Shown in pieces: positions 1 through 52,790 of a DNA stretch of 52,790 bases. Under the pieces are notes generated by a model. That model was not told the origin of the DNA. It worked only from the letters and a program-made list of their open reading frames with translations, and made no database searches. The DNA is from a virus (lineage: Duplodnaviria > Caudoviricetes), in IMG/VR virus record IMGVR_UViG_3300049846_001564, positions 1-52,790 of that record; one strand, written 5' to 3'. The position numbers and the translations under genes are program-made. The stretch's first letter is position 1. Each line of letters opens with the position of its first letter.

Positions 1-567
1 ATCATAGACAATCTGTATAGTCTTATCATTATAATATTCAGTATACTTATCTCTATTTGATTTATTCGAGTGCATATTTCCTATCTCAATCGGTAACTTT
101 ACATTTTGTAAAATTCCGGGCTTACTAAAATCTTCCATTTTAATATAATTAGATTTGGGAATGTTAGCCCATTCACACATTTGTGCATATCTTTTAGTAT
201 GTAATCCTGAATTATCAAATACCAACGAATCACGATTATATTGAATATATTCAATAAAATATTCGAATCCTTTATCTAATATTTCATATTCTTTTCTAAA
301 ATCAATATCATTTTTATGGTGAAACTTTAAGAAATGATACCAAGAAACATACCAATCCCATGGATTTCGAATAGTGGTAAAGACTATCGATTTTTCCAAT
401 TGCAAATTGGGAGCTACTTGTTTAATATCATCTAAGTTTATATGTCCTTCTAAATAATCAATATGAATATTGTTTCGTTGAAGTACGTGTTCAATAGTAG
501 TACCTCCCGTTTTAGGTATATGAACGTACACATATTGTGTATTATCATGTTTAAATAAGTATGCCAT
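1..567 (-). CDS. sulfotransferase family 2 protein (3' end runs off the window; not in ORF track)
   Basis: Hand translation from ATG 567: MAYLFKHDNTQYVYVHIPKTGGTT (5'-PSB motif HIPKTGGT) and TIRNPWDWYVSWY (3'-PB motif). Confidence 0.85.
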   Translation of the reverse strand, partial: MAYLFKHDNTQYVYVHIPKTGGTTIEHVLQRNNIHIDYLEGHINLDDIKQVAPNLQLEKSIVFTTIRNPWDWYVSWYHFLKFHHKNDIDFRKEYEILDKGFEYFIEYIQYNRDSLVFDNSGLHTKRYAQMCEWANIPKSNYIKMEDFSKPGILQNVKLPIEIGNMHSNKSNRDKYTEYYNDKTIQIVYD

Positions 568-569
568 TT

Positions 570-2084
570 TTATCGTTTAAAAAATTCCCATACATATGGG
601 TAGTTTATGTTAGTATGTTTAAATCCTGAATTTAGTAACTTATCTATAATATAAGTCCTTTTTTCGATACAATCAAAGGTATAATGAAATTGTATTAATA
701 ACGAATTAATTTTATTAATGTTGCCGGATTCTATTAAACTCTCTAATAGAACGTATTCAGACCCTTCTACATTAAGTTTTAATAAATCGATAACTTCAAT
801 GTTATTATCCTCAATAAATTTATTTATCCCAATAGCACGTACTTCTTCAGATTCTGAATCGCCTACATTCATCAAAAATGTACTACTGTTATCACTTTTT
901 GATATGGACAGATAACCATCATATTTCCATCCCACCAATGCAATATTGAATGTTTTTATTTTATTACTCTCTAATTTTTTTAATTCTTCATAATATTTTT
1001 TAACTGGTTCAAAACTATATATGTATGAATCATACTTTGATACCAATTTAATATATTCACCATCATAACCACCCACATCAAATATAATTGAATTGGATGA
1101 AAGATCCAAAATATCACTAGATAATAATGAATCCCCGCCAGCTTTAAAATAGTTATCTAAATAATATTGTTGAACATGGCCATCTACCATGGTCCTAGGG
1201 TCGTTGCTATCTATATTATCAAATTTTAAATTATTGGATTCCGTTTCAACTATTCTACAAATTATATTATTGTATATCCAATCTTCTTGGCAAATAAAAT
1301 CCATGGCTTTATGATAATTTTCAACTGCATATGGTAAATAATAATCATAATCATGTTTAGAATTTAATATATCCTTCAATTCATTAATAGTATTAAATGA
1401 TAATATTCCTGATTTATTAAGTGTCATTAATTCTGAAGCACCGTAGTATATAGGAATAGTTCCTACCATAATACAATTTAATAATTTTTCCGAAAAATAA
1501 TATGGTGACTTAGTGTTTTCAACTACAACGGCAAATTTATACGGTGCTAATATCTCTTCCATATATACGAAAGGTTTATTTACGCCACTCCCGTAGTAGT
1601 CTATATTAGATATTTCTTCTACTATTTTATGTCGCAATTTATGCCCCGTAGTATTTCGTTTATCGGACAACACCATACATACATCTTTAGTTTTTTCGTA
1701 TATACCGTCATTACCTGGCAGGATCCATGATCCTCCAAATGGGTAATATACAAACTTATTATGCAATTTTAGTAACGTGTCGTCATATGTCAATATTAAA
1801 TGAAAATCATTAGTACTAACATATTGTAATATATCTTCGTACAATTTAGGATTGGTTTCTCTATTTTCTACTAACCATGCTATTTTAACTTTTGACTTTA
1901 CATTTTTTGCTTCATGTATATGTTTATCCGTGAATATAGTTATACCATCAAACTCAGGTAAATCATGCACGTACCTAATATATTTGGGGGTTCTATTATC
2001 AGTAATGGAATACACCCCAGAAGAATTTCTAAGATGTTTAAATGATGAATCAAAAAGATTTATTGTTATCATAATTGAATCCAA
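570..2084 (-). CDS. GT10 (alpha-1,3-fucosyltransferase-like) fused to C-terminal FkbM-family methyltransferase
   Basis: YKFAVVVEN..YFSEKL..GTIPIYYG (GT10 motif); IFDVGGYDG, SFEP, LLKLNVEGSE (FkbM motifs). Confidence 0.8.
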   Translation of the reverse strand: MDSIMITINLFDSSFKHLRNSSGVYSITDNRTPKYIRYVHDLPEFDGITIFTDKHIHEAKNVKSKVKIAWLVENRETNPKLYEDILQYVSTNDFHLILTYDDTLLKLHNKFVYYPFGGSWILPGNDGIYEKTKDVCMVLSDKRNTTGHKLRHKIVEEISNIDYYGSGVNKPFVYMEEILAPYKFAVVVENTKSPYYFSEKLLNCIMVGTIPIYYGASELMTLNKSGILSFNTINELKDILNSKHDYDYYLPYAVENYHKAMDFICQEDWIYNNIICRIVETESNNLKFDNIDSNDPRTMVDGHVQQYYLDNYFKAGGDSLLSSDILDLSSNSIIFDVGGYDGEYIKLVSKYDSYIYSFEPVKKYYEELKKLESNKIKTFNIALVGWKYDGYLSISKSDNSSTFLMNVGDSESEEVRAIGINKFIEDNNIEVIDLLKLNVEGSEYVLLESLIESGNINKINSLLIQFHYTFDCIEKRTYIIDKLLNSGFKHTNINYPYVWEFFKR

Positions 2085-2884
2085 TTTTCAGGTATTATAT
2101 CACTCGTATCTAAATTTTTACTAGGACCAAACCATTTTTTAGGTGATACTACTATTTGATTTTCATTACATTTACTTAACCAAGCACCCCACCATGAAAA
2201 TGATGAATTAGCAATTACGTGATAACCGCATCTCGACATTAAAAATAAATCTATATAATCCTTTTCATTATTGATGAAATATATATTTTGCTCCGGAGCA
2301 AAAATTGTAGTACAATAATTTATATCATCACTAAATACTGCAATATTTTTAATATCAAATTCCTTTGAATTATCTACTATATACTTTAAAGCATCTGAAT
2401 AATATTCATTTGAACATAATGGGTGGTAATCTTGTTTTTCTACGTAATCACCGCGCCTAACATGAACAGCAATCGTGTGTTTGTCTATAATTGAACCATA
2501 TTTAGTATTAATGTATTCAGTCACATACTGTGGTTCGGAAAATAAATCTAATATTAATTTTCTATTGTGCTTAAAGTATTTTTCGGATTGAAAATAACCA
2601 CGTAATTTCAAATTAACGGTTATCGGCAATGGAGTATAAGAAAATTTAGGTTCATAATAATAGGTAAACATATCATCATATATACGTTCAGTATTTACTT
2701 TAGAAAAAATATTATTATGATATGAACCATATTCAGCTAATTTTATTTGTGGTACCGAAACTGTGCAGTTGTTATCCTTAGCATAACTGTATAAAGTAGC
2801 TATTTGAAACATTTGGTTGCCTAATCCAAAATTAAATTTTCCATCACCTGGGCCTAATAAATCACAAGTTATATATGAGTTCAT
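2069..2884 (-). CDS. alpha-1,2-fucosyltransferase-like, GT11
   Basis: GLGNQMFQ, GYFQSEKYF, HVRRGDY, NSSFSWWGAWL. Confidence 0.9.
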   Translation of the reverse strand: MNSYITCDLLGPGDGKFNFGLGNQMFQIATLYSYAKDNNCTVSVPQIKLAEYGSYHNNIFSKVNTERIYDDMFTYYYEPKFSYTPLPITVNLKLRGYFQSEKYFKHNRKLILDLFSEPQYVTEYINTKYGSIIDKHTIAVHVRRGDYVEKQDYHPLCSNEYYSDALKYIVDNSKEFDIKNIAVFSDDINYCTTIFAPEQNIYFINNEKDYIDLFLMSRCGYHVIANSSFSWWGAWLSKCNENQIVVSPKKWFGPSKNLDTSDIIPENWIQL

Positions 2885-3620
2885 AACTATTTTTATTTCT
2901 TATTTGTTGTTCTATTAGTTTCTGTGTGCTAGTATTTATAGAACCCTCATTTTGTAATTCAGGATGCCTATTTAAAATATATAAAACATCTTCACATCTA
3001 TGAATTTTATTATTACCGGCCATTTCAACCATAGGAATACACAGGACGTGATCCCATGCAGCTGAATAATATTCATTAGTGGCCGGGTTAATTAAATCAT
3101 TTCTATTTACTTTTTTTAATAGTCCTAGTTTATATGTCTTTAAATGAGAATATGCAAACGGGTGCAATCTACATTCTGTAGTAGGAGCTAATAGCATATC
3201 ATAATGCCCGCCAGTAGCTCCCGTCGGGAATATTTGGTATTGACCGAAAGTCATCCAAATATTTGGATTTTGGTATACTAAATTTAGATAATCTAAAACA
3301 AATACTGATGACAACCAATCATCACCATCTATCTCAACTATAATATCATTATCCGACACATCCAAATCACGTAATATCCAATCAAGACCACACATATATG
3401 CTTTTGATTGGCTTCCATTATTATAGTTATCAATTTTATGAAATCTAGAATCTAGAGATTCGTATTCTTGTATAATATTAGGTGTACTGTCTGATGATTT
3501 ATCATTAACGTATACGGCTATAAAATTTTTATATGATTGTGCACGCAATATTTCCAAATTAGTACGAACCCATTGTTCTACATTATAACAAGTAGATAAT
3601 ATTATAAATTTATTTTTTAT
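2862..3620 (-). CDS. GT2 glycosyltransferase
   Basis: CYNVEQW, VNDKSSD, EIDGDDW DxD motif; start MIKNKF chosen to minimise overlap with the upstream ORF. Confidence 0.8.
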   Translation of the reverse strand: MKNKFIILSTCYNVEQWVRTNLEILRAQSYKNFIAVYVNDKSSDSTPNIIQEYESLDSRFHKIDNYNNGSQSKAYMCGLDWILRDLDVSDNDIIVEIDGDDWLSSVFVLDYLNLVYQNPNIWMTFGQYQIFPTGATGGHYDMLLAPTTECRLHPFAYSHLKTYKLGLLKKVNRNDLINPATNEYYSAAWDHVLCIPMVEMAGNNKIHRCEDVLYILNRHPELQNEGSINTSTQKLIEQQIRNKNSYELIYNL

Positions 3621-3831
3621 CATCGTAGAGACCGTATTTAATATATCGATACCACACGCGTTCATGTATATAATACTGTAATGGTTTATATACTAATTCC
3701 ACTACGCCGAACGCTGCGCCTATTTTAATTGACCCGCTCATCGCCCATAATAATATAAATCCTACGAGCGTACTAATTATTCTGTAACTAATTGTTTTTG
3801 CTATATGCCGTTTCTTCCTAACATGAATCAT
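3610..3831 (-). CDS. small membrane protein, DUF2061-like
   Basis: KTISYRII, two hydrophobic segments, YYIHERVW. Confidence 0.75.
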   Translation of the reverse strand: MIHVRKKRHIAKTISYRIISTLVGFILLWAMSGSIKIGAAFGVVELVYKPLQYYIHERVWYRYIKYGLYDDKK

Positions 3832-4190
3832 AATAACCCTCGTGACTTCATTGATTCGCGAATAGCTGTTGCGGATATATCATGAATATCTGCTGGGGGA
3901 ACGTGTTCAATAATTTTATATCCTACACCTCTACCATAATTTATAGATTCAATGTCCGGTATAATCATAACTTTAACAGTTCCATCTAATATTAGATCCG
4001 AATAATGGTTTTCAATATTTTCCAATACTTCATGAGCTGTCCATGGGTTTTTATCATCCGGTTCCACATCGCGAATGCAAATCAAAATATTTTTATTTTC
4101 TTTAAGTGCTTGGTTAAATAACCATAAATGCCCGTCATGTAATGGTTGCCATCTACCGACGAACATAGCATATTGTTTCTTATTTTTCAT
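3828..4190 (-). CDS. HxGH nucleotidyltransferase (cytidylyltransferase-like)
   Basis: GRWQPLHDGH and ISATAIR motifs. Confidence 0.75.
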   Translation of the reverse strand: MKNKKQYAMFVGRWQPLHDGHLWLFNQALKENKNILICIRDVEPDDKNPWTAHEVLENIENHYSDLILDGTVKVMIIPDIESINYGRGVGYKIIEHVPPADIHDISATAIRESMKSRGLL

Positions 4191-4639
4191 AAATGTTTGA
4201 TTATTTCAATTAATGAATCCTCAGGATCAATATTAGTAGTATCAATATCAATAAAATTAGATACCGGCGGTTCATAATCATTTACTTTATATGATTCGCG
4301 TTCTCTACTTTCAGATGTATGTATATAAAATTCTTTTATATTATCACCCATCAGCTGTTTAAAATTTTCTCGTTGCTCACGATATGGTGACACTAATGAA
4401 ACTACTATCTTATTATATAATTTTAGATTATTTAAATAATGAGCTATTTTCTGCGCCGTTTCTATATTATTTATCCTGCCTTGTTTAGAATAATCTACAT
4501 TAGAAGTCAACTTACGCAAATCATCGCCATCTATGTGGTACACCCAATCTTTATCATATCCTTTATTAAAATGATCAACTAATAATCTTGCAAGGGTTGT
4601 TTTACCTGCGCAGGGTTGCCCCGTAAACCAATATATCAT
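4187..4639 (-). CDS. cysC: adenylylsulfate (APS) kinase
   Basis: WFTGQPCAGKTT P-loop, IDGDDLR, SLVSPY, YEPP. Confidence 0.85.
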   Translation of the reverse strand: MIYWFTGQPCAGKTTLARLLVDHFNKGYDKDWVYHIDGDDLRKLTSNVDYSKQGRINNIETAQKIAHYLNNLKLYNKIVVSLVSPYREQRENFKQLMGDNIKEFYIHTSESRERESYKVNDYEPPVSNFIDIDTTNIDPEDSLIEIIKHL

Positions 4640-5688
4640 ATACTTTTTTCTATTAATTCCTTAGCTTTGTCGAATGACATTGCATAGTATTTTTTCTTAT
4701 TATTACTAGTCTTTAAGATATCTAATTCTTGACAATACGCCAAAAAATCATTTATATCTTTTTGTCTCAAATCTAATTTCTGGTTAGAGACTAATGCTTT
4801 AAATTTAGAAGCTGACATCGATGGGTCTCCTTCTTTTCTAGATCCGTTCTGGTACAATAAATGCAATAACTTTAAATTGGTTTGCATTTGTTTATATTGC
4901 GGCGTATTCATTAATACCTTCATATCAGTAAAACTTTTTGTGATATAAAAAGCATTAAACCCGACACCCAACAAAATTATAAATTCCATAAATAAAGTTA
5001 GTAATACTAACGCCAATGTATTAGACTCATTCTCAGATTTCTTAGATTGATCTTTATTTTTGAAATCGCTTTCTAATGTAGAAATACGGGTAGTTCTCTC
5101 TTGTTCCAATGCTTTAATATTAGATTCATAGGTTTTTAGATCTTGCTTATCGCGAGTCCTAATGCGGCCATTTAAAGAGTTTTCGTATATCTGTTTAGCT
5201 TGTGTTTCATATACCGTTATTTTATTTTGGTAATACCCGAATATAGAATCCCTCTCCTGTTTGAATAATGAATCACTGCTAGTTTCTATTTTCTCAGTTT
5301 GGTCGATTAATCGATGTGCTCCATTTAGGCTTAAATAAAAAGACCCACCTACTAACATGATCACTAATAATGAACTCATAAATAATTGTATAGTAAATCT
5401 TTTTAGTTTTACCATATACATTACCAATTGTTCAAAAGCAAATCTCTTTAATAATTCATATCCACTCATAAAGACTATTATGAATCCGGATATTAGGAAT
5501 ACCTGATTGTTAAAAAATTCCGGAATAGAATCCGTAGCGTCTTTAACAAAAAAGTATGAAAAAATAACTGAGAATATATTACCTAAAAATGAAAAGTAAT
5601 ATAGCACTTTATCTAAAGTTAGAAAGTTATGCTCAAACGCGTTTACTTCAAACTTTTGTTTTAATTTTTCAAATAATTCTAATTTCAT
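4636..5688 (-). CDS. membrane protein with coiled-coil region, unknown function
   Basis: About 4 hydrophobic segments flanking a charged helical stretch. Confidence 0.6.
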   Translation of the reverse strand: MKLELFEKLKQKFEVNAFEHNFLTLDKVLYYFSFLGNIFSVIFSYFFVKDATDSIPEFFNNQVFLISGFIIVFMSGYELLKRFAFEQLVMYMVKLKRFTIQLFMSSLLVIMLVGGSFYLSLNGAHRLIDQTEKIETSSDSLFKQERDSIFGYYQNKITVYETQAKQIYENSLNGRIRTRDKQDLKTYESNIKALEQERTTRISTLESDFKNKDQSKKSENESNTLALVLLTLFMEFIILLGVGFNAFYITKSFTDMKVLMNTPQYKQMQTNLKLLHLLYQNGSRKEGDPSMSASKFKALVSNQKLDLRQKDINDFLAYCQELDILKTSNNKKKYYAMSFDKAKELIEKSI

Positions 5689-5996
5689 CTTATATCGTAT
5701 ATTTTACCTATTAAATCTTTATATTCTAATACAGTTTCTTCCCATGGATATTCACCATCTAAACTATACCACCAACCCCAATTACCAGTTTCTCCATTAA
5801 ATGCTTTCATAGCTTTTTTGCATTCTTCTTCTGTTTTAAATACAAATGTTTCCTCGCATAAAGCAATAGTTATTTTAATCGGATTAAAACCTAGGTGTCG
5901 TAAATATTCAATTGATTTGGACCTAGGAGTACCGAATCCTTCAACGAGCCCGTTAATAAAATCTGAACCCTTATTAAAAACATCATCTCTGGTCAT
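5685..5996 (-). CDS. hypothetical protein
   Basis: ORF coupled to both neighbours by overlapping start/stop codons. Confidence 0.6.
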   Translation of the reverse strand: MTRDDVFNKGSDFINGLVEGFGTPRSKSIEYLRHLGFNPIKITIALCEETFVFKTEEECKKAMKAFNGETGNWGWWYSLDGEYPWEETVLEYKDLIGKIYDIR

Positions 5997-6625
5997 TACA
6001 TTTTATTATATTTATCATTTTGATTTTCCTGCCTATCTATATCTTTAATATGTATAATGCAGTGTTCTTTACTGTCTATTGGTAAAAATGAATAATTCTT
6101 ATAACCATTTAATACTTCATGTACCATGCCTAACCAATATATAGATGGTACATTTTTATATATTCGCATTTGCCAATCAGGAAAATTAATATGACCTTCT
6201 TTATCAATTTTCCATCCCCACTTAGCTAAATGTTCTTGCGTCAAGCCATTAACGATATTGATTCTAGGAACCCAAATCGCATCGATGGTTTCATTTAAAT
6301 CAATAAAATCATGAATATTTAAGGCTAATGATTCCGATAATAATTCATCGGCATCTAAATTAACTATCCACTTTTTATTGCACTTCATATTTAAAAAATT
6401 CTTCTGTGCGCCAAAATTATAATTTAATGACCTTTTATGTATCGTAATATTTTTATATTCATCATACTTAATTAATAATTTTTTAGTTGTAGCATCTTCC
6501 GAGAAATCATCCACTATAACGATCTCATCATCCGGACGCATAATACCTAGAAGTTGTTCAACTAAGTTTTCTATATACTTGCCCTCATTGTGCGTGCATA
6601 TACCAAATGATACTGTATTAATCAT
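5996..6625 (-). CDS. GT2 glycosyltransferase
   Basis: CTHNEG, VDDFSED, NLDADE, VHE motifs. Confidence 0.85.
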   Translation of the reverse strand: MINTVSFGICTHNEGKYIENLVEQLLGIMRPDDEIVIVDDFSEDATTKKLLIKYDEYKNITIHKRSLNYNFGAQKNFLNMKCNKKWIVNLDADELLSESLALNIHDFIDLNETIDAIWVPRINIVNGLTQEHLAKWGWKIDKEGHINFPDWQMRIYKNVPSIYWLGMVHEVLNGYKNYSFLPIDSKEHCIIHIKDIDRQENQNDKYNKM

Positions 6626-7092
6626 ATTGCTTTTTGTAAAATACCAAGCTCTTCGCAGGCAGTTTTAAATTCATTCCTTTCAAATAATTTACTTCCTCCC
6701 ATATTAATTCTAGAAGAATAATATTCATCCTTTTTACCCGGTACCGGGTACTTGGTTCTTTCTTCTTCAGGTATTTGTACTACCGGAGCCATTCTCCATT
6801 TCCAGTTAGATTCGTTAGTACCATCAGGAAATATTAATCCTTTACTAGGGAAATTAAGTACTGATGGATACCATACTAAGTTAGTGTTCGTGTCTACGAA
6901 CTTAGATGCTTTTATAATTTCGGCAGTGACTTGTTCCCATTGTCTTAAATCAATTGAATTATGCACGTGCTTACTAGTAGTAGTATATCCGCATCCTACA
7001 CAAAGGTAGGAGTCAATTCCCGATTCAGCTTCTACATAGCATTCAATTTGCTTGCATACCGGACATTCTATTTTACCATTATCTTGTTCCAT
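6622..7092 (-). CDS. hypothetical protein with N-terminal Zn ribbon
   Basis: CPVC...CVGCG. Confidence 0.6.
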   Translation of the reverse strand: MEQDNGKIECPVCKQIECYVEAESGIDSYLCVGCGYTTTSKHVHNSIDLRQWEQVTAEIIKASKFVDTNTNLVWYPSVLNFPSKGLIFPDGTNESNWKWRMAPVVQIPEEERTKYPVPGKKDEYYSSRINMGGSKLFERNEFKTACEELGILQKAI

Positions 7093-7093
7093 G

Positions 7094-8458
7094 TTATTTA
7101 GTATTTACGCCATCGTTTGCACCCTCATTTACAGATACGGGATCCGGTTTAACGGGCACATCTAATTTTGGCAATTCTATTTTTTTCAATTTAGGTAATT
7201 TTAAAGGTACTGGCTTAGGTATATTATCATATCCAGCATCTAAAATAGATAACAACTTTTTAGTCATTTCATCTAAATTAAACATCGTCCTAGAACGATA
7301 TGCCTGTCGCTTACCTACCTCCTTGTATTTATCATAATGTTCATATACATCCCTCATTATACCGGATGCACTTCTATAATCAACCGTTGCCCAACTAGTA
7401 CCTGCATTTAAAACGCCTTGCCACTGTGCCGACGGATGAATAGGAGTTAATTGGAACGGTAAGAACACGGCGTGCTCCATAAAATCAACATAACCAGAAT
7501 ACTTAGGTATTATAACAGGTTTAGCTGATATAGAAGCTTCCAATATTGGTCTTCCAAATCCTTCTCCCTTAGTAAAGGAAATATGTGCTTTCACTTTAGG
7601 ATGATTATACAAATCATTCATTTGAGAATCAGATAAATTGCCATGTAATAAATACACATTTGGTAATTCATCTTTGGGATTGCACGTCTTTCTAATTGCG
7701 TCTATCTTTTCCAAGACAGTTTTTCTATCAGTATAAGAATTAGTGACTTGACTTGTCTTTAATATTAGTCCCGGAGCTTCCTTTTTATTTTTAAAAGTTT
7801 CAAAGAAAGTCTTAATCAGCATTCCCACATCCTTCCTATCTTGTCCTAAATCACCTTGTAACCAATGGCCCACGAATAAAAAATTAAATTTTTCGGGAAT
7901 AGTGTTTAAAATAGAATCCGTGGCATAATCATCTCTTTTGAAAAATTTAGTTAAGTCAGCTCCTTCAAATAATACTTCTACTGGTATATTTAATTTCAAT
8001 TCGTTGATGATAGGGCTATTCGGATTGTTATCTCTACGTTGGTGATACATTGTATTGGTAAACCCCGTTTTCGCATGCTCCGATGATACTACTAATAAGT
8101 GCATTCTATTTGCTCCTTCTAACCAACTAGGATCGACGTGATCCGTTTCAATACCTGCTGTCATACCTATATTGTATTTACCTACGGGCTGAAATTCACT
8201 AGGTACTGAAATATGTATATGAATATCAGGTTGTTTAGGTAAATCCGGATTTTGCATAATACATTCCTTGATTTTGTTATCCATCGGATCATTAGGGTCT
8301 AATCCATAAAATGGAGTATTGCCCCAATTTATAGGCCATATCTTTAATTCAAATTTATCTGAACTTAAAATAGCTCTTGCAATATCCCTTGCTCTAGCAC
8401 CATATCCTGATCTAGTAGATATCGGCGCTATCATACTAACTAATATTTTTTGTTCCAT
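7094..8458 (-). CDS. GT4 (GT-B) glycosyltransferase
   Basis: RSGYG, GEGFGRPILEA motif. Confidence 0.85.
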   Translation of the reverse strand: MEQKILVSMIAPISTRSGYGARARDIARAILSSDKFELKIWPINWGNTPFYGLDPNDPMDNKIKECIMQNPDLPKQPDIHIHISVPSEFQPVGKYNIGMTAGIETDHVDPSWLEGANRMHLLVVSSEHAKTGFTNTMYHQRRDNNPNSPIINELKLNIPVEVLFEGADLTKFFKRDDYATDSILNTIPEKFNFLFVGHWLQGDLGQDRKDVGMLIKTFFETFKNKKEAPGLILKTSQVTNSYTDRKTVLEKIDAIRKTCNPKDELPNVYLLHGNLSDSQMNDLYNHPKVKAHISFTKGEGFGRPILEASISAKPVIIPKYSGYVDFMEHAVFLPFQLTPIHPSAQWQGVLNAGTSWATVDYRSASGIMRDVYEHYDKYKEVGKRQAYRSRTMFNLDEMTKKLLSILDAGYDNIPKPVPLKLPKLKKIELPKLDVPVKPDPVSVNEGANDGVNTK

Positions 8459-8459
8459 A

Positions 8460-9401
8460 TTATTTTACTAAAACTCCATTATATTTAGGTCTAAATTCAT
8501 AATCCTTAGTGTTAATTAACTCTAAAGACTTTATCGGTTTCCAATTATCAAATAAGTAATCTAAACATTTAGTTGCGCCGGCTCCTAAATATTTTATAGA
8601 CATCCTACTTTCAGACGATTCTACCCACTCTCTTCCCAATTGTCCTAGAGCTTCTCTCATATCCGGACTCACTGAATACCAGGATTGCATAGCTTTAGCT
8701 AAATCCTCAAATGCTACTCTATCATCAAAAATATATGGAGTAGGAACCGATCCTTGTATACTTCGATTGCTAGGAAATACCGGTGCGGCCCAGCGACCAT
8801 GTTTTTGATATAGACCGGTATGATTACTTGATATAATAGCATCAAAGTCTATCCAATTGCCGTCATCATCTTCAAATCTCATTTGATCTTGTAATCCACC
8901 GGTAACGTTTGCTATCACAGGAGTCCCTGCCATAAGAGATTCAGTACATGATAAGCCCCATCCTTCATTACTACCTATACATACCGTAACATCAGCTATG
9001 TTATATAGGTAATTTAAAATTTTAGTATCCGTGATTCCTTTTGTGAATCTAACATCATATATAGGACATAAATGTTTAATGACTTCAAGTAAATTAGTAC
9101 CATTTTCATCTACAGGTTGTGTGTGCAATAACAACGAACACTTCTTAGCATATTCTTCTGGTAATTCATTACAAAAAGTATTAAATGCTAAAATAATATC
9201 CGGTATCATTTTGCGGCGGATATTCCTACTATTAAAAAATAAAATGAATTCTATTTCATTATTTTTATCACCATAGAGTTCGGCCCGTATTTGTTCCATA
9301 TTAGCGTACTCTTGATGATTTCGATCAATTGGAAAAAACATATCAGGGTTTATCCCATGTGGTACATATGCCACGATCGGTTTGTGTTTTAAAACTTTCA
9401 T
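8460..9401 (-). CDS. GT4 glycosyltransferase, C-terminal (donor-binding) half
   Basis: YVPHGI, NSRNIRRK, NEGWGLSCTESL. Confidence 0.8.
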   Translation of the reverse strand: MKVLKHKPIVAYVPHGINPDMFFPIDRNHQEYANMEQIRAELYGDKNNEIEFILFFNSRNIRRKMIPDIILAFNTFCNELPEEYAKKCSLLLHTQPVDENGTNLLEVIKHLCPIYDVRFTKGITDTKILNYLYNIADVTVCIGSNEGWGLSCTESLMAGTPVIANVTGGLQDQMRFEDDDGNWIDFDAIISSNHTGLYQKHGRWAAPVFPSNRSIQGSVPTPYIFDDRVAFEDLAKAMQSWYSVSPDMREALGQLGREWVESSESRMSIKYLGAGATKCLDYLFDNWKPIKSLELINTKDYEFRPKYNGVLVK

Positions 9402-9970
9402 TATTTTTTCAATTCATAATTGTTCATAAAATCTAACTCAATATAATTACCTGGGCCTAATACTTCTCTATTAATGTTAGTAGTTTGTTTACTAATTCCC
9501 ATTAATAAATCGCATGATGCATAATAAGGTCGATTCCACATTGGGTATGGTAAATCATCCCATATATTCCAGTATATAATTGGCATTTGTTCACGGATTT
9601 CATCCTCAATATCAAATAACCAAGTGAAAAATCTAGGATCAGTAAATATCATCAATCCATCTATTTTTTCTAATCGCATAATATCGCGAATTAACATAAC
9701 ATTACCATATCCCTCAAATGGAAATACTCTAACATATGCATCTACCACTCCTGTTATTTGTTCTACATCCTTACTAATATCTAATATCTTACCAGTATCC
9801 GGATGCTTAATGGCAGCCCCGACTTGTAAATAATTATATCTATGACAAGTGCTTAAAACAAATTCCCTAGATTGTGTTCCTATACCACTAGGAAGACGTA
9901 AATCATCACTTAGCAGTAAAATCGTTTTTCTTTGTTCTTTAGGTAAATAACCTTCTCTTTGTTCAATCAT
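9401..9970 (-). CDS. GT4 glycosyltransferase, N-terminal (acceptor-binding) half
   Basis: ILLLSDD..SGIG, FTDPRFF, ISKQT; no EGxG motif; TAATG-coupled to the C-half. Confidence 0.7.
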   Translation of the reverse strand: MIEQREGYLPKEQRKTILLLSDDLRLPSGIGTQSREFVLSTCHRYNYLQVGAAIKHPDTGKILDISKDVEQITGVVDAYVRVFPFEGYGNVMLIRDIMRLEKIDGLMIFTDPRFFTWLFDIEDEIREQMPIIYWNIWDDLPYPMWNRPYYASCDLLMGISKQTTNINREVLGPGNYIELDFMNNYELKK

Positions 9971-9999
9971 ATAAAACCTTATTTCTAATAAATATTATT

Positions 10000-10398
10000 C
10001 TACGATAAAACCACAAATTTTTTATCGTTTTTTTCTAACTGTTTAATACAAGTTCGTACTGATGGGTCATCTACATTTTCAGTCATACAAAAACAAACAT
10101 CTACGTATTTAGAAAAAATCTTATCACGTAAAATAAAATTAAATGCTCTGTATGGTTTATTATAAAATGATTCATTCATCGCTGAATATAGATTATGTGT
10201 AGAGTGAGCCGGATTGAATTCTTTGTATTGCAACCCAAATTCCAACGCGCACTTCTTAATATATTTATCGGTAGGTGTATTACCGCCCCTACTAACTATT
10301 TCAACTAAAGAACCATATTTACGTTTTAATTCGAATATGATATCTTTAATTTTTTGTTTATTAGTATATTTTAATTCATTTATTATTCCGACTTTCAT
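10000..10398 (-). CDS. SLOG/YspA-like protein (degenerate)
   Basis: MKVGII, EIVSRGG..TDKY, FILRD pattern resembles the SLOG fold. Confidence 0.45.
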   Translation of the reverse strand: MKVGIINELKYTNKQKIKDIIFELKRKYGSLVEIVSRGGNTPTDKYIKKCALEFGLQYKEFNPAHSTHNLYSAMNESFYNKPYRAFNFILRDKIFSKYVDVCFCMTENVDDPSVRTCIKQLEKNDKKFVVLS

Positions 10399-10661
10399 TT
10401 TCCTGGTGGTTTACCGGTTTTTAAATTAATAATCATTTTCCCCTCACATACTTCACACTTATGAAATCTCATAGGGCCCAATAAATAATCTTCTACTTCA
10501 CCTCTACCATTACATTTAGGGCACACTTGCCATCCTGGGTGCGCGTCCTGTTGCTGAAAGGTATATAATAATTTAGGATTAGATGGACACGCGGCACAAT
10601 AAATACCATTGTGACCGCATTCCTTTTGTGTCACTTGGCACATTTCAGCTTTTTCTCCCAT
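10395..10661 (-). CDS. small Cys-rich protein with DnaJ-like CxxCxGxG zinc motifs
   Basis: CPKCNGRG, CEVCEGK. Confidence 0.55.
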   Translation of the reverse strand: MGEKAEMCQVTQKECGHNGIYCAACPSNPKLLYTFQQQDAHPGWQVCPKCNGRGEVEDYLLGPMRFHKCEVCEGKMIINLKTGKPPGK

Positions 10662-10662
10662 A

Positions 10663-10800
10663 TTAATTTTTACTTAAATTAGATGTTTTTAATGCTTTTA
10701 ATTCCTTTAAAGAATTAATTATAGCATTAATTATTGGAACATTCATATATTTTTTACAATCTTCCAAAAATTTAATTTGGGAATTTATATCCGTATTCAT
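10663..10800 (-). CDS. small hypothetical protein, 45 aa (not in ORF track)
   Basis: MNTDINSQIKFLEDCKKY...; ATGA overlap with the upstream stop; fills the gap exactly. Confidence 0.55.
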   Translation of the reverse strand: MNTDINSQIKFLEDCKKYMNVPIINAIINSLKELKALKTSNLSKN

Positions 10801-11723
10801 CGTATTCTATTTTCTACGGGACATAAGTCATGCCTATCTTTAAATACACAATATTTACAATGAGATTCGTTATTGCCTGTGATAGCATCATACTTAACAT
10901 CAGTTCGGTACTTCCCATCTGCGTCAAACGCGTAATTAACAAATCCCAATAGCTTCTCATTTACTCTTTTCCGTATTAATTTACCACTTGGTGGCTTAAA
11001 TAATTGAACGCGTTTTTGCGGAAAATCTCCTCCTTCAAATATTTTTCTTTTTAAAATGAAAAATACTACATCAACGGTATCCACAGGTAAACCGAATTGC
11101 TTAGCGAAATACTCTTTATAAATAATTATTTGCGCCTTCTTATTTTCATTCTTTTTATCATCTTCGGACCATCCGCGGGTCGAAGTCTTAAAATCATATA
11201 CTATAATTCTATTTTCAATTTCATCAGAAATAACTATATCAATAAATCCTTTAAGATAAACTGCAGTGCCATCTATTTTTTCTAATAATGGTATTTCAAT
11301 ACCTAATAATTTATGATTTTTAGTTGGGAAGTATTCACCACGATGTTTTTTAATGAAGTCTAAAGTAGCTATACCATCTCTATAAAAAGAATCTAATTCT
11401 AATCTATTCGAAAAATGCACATTGTTATTCTTCTCCAATTCCAATTTATAATTTTCAAATATCCTAGTATATAAATAATTATTTAAATCGATGGAATCGG
11501 CCTTTACTACAGAATCATTAAATGCTACATCTAAATAATGCTGAAGCGTTTCGTGCATACTAGTACCATATATTAAATGTATACTGGGATCATTAGGTTT
11601 TAATTTATCAATATAAGACAATTTCCATTTTAATGGGCACTCATTAAATAATGAAAATTGTGAATATGATATAGTTTTACTTCCCTCAGGTATGGTTCGT
11701 GCTAATCCGAAAATAGTACTCAT
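10797..11723 (-). CDS. PD-(D/E)XK exonuclease, RecB/AddB/Cas4-like with Fe-S staple
   Basis: SYSQ..ECP, GTSMHE, GFID, YDFKTS, Q..Y, C-terminal CKYC..C. Confidence 0.85.
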   Translation of the reverse strand: MSTIFGLARTIPEGSKTISYSQFSLFNECPLKWKLSYIDKLKPNDPSIHLIYGTSMHETLQHYLDVAFNDSVVKADSIDLNNYLYTRIFENYKLELEKNNNVHFSNRLELDSFYRDGIATLDFIKKHRGEYFPTKNHKLLGIEIPLLEKIDGTAVYLKGFIDIVISDEIENRIIVYDFKTSTRGWSEDDKKNENKKAQIIIYKEYFAKQFGLPVDTVDVVFFILKRKIFEGGDFPQKRVQLFKPPSGKLIRKRVNEKLLGFVNYAFDADGKYRTDVKYDAITGNNESHCKYCVFKDRHDLCPVENRIR

Positions 11724-12166
11724 TTTAATATCTTTTTAATTTCCTTTGGATCCACCCCGAATGCCTGCAAAATACTTGTTATATGAGCTTGTGCTTCCTT
11801 CGATAAAAATAGTATATCTAAATACTCTTCGGCTTCTTTAAATGAGCAGACGTAGTATTTAGCTGTATATTCTATTAGTTTAGGGTTGTATTTATCCTCA
11901 CTTTTACCTTTAATATATTTAAAGAAAATTTTCTTTTTTGGTAAAATATCAGAGTATAGTTTATATACTTCCCTAGGCTTTAAAACACTAATAGTATATT
12001 TTTGGTATTCAGCTATAAATTCAGTTAAATCCATATTCATGGATAAAAACCTATTTATCATATAAGCACCGAAAGTTTTTCTATCAGCTTCATCTAAATC
12101 TTCCCATTTAGTTTTCTTATTTGTAATACCGTCTAAATGATCAAATAAGGTTAATTGCTTACTCAT
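11720..12166 (-). CDS. clamp loader small subunit (T4 gp62-like)
   Basis: YMINRFLSM, LPKKKIFFKYIK, YYVCSFKEAEEYL pattern; near the RFC-like subunit and clamp. Confidence 0.65.
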   Translation of the reverse strand: MSKQLTLFDHLDGITNKKTKWEDLDEADRKTFGAYMINRFLSMNMDLTEFIAEYQKYTISVLKPREVYKLYSDILPKKKIFFKYIKGKSEDKYNPKLIEYTAKYYVCSFKEAEEYLDILFLSKEAQAHITSILQAFGVDPKEIKKILK

Positions 12167-12390
12167 ATAGAAGTATTAAACGCACTTAGAAAATCATCAT
12201 GTACAGTATTGCATTTAGAGCAAGCAAACACTGCGATAGGATGGTGCATCACTTTGCCTGTTGGTGACAATAATGCTGATATTTTTTTAATTACATAAAC
12301 CGCCTTAAATGTTTTATTTTGGCATTCATGGCAAGTTAAATCGATAGCATCCTTACTTAGATCTACCGTTACGTTTTGATTTTGATTCAT
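12163..12390 (-). CDS. small Zn-ribbon hypothetical protein
   Basis: CHEC...CSKC. Confidence 0.6.
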   Translation of the reverse strand: MNQNQNVTVDLSKDAIDLTCHECQNKTFKAVYVIKKISALLSPTGKVMHHPIAVFACSKCNTVHDDFLSAFNTSI

Positions 12391-12410
12391 AATTTATTTT
12401 AATTTATTTG

Positions 12411-13550
12411 TTAATTATTTAATGGTGCTTTAATAGCTGGGTGTGATACATAATTTTCTAATTCAAAATTATATATTGAATATGAATCCAACTTTAATCT
12501 TTCTGGATATGGGTTACCATGTTCATATAATGTTTCACTTATAATTAATTTTGGTAACTCAAATGGTTCTCTCGTTATTTGTTCTTTTACTTGATCTAAA
12601 TGATTCAAATATAAATGAGTATCTCCTAAATTGCCTATCAATTCATCAGGTACCATATTAACTTCTTTAGCTAATATTTCAAGCAATAAACCATAGGAAG
12701 CAATGTTAAATGGTAATCCTAAGAATGTATCTACTGAACGCTGATTCCACATTAAAGAGATTGCTCTAGTTGGTATGTTCGTATTATCCATACAATTCTT
12801 ATCAAATTGAACTGTCGCATTACCCCATGCTCGTTTCCATTCTTCTAAATATAATATTCTTCTTTCACTATTACTCAACTCTCTTGTATAAACTTGAAAT
12901 CCATAATGACAAGGTGGAAGAACCATTTGGTCTAGTTCTCCAACATTCCAAGCATTAACCATTAGTCGTCTTGAGTCTGGGTTTGTTTTAAGGTCGTTGA
13001 TTAGGTTTGCGATTTGGTCTATGTAGATAACTTCACTTCCTCCAACCCAATTAACATTTCTTGTTTGAGCAAATCTACCTCCTTTAGGGACTTCTCTGAC
13101 TTGTCTAGTATAAACCTTCTCGCTAAATTTAGCCCAACTTCTCCATTGCTTACCATAAATTGGACCTAATTCACCCCACTTCTTAGCGAACTCATCATCT
13201 GTTTTAATATTTTCAACAAACATTTTTTGAGTCATTCCTGCGGTATTAGGATATGTTTTATGCCACCAAGTTATATAATTCTTATAAGCATCGCCATCCC
13301 ATATATGACAATCATTATCAATTAAATATTTGATATTGGTATCGCCTTTTAAGAACCACAACAATTCAGCTACGATTCCTTTCCAATACATTTTTTTAGT
13401 TGTAATTAAAGGGAATCCCTCAGACATTTTATGTAGTATCTGTTTACCGAATAATGATTTGGTGCCTACACCCGTTCTATCGGTTTTGGTTATTCCGTTA
13501 GATAAAATATCTTGAAGCAAATCAGTATATTGTTTATCTAGATTATTCAT
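12411..13550 (-). CDS. thyA: thymidylate synthase (with insertions)
   Basis: DRTGVGT, GPIYGKQWR, LPPCH, QRSVD..LGLPFN, GDTHLY. Confidence 0.95.
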   Translation of the reverse strand: MNNLDKQYTDLLQDILSNGITKTDRTGVGTKSLFGKQILHKMSEGFPLITTKKMYWKGIVAELLWFLKGDTNIKYLIDNDCHIWDGDAYKNYITWWHKTYPNTAGMTQKMFVENIKTDDEFAKKWGELGPIYGKQWRSWAKFSEKVYTRQVREVPKGGRFAQTRNVNWVGGSEVIYIDQIANLINDLKTNPDSRRLMVNAWNVGELDQMVLPPCHYGFQVYTRELSNSERRILYLEEWKRAWGNATVQFDKNCMDNTNIPTRAISLMWNQRSVDTFLGLPFNIASYGLLLEILAKEVNMVPDELIGNLGDTHLYLNHLDQVKEQITREPFELPKLIISETLYEHGNPYPERLKLDSYSIYNFELENYVSHPAIKAPLNN

Positions 13551-13775
13551 TTATTTTTTATTTTTAATAGGCTGCTCGCATAAGGTTGCAAAAATAAATC
13601 CAGACCCATCAAATATTATTGCCGGGTGACCGTCTTCGGAATAATGTCTTCTTAAATATAATTCAAGTTTATCCATTAATTCATTTGTTAACTGATCATC
13701 TAATAATATTGAATAAATTAATCCTTTAACAGTTAACGTATATGTAGTACTATCCTTTGTTTTTTTCTTTGCCAT
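13551..13775 (-). CDS. hypothetical protein
   Basis: Tightly packed ORF. Confidence 0.55.
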   Translation of the reverse strand: MAKKKTKDSTTYTLTVKGLIYSILLDDQLTNELMDKLELYLRRHYSEDGHPAIIFDGSGFIFATLCEQPIKNKK

Positions 13776-13793
13776 ATTTTTATTTTTTTTTTT

Positions 13794-14369
13794 TTAGTCC
13801 CACCAATGATTACCGAATCGGTTCAATATCTCAAATAATAACCGTCTATTTTTCAATTGTAAATAATAATTGAAACGCACGGCTAAAGAATGTTTCTCAT
13901 CCATTGTCATGTGTGGGTAGTTCAAATATTCCTTTCCTTCTTTAGAATTCATGAATTTCCTAAACGAACTTTTATATTTTTTAAAGTATAAATCGAACCA
14001 TTCTCTCTTAATAAATCGCATACTATTATCATCAACTTCATAATATCCACATAATTCATCAAAATAATAATCGCAGGTTTCCCGTTCCAATAAATTCAGA
14101 ACGACTGTCATCCAATAGTTATCAATTTCAATATTAGTATGTCTATTACCATCAACTAAATATTCTCTTTGGAATTCAATTTTTTTCTTTAGAATCTGCA
14201 AAATATAATATTCATCCCAATCCCTGTCTTTATATACAGTAGGCGCCCAACGAATGATATTGCAGATGCCATCATATACATTAAGGATACGACTCGGAAT
14301 ATAGTCTCGTATCCTAAATCTTTCAAATGCTGAATCATCAGGTATTGGTAATTTGGTGTACACTTTCAT
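13794..14369 (-). CDS. hypothetical phage protein
   Basis: Tightly packed ORF; DRDWD and C-terminal WWD. Confidence 0.6.
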   Translation of the reverse strand: MKVYTKLPIPDDSAFERFRIRDYIPSRILNVYDGICNIIRWAPTVYKDRDWDEYYILQILKKKIEFQREYLVDGNRHTNIEIDNYWMTVVLNLLERETCDYYFDELCGYYEVDDNSMRFIKREWFDLYFKKYKSSFRKFMNSKEGKEYLNYPHMTMDEKHSLAVRFNYYLQLKNRRLLFEILNRFGNHWWD

Positions 14370-14594
14370 TTACTTTTTATTCATTATTTTATAAATACCA
14401 TATACATTTAAGATAATAATAATAGTGCTAAGTCCCAAATGCGGGTATATCTCTCGGATAATATCATATGCTATCCATAACAAATCACCTAAAATCCAAG
14501 TGCCCATAGCTGCCATATACATTTTGTTTGAATTAAACCAATAACCAAACAATACTAACACGGTGGCTACCCATCCGATTATATCAATTTCCAT
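14370..14594 (-). CDS. small 3-TM protein, PnuC/SemiSWEET-like
   Basis: IIGWVAT, WILGDLLW, NVYGIYK. Confidence 0.5.
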   Translation of the reverse strand: MEIDIIGWVATVLVLFGYWFNSNKMYMAAMGTWILGDLLWIAYDIIREIYPHLGLSTIIIILNVYGIYKIMNKK

Positions 14595-15516
14595 TTCCTA
14601 ATTCACTTAAAATTTTAACGAACATGGCGCTAATATGTATTTCCTTATCCACCACAAATGATTCTTGCCATTGTGATTCAGCTATAATCAAAATTAAAGG
14701 AGCAATATGTCCTTGTCCATATGTATCTATTTCATCATATAAAAATTGGTATAATGAAGTAAAATCATTTTGGGATACTTCAGAAAGAATCTTCCGTATT
14801 TCAGTAAATGCTTTCTTCTTATCCGATAATTTCAATAACTCTACCAACTTTAATTGATAATTTGATTCGATAGTTGCTTCTTTATCAATAGTTAAAGTTC
14901 CAGATGTAGATTGTTTTTGCAAACTATTAATGGTTCTTCGGATATCCGGATATGTACTATTAATTACCAATGCTACATCTTCTTTACTATATTCTATACC
15001 TTGCTCATCTAATATATTTACAACCCGAATAGCTACATCTTTTTTACTTGGTGGGGCTATTTTAAATACTTGACATCGGCTTTGTATAGGATCGATAATC
15101 TTTTCTACATAATTACAAGTAATAATAAACCTAGTGTGCTTACTAAATGTTTCCATAGTGTTACGTAGTGCTGCCTGGAAATTGGGTGAAGCATAATCCA
15201 TCTCATCCAATATTACAATTTTAATATCATTAAATCCAACACTAGAAGCAAAGGGTATAATATCAGTTCTGATGAAATCTACACCGCCTTTATCACTGGC
15301 ATTTATATAAATGTAATCACAATTCATTGATTTAACTAAGATCTTAGCTAACGTAGTTTTACCGGACCCGGCTTTACCGCATAATAGTAAATGCGGTATA
15401 TCATTATTATCAATGAAAGATCGCATTTTGGAAACTACCTCTTCATTACCGATATATGAATCCAAATTATCAGGCCTAAATTTTTCAACCCAAAGGGTAT
15501 TGTCTTTTCTAAACAT
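14584..15516 (-). CDS. clamp loader AAA+ subunit (RFC small / T4 gp44-like)
   Basis: LWVEKFRP, GKAGSGKTT, NASD, ILDEMD, SRC motif. Confidence 0.95.
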   Translation of the reverse strand: MFRKDNTLWVEKFRPDNLDSYIGNEEVVSKMRSFIDNNDIPHLLLCGKAGSGKTTLAKILVKSMNCDYIYINASDKGGVDFIRTDIIPFASSVGFNDIKIVILDEMDYASPNFQAALRNTMETFSKHTRFIITCNYVEKIIDPIQSRCQVFKIAPPSKKDVAIRVVNILDEQGIEYSKEDVALVINSTYPDIRRTINSLQKQSTSGTLTIDKEATIESNYQLKLVELLKLSDKKKAFTEIRKILSEVSQNDFTSLYQFLYDEIDTYGQGHIAPLILIIAESQWQESFVVDKEIHISAMFVKILSELGNGN

Positions 15517-15532
15517 ATTTTTTTTTCCAATT

Positions 15533-15561
15533 AAAAAGGGTGAACAATATTGCCCACCCTT
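15533..15561 (-). terminator. intrinsic terminator
   Basis: AGGGTGGGCAA-TA-TTGTTCACCCT hairpin followed by a T-run on the minus strand. Confidence 0.75.
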
Positions 15562-15588
15562 AAATATAGAATAAATTATTCTAATATA

Positions 15589-15807
15589 CTAATTAGATGC
15601 TAAATCAGCTGCTGACATATATGTAGCAGTATTAGTAGATGTCGCTCCAAAATTCATATTACTTATTCCGATACTAGATCCATCACCAACAGTATAATAT
15701 CCTGAATTACCAGTCGTAAATATCGAATCCTTATTAAACGGGGTTCGTATATTAGTAGTGCTAGGTTTCACGATATCTTCTAGTTTAACTCGGCTGTTGG
15801 GTCTTAA
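15589..15807 (-). CDS. putative -1 frameshift extension of 15804..16016
   Basis: Frame is open from the slippery C CCT TTT (15813-15807) to TAG 15589; the track's GTG ORF 15589..15771 lies in this frame. Confidence 0.55.
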   Translation of the reverse strand, partial: LRPNSRVKLEDIVKPSTTNIRTPFNKDSIFTTGNSGYYTVGDGSSIGISNMNFGATSTNTATYMSAADLASN

Positions 15808-16016
15808 AAAGGGCGTACTGCAATTTTGATTTGATCCATGTCATCCTTAGCATACTTCTCAGGAATATCTCGTACTGCAATCATAAATGCTGACTTATCA
15901 TTATTAGCAATAATAGTTTTAGGTGCTACTAAAATTTCAGCTTTCTTACCTTTTTCAGCTTCTTTTTCTGTCGGGATTCGAAATATCGAATACTCAAACA
16001 ATTGTTGTTGTTCCAT
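15804..16016 (-). CDS. small conserved-looking phage protein ending VRPF
   Basis: 70-aa ORF directly after groEL. Confidence 0.7.
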   Translation of the reverse strand: MEQQQLFEYSIFRIPTEKEAEKGKKAEILVAPKTIIANNDKSAFMIAVRDIPEKYAKDDMDQIKIAVRPF

Positions 16017-16042
16017 TGTTGTTTTATTTATTGGTTATTGAA

Positions 16043-17686
16043 TTAATACATCATTTGCGATGCATCGTTATTTTTATTTGTTTCCGGAATTATACTTACA
16101 ACTGCATCAGTAGTTAACATAATACTAGAAATTGATACTGCATTTTCCAATGCTGATCTAGTAACTTTAACTGGGTCTACAATCCCTGCAGTCATAAAAT
16201 CAACTACGGCGTTGCTCCTAAAATCATATCCGATATCACCTAAGAATGTGTCTTTACTTTCATCACTCATAGCATTATCAATTTTATGCATAACTATATA
16301 TGGAACCATGCCCGCATTAGTGCATATCAAATTAAAAGGCTCTTTACAGGCTTCATATACAATACTAGCGCCTATCTTTTTTGATTTAGGCATATTGATA
16401 TTATCAAATTCCAATCCTCGCGCTATGTTATATAGAGTAACACCACCACCTGGTATAATGCCTTCTTCAACAGCAGCACGGGTTGCATGTAACGCATCAT
16501 CCACACGGTCTTTCTTTTCTTTCATTTCTACTTCGGTATGAGCTCCAATATATAAAACTGCAACCCCACCTGACAATTTACCTAATCTAGATTGTAACTT
16601 TTCGATATCAAAATCAGATGAAGCAGTATCAATTTGTTTTTTGATTTCCGCAATCCTATTTTGAATCGCGGTATCATCACCTCTACCATCAACGATTGTT
16701 GTCTTATCTTTAGTTACAGTAACTGTTTTAGCTCTTCCCAATTTGTCTAATCCAACGGTAGACAGCTTAATCATCTTTTGTTCAGATAAATATGTACCGC
16801 CGGTAATGGTAGCTAAGTCTTCCATAACGTGAATTCTTCTATCACCAAATTCCGGAGCTTTTACTGCTACTGTCCGTATAGTTCCTCTTGCTTTATTAAC
16901 TATCAACATAGCTAATGCTTCATCAGCTATATCATCACATACAATAAGTAATGATCCACCCGATGCACTAACCTTTTCTAATATAGGTAGTAGCTCTTTT
17001 ACATTATTTAATTTGCCGCCATACAATAAAATATACGGATCATCCAAAGTAGCTTGCATAGTCGTTTGATCAGTAACAAAATAAGGCGATACAAACCCTC
17101 TTTCAAATTGCATACCTTCTACAATGTCTAAATATGTTTCGGATGTCTTACTTTCCTCTACTGTAATTACACCATCTTTACCAACCTTTTCCATAGCAGT
17201 AGATATAAGCACGCCTATACTATTATCATTATTAGCAGAAATAGTAGCTACATTCTTTATATCTGTATTGGTAGTTACATTAGTTTTGATTTCTTTTAAT
17301 TTAGAAACAATTTGTTTAGTAGCATATTCCATACCTTCTTTAAGTTCAACTGGGTTCGCACCTTGGTTTAATGCTTCCAAACCTTTATTGTATAAAGCCT
17401 GAGCAAGAACGGTAGCAGTAGTTGTACCATCGCCCGCGTCCGTTGCCGTTTTCGCTGCCGCTTCCTTAACCAACTGCGCTCCTATATTTTCAAATGGATC
17501 ACTTAAATTAATTTCTTTTGCTACTGAAACACCGTCTTTTGTTGATACTGGTGCTCCAAAGGACTTTTCTAAAATAACATTTCTACCTGCAGGTCCTAAT
17601 GTAGCACCTACCGTATCGGCTAATTTATTAACACCTACTTGAATTTTAGATCTCGCTTCTTTTTTACTTAAAATTTCTTTCTTCAT
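16043..17686 (-). CDS. groEL: chaperonin GroEL
   Basis: TLGPAGRNV, KDGVSVAKEI, GDGTTT, EGMQF, AAVEEGIIPGGG. Confidence 0.97.
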   Translation of the reverse strand: MKKEILSKKEARSKIQVGVNKLADTVGATLGPAGRNVILEKSFGAPVSTKDGVSVAKEINLSDPFENIGAQLVKEAAAKTATDAGDGTTTATVLAQALYNKGLEALNQGANPVELKEGMEYATKQIVSKLKEIKTNVTTNTDIKNVATISANNDNSIGVLISTAMEKVGKDGVITVEESKTSETYLDIVEGMQFERGFVSPYFVTDQTTMQATLDDPYILLYGGKLNNVKELLPILEKVSASGGSLLIVCDDIADEALAMLIVNKARGTIRTVAVKAPEFGDRRIHVMEDLATITGGTYLSEQKMIKLSTVGLDKLGRAKTVTVTKDKTTIVDGRGDDTAIQNRIAEIKKQIDTASSDFDIEKLQSRLGKLSGGVAVLYIGAHTEVEMKEKKDRVDDALHATRAAVEEGIIPGGGVTLYNIARGLEFDNINMPKSKKIGASIVYEACKEPFNLICTNAGMVPYIVMHKIDNAMSDESKDTFLGDIGYDFRSNAVVDFMTAGIVDPVKVTRSALENAVSISSIMLTTDAVVSIIPETNKNNDASQMMY

Positions 17687-17687
17687 A

Positions 17688-17984
17688 TTATTGTCCCAAA
17701 TTTAAAAATAATTCACTTTCTTTACAAACCAAAAATTCTTCACCATCAATTTCAAAAGTATGGCATCCGTATTTAGGATATATAACCGTATCACCTACTT
17801 TCGTAACAGTAGGCATTAGTTTATTGTCAACTAACGACACTACACCTGGCCCTACAGCTATTACTTTTCCTGGCATTGCTTTTTCTTTTCCTGCATCAGG
17901 AACAATGATCCCCCCTGAGGATATTTCATTTGGCTCAATAGCCTTAATAATTACGCGTTCTCCGTATGGTATTCCTTTAAACAT
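17688..17984 (-). CDS. groES: co-chaperonin GroES
   Basis: SSGGIIVPD, VIAVGPG, KVGDTV; adjacent to groEL. Confidence 0.95.
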   Translation of the reverse strand: MFKGIPYGERVIIKAIEPNEISSGGIIVPDAGKEKAMPGKVIAVGPGVVSLVDNKLMPTVTKVGDTVIYPKYGCHTFEIDGEEFLVCKESELFLNLGQ

Positions 17985-17995
17985 TTTTTTTTAAT

Positions 17996-18715
17996 TTATA
18001 CGTGTGATACTTCAACTAAATAATATGCAACTTCAAAATCAGTTCCTGCACATTTTACTTCCATTAAACCATTATTACTAACATTTACGGAGATAGACTT
18101 AGCATCAGAATTTGCTGATAGAATTTCCTTTAAATAGTTTGAATTAAATGATTTATATTTGATTTCATTATCAAATTTGCCTGACACCGGCAATGTAATT
18201 TTAGTAGTATTATTATTATTTGAATAACCGAAAATTAATTCACTCTTCGCGCTAGTACAATTTAATGTTACGTGGCACAATTCAGGTAAAGCAGATTTAG
18301 CTTTGAAAAATTTAGTTAAGAAATCCTGAGTTACATCCAGGCTAAAATCAAAAGCCGGAATCTGTTTTAATTTTGCTGAAGCTGGAATTACGGATAAATC
18401 AGCTAACACATATGATACTGCAGTGTCTTTATCTTTTAATTCCAAGGATATAGGTTTATCACCTATTTTATTGGTATTAACCGTTACATCCTTATCAAAG
18501 ATGGAAATTAATTTTAACAATTGAGACGTGGTGTATATACCTAATTCTGAATCAGGAATATCTATACCCGTTACCTTCAAAGCACCAATTAAGGTTTTAT
18601 CAGAAGTAACAAAATCTACTGTGGCTTCTTTATTAGATACTACCCACTTTACAGAATCTATATTACCACCTAAATGGTAACGCTGTATCAAATCTATTAA
18701 CTTATTTTTATTCAT
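17996..18715 (-). CDS. DNA sliding clamp (gp45/PCNA-like)
   Basis: 239 aa, LGIY..LL, FNSNYLKEIL, terminal YYLV; replication context. Confidence 0.7.
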   Translation of the reverse strand: MNKNKLIDLIQRYHLGGNIDSVKWVVSNKEATVDFVTSDKTLIGALKVTGIDIPDSELGIYTTSQLLKLISIFDKDVTVNTNKIGDKPISLELKDKDTAVSYVLADLSVIPASAKLKQIPAFDFSLDVTQDFLTKFFKAKSALPELCHVTLNCTSAKSELIFGYSNNNNTTKITLPVSGKFDNEIKYKSFNSNYLKEILSANSDAKSISVNVSNNGLMEVKCAGTDFEVAYYLVEVSHV

Positions 18716-18759
18716 AAAACTTTTTTTTAAATATAACTAAAACTTATTTCTACTACAAA

Positions 18760-19134
18760 TTAATTTACAATATTAACGGTAAATGTTGGATTTGATGCTA
18801 TTATTATATCTTTAATTCTATCATGTACCCAATAATCATGCTTTATTAATAAATCACCGCCGGGCTGTGCTCCATAATTTGACGAAGGAGCGGTAGCTAA
18901 AATATCAGCACCCAGTTCGTATCGTCTTTCCAATTCATTCAATGAAGGTATTGAATCAGTAATTGGTCGTTTTCCATTGTCATACGCGTTTTTAGATTTC
19001 CATAAATGTAATACGACTGATATTGAATTTGCGTCTTGTCGTTTTACTATATCCAACCTAGCGTAAAGTGATCCTTCACCAATGATAATATTATCATCAC
19101 CCGTTGTAAATGTACCCGTAATATTTAATGCCAT
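18760..19134 (-). CDS. hypothetical protein
   Basis: ORF preceded by the ATATTTAT motif. Confidence 0.6.
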   Translation of the reverse strand: MALNITGTFTTGDDNIIIGEGSLYARLDIVKRQDANSISVVLHLWKSKNAYDNGKRPITDSIPSLNELERRYELGADILATAPSSNYGAQPGGDLLIKHDYWVHDRIKDIIIASNPTFTVNIVN

Positions 19135-19155
19135 GTTTCTTTTTTTATATAAATA

Positions 19156-20391
19156 TTAATTAAAATCAAAATGCGAATTTATTGCTTCCGGCTTGCCATC
19201 CGGATTACCAGTTGTCTTTTTATAACCAAATTCACGCATACCAAACATATTATTAAATTTAGAATATACTGGTTTATACTTCTCATAAACCTGAATTGGA
19301 TCATTGCTTTCAAACATTTCTTTCATAGCCTTACAAATATTTACGGCAACTGGATCTACTAAACTTTCCATTAAATCAAAATGAGATTGTTGCAATCTCT
19401 TTATAGTTCGAATAGTATCTAAAAAGATATGCATATTATGATTAGTCATATACATATAACTAGAAGTTTTCCATTCTATAATATCCTTATATGTTCTACC
19501 AGCACATGCTGGGCAATTAACTAACTTACAAGGTAATTCACCATTCTCATTAAAGTTCATATTACGTTCCATATAAGCAGTAACGAATCCGCCATACTTA
19601 TAATCAGCATCGAAATAATACCCACCGTACACAGTCATTAGCGCCGGACTTGATGAGTCGGTTGACACTTGTACTTTACCGCCGGTATAGTCATTTAAGC
19701 ACATCTGCAAATATTCATATAAGAAAAAATCATATAATTTAGACGCACCTAATATATGTAGATAATTATTATTAGGCTTTAAGAACTCTTTATTTTTAAT
19801 CATTAAAGCTAATGAATACATTAAGTTAGTTACATTCCTACAATTACCGAAGGCCCAACCTCTAAAATTAAAATCCTTTACCTTGTTATACCAGTAATTA
19901 TATTCCTGTTCGTTATCACCTTGCAATACAGTTAGATAAGCAGTTTTACCTGATTGGTGTGTTTCAAAGTATTTAAAATTTTCTAAGCTAATATCTAAAC
20001 ATTCATTAAATTTACCTTGTAATGTTACCCTAGGTGGTAAATCTAAGTTCATAGCTATATCAGAATTTTCTTCTAACCAATTAAAAATAGTCTCTTTAAA
20101 AGAAGGATCCCATTGAATAGCACCTGTAGCTAATTGGAATCCACCGCTATCACCCATTACTTGAACAGATGGATCTAAACCCATACGTTGCCTAAAATCC
20201 ATCTTTTTATAATGATGTCCGGCAGTAATTAGAAAATATTTATGCCTCCATTCCTCAGGATATGTATCGGAATAAAATCTACTAGATATACCCGGGGCTA
20301 TCTCCACATCTTTCTGTAGCCAACTTTTACTTGCCCCGGACGATAAACTCGGGAAATATATAAACTTATCGTATGTTGTTGATTGAGCCAT
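19156..20391 (-). CDS. dpdA: TGT-fold guanine transglycosylase, DpdA-like
   Basis: DSGGFQ, LDLPP, VLQG, HILG, TDSSSP, C..C-PAC..H zinc site; folE/queD/queE in the window. Confidence 0.75.
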   Translation of the reverse strand: MAQSTTYDKFIYFPSLSSGASKSWLQKDVEIAPGISSRFYSDTYPEEWRHKYFLITAGHHYKKMDFRQRMGLDPSVQVMGDSGGFQLATGAIQWDPSFKETIFNWLEENSDIAMNLDLPPRVTLQGKFNECLDISLENFKYFETHQSGKTAYLTVLQGDNEQEYNYWYNKVKDFNFRGWAFGNCRNVTNLMYSLALMIKNKEFLKPNNNYLHILGASKLYDFFLYEYLQMCLNDYTGGKVQVSTDSSSPALMTVYGGYYFDADYKYGGFVTAYMERNMNFNENGELPCKLVNCPACAGRTYKDIIEWKTSSYMYMTNHNMHIFLDTIRTIKRLQQSHFDLMESLVDPVAVNICKAMKEMFESNDPIQVYEKYKPVYSKFNNMFGMREFGYKKTTGNPDGKPEAINSHFDFN

Positions 20392-20900
20392 TATTTTTCT
20401 GATTTATAAACATAATTAATTTTTTCCACCGGGCCGGATGTACTAGAGGTGCGTGGCATTTGTTCCTTATCTTCTTTCGGGACTTCCGAAATTGTCAATT
20501 TACTAATATCTTTTTCAGCAAACAATTCACTCATCGTAGGCTCAGGACAAATATATTCAGCCCCATTTTCTCCATCTTCCAATACTTCGCAGTAATTTAA
20601 CCCAAAGTATTTAGTCAATTCTTCAGCTATCATTTCACAACTCATAGTATTGAAATAAAAGCACTCGGCATTCTCCGCATAATATCTTCTGGTTAGATAG
20701 CTATGTATAGCACGTTTAAACATAATTATTTCAACATCCCTATCAGTATGCGCTACTTTCTTTTTAGCGGTAATGTGAAATGTATGTCGATGCGGTGCTG
20801 ATAGAAAATGTACCTTTTCTAATCCAGGATGATCTAATACTCCGGGCCAACTATGTATGCCCTCTATTTGTAATTTAATTACTATGTTTGTCGTATTCAT
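20391..20900 (-). CDS. QueD-paralogue T-fold protein, DpdL-like (putative CDG decarboxylase)
   Basis: EGIH..LSAPHRHTF (LxxxHRHxF), SCEMIA, EDGENG; coupled to dpdA. Confidence 0.55.
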   Translation of the reverse strand: MNTTNIVIKLQIEGIHSWPGVLDHPGLEKVHFLSAPHRHTFHITAKKKVAHTDRDVEIIMFKRAIHSYLTRRYYAENAECFYFNTMSCEMIAEELTKYFGLNYCEVLEDGENGAEYICPEPTMSELFAEKDISKLTISEVPKEDKEQMPRTSSTSGPVEKINYVYKSEK

Positions 20901-21990
20901 GTTTTAATTCAAATATATTTTCTAAAAATTTATTGGCTGAAAAATAATTCTTTTCTAGAAATTTTTCAGTATCTTTCCATTCTATACTATTAATAATATG
21001 GTCGTAATTATTAATATAAGACTGTATCAATTTAATAATTTCTTCCTTATTTTCCAAATATTTTTGATAATTTATTGTCCAATCACTATTATAGCACATA
21101 CCACTAAACATTTCATGGTAACTTAATCTATCTGGAACCATTGGTATTGCTCCTGCTAATAATCCTTCCATCATACTAATACCTAATGTTTCTTGTAAAT
21201 TAGCTGAAAATACTATCTTAGCTTCACCTAAGAGCTCATGATACTGATCTTTAGTTAGTCTTCGTTCTTGACATACCACCCATTCATATTCCGGTAAAGA
21301 TAAAGCTAAATCCTTAAATATTTCTATTTGTTTTTCAGGGGCAACTCTATGCGGAAACAAAATTAAATCTCGTTTTTTAGCTTCTTTATATGGACTTAAT
21401 AAACTAGGTAGATATTCAAAAGGCAATCCCGTTCTAACTATTTTATCATAATATTCCTTAGCATCATCATTCTTTAATATCACATTTTTAAAAATATCAA
21501 TATGATATTCAGATGCAAAATAGTTTTTATCACAGGCATAAAATATTGAACGTTCAAAATTATAACTCCAGGTTTTATTCTTTATTCGTCTACCTAAAAA
21601 ATCATTTTCATCATATGACCCGGCGTGCCATATAGCATGAATTTTAAAATCTAAAAATAATAAATCGCTAATATACTTACATTGAATTATACCGGGATGC
21701 CATGCATCCGGAAATATTAATGTAGCTCCAGGTAAAATAGTTTCATCGGAAACCATTTCTATCAATTTATTTATTTGAGTATTTTTATAAATGTTAGTAT
21801 TTTTAAAATCCAAAAATGCCCCATCGGTAGTTTGATTCGGTATACTTTCTCCGCCTACTACTACTACTTCCGTATCGACTATTTCATTATTGATGATGAA
21901 ATCACTCATCAATTTAGGTAAATGCCAATACCATTGACCGGTGTACCTAGTATCAATAGGTTCCAATGGTAATATAACTAGTTGTTTCAT
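20875..21990 (-). CDS. GT4-like glycosyltransferase
   Basis: HRVAPEKQ, QETLGISMMEG, PDRLSY. Confidence 0.75.
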   Translation of the reverse strand: MKQLVILPLEPIDTRYTGQWYWHLPKLMSDFIINNEIVDTEVVVVGGESIPNQTTDGAFLDFKNTNIYKNTQINKLIEMVSDETILPGATLIFPDAWHPGIIQCKYISDLLFLDFKIHAIWHAGSYDENDFLGRRIKNKTWSYNFERSIFYACDKNYFASEYHIDIFKNVILKNDDAKEYYDKIVRTGLPFEYLPSLLSPYKEAKKRDLILFPHRVAPEKQIEIFKDLALSLPEYEWVVCQERRLTKDQYHELLGEAKIVFSANLQETLGISMMEGLLAGAIPMVPDRLSYHEMFSGMCYNSDWTINYQKYLENKEEIIKLIQSYINNYDHIINSIEWKDTEKFLEKNYFSANKFLENIFELKHEYDKHSN

Positions 21991-21991
21991 A

Positions 21992-22588
21992 TCAATTACA
22001 TAAATCTAATTTCTTAAATGCAGCCACCAAATCATCTATTTTAGAAACCACTACATTATTACAATTTCCAGTTACTAAACATAAATTAAATGTGCCTCTA
22101 TTGCTTCCACCTATTTGTATAGCAAATATATCTATTTGAGATAATATATTATTTGTTTCTATATAATCCAATAAATACTGTATATCAGTTATGTCTCCGT
22201 CAGATAACATAATGATTATATTATATTTTGCTGGATCTGCATTTGCTAATTGATATACCGCATCCTCTGTTGCATTTAAAGCAAATGTGCCGCAACAAAC
22301 TTCCATTAATGACAATTTGTATATAGCAGTTATTATTGAATCTTTATTTTCACTAAGCGGTACTAAGTTAGCGGTAATTGAATTAAACATAGTAATACCT
22401 ATGCGTACCCTATCCTTTCCTATTACCATATTAGACACAAAATCATAAACAGCGGACGCTAAAATAGGTTCATTCCCAGCTTCGCTGTCTGACATATCTA
22501 CTAATAAAATGATATTAGCATTTAGACACCCTTGTGCTTTCACCTGGCTACCTAAAAATAAAAATAATATAATGATTATATACTTCAT
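21992..22588 (-). CDS. secreted vWA-domain protein
   Basis: N-terminal signal peptide; MIDAS DMSDS, T, LSDG. Confidence 0.75.
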   Translation of the reverse strand: MKYIIIILFLFLGSQVKAQGCLNANIILLVDMSDSEAGNEPILASAVYDFVSNMVIGKDRVRIGITMFNSITANLVPLSENKDSIITAIYKLSLMEVCCGTFALNATEDAVYQLANADPAKYNIIIMLSDGDITDIQYLLDYIETNNILSQIDIFAIQIGGSNRGTFNLCLVTGNCNNVVVSKIDDLVAAFKKLDLCN

Positions 22589-23559
22589 TAAAACTTTAAA
22601 TAACCACGTAAATACCCCGGTATTCGAGAACTACCATCATCAAAAGCCTTTTTAACTTGGGCCATGTCATGTCTGTCATAACCGGCGGACCATATTTTAT
22701 TTACTATTCCTAAGCTATCAGTCTCAATTAAGTCGCGAGCCATTACCATGGCCGCATTAAAACTAGAATTTCTAGGTGAAGGAAATATTAAAGTATGGCA
22801 ATTCCAACATGTATCAAAGAAATTAGTAGTAACCGGAGTAAATGGAGTTGCTGCATAACAAACCAGTGCTTCCAAATCAGCTAATTTTTTTGATATTATA
22901 TCAAACATTTCTGATTTACTAGTTAAATCAATAACTATATTATACTTTTTACCGGATGCTAATATTTCATCTAATGAATGTAATTCATATCCCATCCATT
23001 CCCATAGGTCCTTATTACTGTTTCCTACTACTATTAACTTCTTTGTAAATGTTTTACAATATGATCCTATAACCAAACTCATAAATCCTGAACCTAATAA
23101 CAATATAGGTTCATCCTGACTAAATCCCATTACATATGAAGTAACTTCAGTATTCTGGAATATATTTAAAGCACACGCTACAGGTTGTAAAATATATTTA
23201 TGATGTAATTCCGGTATTACTACGAATTCGTTTTCCTTTGCGTAATAATATTCAGCATACCCTGGGTCACTCCAAGTGGAAACGAAATCTCCTACATTTA
23301 CTTTTCCGCGTAGCCCCGGTCCTACTTCTACGACAGTACCTATAGCTTCATGTCCCCATGTACCTATCTTACCATTAGGATGAAATTCATCACTGTATGG
23401 CATTTTTTCTGCACCCGTATAATTTCCTATATCACTTCTACACACACCGCAGTATGCAGTTTTAATTTTAATTTGGTCAAATCCAATAGCTGGCATTTCC
23501 CAATCTACTTCGGACACGTTCCCAGCACCGAAGCAATGTAATGTTTTTACTATTCCCAT
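22588..23559 (-). CDS. zinc-dependent medium-chain dehydrogenase/reductase
   Basis: CGVCRSD, GHEAIG, VGD, LGSGFM. Confidence 0.85.
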   Translation of the reverse strand: MGIVKTLHCFGAGNVSEVDWEMPAIGFDQIKIKTAYCGVCRSDIGNYTGAEKMPYSDEFHPNGKIGTWGHEAIGTVVEVGPGLRGKVNVGDFVSTWSDPGYAEYYYAKENEFVVIPELHHKYILQPVACALNIFQNTEVTSYVMGFSQDEPILLLGSGFMSLVIGSYCKTFTKKLIVVGNSNKDLWEWMGYELHSLDEILASGKKYNIVIDLTSKSEMFDIISKKLADLEALVCYAATPFTPVTTNFFDTCWNCHTLIFPSPRNSSFNAAMVMARDLIETDSLGIVNKIWSAGYDRHDMAQVKKAFDDGSSRIPGYLRGYLKF

Positions 23560-24464
23560 TATTCAATTATTTTATGAATCCATGTATCAATAACTACGTG
23601 TTTTTGATATTCATCATTAGTACTATCAAAAATATCATTTATCATCTTAAGATAATATTTTTCCGGACAAAAACCATATTCGAAAAATACTTTCGAACCA
23701 TTTGTAAATTCTATTTCCGCTCCTACCTTAGGTGCAGGTAATTCAGATTTCCATTGAGCAACAAATTCTACCTGGATAGGTTTATTTAATATATACGCAG
23801 TCCATTGTGCTTTCGAACTATCATCTACATCATATATCGGATTAACCGTACTAATAACACCATACGTAGTAGTTTGCACGTCTTTCAGTGAATACCGTTG
23901 TTCATTATTTAATTTTATATTTTTAGGTAACAAATCAAATATATTAGCATATATACTCAATAAATGTGGCATTAAATCTCTACTAACCCCGCCCCATGAT
24001 AATTTTTTAGTCGTAAACCATGATCCTGGATTCGGTACTCTATTTACATTTATCCAATTAAAAGTTATTTTATCAATATTTTCAGCTTGGTCTCGCACTA
24101 AATCACGAATTTGTTTGTTCATTTCCCGATAGTAATTATTTTTTACCATCATAATTCGTCTTTCCGGATATTTAGTAACATAATGTTGCCAGCTTTCGGA
24201 TTTTTCCAACCCCGGTTTCTCTACTAAAATATTAGTTCCGATACCTAATTCTAAAAGATCGCGAAGCCATTGCTCATGTAAATAATTTGGGCAACATATA
24301 ATTGCTAAATCAAATTTGACAAAAACAATATCCGATAACTCTTTATATGTTGATGGTATTTCCGGATTTGGGTCGAGAGTGTATACTTCAAACTTATTCC
24401 GTACTAATAATTCAGCATACATTTTACCAATGCCTCCCTGGCCTATAATTAAAACTCTTTTCAT
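23559..24464 (-). CDS. Gfo/Idh/MocA oxidoreductase
   Basis: GQGGIG, CPNYLH, LVEKP, GGVSRDLMPH. Confidence 0.85.
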   Translation of the reverse strand: MKRVLIIGQGGIGKMYAELLVRNKFEVYTLDPNPEIPSTYKELSDIVFVKFDLAIICCPNYLHEQWLRDLLELGIGTNILVEKPGLEKSESWQHYVTKYPERRIMMVKNNYYREMNKQIRDLVRDQAENIDKITFNWINVNRVPNPGSWFTTKKLSWGGVSRDLMPHLLSIYANIFDLLPKNIKLNNEQRYSLKDVQTTTYGVISTVNPIYDVDDSSKAQWTAYILNKPIQVEFVAQWKSELPAPKVGAEIEFTNGSKVFFEYGFCPEKYYLKMINDIFDSTNDEYQKHVVIDTWIHKIIE

Positions 24465-24465
24465 A

Positions 24466-26997
24466 TTAACTAAATTGAAAGAAATTATTTGATGCTTTCG
24501 TATTTAAAGAAGGTAAATGCCCCCAACCCAACGCTTCATAAAAGTCTTGTAATTTATTTTGCAAATTAGATTCATAATTGCGAGTGTAATCAATATTCTG
24601 CTCAATAAACTTCATAATCTCAGGTGGGTCTGAATATCCTTTAAACGCAATTGCATCTAAATTAAATGTATTATTCTTTAAGTAAACCCATTTTATTTTT
24701 TCGCCACTACGTATGCCTTGAACTTTATTTGCCAACCCATATAATTCTAAAAAGAAGTTATACCCCAATGCCGCCTTTATATGTGCCGGGGTGCCTTTTT
24801 TAAATGCAATTCCTTTACAAACCCATTCATCTAAATTTTTAGCTGATGTAGGCTTAGCTAATTCAGCTAATGAATATGATTTTATATTTTCTTGTAGAGA
24901 TACTATTTTCAAATCAATTGACTCCTGAGATTTAAATTTCAGGATATCACTCAATACATCTTTCATAAATTCTCTAAATAATTTAGGAAAATTACTTCTG
25001 ACAACGTCCAATCCTTTTACTACAATTTTATCTGCGGGTACGTCTTTTTCTAAATCATATATTTTATGATATGCATATCTCTTTTTGGCTAACCAAAAGC
25101 CGGACCTAATTGCGGCTTCTTCCTTAAATACCAACCTATTATTCTTAGAATACAAATGCCTTTCAGCAAATATACTTAAATTAGTATTGATAAAATTACA
25201 TAATTGTTTAGATATATGTTTTACTTGTTCAACTTCCGTACCATCCTTCTTTATGAAATCGGATAACACAAAATAGTTAGAATCCGTATCACTATAAATA
25301 CAATAGTCCGGATTCTTAATACCGTATTTTTTAAGATCTGTAGTTAAATTTTCTTTTATCCATTTATTGCCCATTAAGTCTGCAAACATCAATACGTCCT
25401 GCCCTGTTAGAGTAACTGCTTCAGCATTATCTAAATCGAAAAATCTAAATGATTCTAGTCCCAATACTCCATACATAGAATTCAAAAGAATTTTAGTTAC
25501 ATATTGTAATGTGTCAAAATAATTTTCTTTTTCTTTATCACCTAGATGCGCATATTTAGTCATCAATGATTTATATTCCGTTCTTTCGGCAAACCATTTT
25601 TCTAGAATAGCAGGAATCAATCCTTTATTTTTAGATTCATAAATAGCTCCATTACCGGCAATAGTATATTGGTGTGTATGTAAAAACTTTTCTAAGTCTT
25701 CTTTAGTTCTAATAATTTCCTTTTTACCATTCTTGTATTCAAGCATCATGGTTTCAGGAGTTTTATTTTCCTTAAACTTAGACATCATATTGTTACTAGA
25801 CCACCCATGTAATTTACCTATTTTAGTTTCAGGTGAAATATTTAACGTCATAATATTAGATGGGTACAGACTAGTAGCGTCAATACAATTTAACCATTCA
25901 TATCTCCCAGGTATTGGTGGCTTCACATATGCCCCGGCAAATTTACCTTCATCAGAATCTTCATCTGTTTCTATTCGTTTAGGTTTATTAGGCGCTACAA
26001 TTTCTAGTTGTTTCATATAAGTCAATATCGCTCCTTCCAAATACCGTGATGAAGTAAATATTGCATTATATGGGACGTGGCCCTTATGACAAATCTTTCT
26101 AGTTAATTCTATAAAATCCAGCTTTTCATCTAAATCCCTAACCAACAAAACGTCATTTAAGTTATATTCAATAAACTTTTTAATATCATTCTTATATAAA
26201 TCTTGTAGAGACCCTTCATATTCTGTCTTACCGCGCCCTATTTCTTTTTTACTGATAGCATCTAATGTATAGGATGGCTCTTCACCAATTGAAAACTTTT
26301 TATATAATGCCAAATAATCTAAACAAGTTATCCCGGCAATGGTTAAAATCTTAGATTTACTTTGCTCAACCACGCCTATAGGACTCATCTGCTTACCTAT
26401 CTTTTTGCCCAATACCTTAGATATACGATTGTATAGATATGGTATATCGAAGAAATCTATATTCCATCCCGTTACAATTTGTGGCTCATTTTGCTGCCAC
26501 CATTCTATAAATGAATTTAATAAATCTTCTTCATGTTTAAACGCCATTAAATGCGTCTTAGAATTAGAACTGTCTCGTATTGTTTTGTGCGTATCTAAAA
26601 TAAAAACGAATTCTTCCTTAGTGTCCTTAGTATAAATGGAAATAGCCGTAATAGCATTATCGGCTTTGTCAACATCAGGAAATGAATCAGTTACATCTAC
26701 TTCTATATCTAAAAAAATAACTCTAGGAACATATGACGGTTCATCAGAATCTGAATATCTGTCTATTAATGTACGAAGCTCCGGATTTAAATCCGATTCA
26801 TATAATACACCGCGTGCTTCATCTTCCTTATCCCACGAATAAATCTTATTAACACGCTTGCCATCTAATGCAACAAACTTACCGTTGGTTGATTTAATAT
26901 AGCAATATTTTTTATATGGAAATTCAGAATAACCTGTCCTATCATCCCAAAGAGCAATTGAATTTGAAGCTCTATTGTAATGAATATTTATATACAT
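24466..26997 (-). CDS. family B DNA polymerase
   Basis: DIE and GWNIDFFD exonuclease motifs; DATSLYPS, KILLNSMYG, YSDTDS. Confidence 0.97.
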   Translation of the reverse strand: MYINIHYNRASNSIALWDDRTGYSEFPYKKYCYIKSTNGKFVALDGKRVNKIYSWDKEDEARGVLYESDLNPELRTLIDRYSDSDEPSYVPRVIFLDIEVDVTDSFPDVDKADNAITAISIYTKDTKEEFVFILDTHKTIRDSSNSKTHLMAFKHEEDLLNSFIEWWQQNEPQIVTGWNIDFFDIPYLYNRISKVLGKKIGKQMSPIGVVEQSKSKILTIAGITCLDYLALYKKFSIGEEPSYTLDAISKKEIGRGKTEYEGSLQDLYKNDIKKFIEYNLNDVLLVRDLDEKLDFIELTRKICHKGHVPYNAIFTSSRYLEGAILTYMKQLEIVAPNKPKRIETDEDSDEGKFAGAYVKPPIPGRYEWLNCIDATSLYPSNIMTLNISPETKIGKLHGWSSNNMMSKFKENKTPETMMLEYKNGKKEIIRTKEDLEKFLHTHQYTIAGNGAIYESKNKGLIPAILEKWFAERTEYKSLMTKYAHLGDKEKENYFDTLQYVTKILLNSMYGVLGLESFRFFDLDNAEAVTLTGQDVLMFADLMGNKWIKENLTTDLKKYGIKNPDYCIYSDTDSNYFVLSDFIKKDGTEVEQVKHISKQLCNFINTNLSIFAERHLYSKNNRLVFKEEAAIRSGFWLAKKRYAYHKIYDLEKDVPADKIVVKGLDVVRSNFPKLFREFMKDVLSDILKFKSQESIDLKIVSLQENIKSYSLAELAKPTSAKNLDEWVCKGIAFKKGTPAHIKAALGYNFFLELYGLANKVQGIRSGEKIKWVYLKNNTFNLDAIAFKGYSDPPEIMKFIEQNIDYTRNYESNLQNKLQDFYEALGWGHLPSLNTKASNNFFQFS

Positions 26998-26998
26998 A

Positions 26999-27592
26999 TT
27001 ATTTTAATCGATTAACGAAATTATAAAACTCTTCTCTTACTTTATCTTCTTCTAAAAACCCACCTGACAATTTACTGGTCATCATGGTACTGTCATGCTT
27101 TACTCCACGAACACAAGCACAAAGGTGATTTGCTTCAATCATTACTGCAACACCCTTATTTCCTTCACATACTTCATCAATGAAATTATGTATTTCCATA
27201 GTTAAATTTTCTTGAACCTGCGGTCTGCGAGCAAAATGTTCTACAATTCTATTCAACTTACTCAACCCTACTACTTTACCATCGGGGCTAGGTATATAAG
27301 CTACGTATGCTTTACCTATAAAAGATAAATGATGGTGCGCGCATAAGCTATTCAATTCAATATCACCCTGGAAAACCATTCCATCATATCCATTATCATT
27401 AGGAAATGCCTTTATGTCAGGTGATTTAGTATATAACCCAGTAACCAAATCATTTACAAAACTCTTTGCCACTCGCATTGGGGTGTCTATTGAATGTGGA
27501 TTTGAATCCGGATCCATGCCTAAAGCAATCATAAATTTTTTATAATGCTTCGCGGCTTCGTCTATCATTATTTGTTTCTCTTTTTGTTTCAT
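26999..27592 (-). CDS. folE: GTP cyclohydrolase I
   Basis: TPMRVAK, CAHH, GLSKLNR, RRPQVQE, HLCACVRG. Confidence 0.95.
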   Translation of the reverse strand: MKQKEKQIMIDEAAKHYKKFMIALGMDPDSNPHSIDTPMRVAKSFVNDLVTGLYTKSPDIKAFPNDNGYDGMVFQGDIELNSLCAHHHLSFIGKAYVAYIPSPDGKVVGLSKLNRIVEHFARRPQVQENLTMEIHNFIDEVCEGNKGVAVMIEANHLCACVRGVKHDSTMMTSKLSGGFLEEDKVREEFYNFVNRLK

Positions 27593-27607
27593 ACACTAAA
27601 TATATGA

Positions 27608-28057
27608 TTATTTCCCGGTACTACCAAATCCACCGGTACCTCTTTCTGAATGTGATAATTCGTCCACCTGTCTAAACACAATAGTTGGACGTTGCTGAAT
27701 AATTATTTGGACTATTTTGTTACCAACTTCATACTTCTTAGATTCATATCCATTAGTCTTTTTAAAGGTAAACATTAATTCACCACGATACCCATGGTCA
27801 ATAACCGCAACACTATTTGCAAGTACTAATTCCTTTCCTCTTATTGATGATCTAGGATAGACAAATCCGACATAGCCATATGGAATTTCCATAGCTATTC
27901 CGGTTCCATATGTTACTGAATCTATCTTATCATCTAACATACTGGTAGCTACTATATCCATACCACCATCTCCATGTGTAGCATACACAGGTATTTCTGC
28001 AAATGGATCTAATAGTTTAATATTTACCCACGTGACTGGTTCTAACATAGTGTCCAT
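27608..28057 (-). CDS. dut: trimeric dUTPase
   Basis: GMD, PRSS, VIDHGYRGE, RGTGGFGSTG. Confidence 0.95.
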   Translation of the reverse strand: MDTMLEPVTWVNIKLLDPFAEIPVYATHGDGGMDIVATSMLDDKIDSVTYGTGIAMEIPYGYVGFVYPRSSIRGKELVLANSVAVIDHGYRGELMFTFKKTNGYESKKYEVGNKIVQIIIQQRPTIVFRQVDELSHSERGTGGFGSTGK

Positions 28058-28063
28058 AATAAT

Positions 28064-28249
28064 TTAATTTTTATTTAATTCTTCGTCAATAAAAAAATAA
28101 AAAGCTGATTTAGTAAAATCCTTTTTGATTTGAGGATACTTTTTTCCTAAGACATCATATATCTTAAACGCCAAATCAGGTGCAATATCGTAATTCGATT
28201 CCTTTATTGAATTCGATTCCTTTATTTGTTTTCCTTTCTTAGAACTCAT
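28064..28249 (-). CDS. hypothetical protein
   Basis: Tightly packed ORF. Confidence 0.5.
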   Translation of the reverse strand: MSSKKGKQIKESNSIKESNYDIAPDLAFKIYDVLGKKYPQIKKDFTKSAFYFFIDEELNKN

Positions 28250-28250
28250 A

Positions 28251-28799
28251 TTAATTGTTTTTAGTTGATTGCATTAAATCCTTTACGTTTTCCTTACAAA
28301 AGCCATGGATGTCCCTGGTAATAAATTCATAAATAATACCTGTCAATTCAGATGGTTTAGTGAATACTTGGGAAAGTCCTGGACACGTTAATGGTTTGTC
28401 GGTAGTAAATTCTACATATCCCAATTTCTTTAGCTCATCCATCTTCCGCTCAACAGAATCTACTTGATATGCTATGTGATGAATTCCGCCTACACCACCT
28501 CTTTCTCTAACCCAAATGTCGACAATTGACCCGCGGCTACCATCAGATATGAAAATTTCCGGAGCTAAGTGGTAATTACAATACTCATCACCAAAGTATA
28601 TTTCAGTAGCCCATGGTTGAAATTCTGCTTTTATTTCGGGCGGTAATAAAACTAAACACTTAGCCCATGAACCATCTTCGAATTGAATATCGAACCCCTC
28701 AGGTAATTCTTCGGCTATCCTATAACCGAAAGCATCAATAAAAAAATTAGCTGACTTGAATCTGTCTTTTACTCTATACGCTATGTGATCTATTCTCAT
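28251..28799 (-). CDS. VOC-family metalloenzyme resembling the HPPD catalytic domain
   Basis: IDHIAY, GIHHIAY, SQVFT, YEFITR, GFCKENV. Confidence 0.75.
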   Translation of the reverse strand: MRIDHIAYRVKDRFKSANFFIDAFGYRIAEELPEGFDIQFEDGSWAKCLVLLPPEIKAEFQPWATEIYFGDEYCNYHLAPEIFISDGSRGSIVDIWVRERGGVGGIHHIAYQVDSVERKMDELKKLGYVEFTTDKPLTCPGLSQVFTKPSELTGIIYEFITRDIHGFCKENVKDLMQSTKNN

Positions 28800-28933
28800 T
28801 TATATGTATTCTGTCTTTTGTATTCTTTAATTTGTTCTTCCGTGTATTTAGGTGCTTTAGGATTTCGTTTCCTATATGCCGCTAACCATTCTTTGAAGCA
28901 CACTAGCGTTGCATTAATTGAATTCTTACTCAT
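28796..28933 (-). CDS. small basic hypothetical protein, 45 aa (not in ORF track)
   Basis: MSKNSINATLVCFKEWLAAY...; ATGA-type overlap with the VOC gene. Confidence 0.5.
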   Translation of the reverse strand: MSKNSINATLVCFKEWLAAYRKRNPKAPKYTEEQIKEYKRQNTYK

Positions 28934-28953
28934 TTTTTTTTATTTTTATCTAG

Positions 28954-29027
28954 TAGCCTATGAGGGATTCAAACCCTCAGCAGTCGATTTTAGAGATCGA
29001 TTCCGGTATCAGTCCGGATCATAGGCC
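28954..29027 (-). tRNA. amber suppressor tRNA (anticodon CUA)
   Basis: Acceptor GGCCTAT/ATAGGCT; anticodon arm TCGAT-CTCTAAA-ATCGA; T arm GAGGG-TTTGAAT-CCCTC. Confidence 0.85.
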
Positions 29028-29040
29028 ATATATGGGGACA

Positions 29041-29340
29041 TTACGTCCCCATTAATTTTAATTTACTTATCAACTTATCATCGGTTTGAAGCGCAATCGC
29101 TGTAACTTGATTATCGTAATCCGGCTCAATAAATTTTGAATATTTAATTCCTTTTAAATCTAACTTAAACATAAATTTATCAATATCATCTACACTTAAA
29201 TAGATTAAATATTGGTTATTCCAAGTCTGATTCGGATTTTCTAATAACCATTGTGCTAATGCGTGCCCACCTTGTACTCCCTGGTACGCTAATGATATAT
29301 CACTTCGCACTACTACGTATAACTTCTAATCGAGCTTCAT
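29041..29340 (-). CDS. Pth2-like peptidyl-tRNA hydrolase with an in-frame TAG at codon 5
   Basis: MKLD*KLYVVVRSD..VQGGHA..W..YL..EPD..TAIAL; the track's GTG start truncates the first beta-strand. Confidence 0.75.
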
Positions 29341-29599
29341 ATTGATTGGTTAATTGGTTAATAAACTCATTACTAAAAACTTCCTTATAATTGATATCTA
29401 TTTGTTCAGGCTTTTTACCTTTAAGAATCCCATATTCCATATAAAGCTTCCTTAATTCAGCTCTATTATTTTGGTGAGTTAAGTATGCTTTCCAAGGTTC
29501 CATTGTTCTTTCACCTTTTAATCGAACAGTACGTTTTTGGTTTCTTAACATAACTTGTTGATCGGCTAAAACTTTTATTTTTTCTTTTAAATTTTCCAT
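29300..29599 (-). CDS. hypothetical basic helical protein in the Pth2/suppressor operon
   Basis: 99-aa ORF overlapping the Pth2 5' end. Confidence 0.65.
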   Translation of the reverse strand: MENLKEKIKVLADQQVMLRNQKRTVRLKGERTMEPWKAYLTHQNNRAELRKLYMEYGILKGKKPEQIDINYKEVFSNEFINQLTNQYEARLEVIRSSAK

Positions 29600-29656
29600 G
29601 ATTATTTTATTTTTTGATTTTAAAATTTTTTATTAAACGTATTCCGGTTTAATAAA

Positions 29657-29692
29657 TCATGGTCCATCTCGAGATCTGTTCTACATTTTCAT
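29657..29692 (-). promoter_or_regulatory. putative leader peptide MKM*NRSRDGP* with internal amber codon
   Basis: ATG AAA ATG TAG AAC AGA TCT CGA GAT GGA CCA TGA; its 3' end is complementary to the downstream start codon. Confidence 0.6.
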
Positions 29693-29731
29693 AATGCTAT
29701 TCTTTACTATAAATATATATATGGTTTTTAT

Positions 29732-30148
29732 TTAAAAAATTAATTTGGCATATCGTACTGCAATAGTAATACGGATTATCAACGGGTCAGCACTTTTATA
29801 TTCCAAACGTCCGAAATCTATTGATTTTATATCACCAACAACTTCCCATTGTTCTACCGTATCCCCCACCGGGCCTAATATTTTAATTATAATAGATATG
29901 GATTGATCATCTAACTGCATCAATTTTTTAATACCGTTAATGACAACTTGACCGGTAGATGGCGTGATGGGATCATACATACCGAATACCATGTCTTCCC
30001 ATACTATTCCACATTGTGTCTTATTAATAGATGGTCTCGAAGCTTCACATATTACGAAATTCGGTATCTCAAATGGAGCTCCGAATTCAACAATATACCT
30101 ATTTTCAATTTTAGGCTCGAAAGGAACTGATTTAAATTCAAGTGGCAT
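29732..30148 (-). CDS. T4 gp19-like tail tube protein
   Basis: FEPK..NRY, SRPS, YDPITPS, LGPVGDTVEQW, DFG.L. Confidence 0.7.
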   Translation of the reverse strand: MPLEFKSVPFEPKIENRYIVEFGAPFEIPNFVICEASRPSINKTQCGIVWEDMVFGMYDPITPSTGQVVINGIKKLMQLDDQSISIIIKILGPVGDTVEQWEVVGDIKSIDFGRLEYKSADPLIIRITIAVRYAKLIF

Positions 30149-30171
30149 AATTAAAATTTTATTATATTAGA

Positions 30172-31032
30172 TTATACATTTAAGGTCTTATTCCAAGCGG
30201 CAATGTGTAATCTAGTCAACCCGCGGAATCTATACTTCTTAGCCATTTCCATAACGAATCTGGTACGTTCTTCGAAATCATTGACATCATCTAAACCAGG
30301 CATACACACTACATTATGTAGTGGAATATTAAATGGTTCGACAAAGTCTCTAAATATTTCTTTAACGTCTTCTTCTGTACTAATAACAAACTTGAATTGG
30401 TAATTATCATGTTCCATAATACGTTTTATAGCTAAGGGAACTATTCGTTGTTTTTCAGTCATTCCTGAATTGGAAAGTTTAGGGGAACAATTTATTTGAG
30501 ACAACCATGAAAATAATTCATCCCCTATATAAAAAGTTCCATTAGTTTCAATTTCATGGAAAGGAATATAATCTAGATCTACAAGTTCATTCTTAGAATC
30601 TTCTAACTCCCATAATCTCCAATAATTAATAAAATTGACTATTTCTTCCTGATGATGTGGGATAGTAGGCTCACCACCTGTCCATATTAAATGAATAGTG
30701 CCATTCAATATATCATCATATATTCCTTGCTCTTTCCACCTGTCAATCAGATATTGAAAATCTTTATTTTCACCTCTTACAGCCCATTGGGAAACACTAT
30801 CACAAGTCCAAGTAGCTTCACCGGACATATGTAAATCACCGGTAATTACTTCTCCATCCTCAATATTGGATGGGCCGCCTTTAATTATTTCATTCATATG
30901 TCTTCTAGATAACCCACAATGCAAATTGCAATTAGCTAATCTAATAAAATATGATGGTACGCCGGAAGATATTCCTTCTCCTTGAATAGAATAAAAATCC
31001 GAACTAATTAATAGTTTATTTTCGCTGTTCAT
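30172..31032 (-). CDS. queE: 7-carboxy-7-deazaguanine synthase (radical SAM)
   Basis: FYSIQGEG, CNLHC...(insert)...CDS, TGGEP, IETNG, CSPKL, RLH. Confidence 0.9.
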   Translation of the reverse strand: MNSENKLLISSDFYSIQGEGISSGVPSYFIRLANCNLHCGLSRRHMNEIIKGGPSNIEDGEVITGDLHMSGEATWTCDSVSQWAVRGENKDFQYLIDRWKEQGIYDDILNGTIHLIWTGGEPTIPHHQEEIVNFINYWRLWELEDSKNELVDLDYIPFHEIETNGTFYIGDELFSWLSQINCSPKLSNSGMTEKQRIVPLAIKRIMEHDNYQFKFVISTEEDVKEIFRDFVEPFNIPLHNVVCMPGLDDVNDFEERTRFVMEMAKKYRFRGLTRLHIAAWNKTLNV

Positions 31033-31068
31033 GACTTAAATATATAATAAATAGTACTTAAAATCAAA

Positions 31069-32397
31069 TTACCATTCTTCTATAGGGGCAGCTGAATTGA
31101 ACCCGACCTTCACTTTGCGAGCCCGATCCCGTAAAGGCGAATTTCGATATTTACCTTGCTGTATTGACTTATCAACAAAATCATACATCTTCTTAATTTC
31201 ATCAAGTCTTTTTGATTTATATTCAACAAATGCAGTACTAGTCAATTCATATTCTTGTGCTGCTGATTCAATCAACAGATCTTCACACATACATTTAATT
31301 TCAACACCGGTCATATTATCAAACATGATATGCTGATCAGTCAAAGGTAAAGACTTAAAGACCTTGCTATATTTCCTAGGTCCTAGGTAATGTTTAACAC
31401 AATCAATTGCAGTTGCACCTTTTAATGGACCAAATTCAAGTACTTTATCGATTCTTTGTTTACGTTGTAAAATAGTAGAATCAATACGTTCAGGATAGTT
31501 TGTAGTAAATATTTTAAAACACCCTGCTTTATTTTTCGGTGTATGTACTCCGGATAAACTATTTTTAACGCTAGAATTTACGCGTGCCATATCACCTCCT
31601 ATATTATATTTGGCTAATTCTTCTTCAGCTTCTTCCAAAAATACTATAGTAGGTATTGAATATTTGGCGGCTAATTTTTGATGCCCTAACATATTTGCTA
31701 CGTTATCTGCAAATACTACACAATGCGTATCCTTATACTTTAATGCTATTTGATTTAATAATTCAGTTTTGCCGGTACCGGGAATTGAATATAATAACAA
31801 AGTTCTGTCATGAAATTTTCGTTGCGGTAATCTAGAAAAATGCAACGCCAATTCATCATATATTAATTTAGCATTATCATGTATAACTAAATTCGCAGTT
31901 GGTTGATATTCTGAATAGTCAAACCCATCTATAGTAGTAACTGTTTGATATATACCTATTTTAGGTTTGGCTTGCTGTTCAAATTCATAAAATAGCAATG
32001 TAAATAATTTATTTAAAAAAGATATATCACTTAGATAAAATGATTCTACTCCCGTGTTTTTACCAAAACCAAATTCCCATTTAACTAAATACCCTATTTC
32101 TCCCGTCGATAATGTTATTTTAAATATACCGGTTCTGTCTGATATACACATATTAGCTGGCCGATGTGGTTGAAATATACCTTTGTTACTTAATGAAACG
32201 AAATGCGGTATATTAGATTCAACAATCTCAATATTGGAAATATGATATTTACAAATAGGGATTTGTTTATTTTTCATATTAAAAATTTCCGAATATTTTA
32301 CAGAGCTGTTAGTCCTACTAACTATATATTTTTTAGTAGGGAACTCTTTTTTGTAAAGCTTCTTTACATCATTTACAAGTGTATCGATTCTTCTCAT
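31069..32397 (-). CDS. AAA+ ATPase
   Basis: PGTGKT Walker A, VFLEE Walker B, TTNYPERID sensor 1, RID. Confidence 0.75.
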   Translation of the reverse strand: MRRIDTLVNDVKKLYKKEFPTKKYIVSRTNSSVKYSEIFNMKNKQIPICKYHISNIEIVESNIPHFVSLSNKGIFQPHRPANMCISDRTGIFKITLSTGEIGYLVKWEFGFGKNTGVESFYLSDISFLNKLFTLLFYEFEQQAKPKIGIYQTVTTIDGFDYSEYQPTANLVIHDNAKLIYDELALHFSRLPQRKFHDRTLLLYSIPGTGKTELLNQIALKYKDTHCVVFADNVANMLGHQKLAAKYSIPTIVFLEEAEEELAKYNIGGDMARVNSSVKNSLSGVHTPKNKAGCFKIFTTNYPERIDSTILQRKQRIDKVLEFGPLKGATAIDCVKHYLGPRKYSKVFKSLPLTDQHIMFDNMTGVEIKCMCEDLLIESAAQEYELTSTAFVEYKSKRLDEIKKMYDFVDKSIQQGKYRNSPLRDRARKVKVGFNSAAPIEEW

Positions 32398-32410
32398 TTA
32401 TTATTTAGTA

Positions 32411-32659
32411 TTAGTAAATATTTTTATTTTTTATATCTTTCCAAACTTTTATAAACCCATTCTTAACTATTAAGAACGCCATAACCGGACCAATAGCTGA
32501 CGCTATGTAATATAGTATAGGAATACTATCCGGGTCACTTGCCATGTCGATCATTAATGGTGTTATAAATATAGTTAAAATAATTGCTATAACAAATAAA
32601 AGTAAAAATCCATTACTTGATACTACATGAAACCATAATTGTAAATCTGTTTTTTTCAT
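32411..32659 (-). CDS. 2-TM membrane protein
   Basis: Two hydrophobic segments. Confidence 0.55.
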   Translation of the reverse strand: MKKTDLQLWFHVVSSNGFLLLFVIAIILTIFITPLMIDMASDPDSIPILYYIASAIGPVMAFLIVKNGFIKVWKDIKNKNIY

Positions 32660-32662
32660 ACG

Positions 32663-33451
32663 TTATATTTTTCTATCATCATATTCTACAATACCTTTAT
32701 TAATCGCATATTGGTGTATTTCATGTCCGCGCTCTAAATTAAAAGCATTCCATTCTTTAGTTGAAATAGAATCCTTAGTACACGTTGTATAACAATTAGG
32801 CGTCTCATATAAAGTTATTTTATGAATACGCAAATTATCATACTGCTTAAATAAGATTTCCATAGCTAAAAATATTTCTTTAGCTATATTCTCCGCAGAT
32901 GGATTACAATATTCTCTGGCGCCATTTAGTGACATCAACCATAATTTACTACCTAATTTTTTGGTTACGTCTATTAATTCAGTGTCCTTCGGATTGAGAA
33001 TCATGCCATGATCTAAAATATCATCTATCCATTGACACCCAACTCTTTTTATTTCTTTAAAGTCAATGGCATACCCAATAGCTTCCATTTCATTGAATTC
33101 AAATTCGAGTTCGTATAAATATGTGTGGCCCTAATTTGTTATCGTAGAAGTTCTTTATCATCTACTTCTTATAGTTTCCTATAAGATCGGACTATATCAT
33201 CAGTATATAACTGTCGGGAGCTCGTGGAAGTTTTATTGTTGGGACTCAACTTCTAGTCTCTGAACCTTTTATGAAACTCATAACCCTTCATAACTTGGCT
33301 GCTGATTGGCATATCTTTCGAATTAGCGTTCCAGCAATTCACCCGATTTATAGTGCACCGCTCAATGCACATTAAAACATTTCATTCTTTCATTCATAAC
33401 ACGATGGCCAGAATCAAAGGATCCTTTCCTCGTTATGTATTGTACTTTCAT
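32663..33451 (-). CDS. queD: 6-carboxytetrahydropterin synthase, two exons (33451-33365 and 33130-32663), 184 aa spliced
   Basis: Joining gives FDSGHRV..KCFNVH|GHTY..IDF..LDH..PSAENIA..YETP. Confidence 0.9.
33131..33364 (-). mobile_element. ORF-less group I intron, 234 nt
   Basis: Exon ends in U, intron ends in G; P1 GTGCAT/GTGCAC with U.G wobble; P AATTGCTGGAA, Q AATCAGCAGCC, R GTTCAGAGACTAG, S GATATAGTCC. Confidence 0.92.
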
Positions 33452-34088
33452 ATTCCATTAATTTAAATTTGTTATTGATTATATGTTTATAATGCGGCAA
33501 AAACTTTTTATTTACAATAAATATAACATTAAAATCAGTGTATTCCAAATACGCATAAATTTTTTTTATATTTCGATCTCTGCCTTTACTAGTAGCAGAT
33601 GCTATACCCGATACTTCTATAATGTTATTGTTGACTATAAAATCTGGTTTATATAATGCATCTAATATTTTTAAAGTAGGTTCCCGTAATACGGTGTGCG
33701 TGCATATCAATTTGTAAATTTCAACTTCATATGAACTCCTAAACCAAATATCTTTGTATTTTATTCCTCTATTTATATTGGACAATACTTTATTAAGGCT
33801 ATTTTCATTTGCCATAGGATTGTCTTTACCTCGTTTAAACCCGCATGCCGGTGTACTTGTACCGTATATTTCTTTATATGTTTTGCCTCGAGTCGAACAT
33901 CCCATTCCAAATCTACGACCCGGGGTTTTTATTATTTTACCACAACCGCATGCACATTCACGTGGTTGTTTGCACTCGGTGCACGTATAACATTTAACAT
34001 CAGCAGCTTTAAAATTTACATTGCAATATTTGCATTTACAATCAAACTTTAATTTTTTAGGAGCGTATTTGCCTCGAATTAAACTCAT
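33414..34088 (-). CDS. free-standing homing endonuclease-like protein (Cys-rich N-terminus, PD-(D/E)XK C-terminus)
   Basis: CACGCG, FRSSYE, YKPDF..IIEV; overlaps queD exon 1. Confidence 0.65.
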   Translation of the reverse strand: MSLIRGKYAPKKLKFDCKCKYCNVNFKAADVKCYTCTECKQPRECACGCGKIIKTPGRRFGMGCSTRGKTYKEIYGTSTPACGFKRGKDNPMANENSLNKVLSNINRGIKYKDIWFRSSYEVEIYKLICTHTVLREPTLKILDALYKPDFIVNNNIIEVSGIASATSKGRDRNIKKIYAYLEYTDFNVIFIVNKKFLPHYKHIINNKFKLMEYESTIHNEERIL

Positions 34089-34168
34089 TGTTGTACATAG
34101 TATTATTTACTATAAATATACCAAATGCTAAAAATACCATGCCTATAATAATGATAGTTCAAACAATA

Positions 34169-34321
34169 TTACACGGTTTCTTCCATTATACCTACTATTT
34201 CAGCAACTAAAAAAATACCAGCTGAAATTTCAAACATTTTAGCAAATAAAGCTATACAGGCAACTATACGTAAGCATGATTTAAACATACTTAAGTGAAA
34301 ATGTGTTAATTTTCCTTTCAT
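34169..34321 (-). CDS. small membrane protein, 50 aa (not in ORF track)
   Basis: MKGKLTHFHLSMFKSCLRIVAC...AEIVGIMEETV; TAATG-coupled to the upstream ORF. Confidence 0.6.
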   Translation of the reverse strand: MKGKLTHFHLSMFKSCLRIVACIALFAKMFEISAGIFLVAEIVGIMEETV

Positions 34322-34524
34322 TATATTACAAAATATTCTTGTTTAACTTCATGAAATGCAGGCATACGTAGGCCAGTTTCTTCATCAACCTTAAAACCGA
34401 ATCTAAAAAAATAACGGCCTTGTAAATATGCTTTCAAATGAGCTTTTTCAAAATTAGCATCTTTTTTCTCAGGAAAAAGATTACCTAAAAACTTACGTGA
34501 TAATTTTCTAGTTTGTTTTTTCAT
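34321..34524 (-). CDS. hypothetical protein
   Basis: Packed ORF. Confidence 0.55.
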   Translation of the reverse strand: MKKQTRKLSRKFLGNLFPEKKDANFEKAHLKAYLQGRYFFRFGFKVDEETGLRMPAFHEVKQEYFVI

Positions 34525-34693
34525 TTTTTAACTTTTTAATTTTTATTCGAAATATATTCTTAATATAATAACCACTCGGTATTAAACCAAATAATAGTAG
34601 AAAAATATTTGCATGCGGCTCACCGCATAAACCAAATAAATGTTTTATCGTTTCAATCATTTTAAAACTTTTTAATTGTTGAATAGCACTCAT
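34508..34693 (-). CDS. small membrane hypothetical protein
   Basis: HLFGLCGEPH followed by a hydrophobic segment. Confidence 0.5.
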   Translation of the reverse strand: MSAIQQLKSFKMIETIKHLFGLCGEPHANIFLLLFGLIPSGYYIKNIFRIKIKKLKNEKTN

Positions 34694-34725
34694 ATTTGAG
34701 TGCTACCCAACGCATACACACTAAA

Positions 34726-34935
34726 CTATTCGTTAACCGAACTTACATTTGATAATTGGATTCGTTTCCTTGCCTGAATTCTAAAATATATAGTTCCACT
34801 TAAACCCACTATGGTTAATATATCTCTTAATGTAGCATCAACATCAAAACCTAATAATTGTGTAAGTATTGGTGCCAATGCAACCACTGCAGACCAAATC
34901 GTTCTCGATTCAATCCAAGATTTTACTTCTACCAT
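34726..34935 (-). CDS. small holin-like membrane protein
   Basis: KSWIESRTIW, two hydrophobic segments, basic tail. Confidence 0.4.
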   Translation of the reverse strand: MVEVKSWIESRTIWSAVVALAPILTQLLGFDVDATLRDILTIVGLSGTIYFRIQARKRIQLSNVSSVNE

Positions 34936-34938
34936 ATA

Positions 34939-35283
34939 TTATTTAGATTCAGATAAAGTTTTACGTTGATCACGCAATTTAGCTGCCAACTCAAAATCTT
35001 CTGAATTAATAGCTTCTTCCAGTTGTTTTTCGATGTCTTTTAATTTTAAAGACTTTTCTTTTTGGTCTTCATATCCAATTGGGTATGATTGTGTACTAAT
35101 AATTTTAGTTTCACCGTCAGTCGATGTATATGTATTTGTTACAATAACATATCCATTCTTTTCTTCACGAGAAGTTTCAACGATACCAGACTTTTTTAGT
35201 TCTTCCCAATCGTAATCCATTTTTGGTGATTCGAATCCAAATAAGGATGACAAATCAAATAAACTTTTTCTTCTTCCGAACAT
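34939..35283 (-). CDS. protein with C-terminal UvrB/UvrC coiled-coil motif
   Basis: LEEAINSEDFELAAKLRD. Confidence 0.75.
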   Translation of the reverse strand: MFGRRKSLFDLSSLFGFESPKMDYDWEELKKSGIVETSREEKNGYVIVTNTYTSTDGETKIISTQSYPIGYEDQKEKSLKLKDIEKQLEEAINSEDFELAAKLRDQRKTLSESK

Positions 35284-35295
35284 AGTATTATAATT

Positions 35296-35478
35296 TTAAA
35301 CGTTAACTGATTTAACTTGTTCACTTATTTCCTTACGATAAGTTTTACAAATTTTACTAATTTCTTGTAAAGCTTTACGAGCCCTACGAGCCGCGGCCTT
35401 ATTTCCTTTTTCAGTAAAGGCCAAAGCATTTGTTTCTAATTCTAACATTAATTGTTTTAAATCACTGATTTGTTGCAT
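35296..35478 (-). CDS. Hc1/histone H1-like nucleoid protein
   Basis: KGNKAAARRARKAL.EI.K.CK.YRK. Confidence 0.75.
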   Translation of the reverse strand: MQQISDLKQLMLELETNALAFTEKGNKAAARRARKALQEISKICKTYRKEISEQVKSVNV

Positions 35479-35528
35479 ATAACTTTTGTTTTAAAGATTT
35501 ATAATAAATATAAGTAACCTAAATTTAT

Positions 35529-36680
35529 CTACCAAATAAAATATTTATTACGTTTAACTAATTTCATTTCCTTTAAGATATTTGAATTAGAATCCGAAAT
35601 AACAACCATATAAATACCCGCAGGAAACTTACTGATATTAATATTGTTAGTGCCTATATGTAATTCATCTGCCTCAACAATATCGCCGGATATACCAAAT
35701 ATATTATAAAATACATACTTATGTTCGTGTTGTGCTATCTCTATAATTAAATTATCCGTAGCTGGATTCGGAAATATATTTATTACTGGATTCATATTAA
35801 TTTTGGTTATACCTACCGACAATGGTGGTTGTGTTATAGTTATAGTTTTACCCGCTACATCAATGGTTCCTGTCCTAAGAGATGAAGTTAAATTATCAGC
35901 AACTGTAATAGATACATTACCGGTACCGGAACCTACCGAATTAGTAGATAACCATGAAGCTCCTTGTGTTACGGTAGCTTGCCATTGACAACCTCCCTGT
36001 ACAGTAACCGTTGATATATTATTATATACTGCAAAATTTGAATTAGGGCACGTAAAAGATGAAGGACCTATTGTATAATTACAAGTCATAGTCGCAGTAA
36101 CATAAAAATCATCCATTCTAAAAACAGTATTGCCGGACGCGTTACTTATAAACCGCATACGTATTCTAACATTTTTATTTTGGTTTACATAACCATATGG
36201 TATAACCAAATAATATGAAGACCATGGTGCGCAGCTTCCATTATTATAACCGGGCTGAGCTTGCAATACTCCTAAATACCCTAGGTCTTTTTTTAATACA
36301 GTACCGGACGCGTCTAATATATCAAAAAATACATAGTCACCCACAGTCAACATCTCGCTCGTACTAATAGATGCTTTTAAGAAAAGAGTACATGCAGTAG
36401 TAGCTTGCGGACACATGAAAAATGGCGACAACAACGTGTCAGCCATATTACTATATCCGGTTTTACCATCCGTAGATCCGGACCAAACATATTTATTTGA
36501 ACTACTTTGTCCGCAGGAATTAGAATCAATCCTTAGTGTGCCTACTTTATCAAACACCCATCCAGTATTACCGTTATTGAAATCGCCATTTGGTATTGAT
36601 ATAGTTACTGTTTGTGCAAAAGTTTGGATGTTACACCAAACTATAAATAATAAAAATAAAATTATCTTTTTCATATTCAA
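35529..36680 (-). CDS. secreted protein with BACON domain and T9SS C-terminal sorting domain
   Basis: Signal peptide ..TFAQ; CQWQAT..SWL..RTGTI..ITITQ; IFPNPA..INISKFPAGIYMV..KLVK. Confidence 0.8.
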   Translation of the reverse strand: MNMKKIILFLLFIVWCNIQTFAQTVTISIPNGDFNNGNTGWVFDKVGTLRIDSNSCGQSSSNKYVWSGSTDGKTGYSNMADTLLSPFFMCPQATTACTLFLKASISTSEMLTVGDYVFFDILDASGTVLKKDLGYLGVLQAQPGYNNGSCAPWSSYYLVIPYGYVNQNKNVRIRMRFISNASGNTVFRMDDFYVTATMTCNYTIGPSSFTCPNSNFAVYNNISTVTVQGGCQWQATVTQGASWLSTNSVGSGTGNVSITVADNLTSSLRTGTIDVAGKTITITQPPLSVGITKINMNPVINIFPNPATDNLIIEIAQHEHKYVFYNIFGISGDIVEADELHIGTNNINISKFPAGIYMVVISDSNSNILKEMKLVKRNKYFIW

Positions 36681-36724
36681 AATATAAACATAAAAATAGA
36701 TAATATAATTGATACTACCAAATT

Positions 36725-37540
36725 TTATTTTACGTCCGAATCTTTTGGTGCTATAAAATTGACCATTCCCTTACTCAATAATTTCTTATAATCGGTAGAA
36801 TCATCCGTTTGCGGCATTGATTTTCTATCCGCAGCCCATGGTTTGGGAGCATTATTCTGTTTCATTTTACTAACATTATTCCAAATATATGATGCTAGTG
36901 ATTCAGAATTATTATTTGATATTTTTTCATGCTTATAATACAAGGAAGTGCATTCAGGTATAGCCGTGTCTGTAACATATTTTTTTACCTTACCCTCCGA
37001 TGTATTCAATAAATTTTGTCCTTTTACTGTAGCAGTAGGCATTTCCCCGGTATCAGCTACAATTGCCAAATGAACAGCTTTTAATATGGTTTCCGGGTGT
37101 TGTGGTACTTTAAAGTCAACAACTCGTATGCTAGCTTCCGGGTTACAAATATATAATTGGCTCCAACGATGATGCCCGTCAATAATCCATTTACTATTTA
37201 ATACTACGATAGGACTTGAAACGGTGATTGATCCACCTTCAAGAAATTTATCTACTTGTTTATATTGATCAACCAAAATTACTTTTAATGATTGTTCAAA
37301 TCCTATTTCGTTTTGAGTGGGCAATAAATTCTTTACTGGAATTGATTTTTCCGCAAAAGTTATTTTTTCATCATTAGGTTTACCATCAGTTAAACCGGCT
37401 TGTATAACCGCTTGGATTCTCTTATCACTTGCCAATGTCTTAAACTTATCAGCAAATTTATCGATAGGATAATCAAGTATATGTTGCAATACTTGAGTAG
37501 CCGCATTGGTTTCTAATAAAAGTGATTTAAGTTTAATCAT
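36725..37540 (-). CDS. ParB/Srx-like domain protein
   Basis: LLPTQ, PIVV, IIDGHHRW. Confidence 0.7.
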   Translation of the reverse strand: MIKLKSLLLETNAATQVLQHILDYPIDKFADKFKTLASDKRIQAVIQAGLTDGKPNDEKITFAEKSIPVKNLLPTQNEIGFEQSLKVILVDQYKQVDKFLEGGSITVSSPIVVLNSKWIIDGHHRWSQLYICNPEASIRVVDFKVPQHPETILKAVHLAIVADTGEMPTATVKGQNLLNTSEGKVKKYVTDTAIPECTSLYYKHEKISNNNSESLASYIWNNVSKMKQNNAPKPWAADRKSMPQTDDSTDYKKLLSKGMVNFIAPKDSDVK

Positions 37541-37543
37541 GTT

Positions 37544-38737
37544 TTAATACACAGTCGTAGTTCCGTGCGTAAGCCTATTATATTTAGGAACGGATTTATT
37601 AAAATTACTACCTACACGATTCACCTGAAATTCACTATGGTCATCATATCGATCATCATTTGGTTTGAATATTCGTTTAACATTATTCAGTTTCACTATA
37701 TTATCCGTATAATAATCATAACCAGGGGCGCCAAATGTGAATCCTGTCATTTTACTTAAACGTTTTTCATCTGAAGTCGACATTTCCTTCGTTGTTCTAA
37801 AAAATATTCTAGGATGCGGTTCGCGGCCGTAATCAATATATAACATATCACACGGAGAAGTTTCACCGGTGTACCCGGCGCCACTCGTATATTTTTCCTT
37901 TGCGAGCTTATATCCTAATTTGTGTAATGCTGCCAATACAACATTGCACCTATCATTTATTTGTTTAAGTTCCTCAGGCGAAAATTTCGGTGCTTTTTTC
38001 TTGGTACTTGGTTTAGACTCGTCCTCTGCTTCATCATCTAACATACCCTGCAAAATATCTTTAAATTCCTCTACAGCGACATTAGCAGAAACATATCCAT
38101 TTAGTTCTTCTTGTTCCCAATCATCAGTATAATCTATACCAACTTGCTTAGCGAGTCTAGTCATTTCTTTCTGTGATTCTTCGTATACATCCTCATCTTC
38201 TTTATACCGAGCTCGCTGAGCTAATAATGATTTCAATTTAGAAAAATCTAAATCTTTAATCTTTTTGGGAGTATTGGCTTCCGATAATCTATTAGCTTCG
38301 CTCGTTATTCCAGCGCCGTATTTTTGTTTTAATCTAGTTATAATTGAATCATAAGTGGCATATGGATCTACTAATTGTACATTTATAAATGATATTATAC
38401 CCTTAGATAGTTCCGAATTTTTAATCTTATTTTTAATTAGCATTTTTAATTTAGTCAATTTATCTAAATCAGTTTTAGCTAATTCATTCATACGTTGTTT
38501 AGGTAGCTTATCATATTTTTCAACGTCTTTTTCAAATTCAGATTCATATTTACGTTGTGCCTCGCGTGCATAATATGATGTGTAATCCATACTAGTTCCT
38601 GCTTCATACACGGCAGCAGCATATTCAATACCGTTCTTTTTAGCTACAGCATCTAAGAATTGTGCCTGTGCCGAAGTACCGGACGCAGTAAATCTACTTT
38701 TCTTTAATGCGTTTATTTTATCAAATATAGTACTCAT
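37544..38737 (-). CDS. hypothetical protein
   Basis: 397-aa ORF, helical and charged. Confidence 0.7.
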   Translation of the reverse strand: MSTIFDKINALKKSRFTASGTSAQAQFLDAVAKKNGIEYAAAVYEAGTSMDYTSYYAREAQRKYESEFEKDVEKYDKLPKQRMNELAKTDLDKLTKLKMLIKNKIKNSELSKGIISFINVQLVDPYATYDSIITRLKQKYGAGITSEANRLSEANTPKKIKDLDFSKLKSLLAQRARYKEDEDVYEESQKEMTRLAKQVGIDYTDDWEQEELNGYVSANVAVEEFKDILQGMLDDEAEDESKPSTKKKAPKFSPEELKQINDRCNVVLAALHKLGYKLAKEKYTSGAGYTGETSPCDMLYIDYGREPHPRIFFRTTKEMSTSDEKRLSKMTGFTFGAPGYDYYTDNIVKLNNVKRIFKPNDDRYDDHSEFQVNRVGSNFNKSVPKYNRLTHGTTTVY

Positions 38738-39201
38738 GATACGACCTTTAATTTAACCCAAATAATAAACTGACCTTCATACCCATCATCTGCGTGATTA
38801 AAAAATTCTACACGATCACCTACAAACCCGTGACCACCCATTCTAGCAATTCGTAATGATTTCGATGTGTCTATCTTATCAGCTAATTGATTTAATTTTT
38901 TATATATTTCATCTTTCAATGATTTTGATTTGGAAAATAATGTATCTTCAACTCGAACTCGAATCTCGATAGCATTATCTTCAGTAAAGATTGAATCAGT
39001 TTCAGTAAAGATTGAATCAGTACCATATTTATTATCTAACGTAACCAAATATTTTTGTATCAATCGTATTTCATCATTGAAATTATCAGACACTATTTTT
39101 AATCCTTGTATCTCAGCTGCCAGACTTTGCATTTTGATTGAAATCTTTTTAGTATATTTGTTTATCAACTCGTCTGGGCGAATCTTACCACTAGTAGCCA
39201 T
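38734..39201 (-). CDS. hypothetical protein
   Basis: 155-aa ORF. Confidence 0.65.
   Translation of the reverse strand: MATSGKIRPDELINKYTKKISIKMQSLAAEIQGLKIVSDNFNDEIRLIQKYLVTLDNKYGTDSIFTETDSIFTEDNAIEIRVRVEDTLFSKSKSLKDEIYKKLNQLADKIDTSKSLRIARMGGHGFVGDRVEFFNHADDGYEGQFIIWVKLKVVS
38980..39021. repeat. perfect 21-nt tandem duplication encoding TDSIFTE twice
   Basis: ttcagtaaagattgaatcagt x2. Confidence 0.85.
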
Positions 39202-39211
39202 AATTTTTAAT

Positions 39212-39445
39212 TTAATTTCCGGTTCTAACTTTTACTAATTTAGCACAAGTTTTTAATGATTGCCCGATTTTCCCGGCATCCATATTAGATAAACTTTCTT
39301 TATTGTCAGTGAAATATTTTGATAATGCTTCAAAAAATACTTGCATAGATTCAGCATCTAACTCAGTAACCACGTCTAATGCAGCGGCTGCCTGCCGGTT
39401 AGCTTGGTTACTATAATTCTCTTTTAAAATGTCTTTTAGTTTCAT
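39212..39445 (-). CDS. hypothetical protein (start MKLKDILKE)
   Basis: ATG just downstream of the ATATTTAT motif. Confidence 0.6.
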   Translation of the reverse strand: MKLKDILKENYSNQANRQAAAALDVVTELDAESMQVFFEALSKYFTDNKESLSNMDAGKIGQSLKTCAKLVKVRTGN

Positions 39446-39464
39446 AATAATAAATATATCCAAA

Positions 39465-41321
39465 TTATGTTATTTCACAATTACCACCGGCACACGCTAA
39501 TTCACCCTTTGCATCAGTAGAATCATCTAATTCTACCACTTTGCTTAAATCAATATCATGTAATACTTTTACCAATTCATTATATCTATCTTCCGAAATA
39601 TCCTCAAAAGGAGCTTGTTTGTATGTATGATCCGAAAAAGGAAGTACTGATAATCCGGCATAAAACTCTTTATTCTCCCACATCCATTCCCCGACAATAT
39701 CCCATTCATCTTGTTTAATTGATATAGTTGCGGACACATTATGCTTATTCGACCCACTTCTATGTCCCCTAGCTATCCAATTAGTTTGGATTTGTTTAAC
39801 GCGTTCTAATAAGCTCAAAGGTGGTTCCGTTCTCAAAGTAGCCCCGTTTGGTGCTTTTTGCGGTATTCCAATAACAGCCGTATCATGCGGCCTAAAAAAT
39901 TCATCTTCAATCAATTCCGGATGATAAATAGATAAATAAGTATAGATAGATTCATTCTTACCTACCCTAACTCTTCTTATATAATAATCATTATGCCAAG
40001 CATGGATACCTGAACTAGTACCTAATACACATGAACTAGTACCGGATGGCTTTACGGTAGTGCATCTGGCTGCCTTATTGATACCAATTAAATCAGCTAC
40101 GCGCTCGTTCTCTTTTTTAACTATATCAGCCGCTTCTTTAATATTATAATTAAATACTGCATTAGAAGCTATACCAGTCATTCCTATACCTATTAAAGCT
40201 TCTTTTTCAGTTGTTCTTCTCCAAACATCTCTAAGATAATGGAAATCAGTATATCCGGCCTGCAATGTACCTATTAGCGCGGCCGCCTTAACTCTTTCAT
40301 TTAAATCTTCCTGAGATTCAATATTAGATACATTTACCTCACATAAATTACAAAATTGATATGGTCTAAGAGCAATTTCACAACAAGGATTGGTACCATA
40401 ATCTTTATCATTAGTAAAGAAAATACCTGGTTCACCTGCCCCTGATGCTTCTATTCTTTTCCATAAGTCCATAAAATATTCTTTAGTTATTTTATGTCTT
40501 AATAATACAGCTGAATTATTTGCTCTACCACGTTGGGGGTTTAATTCCCACCAAGATCCTGTCTTACAGGATATCATATCGTGATCATCTGCACTAAATA
40601 AACTAATTAATGCGGCTCTTCTTATACCACCTGCAAGTACCGCATCAGCTATATGGCATACGATATCATGCACTTCTAATGAAGTTAATTTTTCACCATC
40701 GACTTTTCTTTCCAATACTCCCTTAACCTTAACTAAACATTCCATTAATGGTTGCGGGCCTGGTGCTTTACCTCCCGACGTTATTAATCTAGCTCCTTTT
40801 GGTCTGATATCTCTAAAGTCAAATTCTATATCAGAAGTACCTTTAAAATAACTAGCCACTAGCGCTTTAACTGCATCAGCCCATCCTTCTATTGAGTCAC
40901 TGACCAAAAACCGTTTAGTTCGATTTTTATTAGGTTTCCTAATTTCAGGAAGATGTTCTATGTGATGTTTCTGTACGCTAAATCCTACACCAGTGCCTCC
41001 CAATAGTAAAAACATTACCTCGCTAAATGACCTATAATCATCTATAGGTAGATAACAACAATTATATATTCTATTAGGACTAATCTCTATAGGTTTACCT
41101 GCAAATTGTAAAGAACGCATAGACGGTAATACTTTTCTATCATATACCATCTTATACGCATTTTCTATTTCTTTTTTTAATTTAGGGTATTTTTTAATAT
41201 GCATCTCCTTATTTCTGGAGATTAACTCTTCCCACGTTTCTCTTCTTTCTAGGGCCGGTAAATACCGGCTATACTTCATAAAAACTGTTATATCACTTAA
41301 AATTTTGTTTGATAATTCCAT
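39465..41321 (-). CDS. nrdJ: class II (AdoCbl-dependent) ribonucleotide reductase
   Basis: RRETWEE, LPSMR, YNC, GGIRRAA, TNPCCEI, CNL, VKPSGT, C-terminal ACAGGNCEI. Confidence 0.9.
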   Translation of the reverse strand: MELSNKILSDITVFMKYSRYLPALERRETWEELISRNKEMHIKKYPKLKKEIENAYKMVYDRKVLPSMRSLQFAGKPIEISPNRIYNCCYLPIDDYRSFSEVMFLLLGGTGVGFSVQKHHIEHLPEIRKPNKNRTKRFLVSDSIEGWADAVKALVASYFKGTSDIEFDFRDIRPKGARLITSGGKAPGPQPLMECLVKVKGVLERKVDGEKLTSLEVHDIVCHIADAVLAGGIRRAALISLFSADDHDMISCKTGSWWELNPQRGRANNSAVLLRHKITKEYFMDLWKRIEASGAGEPGIFFTNDKDYGTNPCCEIALRPYQFCNLCEVNVSNIESQEDLNERVKAAALIGTLQAGYTDFHYLRDVWRRTTEKEALIGIGMTGIASNAVFNYNIKEAADIVKKENERVADLIGINKAARCTTVKPSGTSSCVLGTSSGIHAWHNDYYIRRVRVGKNESIYTYLSIYHPELIEDEFFRPHDTAVIGIPQKAPNGATLRTEPPLSLLERVKQIQTNWIARGHRSGSNKHNVSATISIKQDEWDIVGEWMWENKEFYAGLSVLPFSDHTYKQAPFEDISEDRYNELVKVLHDIDLSKVVELDDSTDAKGELACAGGNCEIT

Positions 41322-41350
41322 TAAAATTATTTTTTTTTATTATAAATATA

Positions 41351-42727
41351 TCACCCTAAACTATCCCCGGACAGTTCTCTATACTTTGATGCTAAACTTT
41401 TACGCATATATTCATTACCATTATTAATCATTTCCTGGGTTTGTTTTCCTTGGTGCGATTCCGGTTCAAATATTTCAATTTTGCAATTTGCCATGTCCAA
41501 CCTACTAGGGAACGTAATTCCATCAACACCGAACCTATTTTTAATAACGGTCCATCTACCAGTACCTGCAATTTTATCAGTCATTTTTCTACTTAAAGAA
41601 ACTACAAAGTCTGCAACCATTAGTTTAGAATATGCTTCAGCTATTTTATCCCCACCAATAATATCCATTTCGGCAGCACTTCTATTTAATTGGGATGCTG
41701 AATATATAGGAAGTCCCAATTCTCCCGCCATACCTCGTAATTCTTCATATATACCGCCTAATATCTCATCTTTTCTAGAATTCTTATTAAAATGAGTACT
41801 AGATTCACGCAATAGATCGGCATAGTCTACTATAATAATATCCGGTTTAAATTCAGTAACTTTACATTTTTCAACGTGCGCCATTAATGTGTTTACTGAT
41901 GCGGTCTTTGTAGGATAATACTTTACTACTATTTTACCGGGCAATTTAGACACTGCGTCTTTAACATCATCCAAATGATACTTTAAATTAGTTTGTGCGA
42001 TGCCGGATACTAAACTATCTATTCTCTTACCTACATATGCTTCATTCAATTCCAATGTATAATATAAAGCATTCAATCCCATTTTGGCTGCATGAACTGC
42101 TATATTTACTAGTCCCATACTCTTACCTCCACCGGGCCCGGCAGCTAATATGATTAGCTCACCACTACCAAAGCCACCTTCGGTTATTTCATTAATGATA
42201 TCCCAGGGCGTAGGACGTACGTTCCTGGCAGCTTCTGAATACCGGACTTCTATATCTTCTTCATATCTATGGCCAATATTAGTATCAGCCCCCGCTTTAA
42301 GAGCAGAATCGATGCACCCTTTTATTGCGTCATAGTTGTTAATTTTTAAAAAATCAACTGACTTTAAAATTGCTTTTTTTAATTCTTGGTTCTTACAAAA
42401 TGCTAATGCTTCATCCTTTATAAATTGTAAATCTGTGGATTCTATTTGCTTAAGTACTTCTTTTAGTACATCAGCAATTAAGATTTTAAGAGGTTCATCA
42501 GCCAATTCCAATATCTTTACTTTCATAACAGACATGGACGGTGCTTCCTTATACTCTTTGTAATACTTAAATATTTGTTCTACAATCCATTGGGATTGTT
42601 CCGATTCAAAATACGTCGGATCTAAAATATCTAAAATTCTTTGGACAAACGCTTTATCCGAAAAAAGGGCGGCTATAACTTTTATTTGAAATGAATAACC
42701 AAAATAACTTAATTTATCTACTGACAT
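41351..42727 (-). CDS. replicative helicase, DnaB/gp41-like
   Basis: AGPGGGKS, YYTLEL, IVDYAD, ASQLNR, KNRFG. Confidence 0.92.
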   Translation of the reverse strand: MSVDKLSYFGYSFQIKVIAALFSDKAFVQRILDILDPTYFESEQSQWIVEQIFKYYKEYKEAPSMSVMKVKILELADEPLKILIADVLKEVLKQIESTDLQFIKDEALAFCKNQELKKAILKSVDFLKINNYDAIKGCIDSALKAGADTNIGHRYEEDIEVRYSEAARNVRPTPWDIINEITEGGFGSGELIILAAGPGGGKSMGLVNIAVHAAKMGLNALYYTLELNEAYVGKRIDSLVSGIAQTNLKYHLDDVKDAVSKLPGKIVVKYYPTKTASVNTLMAHVEKCKVTEFKPDIIIVDYADLLRESSTHFNKNSRKDEILGGIYEELRGMAGELGLPIYSASQLNRSAAEMDIIGGDKIAEAYSKLMVADFVVSLSRKMTDKIAGTGRWTVIKNRFGVDGITFPSRLDMANCKIEIFEPESHQGKQTQEMINNGNEYMRKSLASKYRELSGDSLG

Positions 42728-42781
42728 CTATAATAAATATATTTTACCTGTATTAATTTAATATAAAAAAAATTCTTATAC

Positions 42782-42813
42782 AAAAAAAGATCCACACAAT
42801 TAAGTATGGATCT
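42782..42813 (-). terminator. intrinsic terminator
   Basis: AGATCCATAC..GTGTGGATCT followed by a T-run. Confidence 0.7.
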
Positions 42814-42817
42814 ATTT

Positions 42818-43276
42818 CTATCTACATAATACGTCTGCGATTCTAACTGCAAAAGCCTCGCCTGGTTTACATCTAGTATGGAATCCAGATGCTTCACACA
42901 AACCTACTGCGCTAGGAAGTACTTTGTTACTTTCCCATTTCTTATTAGCATTTAAATCCAAGTCAATGTACTGAATTGGTATATTACAATCATCCCGTAA
43001 AAAGACAGCCACTTCATATGATCTTTGTACTTCACCCCATAACCTGGTGAATTGATCTTTTATTCTAGGTACTTTTTCCTTAGAATAAATTACGTGGCCA
43101 CCATTATTAGAATTAAAATGCAAAACAATAGCTGTAGCATATACCGTATAGTCGCCGTGATTCTGAGAGTCTGTTCCTACATATACACTAGTAAAAGGTA
43201 CCGATTTTAAATGGTCCTTAATATAAGATGATATGTTTTCAACAATAGTATTCGTGTCTAATCGCTTGTATTCCAT
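42818..43276 (-). CDS. RNase H-like YkuK/DUF458 protein
   Basis: VGTDSQ, RLWGEV..S, LDLN, IAD. Confidence 0.8.
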   Translation of the reverse strand: MEYKRLDTNTIVENISSYIKDHLKSVPFTSVYVGTDSQNHGDYTVYATAIVLHFNSNNGGHVIYSKEKVPRIKDQFTRLWGEVQRSYEVAVFLRDDCNIPIQYIDLDLNANKKWESNKVLPSAVGLCEASGFHTRCKPGEAFAVRIADVLCR

Positions 43277-43293
43277 AACATTCTAATTTAAAT

Positions 43294-43368
43294 TGGAGGG
43301 CGGAGAGGGAATTGAACCCACATAAATTGTTTTGCAGACAACCACCTTACGCAATCGGACATCCGCCC
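43294..43368 (-). tRNA. tRNA-Cys(GCA)
   Basis: Cloverleaf, loop CTGCAAA, U73-CCA. Confidence 0.9.
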
Positions 43369-43389
43369 TTGTTTATATATTGGTAAATT

Positions 43390-43753
43390 TGGTGGAGGAG
43401 GAGGGATTCGAACCCTCGTTTCCGATACCATTTTAAAGATTTTCTACAAGTTTAGTTATATTTTTCTAAATACACAAACTATCTATTTTTACAGAATAGA
43501 AACTGTTTACCACTCTTATTTATGATCACCTAATGGTCCGTGGTGATGGCTCTATTTTTAGGCTACTTCTAACACTTCAGGCTTGGCTTCCTGAGCAACA
43601 CGTGTAATAAAAGTTGGGATACTCATCATATCCTCAGAGTTATAAATGTTTCCACTTATAGTTACCTATTAATTTTTTAATCGCACACATTAATAGGCAA
43701 TGCGATACTTGCTTGTCAATAAACTAAATATCGGGGCTTTCCATGTCTCCCCC
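43390..43753 (-). ncRNA. ssrA: tmRNA
   Basis: GGGGGAG/CTCCTCC-ACCA with G3.U70; T arm GAGGG-TTCGAAT-CCCTC; tag ORF 43653-43558 GNIYNSEDMMSIPTFITRVAQEAKPEVLEVA*. Confidence 0.9.
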
Positions 43754-43758
43754 ATAAT

Positions 43759-43914
43759 GATTGCTAACTAAATAACTTTATCAGGTATCCCGTTGTCACG
43801 ACAGACGACTTCACACACCATAAGAAGCCAATGAGTATATAAATACTTGTCTAAGTGTGTACCCTTTCGCACCGTACTTCGTAGCTGTTATTCCACGCGT
43901 TGTAATTAGCAATC
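43759..43914 (-). ncRNA. unidentified structured RNA candidate
   Basis: Terminal inverted repeat GATTGCTAA/TTAGCAATC, nested AATAAC/GTTATT and ACACAC/GTGTGT; no ORF. Confidence 0.5.
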
Positions 43915-43940
43915 TGGATCTTATATAAATATAGTTCAAG

Positions 43941-44012
43941 TACCCAATACAAGATTTGAACTCGTATCTTTGCGTTCGAAGCGCAAGATGTTATCCTTTA
44001 CACCAATCGGGC
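43941..44012 (-). tRNA. tRNA-Arg(UCG)
   Basis: TTGCG-CTTCGAA-CGCAA. Confidence 0.9.
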
Positions 44013-44016
44013 AAAT

Positions 44017-44219
44017 AATTAATTGAGCTTAACCGGAATTCTGCTTTATCGTAACATTTGACTATTCCCTGACCAGAGTTTCGAAGCCTTGCTCACCGGC
44101 TAACTCAATTTAGGTTTCTACCTCGGTAGTGCAAATGATTTTTTAAATCTCCTACCTTAAGCAATGTAGTTCCGAGTTTTCTAATACATTTAAGTACTCG
44201 TTACGTTCTCTTATTAATT
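44017..44219 (-). ncRNA. rnpB: minimal RNase P RNA (~203 nt)
   Basis: P1 ends AATTAAT..GAG/CTC..ATTAATT; P2 CGTAAC/GTTACG; AGAAAACTCGGAA pairs with GCAGAATTCCGGTTA (P4 with bulged U). Confidence 0.7.
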
Positions 44220-44222
44220 TAG

Positions 44223-44295
44223 TACCTCTACCGAGATTCGAACTCGGACAAACAGTTTCTAAGACTGTCCTGACTACCAATTACAGCATAGAGGC
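44223..44295 (-). tRNA. tRNA-Leu(UAG), short variable loop
   Basis: ACAGT-CTTAGAA-ACTGT; variable loop TTGT. Confidence 0.85.
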
Positions 44296-44652
44296 ATTTT
44301 TTGTTCTTTCTCTTATACGTTCTCTAATTATTAACTCATCTCTTTTAGTTGGAATATAATTATTCATTAAATGATCCGGTACATTATCCCAACAATTACC
44401 ATAGTAAGTAACATTATAGTTTCTACGTTTGCATTCTTTATAAAGTTCTTCATATCTGTTTTTTAAATATAATAACTTATCATAAAAAAATTTTACATGA
44501 CCTTTACCTAAAGTGAATTCTTTCGGCTGATCTTTTAAGTTGTACCTTCCTTTAACTATACAATTAGGAATCCTTTTTATTTCACGATGCTCGGCTATTA
44601 AATGCCTATTTGATAACTCCACAACCGGAATAGCTACATTTATTCTAGTCAT
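44281..44652 (-). CDS. denV: pyrimidine dimer DNA glycosylase / endonuclease V
   Basis: MTRIN, HLIAEHREIKRI, LGKGHVKFFYDKL. Confidence 0.9.
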   Translation of the reverse strand: MTRINVAIPVVELSNRHLIAEHREIKRIPNCIVKGRYNLKDQPKEFTLGKGHVKFFYDKLLYLKNRYEELYKECKRRNYNVTYYGNCWDNVPDHLMNNYIPTKRDELIIRERIRERTKNASML

Positions 44653-44666
44653 TTTTTAAAATTTAG

Positions 44667-44739
44667 TACCCGAACCGAGATTCGAACTCGGACACTTAGG
44701 TTTTGAGTCTAATACGACTACCAATTACGTCATTCGGGC
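44667..44739 (-). tRNA. tRNA-Leu(CAA), short variable loop
   Basis: Loop CTCAAAA; variable loop GTGT. Confidence 0.85.
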
Positions 44740-44743
44740 ATAT

Positions 44744-44813
44744 ACGGATCATTTACCTAATATGATACTAATGGTGATCAAGTCCATAGGTAGGATTCGA
44801 ACCTACTTTTCCG
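44744..44813 (-). ncRNA. permuted tRNA-like module (T arm, closed acceptor, D arm)
   Basis: CGGA..GTAGG-TTCGAAT-CCTAC-CTATGG..CCATTAG-TA-TCAT..ATGA-TCCG. Confidence 0.5.
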
Positions 44814-44819
44814 TTTTTG

Positions 44820-44892
44820 TACCCCCACTCGGATTCGAACCGAGACACTTAGATTTTAAGCCTAATACGACTACCAATTACGTCATGGGGGC
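44820..44892 (-). tRNA. tRNA-Leu(UAA), short variable loop
   Basis: TTAGG-CTTAAAA-TCTAA; variable loop GTGT. Confidence 0.85.
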
Positions 44893-44901
44893 AAATTAAA
44901 A

Positions 44902-45645
44902 CTATCCTATTTTATTTATTATATCTTTTTTACTTAATTTCATTGCTTCGGATGCATATATACTAGATTTAGGTCCATTAACCTTACTCTGTCCACTTGA
45001 AAAGCCTTCTGTATAATTAGTGGAATAAGCATACTGCCCCGATATATCTACTACGACAAAATTAGACTTTATATTTACAGACCATATACCGTGCTGTAAT
45101 AATAACTGTATATAAACAGTTTTCCATTTAAATCCTTTCTTTTCTAGATTTTCTAGATTTGCCGCCGTTTGTTTACTAAACGATACTTTATCATACGGTT
45201 TTTTGATACCGGCAAAGTCTACGTTCTTTTTACCTATTTTAAACTTAAAGTGAGTTTTATTTTGTTTTTGAATTAATGCGGTATATAAGCTACTAACTTT
45301 ATCTCTAATCTTCCCAATTGAATATTTTTTTAATTCCGCTTTAGCTTTAGCGTCTTTCGCAATTAAATCTTTAATTTTTTTAGGCGTGCTATTATTATCA
45401 TGCAATAAATCTGAAAGTTCTTTTCCATCAAAAACTTTATGCAAATCCAATCCTCGCGGGACATCATTTAGTGATGTCTGTTTTAAAATTTCAATTGGAT
45501 CATAATATTTTTCATTTAGCTGTGCGTGCTTCCATTCCGAACTACTTTTGTAAATTGTTCCATGTTTATATTCCTTTATGTTATCAAGTATAATTTTGCT
45601 AATAGCAGGAATAATTTCTTTTGCACTTTTCTTAACTAGAGCCAT
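44902..45645 (-). CDS. hypothetical Lys-rich protein inside the tRNA array
   Basis: 247-aa ORF preceded by the ATATTTAT motif. Confidence 0.7.
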   Translation of the reverse strand: MALVKKSAKEIIPAISKIILDNIKEYKHGTIYKSSSEWKHAQLNEKYYDPIEILKQTSLNDVPRGLDLHKVFDGKELSDLLHDNNSTPKKIKDLIAKDAKAKAELKKYSIGKIRDKVSSLYTALIQKQNKTHFKFKIGKKNVDFAGIKKPYDKVSFSKQTAANLENLEKKGFKWKTVYIQLLLQHGIWSVNIKSNFVVVDISGQYAYSTNYTEGFSSGQSKVNGPKSSIYASEAMKLSKKDIINKIG

Positions 45646-45682
45646 TGTTTATTTTTATATAAATATTAAGAATTATTTTTTG

Positions 45683-45754
45683 AGCTTCTAACCGGGATCG
45701 GACCGATGAATCATCTTTACGAAAGACGTAGTTTACCAATTAACTTATAGAAGC
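45683..45754 (-). tRNA. tRNA-Thr(CGU)
   Basis: CGTCT-TTCGTAA-AGATG. Confidence 0.85.
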
Positions 45755-45757
45755 GAG

Positions 45758-45830
45758 AGCACCCACCAGGTAACGATCCTGGTTCTCTAGTTTACAAAAC
45801 TAGACATCATCCATTAAATGCTTTGGGTGC
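45758..45830 (-). tRNA. tRNA-Thr(UGU)
   Basis: CTAGT-TTTGTAA-ACTAG. Confidence 0.85.
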
Positions 45831-45836
45831 TTCATA

Positions 45837-46250
45837 TTACTGATTCTTTTCATAACCAGAAAGATACCCAATAATATTTTGTTTACCAACCGGATTCATA
45901 CTATGAACCAAATAATCAGGTAATTTAAGTTTATGATCTATACAAAAGTCTACTAACCATTTAGCACATTCATATCCTGTCTTTTCTTTAAACCGTGAAT
46001 AGTTTCTATTATATGCATCCGGACCTTCATACATAGTAGGAGCATAATGTTCATCAGCTAAATCATGATCAAATGAAATTAATTCCGGGAAAGCACCATC
46101 CTCATCAAACTTATTAGTTATTTCCTGAATAAACTCATCATACGACCTAACTACTACCCATCGTAAATTATTATACAATGTATTATGAGTATATTTAAAA
46201 GCGTCCATAGGGCTTCTAAAATCATCTAAGAATAAATTATATTTCATCAT
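45837..46250 (-). CDS. cyclic-phosphate-processing receiver-like domain protein
   Basis: LFLDD.R, ISFDHDL, TGYECAKWL, VHSMNPVG. Confidence 0.75.
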   Translation of the reverse strand: MMKYNLFLDDFRSPMDAFKYTHNTLYNNLRWVVVRSYDEFIQEITNKFDEDGAFPELISFDHDLADEHYAPTMYEGPDAYNRNYSRFKEKTGYECAKWLVDFCIDHKLKLPDYLVHSMNPVGKQNIIGYLSGYEKNQ

Positions 46251-46271
46251 AATAACTAATTTTTATTTTTG

Positions 46272-46357
46272 CGGAAGATAATGGTAACGATCCATTCCGG
46301 GTTTAAAGCCCGACCTCTGTTTAGCAAACAGGTACAATACCTCTCTGTCAATCTTCC
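46272..46357 (-). tRNA. tRNA-Ser(GCU)
   Basis: Loop TTGCTAA, long variable arm, G73. Confidence 0.9.
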
Positions 46358-46365
46358 GTATCAAG

Positions 46366-46449
46366 CGGTAAGTAGAAGTGTCGATCTCCCATCCTTGTAG
46401 ACGCATCCTAGTTTTCAAGACTAGTTCCCAGGCCGCTGGGGTACTTACC
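46366..46449 (-). tRNA. tRNA-Ser(UGA)
   Basis: CTAGT-CTTGAAA-ACTAG, long variable region, G73. Confidence 0.85.
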
Positions 46450-46457
46450 GTGTTATG

Positions 46458-46530
46458 TAGCTCTATAAGGATTCAAACCTTAACTCAATCATTCGTAGTG
46501 ATTAGTACTATTCAATTATACTATAGAGCC
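46458..46530 (-). tRNA. tRNA-Arg(ACG)
   Basis: AATCA-CTACGAA-TGATT. Confidence 0.9.
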
Positions 46531-46575
46531 ATGCTGAATATCAAGCAGTTACCCGAACCGCCCGAAGTTCATTAG

Positions 46576-46648
46576 TACCCCTACTAGGATTCAAACCTAG
46601 ATACTGGGTTTAGAAGACCCAGGTCCTATTCTATTAAACGATAGGGGC
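46576..46648 (-). tRNA. tRNA-Arg(UCU)
   Basis: TGGGT-CTTCTAA-ACCCA. Confidence 0.9.
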
Positions 46649-46654
46649 ATTTTG

Positions 46655-46727
46655 TGTTTCTACCAAGATTCAAACTCGGATAATCTCTTTAGGAAAGAGA
46701 TATGTTATTCAATTACATCATAGAAAC
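46655..46727 (-). tRNA. tRNA-Arg(CCU)
   Basis: TCTCT-TTCCTAA-AGAGA. Confidence 0.85.
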
Positions 46728-46774
46728 AATATATAAATTTAATTTATTATTACATATAAACCAAATTTATTAAG

Positions 46775-46848
46775 GGTGTCCAATGGGTTACGATCCCATG
46801 TCCTTACTTTCACAGAGTAGCGCACTTACCAATTATGCTATGGACACC
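46775..46848 (-). tRNA. tRNA-His(GUG)
   Basis: Loop CTGTGAA; encoded G-1 opposite C73. Confidence 0.9.
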
Positions 46849-46854
46849 ATTTTG

Positions 46855-46926
46855 CGCAAGTGGCAGGATTCGAACCCGCATAAGGCAGTTTTGGAGGCTG
46901 CTACCTAACCATTCGGACACACTTAC
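46855..46926 (-). tRNA. tRNA-Trp(CCA)
   Basis: Loop CTCCAAA, G73. Confidence 0.85.
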
Positions 46927-46939
46927 GTATTTGTCATTG

Positions 46940-47012
46940 TGGGAAACAGTGGACTCGAACCACATTGCAGTTCGGTTTTACAGACCGTCTGACCAACCCC
47001 GGGCGATTTCCC
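46940..47012 (-). tRNA. tRNA-Tyr(GUA), atypical D arm and short variable region
   Basis: CGGT-CTGTAAA-ACCG; T arm GTGG-TTCGAGT-CCAC. Confidence 0.7.
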
Positions 47013-47017
47013 AATTG

Positions 47018-47089
47018 TGCGTTCGAAGAGACTTGAACTCTTATAGCCTAGTTTAAGAGACTAGTACATTACCATTATGCTACGAACGC
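47018..47089 (-). tRNA. tRNA-Lys(CUU)
   Basis: CTAGT-CTCTTAA-ACTAG. Confidence 0.9.
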
Positions 47090-47186
47090 AATGTGCGAAC
47101 CTCTCTTCGCGTGTCACCCTCCACTGTTTAGCGCCTATCGGTATATACCGATTAAATTGAGTCCGCGGACAGGTCAACGACTCTCT

Positions 47187-47260
47187 TGGTACCCCCTGAG
47201 AGATTTGAACTCCCACCAATTGCATGTAAAACAATCACGCTACCATTACGCCAAAGGGGC
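47187..47260 (-). tRNA. tRNA-Val(UAC)
   Basis: ATTGT-TTTACAT-GCAAT; encoded CCA. Confidence 0.9.
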
Positions 47261-47271
47261 ATTTAAAATAG

Positions 47272-47349
47272 TACTCTCGGGGGGACTTGAACCCACATTT
47301 TCAACCAATTACCTTTATGCAAGATATAAGCTTGCGGGGATACGAGAGC
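47272..47349 (-). tRNA. rearranged tRNA-Ile(UAU): no D arm, D-loop-like variable region
   Basis: GCTCTCG-TATCCCC-GCAAG-CTTATAT-CTTGC-ATAAAGGTAATTGGTTGAAAAT-T arm-CGAGAGT-A. Confidence 0.7.
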
Positions 47350-47356
47350 AAATTCT

Positions 47357-47462
47357 GACATCACTAGGATTCAATTAACCGCCTTTAAGTTTTTATTGCT
47401 TTCGAGCAGAAACTCCATAATCCGTCGGAGCGTCCTTGAATCATTCGGACTAATAGATGTCA
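47357..47462 (-). ncRNA. unidentified structured RNA candidate between the two Ile tRNAs
   Basis: Nested TGACATC/GATGTCA and GATTCAA/TTGAATC stems plus internal hairpins. Confidence 0.45.
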
Positions 47463-47465
47463 TAG

Positions 47466-47543
47466 TCGGCAAGGAGGGAGTTGAACCCACATTTTCAACC
47501 AATTACCTTACTCCTGTGTATCAGACAGGGCGGATACTTGCCG
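47466..47543 (-). tRNA. rearranged tRNA-Ile(GAU): no D arm, D-loop-like variable region
   Basis: CGGCAAG-TATCCGC-CCTGT-CTGATAC-ACAGG-AGTAAGGTAATTGGTTGAAAAT-T arm-CTTGCCG-A. Confidence 0.7.
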
Positions 47544-47616
47544 TGGCTGCAAGGGTGGGGTTTCACCACGCATCCGGCTGACAGACCGGTACTCTATTTT
47601 GCTAAGCTACCTTGCG
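47544..47616 (-). tRNA. atypical tRNA-Asp(GUC)-like
   Basis: GCAAGG/CCTTGC acceptor, GCCA end, CCGG-TCTGTCAG-CCGG, non-consensus T loop TGAAACC. Confidence 0.5.
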
Positions 47617-47696
47617 ATACGAGCTTTTTATCTTATGACTAATACGTACTCGTCATCTATTATTACCTCGCATTTTTATACATTCCTGTATAAGAG

Positions 47697-47770
47697 TGGA
47701 CACGTTCGGACTTGAACCGAGAACTCTGGACTGCAAAACCAGTGTGATAGCCAAATTTCACCAACGGCCC
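47697..47770 (-). tRNA. tRNA-Ala(UGC)
   Basis: G3.U70, loop TTTGCAG, bulged acceptor stem. Confidence 0.8.
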
Positions 47771-47776
47771 TTATTT

Positions 47777-47862
47777 CCTCGTGCTACCATTACACTATAT
47801 CTCAAATACAACGACGTTGTCGTCGACATTCTCATAGATATCGGAATCGAACCGCTCTTAGG
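47777..47862 (-). ncRNA. permuted tRNA-like module with long insert closing the acceptor stem
   Basis: CCT..CGG-TTCGATT-CCG-ATATCT..AGATA-TA-GTGT-AATGGTA-GCAC-G-AGG. Confidence 0.5.
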
Positions 47863-47866
47863 GTAG

Positions 47867-47936
47867 ATGCCTCATTAGGACTTGAACCTAAAATTACTGC
47901 TTCAGAGGCAGTAGTGTTACATTACACTATAAGGCA
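47867..47936 (-). tRNA. tRNA-Gln(CUG)
   Basis: ACTGC-CTCTGAA-GCAGT. Confidence 0.85.
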
Positions 47937-47942
47937 TTTTAG

Positions 47943-48015
47943 TAGCCCCTATCTGAATCGAACAGATACCCTTCGGGTCAAAGCCGAATACACTCAACCA
48001 TTATGCTAAGGGGCA
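47943..48015 (-). tRNA. tRNA-Gln(UUG)
   Basis: TTCGG-CTTTGAC-CCGAA. Confidence 0.85.
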
Positions 48016-48018
48016 ATA

Positions 48019-48204
48019 TTAAATACTATCAGAAATTTCTTTTTTAGTTAATCGTTTCAACCAGGTCCTTCTAAGTTTAGAAAATAGATTTCTTTGTATT
48101 TTACTTTTTCTTTTTTTAGACATTTTGTTATCGCAACACGGGCACTTCATGCCTCCTGGACCACCTATATATAGGAATCCAGCCTCTTTATATAAATCTT
48201 TCAT
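48019..48204 (-). CDS. small basic protein, 61 aa, with CPCC
   Basis: MKDLYKEAG..GPGGMKCPCC..; start placed after tRNA-Gly. Confidence 0.55.
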   Translation of the reverse strand: MKDLYKEAGFLYIGGPGGMKCPCCDNKMSKKRKSKIQRNLFSKLRRTWLKRLTKKEISDSI

Positions 48205-48219
48205 AATATATAATTTTAG

Positions 48220-48290
48220 AGCAGGTAATGGAAATCGAATCCACAACTGCGACTTGGCAAGCCGCTGTATTACCATTATACTATACCTGC
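48220..48290 (-). tRNA. tRNA-Gly(GCC)
   Basis: GCGGC-TTGCCAA-GTCGC. Confidence 0.9.
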
Positions 48291-48295
48291 TTATG

Positions 48296-48369
48296 AGCAC
48301 GTGATCGGCATCGAACCGACTCTATTCCTGGTTGGAAGCCAGGTGCACCACCATTTATGCGTCACATGC
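48296..48369 (-). tRNA. tRNA-Gly(UCC)
   Basis: CCTGG-CTTCCAA-CCAGG. Confidence 0.9.
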
Positions 48370-48379
48370 TTATTTTAAT

Positions 48380-48517
48380 TGGTGCGGTGAGTGGTAGTTT
48401 ATCCCCACGTCTCCCAGTACTCGACCGGGCACGCTACTTTGAAATATTAACTAGTTTATTAAGAAGGCCTTCTTAATATAGTCGCGACTAAAATATTCCA
48501 TTCTGCGCCATCACCAA
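48380..48517 (-). ncRNA. tRNA-like RNA with ~60-nt insertion in the D loop
   Basis: GGTGA/TCACC acceptor, ACCA end, GCGC/GCGT D stem, CCCGG-TCGAGTA-CTGGG arm, non-consensus T loop. Confidence 0.45.
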
Positions 48518-48519
48518 CG

Positions 48520-48591
48520 TACCGATACTGAAACTCGAATTCAGATTAATGCCTTATGAGAGCACTGTAATTGCCTTTATACGATATCGAT
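48520..48591 (-). tRNA. tRNA(CAU), elongator Met or Ile2
   Basis: GTGCT-CTCATAA-GGCAT. Confidence 0.8.
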
Positions 48592-48596
48592 ATTAG

Positions 48597-48674
48597 TAGC
48601 GAGGGTGGGATTCGAACCCACATTATGAACTGCTTATGAGACAGACGCTGGTAACCATTCCAGTCCTCCTCGCG
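48597..48674 (-). tRNA. tRNA-Met(CAU), initiator-like acceptor
   Basis: C1/U72 mismatch, CGCGAGG acceptor, loop CTCATAA. Confidence 0.75.
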
Positions 48675-48679
48675 ATATG

Positions 48680-48755
48680 TCTAGCATCCAGGATTCGAAC
48701 CTGGGCTTTCTGCGCCCCAAACGCAGCCGGAAAAACCTGACTTCCGTAATGCTAG
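48680..48755 (-). tRNA. tRNA-Pro(UGG)
   Basis: CTGCG-TTTGGGG-CGCAG; C1-G72, A73. Confidence 0.9.
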
Positions 48756-48838
48756 ATAAAAAAGAATCCAACGTTCCCCCGAGTGTGCTATTCTACTTTA
48801 CACCATGGGCGCCTCCCAGAGTGTTCTGATTCTTTATG

Positions 48839-48910
48839 CGGTCTATGAGGGTTACGATCCCTCTACCCCACCGTGACAGGATGGTATGATAGCCAGTTCA
48901 CCAATAGACC
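48839..48910 (-). tRNA. tRNA-Asp(GUC)
   Basis: CCATC-CTGTCAC-GGTGG, G73. Confidence 0.9.
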
Positions 48911-48953
48911 GGGTCGCCCTTTTTATTTTAAATGCCGGGCACAGCATTCAAAG

Positions 48954-49027
48954 TAGCCCCAACGGAAGTCGAATCCGTATCGCAGGATTGAAAGTCCTGC
49001 ATCCTAAGCCATTTAGACGATGGGGCC
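48954..49027 (-). tRNA. tRNA-Glu(UUC)
   Basis: CAGGA-CTTTCAA-TCCTG. Confidence 0.9.
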
Positions 49028-49108
49028 ATATTATCCGCAATATTCCGCGGATAAGTTTTAAATTTACCAATATGTCAAAGATCAATAATATAATCGAAAT
49101 TTAATTAG

Positions 49109-49199
49109 TGCGCTCGGTTGGATTCGAACCAACGCGGGGATTTGTCATCCCATCGGTTTAAAAGACCGGACCATTCGACCTGACTAAGGATACGAGCGC
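49109..49199 (-). tRNA. tRNA-Lys(UUU) with long variable arm
   Basis: CGGT-CTTTTAA-ACCG; variable arm GGGAT-GACAA-ATCCC; acceptor GCGCTCG/CGAGCGC-A. Confidence 0.8.
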
Positions 49200-49208
49200 A
49201 TTTATATA

Positions 49209-49265
49209 GCGCTCTTTCCTTAGAGCGCATTAACGTTTATATTTTCGTTTATATTTCATTTTCAT
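49209..49265 (-). promoter_or_regulatory. Lys-rich leader MKMKYKRKYKR* (49265-49230) plus hairpin GCGCTCT/AGAGCGC
   Basis: 5 of 11 codons are AAA; the hairpin 3' arm is also complementary to the tRNA-Lys 5' end. Confidence 0.6.
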
Positions 49266-49279
49266 TCTTTTTTTAATCG

Positions 49280-49351
49280 AGCCAACACTGAAAATCGAAT
49301 TCAGATATCTACCTTACCAAGGTAGCGTAATAGCCTTTATACTATGTCGGC
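49280..49351 (-). tRNA. tRNA-Thr(GGU)
   Basis: CTACC-TTGGTAA-GGTAG. Confidence 0.9.
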
Positions 49352-49357
49352 TTAATG

Positions 49358-49429
49358 CGGGGGAGATTGGTAACGATCCAATATCCGGTGCTTAACAGGC
49401 ACTCGCTAATCCATTTCAGCTACACCCCC
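49358..49429 (-). tRNA. tRNA-Asn(GUU)
   Basis: GTGC-CTGTTAA-GCAC, G73. Confidence 0.85.
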
Positions 49430-49435
49430 ATTATG

Positions 49436-49757
49436 TTGCCCTAAACTCTCTTAGGCTTTTATACCTATTGTAGGCGCGGCATTCGGCGCCTCGTTATTCG
49501 GAATTTCTTCCTACAGTTTATACGAAGGGCGTCCTACCTTTGAACGATCTGGCCGAAGCCAGAGTAGGACTCGAACCTACATTTCCCCTTGATCTTGCCG
49601 GTAAACTCTCTTGAGATTTTACACCCATTGTAGGCGTAGCATGAACGCCTCGTTGTTCAGAATTTCTTCCTACAGTTTACCTCGACCGGCGTTTTTCTAT
49701 TAAACTACCTGGACGCTAAGCGTCCTGGGTGGGATTCGAACCCACATCTCCGGTTTC
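49436..49757 (-). repeat. two tandem ~160-nt units, each a permuted tRNA-like module plus a conserved ~85-nt structured tail
   Basis: Tails 49436-49520 and 49595-49680 share TAAACTGTAGGAAGAAATTC..AACGAGGCG..CGCCTACAAT..AAGAGAGTTTA. Confidence 0.8.
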
Positions 49758-49758
49758 G

Positions 49759-49831
49759 TGCGATGGGTTGGTACCGAGCCAACATCTACGGATTTTCAGT
49801 CCGCTGCATAGACCATCTTTGCTACCACCGC
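49759..49831 (-). tRNA. tRNA-Phe(GAA)
   Basis: GCGGA-CTGAAAA-TCCGT. Confidence 0.85.
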
Positions 49832-49844
49832 ATATTCAGATAAT

Positions 49845-49878
49845 AAAAAACCCGACTAATCTTTTGGACCGTCGGGTT
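49845..49878 (-). terminator. intrinsic terminator/attenuator just upstream of the tRNA array
   Basis: AACCCGAC..GTCGGGTT followed by a T-run on the minus strand. Confidence 0.8.
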
Positions 49879-49904
49879 AATTAATCATTAATCTATTCAA
49901 ACCA

Positions 49905-50054
49905 TCAAACCATATCTTTTAACGATTTCAAACCCTGTAGTCCAGTTCCTTTATCACTATTATCAAGCACCGGGCAAAAGCCTATCTGTGCCGATGTAGT
50001 AATCTCGGTTCTTGTATACCAATTCGTATGTTGTAATCGTTTCATTGAAGTCAT
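49905..50054 (-). promoter_or_regulatory. 49-aa leader peptide containing all 20 amino acids
   Basis: MTSMKRLQHTNWYTRTEITTSAQIGFCPVLDNSDKGTGLQGLKSLKDMV*; ATATTTAT motif just upstream (~50065-50072). Confidence 0.75.
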
Positions 50055-50119
50055 TATAATTTTATATAAATATAGATGATTTTTAAAAAACCACCAAAAT
50101 AATTTTATTTTTTTTTTCT

Positions 50120-50166
50120 GAACTTATTTTGGAATCGAACCAAATTACCTAACCATTAGATAAGTT
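50120..50166 (-). ncRNA. anticodon-less mini tRNA-like element
   Basis: AACTTAT-CTAATGGTTAG-GTAA-TTTGG-TTCGATT-CCAAA-ATAAGTT. Confidence 0.45.
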
Positions 50167-50174
50167 AAAATAAA

Positions 50175-51040
50175 ACGCTGAGATTATACGTTTATACGTC
50201 ACGACTTTCAAAGGATTATCTTGTTCCCTTTTTATCCAGAAGCTTTTGACTTCTACCTTGACAATGCCGATTGGTTAGACCAATCACTCCTTGAGTTGCT
50301 ATTTATCGGTTACTCTCTACATACTAACTCTTACTTAACCCTGCCGAGCTAATTAATCCTTGCGAGACTATAAGGCTTTCTACAAAATCAATATCAGCTT
50401 GCGACTAATATTGGCATCCGACAACCGGATACTAGGTAGGCATCTTTCACCTGCAACTGACAAGCACTTTTGCTTTTATGTTTCCAATGAGATTTTCATT
50501 AACAGTGAAATTCATAGTAGCGACTTGTGGATGGATGAAAGTAGTGGCTCGTCATTCCAGCTTTCCCAACTTTTGGAAGGGAAAATACTAAACTACTCTC
50601 TAAGATGTCCCCATCTTCATATTTTAAGATTCTTTCATAAAATGAACTTGGTGAGTTCATAATAAGGAAAACAGCAACACCACTTGGTTATTTTCTTGCT
50701 TTTCAGCTTTAAAGCTCCTCTAATATTGAAACACGCAATAGTACATTTAGATAAATGTATTTCTTACAATACTTCTATGAATTATTCTTATTGGAGTTCC
50801 CCCCTCAACCCAACAACCCACATTGCCGAGTCACCAAATCCGTTCCGTCTCAGTGTTACCCAAACGTACTTGGATCCAATGATATTCCACTTGCCTACTC
50901 GAGTCCAAATATTTCTATTTGGGCCGCAAACTACTTCAGTCAAAGTAATTCACTTTATACCACTTTCATGGTTTATTTAACGACTATAGGCCGCCAATAT
51001 CTTTTCATTAATCCAAATTCCGGACTAATTGGATACAAAT
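50175..51040 (-). ncRNA. large structured non-coding RNA candidate (~860 nt, GOLLD-sized)
   Basis: No minus-strand ORF in the track, raised GC, many hairpins including GNRA loops, next to the tRNA array, boxA-like site upstream. Confidence 0.6.
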
Positions 51041-51043
51041 GTA

Positions 51044-51052
51044 TCAAAGAAC
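51044..51052 (-). promoter_or_regulatory. boxA-like element GTTCTTTGA
   Basis: Same motif at 52570-52579; variant GATCTTTGA at 49075-49083. Confidence 0.45.
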
Positions 51053-51206
51053 TAAAGTAATTAAATATAGATTAAATTTTTGAATCTAACAAGATATTTT
51101 TTACTTTTTTTAATAACTATTTCAAAATCAATTACTTAATTTTTAAACGTCATACTATATAAATATAGATGATTTATTTGAAACTAACAAGAAATATTTA
51201 TTTTTT

Positions 51207-51482
51207 TTATAATTTCAACTGAAATATTTGCTCAACCATTAAAAGTTTCACATATCTGTCGAATGAATCAGGACGATCATACCATATACGAAATTTTCCA
51301 TCTTGTATGATGCCGGACAAGTATTCATGTATTACAAATTTAACGTTGCCATTTATAGTCAATATTTTTTGTGATTCACGTAGCCATGCTATATTACTAC
51401 TGGCACTTATGTCCTCAATTTTGAAGTCTTTTATATCAATCACGACAGATGGATATTGATCTCGGTATGCTACCGTATTCAT
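51207..51482 (-). CDS. hypothetical protein
   Basis: ATGA-coupled ORF. Confidence 0.55.
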   Translation of the reverse strand: MNTVAYRDQYPSVVIDIKDFKIEDISASSNIAWLRESQKILTINGNVKFVIHEYLSGIIQDGKFRIWYDRPDSFDRYVKLLMVEQIFQLKL

Positions 51483-51838
51483 AGTATATTTAGTTTTTTA
51501 TTTAATTCTTTCAAACCATTTTCAATACACTCAGACAAACAAGTACCTCCATTATAAAATTGCTGCACAAAGGTGATAGTTCCATCCGAATTTGGAATCA
51601 TAACATCTATATCTTCACCATCTTCGTTTTCAATATGTTCAATAACTTCCCATATAGTATTATCCACTATGAAGAATTTTTTATGGAATTTATCCAAAAA
51701 TGTTTCTGTCCAATCACTATAATAACTTGGTATTTCAGTGATTCCGGCACCATAGCACTTATGCTGGCACCATTCTTCTACTGGCATCCTCGTTTCAATT
51801 TTCCGTAATTTACCGAAGTGTGTTTCTGTTTGGCTCAT
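51479..51838 (-). CDS. hypothetical phage protein
   Basis: MSQTETHFGKL...FYNGGTCLSE. Confidence 0.65.
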   Translation of the reverse strand: MSQTETHFGKLRKIETRMPVEEWCQHKCYGAGITEIPSYYSDWTETFLDKFHKKFFIVDNTIWEVIEHIENEDGEDIDVMIPNSDGTITFVQQFYNGGTCLSECIENGLKELNKKLNIL

Positions 51839-51872
51839 TTAATTATAATAAATACAATTTCATTTTTTTAGT

Positions 51873-52073
51873 TTAATTAATAAGAATACATCCCCATTTA
51901 ACAATATAATAAAAACAAATATAAACAACACTTAATCCTACTATTGAAGCAATAAAAGATAATCCCAATATATCATTATTACCATCTTTCCATGATGACC
52001 TCCATAACCAATTTAATAGGTGTTGTATAAGTATGATTATTATAGCAAGACATATAATAGCAAATAATATCAT
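51873..52073 (-). CDS. 2-TM membrane protein
   Basis: Two hydrophobic segments. Confidence 0.5.
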   Translation of the reverse strand: MILFAIICLAIIIILIQHLLNWLWRSSWKDGNNDILGLSFIASIVGLSVVYICFYYIVKWGCILIN

Positions 52074-52094
52074 AGTTTTAATTTTTTAGTTTAT

Positions 52095-52565
52095 TAGCAC
52101 CCTCTTTCTTATCAAGAATCTTAGCTACTACGGCTGCACATTAATATCTCACTAAGATTTACCTACATACAGCTATTACGATAATAAGAGTAGGGTCACG
52201 TAGTTAACATGACGTCTGGCATTATTGGATTTACCCGTTAATAACCGGTTCTTTAACTACTTGCTGAGAACTGTATCACTACAGCTGAGTCCTTACGGAT
52301 ACTCACTCATTTGTGTTGTAGAAATATGTTTACCAAAGCTTTCTCTTGCCAATTTGGACATACATTCCTTTCTCAAGGGAACAACACATCTAGGATTACT
52401 CCATTACTCACAGTGAATTACTCTGTTAATTGTAACATCCTGTCAATTTAGGATTAGTATCTTTATGTGAGACCAATGGTCTAGTTCACGCCCAAAGGTC
52501 GGATAACTGAACTATTTTATCTTTTTCACAAAGGATCAATGTTTAGCCGTTTATTTTTATTTCCA
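52095..52565 (-). ncRNA. second large structured non-coding RNA candidate
   Basis: No minus-strand ORF in the track; long-range pairs such as tgtgttgt/acaacaca and aatcttag/ctaagatt; boxA-like site upstream. Confidence 0.45.
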
Positions 52566-52790
52566 ATCTTCAAAGAACACCACTTTAATAACGTACCACG
52601 TTACAGTTATAGGCCAAAACACTCCTAGTACGAAGGCCAGGCTTAACGGATTAGCCAAATCATTTTTAAGAGCTTTAAATTGTTTTCCACCTACAAATAT
52701 AGCAGATATTATATATAATATACATATCAACCAAACGATCCCAATCTTGTAATGAGATTACTTTTTTTGTTTGTACTTTTATCATAGTTT

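What the first reader, a model, noticed from the sequence alone, without database searches (positions are those of the whole stretch)
49845..50072. Pan-amino-acid, pan-codon leader-peptide attenuator at the head of the tRNA array
SEEN: an unannotated 49-codon ORF (50054-49905) follows the phage ATATTTAT motif. Its 28 codons MKRLQHTNWYTRTEITTSAQIGFCPVLD contain all 20 amino acids and 27 different codons (only ACA repeats). Across the leader, repeated residues use different codons (Thr ACG/ACA/ACC/ACT, Arg CGA/AGA, Gln CAA/CAG, Ile ATT/ATA, Leu TTA/CTT/CTA/TTG, Gly GGC/GGA/GGT), largely mirroring the isoacceptors in the array below. An intrinsic terminator (49878-49845) starts 27 nt past the stop, immediately before tRNA-Phe. 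A segment late in the leader, TGGACTACAGGGTT (49944-49931), is complementary to the terminator 5' arm AACCCGACGGTCCA, giving a mutually exclusive antiterminator. KNOWN: this is the geometry of trp/his-type ribosome-mediated attenuation, where leaders are enriched in one amino acid. INFERENCE: a universal tRNA-shortage sensor. Stalling at any codon, through starvation or host anticodon nucleases, would free the antiterminator and switch on ~34 tRNAs covering all 20 amino acids, plus tmRNA and RNase P RNA.
Basis: partly seen in the sequence, partly recalled or inferred. Interest (0 to 1): 0.95.

Follow-up and report, generated by a model that had tools for sequence, protein, structure and literature searches.

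The report
All-amino-acid leader before phage tRNAs
A short, apparently translated reading frame that holds every one of the 20 amino acids sits between a promoter and a switchable terminator at the head of a phage's tRNA gene array, and the same design recurs in related phages, which suggests that the phage turns its tRNA genes on when translation falters.

Summary
The window holds a promoter-like motif, a 46-codon ORF (50045-49905), an intrinsic terminator (49878-49845) and tRNA-Phe 13 nt further on. A composition-blind scan of 135 fetched loci plus the window found five more such modules upstream of phage tRNA arrays. The six fall into three peptide families that hardly align.

The six leader peptides hold 20, 20, 20, 20, 19 and 19 kinds of amino acid. 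The 22 control small ORFs that have a terminator but no tRNA hold 12-18 kinds, apart from one 65-residue ORF with 20. A Fisher test over the three families gives p 1e-4.

In every module the best partner of the terminator's 5' arm lies at the end of the ORF, from -38 to +9 nt around the stop codon (Fisher p 7.5e-5). Conservation is at the nucleotide level, not the protein level.

Best reading: a ribosome-dependent attenuator that senses supply of any aminoacyl-tRNA and gates the tRNA array. Nothing shows expression or function. The closest precedent is the mycobacterial whiB7 uORF attenuator. I class it as a new variant of a known kind, confidence about 0.55.

The parts
50066..50098 (-).
   Evidence: Nearly identical in L066 (alignment). 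The 9-nt motif or its 7-nt core stands 13-29 nt before the leader ATG in all six modules. Copies also stand before GOLLD, before tmRNA and before protein genes. Promoter function is inferred.
49905..50045 (-). Leader ORF of 46 codons plus a TGA stop. An upstream in-frame ATG at 50054 is not conserved. Codons 1-28 hold all 20 amino acids.
   Evidence: The start context, the stop position and a single in-frame 3-nt indel are conserved in L066. Peptide relatives are P0003, P0002, P0005 and P0006. No Pfam or PHROG family matches. AlphaFold2 gives mean pLDDT 50 and no fold.
49953..50003 (-). Hairpin A inside the ORF (about codons 15-31). It contains the most conserved nucleotide blocks.
   Evidence: -18.7 kcal/mol, z -3.1 in the window; -18.0 kcal/mol, z -3.3 at the same place in L066. 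Its role, perhaps a pause or timing hairpin, is inferred.
49923..49945 (-). Antiterminator segment B (codons 34-41). It pairs with the 5' arm and loop of the terminator.
   Evidence: It is the best duplex of the arm with the whole upstream leader. It is the default pairing when the transcript is folded up to the base before the 3' arm.
49845..49878 (-). Intrinsic terminator: an 8-12-bp G+C-rich hairpin followed by a run of six U.
   Evidence: L066 has a hairpin at the same place (-17 kcal/mol, z -3.9), with three stem pairs changed on both sides as read from the alignment.
49758..49831 (-). tRNA-Phe, the first gene after the terminator. Thirteen nt separate the U-run from the tRNA, which leaves no room for a separate promoter.
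   Evidence: The order Phe-Asn-Thr is the same in L066.

Best explanation
This is a ribosome-dependent transcription attenuator that gates a phage tRNA array. Its leader ORF samples (nearly) every amino acid.

Proposed sequence of events:
1. Transcription starts at the conserved promoter-like motif.
2. The nascent leader by default pairs a segment at the end of the ORF (B) with the 5' arm of the terminator. The polymerase then reads on into tRNA-Phe and the genes behind it.
3. If a ribosome translates the 46 codons without delay, it occupies or passes B while the terminator is being made. The terminator hairpin then forms and transcription stops.
4. A ribosome held up at any codon in the first two thirds of the ORF leaves B free and the array on. 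All 20 amino acids are encoded there, so shortage or destruction of any one aminoacyl-tRNA would be sensed.

Shown by computation: the parts, their conservation, the alternative pairing, the composition, and nucleotide-level rather than protein-level constraint.
Inferred: translation of the ORF, the timing of ribosome against polymerase, the direction of the switch, and the physiological trigger.
For: 1. Recurrent architecture. A scan that ignored composition looked for an ATG-ORF of 30-70 codons followed within 5-75 nt by a hairpin plus T-run, in 135 loci plus the window. It gave 28 distinct peptides. Six have a same-strand tRNA within 300 nt (window, L066, L133, L057, L047, L063). These six hold 20, 20, 19, 20, 20 and 19 kinds of amino acid. 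The 22 others hold 12-18 kinds, apart from one 65-residue ORF with 20.

2. Composition against windows of equal length in 824 real proteins. Tail probabilities are 0.0085, 0.0072, 0.043, 0.0085, 0.017 and 0.0013. A Fisher test over the least extreme member of each of the three sequence families gives 1.0e-4. The two families not found through composition give 2.5e-4. The peptide-only lineage P0005/P0006 also holds all 20 in 43 residues.

3. Antiterminator. Shuffles that do as well as the observed duplex number 13, 7, 15, 27, 149 and 288 of 1000 (Fisher 7.5e-5). The partner always lies -38 to +9 nt from the stop codon. In 5 of 6 modules the fold of the transcript up to the 3' arm pairs at least 4 nt of the 5' arm with upstream RNA; in four of them (window, L066, L057, L063) all those partners lie in that ORF-end segment, in L133 only some do, and L047 pairs only 2 of 8. 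Cross-pairing between the window and L066 is weaker.

4. Geometry. The zone in which a stalled ribosome still allows the antiterminator ends near residue 31, 32-35, 39-40 and 27-28 in the window, L066, L057 and L063. The last new kind of amino acid appears at residue 28, 35, 39 and 28. In L057 and L063 a ribosome at the stop codon blocks the antiterminator.

5. A leader, not a protein. Peptide identity is 29% (window against L066) and 57% (L057 against L047), while shared proteins are 48-81% identical for the first pair and 74% overall for the second. Yet 11 of 12 and 22 of 24 identical residues use the same codon, against 680 of 1319 and 887 of 1473 in shared proteins. The binomial P for 11 of 12 is 0.0044. 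The frame, the start and the stop are kept. There is no predicted fold and no family match.

6. No room for a promoter. Only 13 nt (window) and 8 nt (L066) lie between the U-run and tRNA-Phe.

7. The arrays encode near-complete tRNA sets: 32 tRNAs in the window, and 26 covering all 20 amino acids in L066.

8. Experimental precedent for the principle. In the whiB7 uORF attenuator, single codons decide which amino-acid shortage is sensed (PMC10274678, passages read).
Against: - No evidence of expression exists. Metatranscriptome contigs identical to the window cover only the GOLLD part (50200-50913), and contigs cannot show absence.
- Completeness is not strict. A natural variant of the L066 peptide (P0002, on 5 contigs) has lost its only Gly. 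L133 lacks Glu, and its Asn, His and Phe first appear at or after segment B. L063 lacks Cys.
- In the window, and on the count also in L066, a simple footprint model lets B pair again behind a ribosome that rests at the stop codon; a ribosome at the L066 stop left only 4 of 10 arm nucleotides paired.
- The full-length minimum-energy fold of the window has the terminator at every ribosome position, so the switch must be kinetic.
- The duplexes of L047 and L063 are not significant on their own (149 and 288 of 1000). The models for L047 and L133 are weak.
- In L133, L057, L047 and L063, 63-135 nt lie between the U-run and the first tRNA, which leaves room for another promoter.
- Seven of the 11 distinct array heads listed have no such module: L112, L131, two of three in L133, two in L013, and L070.
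- Classical attenuators use runs of regulatory codons. Here most amino acids occur once or twice, which should give low sensitivity to mild starvation.
- The six modules come from one clade of phages and may share one origin, so they are not six independent events.
Confidence: 0.55

Rival explanations
1. It is the same attenuator, but it senses only the overall pace of translation or its coupling to transcription (ribosome supply, inhibitors, infection stage). The near-complete amino-acid set is then a by-product of a high-complexity, structure-constrained leader and is not itself selected.
For: - The structural evidence is the same.
- Completeness is not strict in P0002, L133 and L063.
- The leader ORFs are richer in G+C than their genomes (0.37-0.41 against 0.32-0.36). 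This widens codon choice and might account for the codon diversity.
- Most amino acids occur only once or twice.
Against: - A background built from the leader's own base composition gives the same low chance of all 20: about 2% with only Met1 fixed, and 5-8% with the seven invariant columns fixed.
- Control small ORFs with terminators hold 12-18 kinds.
- The set is completed just inside the antiterminator-permissive zone in 4 of 6 modules.
- In the whiB7 system, composition decides what is sensed.
Confidence: 0.17
2. It is an autonomous small gene or small RNA with its own promoter and a leaky terminator. It happens to sit before the tRNA array, and the tRNAs are made by leak-through or from other promoters without regulated switching.
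For: - A promoter-like motif and a strong terminator bracket a unit of about 200 nt.
- The leader folds better than shuffles (z -2.4 and -3.1).
- In four modules 63-135 nt follow the terminator.
- There are no expression data.
Against: - Conservation is at the nucleotide level and peptide identity is low.
- There is no predicted fold.
- The antiterminator complementarity recurs at the ORF end.
- There is no room for a promoter in the window or in L066.
- All six such units near tRNAs have 19-20 kinds of amino acid.
Confidence: 0.13
3. The terminator is overcome by a phage- or host-encoded antitermination factor as part of the temporal programme of infection. The ORF is incidental.
For: - Phages commonly time their genes by antitermination (general knowledge, recalled).
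- The terminator is strong, and the window's array lies among replication genes.
Against: - This does not explain the conserved frame, the composition, or the ORF-end complementarity to the terminator.
- No antiterminator gene was identified, but none was searched for systematically.
Confidence: 0.08
4. It is a chance ORF and a chance complementarity in a non-coding spacer.
For: - Stretches with all 20 amino acids occur by chance, for example the 22-residue one at 157-222.
- The window's own duplex is only marginal in one test (59 of 1000).
Against: - The features recur in five other loci, with combined p of 1e-4 and 7.5e-5.
- The start, the stop and the frame are conserved.
Confidence: 0.02

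Closest known systems
Mycobacterial whiB7 uORF attenuator (PMC10274678; passages read)
   Same: - It has a uORF, a Rho-independent terminator and an antiterminator.
- Efficient translation terminates transcription, and stalling gives read-through.
- The uORF is long and diverse. [quoted passage not shown]
- Removing the single Trp codon strongly weakens the response to Trp shortage, so single codons suffice as sensors.
   Different: - whiB7 is a cellular system that controls a transcription factor for drug tolerance.
- Its uORF is 25-40% Ala, varies between species and lacks several amino acids in M. tuberculosis.
- Here the regulated genes are tRNAs of a phage, there is no Ala enrichment (1 Ala in 46 residues), and near-completeness recurs across diverged lineages.
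- There is no sequence relation.
Classical leader-peptide attenuators of amino-acid operons (trp, his, phe, leu, thr, ilv). The mechanism is as described in passages of PMC3082878 and in the abstract of PMC1183508 (listing).
   Same: - A short leader ORF.
- Mutually exclusive antiterminator and terminator.
- The ribosome's position relative to the stop codon decides between them.
- In L057, L047 and L063 the antiterminator segment abuts or overlaps the stop codon.
   Different: - Those leaders carry runs of codons for one or a few amino acids and control biosynthetic genes.
- Here there is no enrichment; all kinds are present and the target is a tRNA array.
- In the fold models, absence of translation gives read-through. 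In trp, as I recall it, absence of translation gives termination.
Antibiotic-sensing leader-peptide attenuators (for example the tylosin-dependent stalling system, abstract of PMC6851288 seen in the listing; bmrB-bmrCD and vmlR recalled from memory)
   Same: Stalling of any cause in a leader ORF relieves an intrinsic terminator, so they act as general sensors of impaired translation.
   Different: They respond to drug-bound ribosomes at particular peptide motifs and control resistance genes. No compositional completeness has been reported for them, as far as the searches show.
T-box riboswitches
   Same: They have the same purpose in outline: they sense tRNA charging and switch a terminator or antiterminator.
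   Different: T-boxes bind one uncharged tRNA directly, without translation. No T-box or other Rfam family matches 49820-50200 at E up to 10.

Membership tests
Ribosome-mediated (leader-peptide) transcription attenuator | A short ORF in the 5' leader that is translated | tested here: inconclusive
   The ORF is conserved in frame, start and stop in L066. ORFs of 30-51 codons are present in all six modules. The start contexts resemble those of the phage's genes, none of which has a Shine-Dalgarno sequence. Translation itself cannot be shown with these tools, and the RNA contigs do not cover the ORF.
Ribosome-mediated (leader-peptide) transcription attenuator | An intrinsic terminator between the leader ORF and the regulated genes | tested here: met
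   -15.6 kcal/mol, z -3.8 plus a U-run in the window. -17 kcal/mol, z -3.9 in L066. Hairpins of -9 to -11.2 kcal/mol plus T-runs are present in all six modules.
Ribosome-mediated (leader-peptide) transcription attenuator | An alternative pairing (antiterminator) that takes nucleotides of the terminator's 5' arm | tested here: met
   The duplexes take 7 of 10, 7 of 9, 4 of 8, 8 of 8, 8 of 8 and 6 of 8 arm nucleotides. Shuffles that do as well number 13, 7, 15, 27, 149 and 288 of 1000, and the Fisher p is 7.5e-5.
Ribosome-mediated (leader-peptide) transcription attenuator | The ribosome's position (stalled in the ORF against reaching the stop) selects the structure | tested here: inconclusive
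   A footprint model gives the expected behaviour in L057 and L063. L066 is mixed: a ribosome at the stop left 4 of 10 arm nucleotides paired but 5 of 9. In the window the antiterminator can re-form behind a ribosome at the stop, and L047 and L133 are unclear. These are thermodynamic models only.
Ribosome-mediated (leader-peptide) transcription attenuator | Regulatory codons: a run or excess of codons for the amino acid made by the operon | tested here: not met
   No amino acid dominates, and 19-20 kinds are present in 30-51 residues. The downstream genes are tRNAs, not biosynthetic enzymes. It therefore works like this family but is not an ordinary member.
whiB7-type uORF attenuator | An Ala-rich uORF (25-40% Ala) upstream of a whiB7 gene in actinobacteria | tested here: not met
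   The window peptide has 1 Ala in 46 residues. The downstream gene is tRNA-Phe, in a 33% G+C phage contig. The defining features are taken from passages of PMC10274678.
T-box riboswitch or any Rfam cis-regulator | A match to the family's covariance model | tested here: not met
   cmscan of 49820-50200 at E up to 10 gave only terminator-like noise, with 20.7 bits or less.
GOLLD RNA (the neighbour upstream, not the finding itself) | A match to RF02032 above the gathering score | tested here: met
   250 bits against 150, with the full model, at 50600-50175 on the minus strand. GOLLD is also present in L066 at another place in the array (272.5 bits).

The most novel reading that the evidence does not exclude
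A clade of uncultured phages carries a universal tRNA-integrity alarm. It is a leader ORF written as a pangram of the genetic code's amino acids. Any stalled decoding, including a stall caused by host anticodon nucleases that cut a single tRNA species, flips an attenuator and launches transcription of a complete replacement set of tRNAs. This would make tRNA arrays an inducible counter-defence rather than a constitutive aid to codon usage.
Probability: 0.3. Interest if true: 0.95.

Novelty: new variant of a known kind. Interest (0 to 1): 0.85.

Why it matters
Why phages carry large tRNA arrays is an open debate. The two main proposals are matching of codon usage and replacement of tRNAs destroyed by host defences. 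The abstracts seen in the listing (PMC11464382, PMC13056530, PMC12482277) show that the debate is active. How such arrays are regulated is hardly known.

A translation-sensing switch at the head of the array would mean that the phage measures the state of the host's decoding system and answers with its own tRNAs. The near-complete amino-acid set would be the first case in which completeness of a leader peptide, rather than enrichment for one amino acid, appears to be what selection keeps.

It is directly testable with reporter fusions. It also offers a compact natural sensor of aminoacyl-tRNA supply.

Six literature searches found no description of a leader peptide or attenuator before phage tRNA genes. 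That library lacks most subscription journals.

Tried and rejected
Searches for relatives of the peptide:
- Word-index search of 5.8 billion proteins with the 49-residue peptide: only itself.
- The same search with the two-sequence and four-sequence alignments: only the known members.
- Metagenome scan with peptide patterns: none.
- tblastn of P0005 against 50,697 phage records: only chance hits at E of 2 or more.
- blastn of the L133 and L057 leaders against the same records: no match.

Neighbour-gene scans in IMG/VR:
- The 119-residue ORF gave none.
- The 247-residue ORF gave none.
- The 137-residue ORF gave 11 loci, and the 9 I scanned with Rfam had no tRNA array or GOLLD.
- The terminator as an exact 30-mer gave none.

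DNA-pattern scans:
- The first pattern was mis-spaced by one base, which was my error, and gave 3 chance hits.
- The corrected pattern found only the L066 contig among 15 viral stretches.
- An anchor pattern taken from the element behind tRNA-Phe gave 32 metagenome and 6 viral stretches. Only the L066 contig had tRNA-Phe upstream.

Other checks:
- Microcystis phage Mel-JY01 is the closest isolate by ribonucleotide reductase (67.7% identity). It has no GOLLD, and the 42-kb stretch I looked at carries one tRNA and no array.
- Sequencing runs: two RNA runs hold contigs identical to the GOLLD part, and none was laid on 49300-50170. DNA runs hold identical copies only, so they give no variation to compare. 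This is no evidence about expression of the leader.
- RNase P RNA was rejected.
- The full-length minimum-energy fold never shows the antiterminator in the window.
- A structure prediction of the peptide gave no confident model. The alignment had only 4 rows, so this is weak evidence.
Full report
**1. What is in the window**

The contig is a 52.8-kb fragment of a phage genome with 33% G+C. All long ORFs lie on the minus strand. They include a family-B DNA polymerase, a ribonucleotide reductase, a DnaB-like helicase and GroEL. None of the 48 long ORFs has a Shine-Dalgarno sequence. Their starts are preceded by A+T-rich stretches.

Read on the minus strand, the region runs as follows:
- Two small ORFs (51838-51207).
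- Two tandem promoter-like units.
- A GOLLD RNA (Rfam 250 bits, 50600-50175).
- A promoter-like motif (50098-50066).
- The ORF.
- A hairpin with a U-run (49878-49845).
- Thirteen nt later, tRNA-Phe, followed by 27 (default) to 32 (relaxed) tRNA and tmRNA genes.

**2.

- The ORF, its 28-codon stretch with all 20 amino acids and 27 different codons, the terminator, and the complementary segment are all as described.
- The conserved start is the second ATG (50045).
- RNase P RNA is not confirmed.

**3. Is it chance?**

The window alone does not decide this.
- An ordinary gene of the same contig has a 22-residue stretch with all 20 amino acids.
- Of 46-residue windows in real proteins, 171 of 10,847 (window) and 2,373 of 284,920 (all loci) hold all 20.
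- The window's own duplex is matched by 59 of 1000 shuffles and by 70 of 1497 natural segments.

**4. Relatives**

Direct searches with the peptide found nothing. Helicase relatives in IMG/VR (66 loci) included L066, with 62% helicase identity. Its array starts Phe-Asn-Thr like the window's.

Upstream of the L066 tRNA-Phe stand the same elements:
- The same promoter block.
- A 45-codon ORF with the same start context and the same stop position.
- One in-frame 3-nt indel.
- A terminator of -17 kcal/mol in which three stem pairs are changed on both sides.

Other points about the relatives:
- The L066 peptide is 29% identical to the window's and also holds all 20 amino acids.
- A full HMMER search of 1.84 billion representatives found a third lineage, P0005 (E 5e-5), with its variant P0006. 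Both are 43 residues long and hold all 20.
- A natural variant of the L066 peptide (P0002) has lost its only Gly.

**5. A composition-blind scan**

In 135 fetched loci plus the window I listed every ATG-ORF of 30-70 codons that is followed within 5-75 nt by a hairpin and a T-run. This gave 28 distinct peptides.
- Six have a same-strand tRNA within 300 nt: the window, L066, L133, L057, L047 and L063. They hold 20, 20, 19, 20, 20 and 19 kinds of amino acid.
- The 22 others hold 12-18 kinds, except one 65-residue ORF with 20.

L057, L047 and L063 head syntenic arrays (Ser-Gln-Pro-Lys-Val). Their peptides do not align with the window's family (16-33% identity in forced global alignment).

Against windows of equal length in 824 real proteins, the tail probabilities are 0.0085, 0.0072, 0.043, 0.0085, 0.017 and 0.0013. 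A Fisher test over the least extreme member of three families gives 1.0e-4. The two families not ascertained by composition give 2.5e-4.

I also ran a simulation that conditions on the columns shared with the window. It gives 0.043 for P0005 and 0.054 for the L066 peptide.

**6. The antiterminator**

For each module I took the 10 nt before the hairpin, the 5' arm and the loop, and looked for the best duplex with the whole upstream leader.
- Shuffles that do as well number 13, 7, 15, 27, 149 and 288 of 1000 (Fisher 7.5e-5).
- In all six modules the partner lies between -38 and +9 nt from the stop codon.
- It takes 4-8 nucleotides of the arm.
- The window's and L066's arms pair less well with each other's leaders.
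- I folded each transcript only up to the base before the 3' arm. In 5 of 6 modules at least 4 nt of the 5' arm then pair with upstream RNA. All those partners lie in the ORF-end segment in the window, L066, L057 and L063, and only some do in L133.
- Once the 3' arm is present, the terminator is the minimum-energy state in the window at every ribosome position. The choice would therefore be kinetic, as in known attenuators.

**7. Ribosome geometry (a crude model)**

The model masks 12 nt before and 15 nt after the first P-site base.
- The antiterminator forms when the A site is at residues 2-31 (window), 2-35 (L066), 2-40 (L057) and 2-28 (L063).
- The last new kind of amino acid appears at residues 28, 35, 39 and 28 respectively.
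- In L057 and L063 a ribosome at the stop codon blocks the antiterminator.
- In the window it can re-form behind the ribosome. L066 is mixed: one search leaves 4 of 10 arm nucleotides paired with a ribosome at the stop, one search leaves 5 of 9. This is a weak point unless a ribosome inside the enclosed loop hinders closure, which is inference.
- L047 and L133 fit poorly.

**8. Leader or protein?**

- Between the window and L066, shared proteins are 48-81% identical, and 680 of 1319 identical residues use the same codon. In the leader ORF identity is 29%, yet 11 of 12 identical residues use the same codon. The binomial P is 0.0044.
- Between L057 and L047 the figures are 74% identity and 887 of 1473 same codons in shared proteins, against 57% identity and 22 of 24 same codons in the leader.
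- The constraint is therefore on nucleotides and on an open frame, not on the peptide.
- A conserved hairpin inside the ORF (z -3.1 and -3.3) holds the conserved blocks.
- No family matches, and there is no confident fold.

**9. The 'pan-codon' claim**

All six ORFs use more different codons than expected from their phage's synonymous usage. The P values are 0.099, 0.081, 0.31, 0.24, 0.023 and 0.012, and the Fisher p is 0.0018. The ORFs are also richer in G+C than their genomes, which could explain this. Support for this part is modest.

**10. Mechanism proposed, and how sure I am**

Default folding gives read-through. A ribosome that reaches the end of the ORF in step with the polymerase allows the terminator to form. 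A stall at any codon in the first two thirds keeps the array on. The parts and their conservation are shown by computation. Translation, timing and trigger are inferred. I put 0.55 on this reading.

Rivals:
- A general pace sensor: 0.17.
- An autonomous small gene or RNA: 0.13.
- Factor-dependent antitermination: 0.08.
- Chance: 0.02.

**11. Limits**

- There are no expression data.
- Completeness is not strict (P0002, L133, L063).
- Seven of 11 distinct array heads in the loci at hand lack a module.
- All six modules come from one clade.
- Promoter-like motifs inside the window's array mean that the leader may gate only the first block.
- In four modules there is room for another promoter after the terminator.
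- Supplementary files of papers were closed. None was needed for a claim made here.

**12. Comparison with what is known**

The closest precedent is the whiB7 uORF attenuator. There a long, diverse uORF senses shortage of many amino acids, and the uORF's composition decides which ones (PMC10274678, passages read). It differs in being Ala-rich, variable between species and cellular, and in controlling a transcription factor.

Classical trp/his-type attenuators share the architecture but not the codon logic or the target (PMC3082878 passages). No T-box or other Rfam element matches.

Six literature searches found no leader peptide or attenuator described before phage tRNA genes.

I recall, but could not verify, old reports of attenuator-like leaders before E. 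coli tRNA-Phe genes. The search listed nothing on this.

Noticed in passing
window 50175-51050 (- strand): A full-length match to GOLLD RNA (250 bits; 3' domain at 50600-50175) lies directly upstream of the leader and is preceded by two tandem promoter-like units (about 51190 and 51093). Two metatranscriptome runs from different studies hold contigs identical to 50200-50913. In L066 GOLLD sits elsewhere in the array (8403-8823). In an Acinetobacter phage it ends 2 nt before a tRNA.
   Followed up: partly
window 50115-50165 (- strand): Right after the 3' end of GOLLD there is a tRNA-like mini-element: a T-arm-like hairpin flanked by 7-nt complementary ends, with no anticodon arm. It is not called by ARAGORN or Rfam. 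In the megaphage locus L012, GOLLD is likewise followed by two odd tRNA-like genes (about 4848-4950 and 5035-5124) and then a terminator. It may be a processing signal for the GOLLD 3' end.
   Followed up: no
window 49497-49609 and 49683-49754 (- strand); L066 5031-5180: Weak YrlA (Y RNA-like) matches (30.8 and 22.3 bits, cut-off 69) lie between tRNA-Phe and tRNA-Asn. A 25-base core pattern of this element occurs exactly in 32 metagenome and 6 viral stretches, often among tRNAs. It looks like a widespread, undescribed or divergent tRNA-associated RNA.
   Followed up: partly
protein P0004 (196 aa, one JGI contig of 966 nt; DNA not seen): This protein matches the central block of the leader profile four times in tandem (E 1.6e-5). 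It may be a run of repeated copies of the leader's central element read as one ORF, or a chance match to a Cys-Pro repeat.
   Followed up: no
window 49964-49972 (- strand), within the conserved 3' arm of hairpin A: The three stop codons TGA, TAA and TAG stand in a row in the +2 frame of the leader ORF. They lie inside a 10-nt block that is identical in L066.
   Followed up: no
window 44025-44210 (- strand): A weak archaeal RNase P match (28 bits, cut-off 84) lies between tRNA-Arg and tRNA-Leu. It was not reproduced in a search of the sub-region, and nothing comparable was found in L066.
   Followed up: yes
window 43390-43753 (- strand): A phage-encoded tmRNA (76 bits; tag peptide called by ARAGORN) is preceded, 165 nt upstream, by a one-mismatch copy of the promoter-like motif (43932-43919).
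   Followed up: no
window 157-222 (- strand): A 22-residue stretch with all 20 amino acids lies inside an ordinary long ORF (1-567). It is a reminder that such stretches arise by chance.
   Followed up: yes
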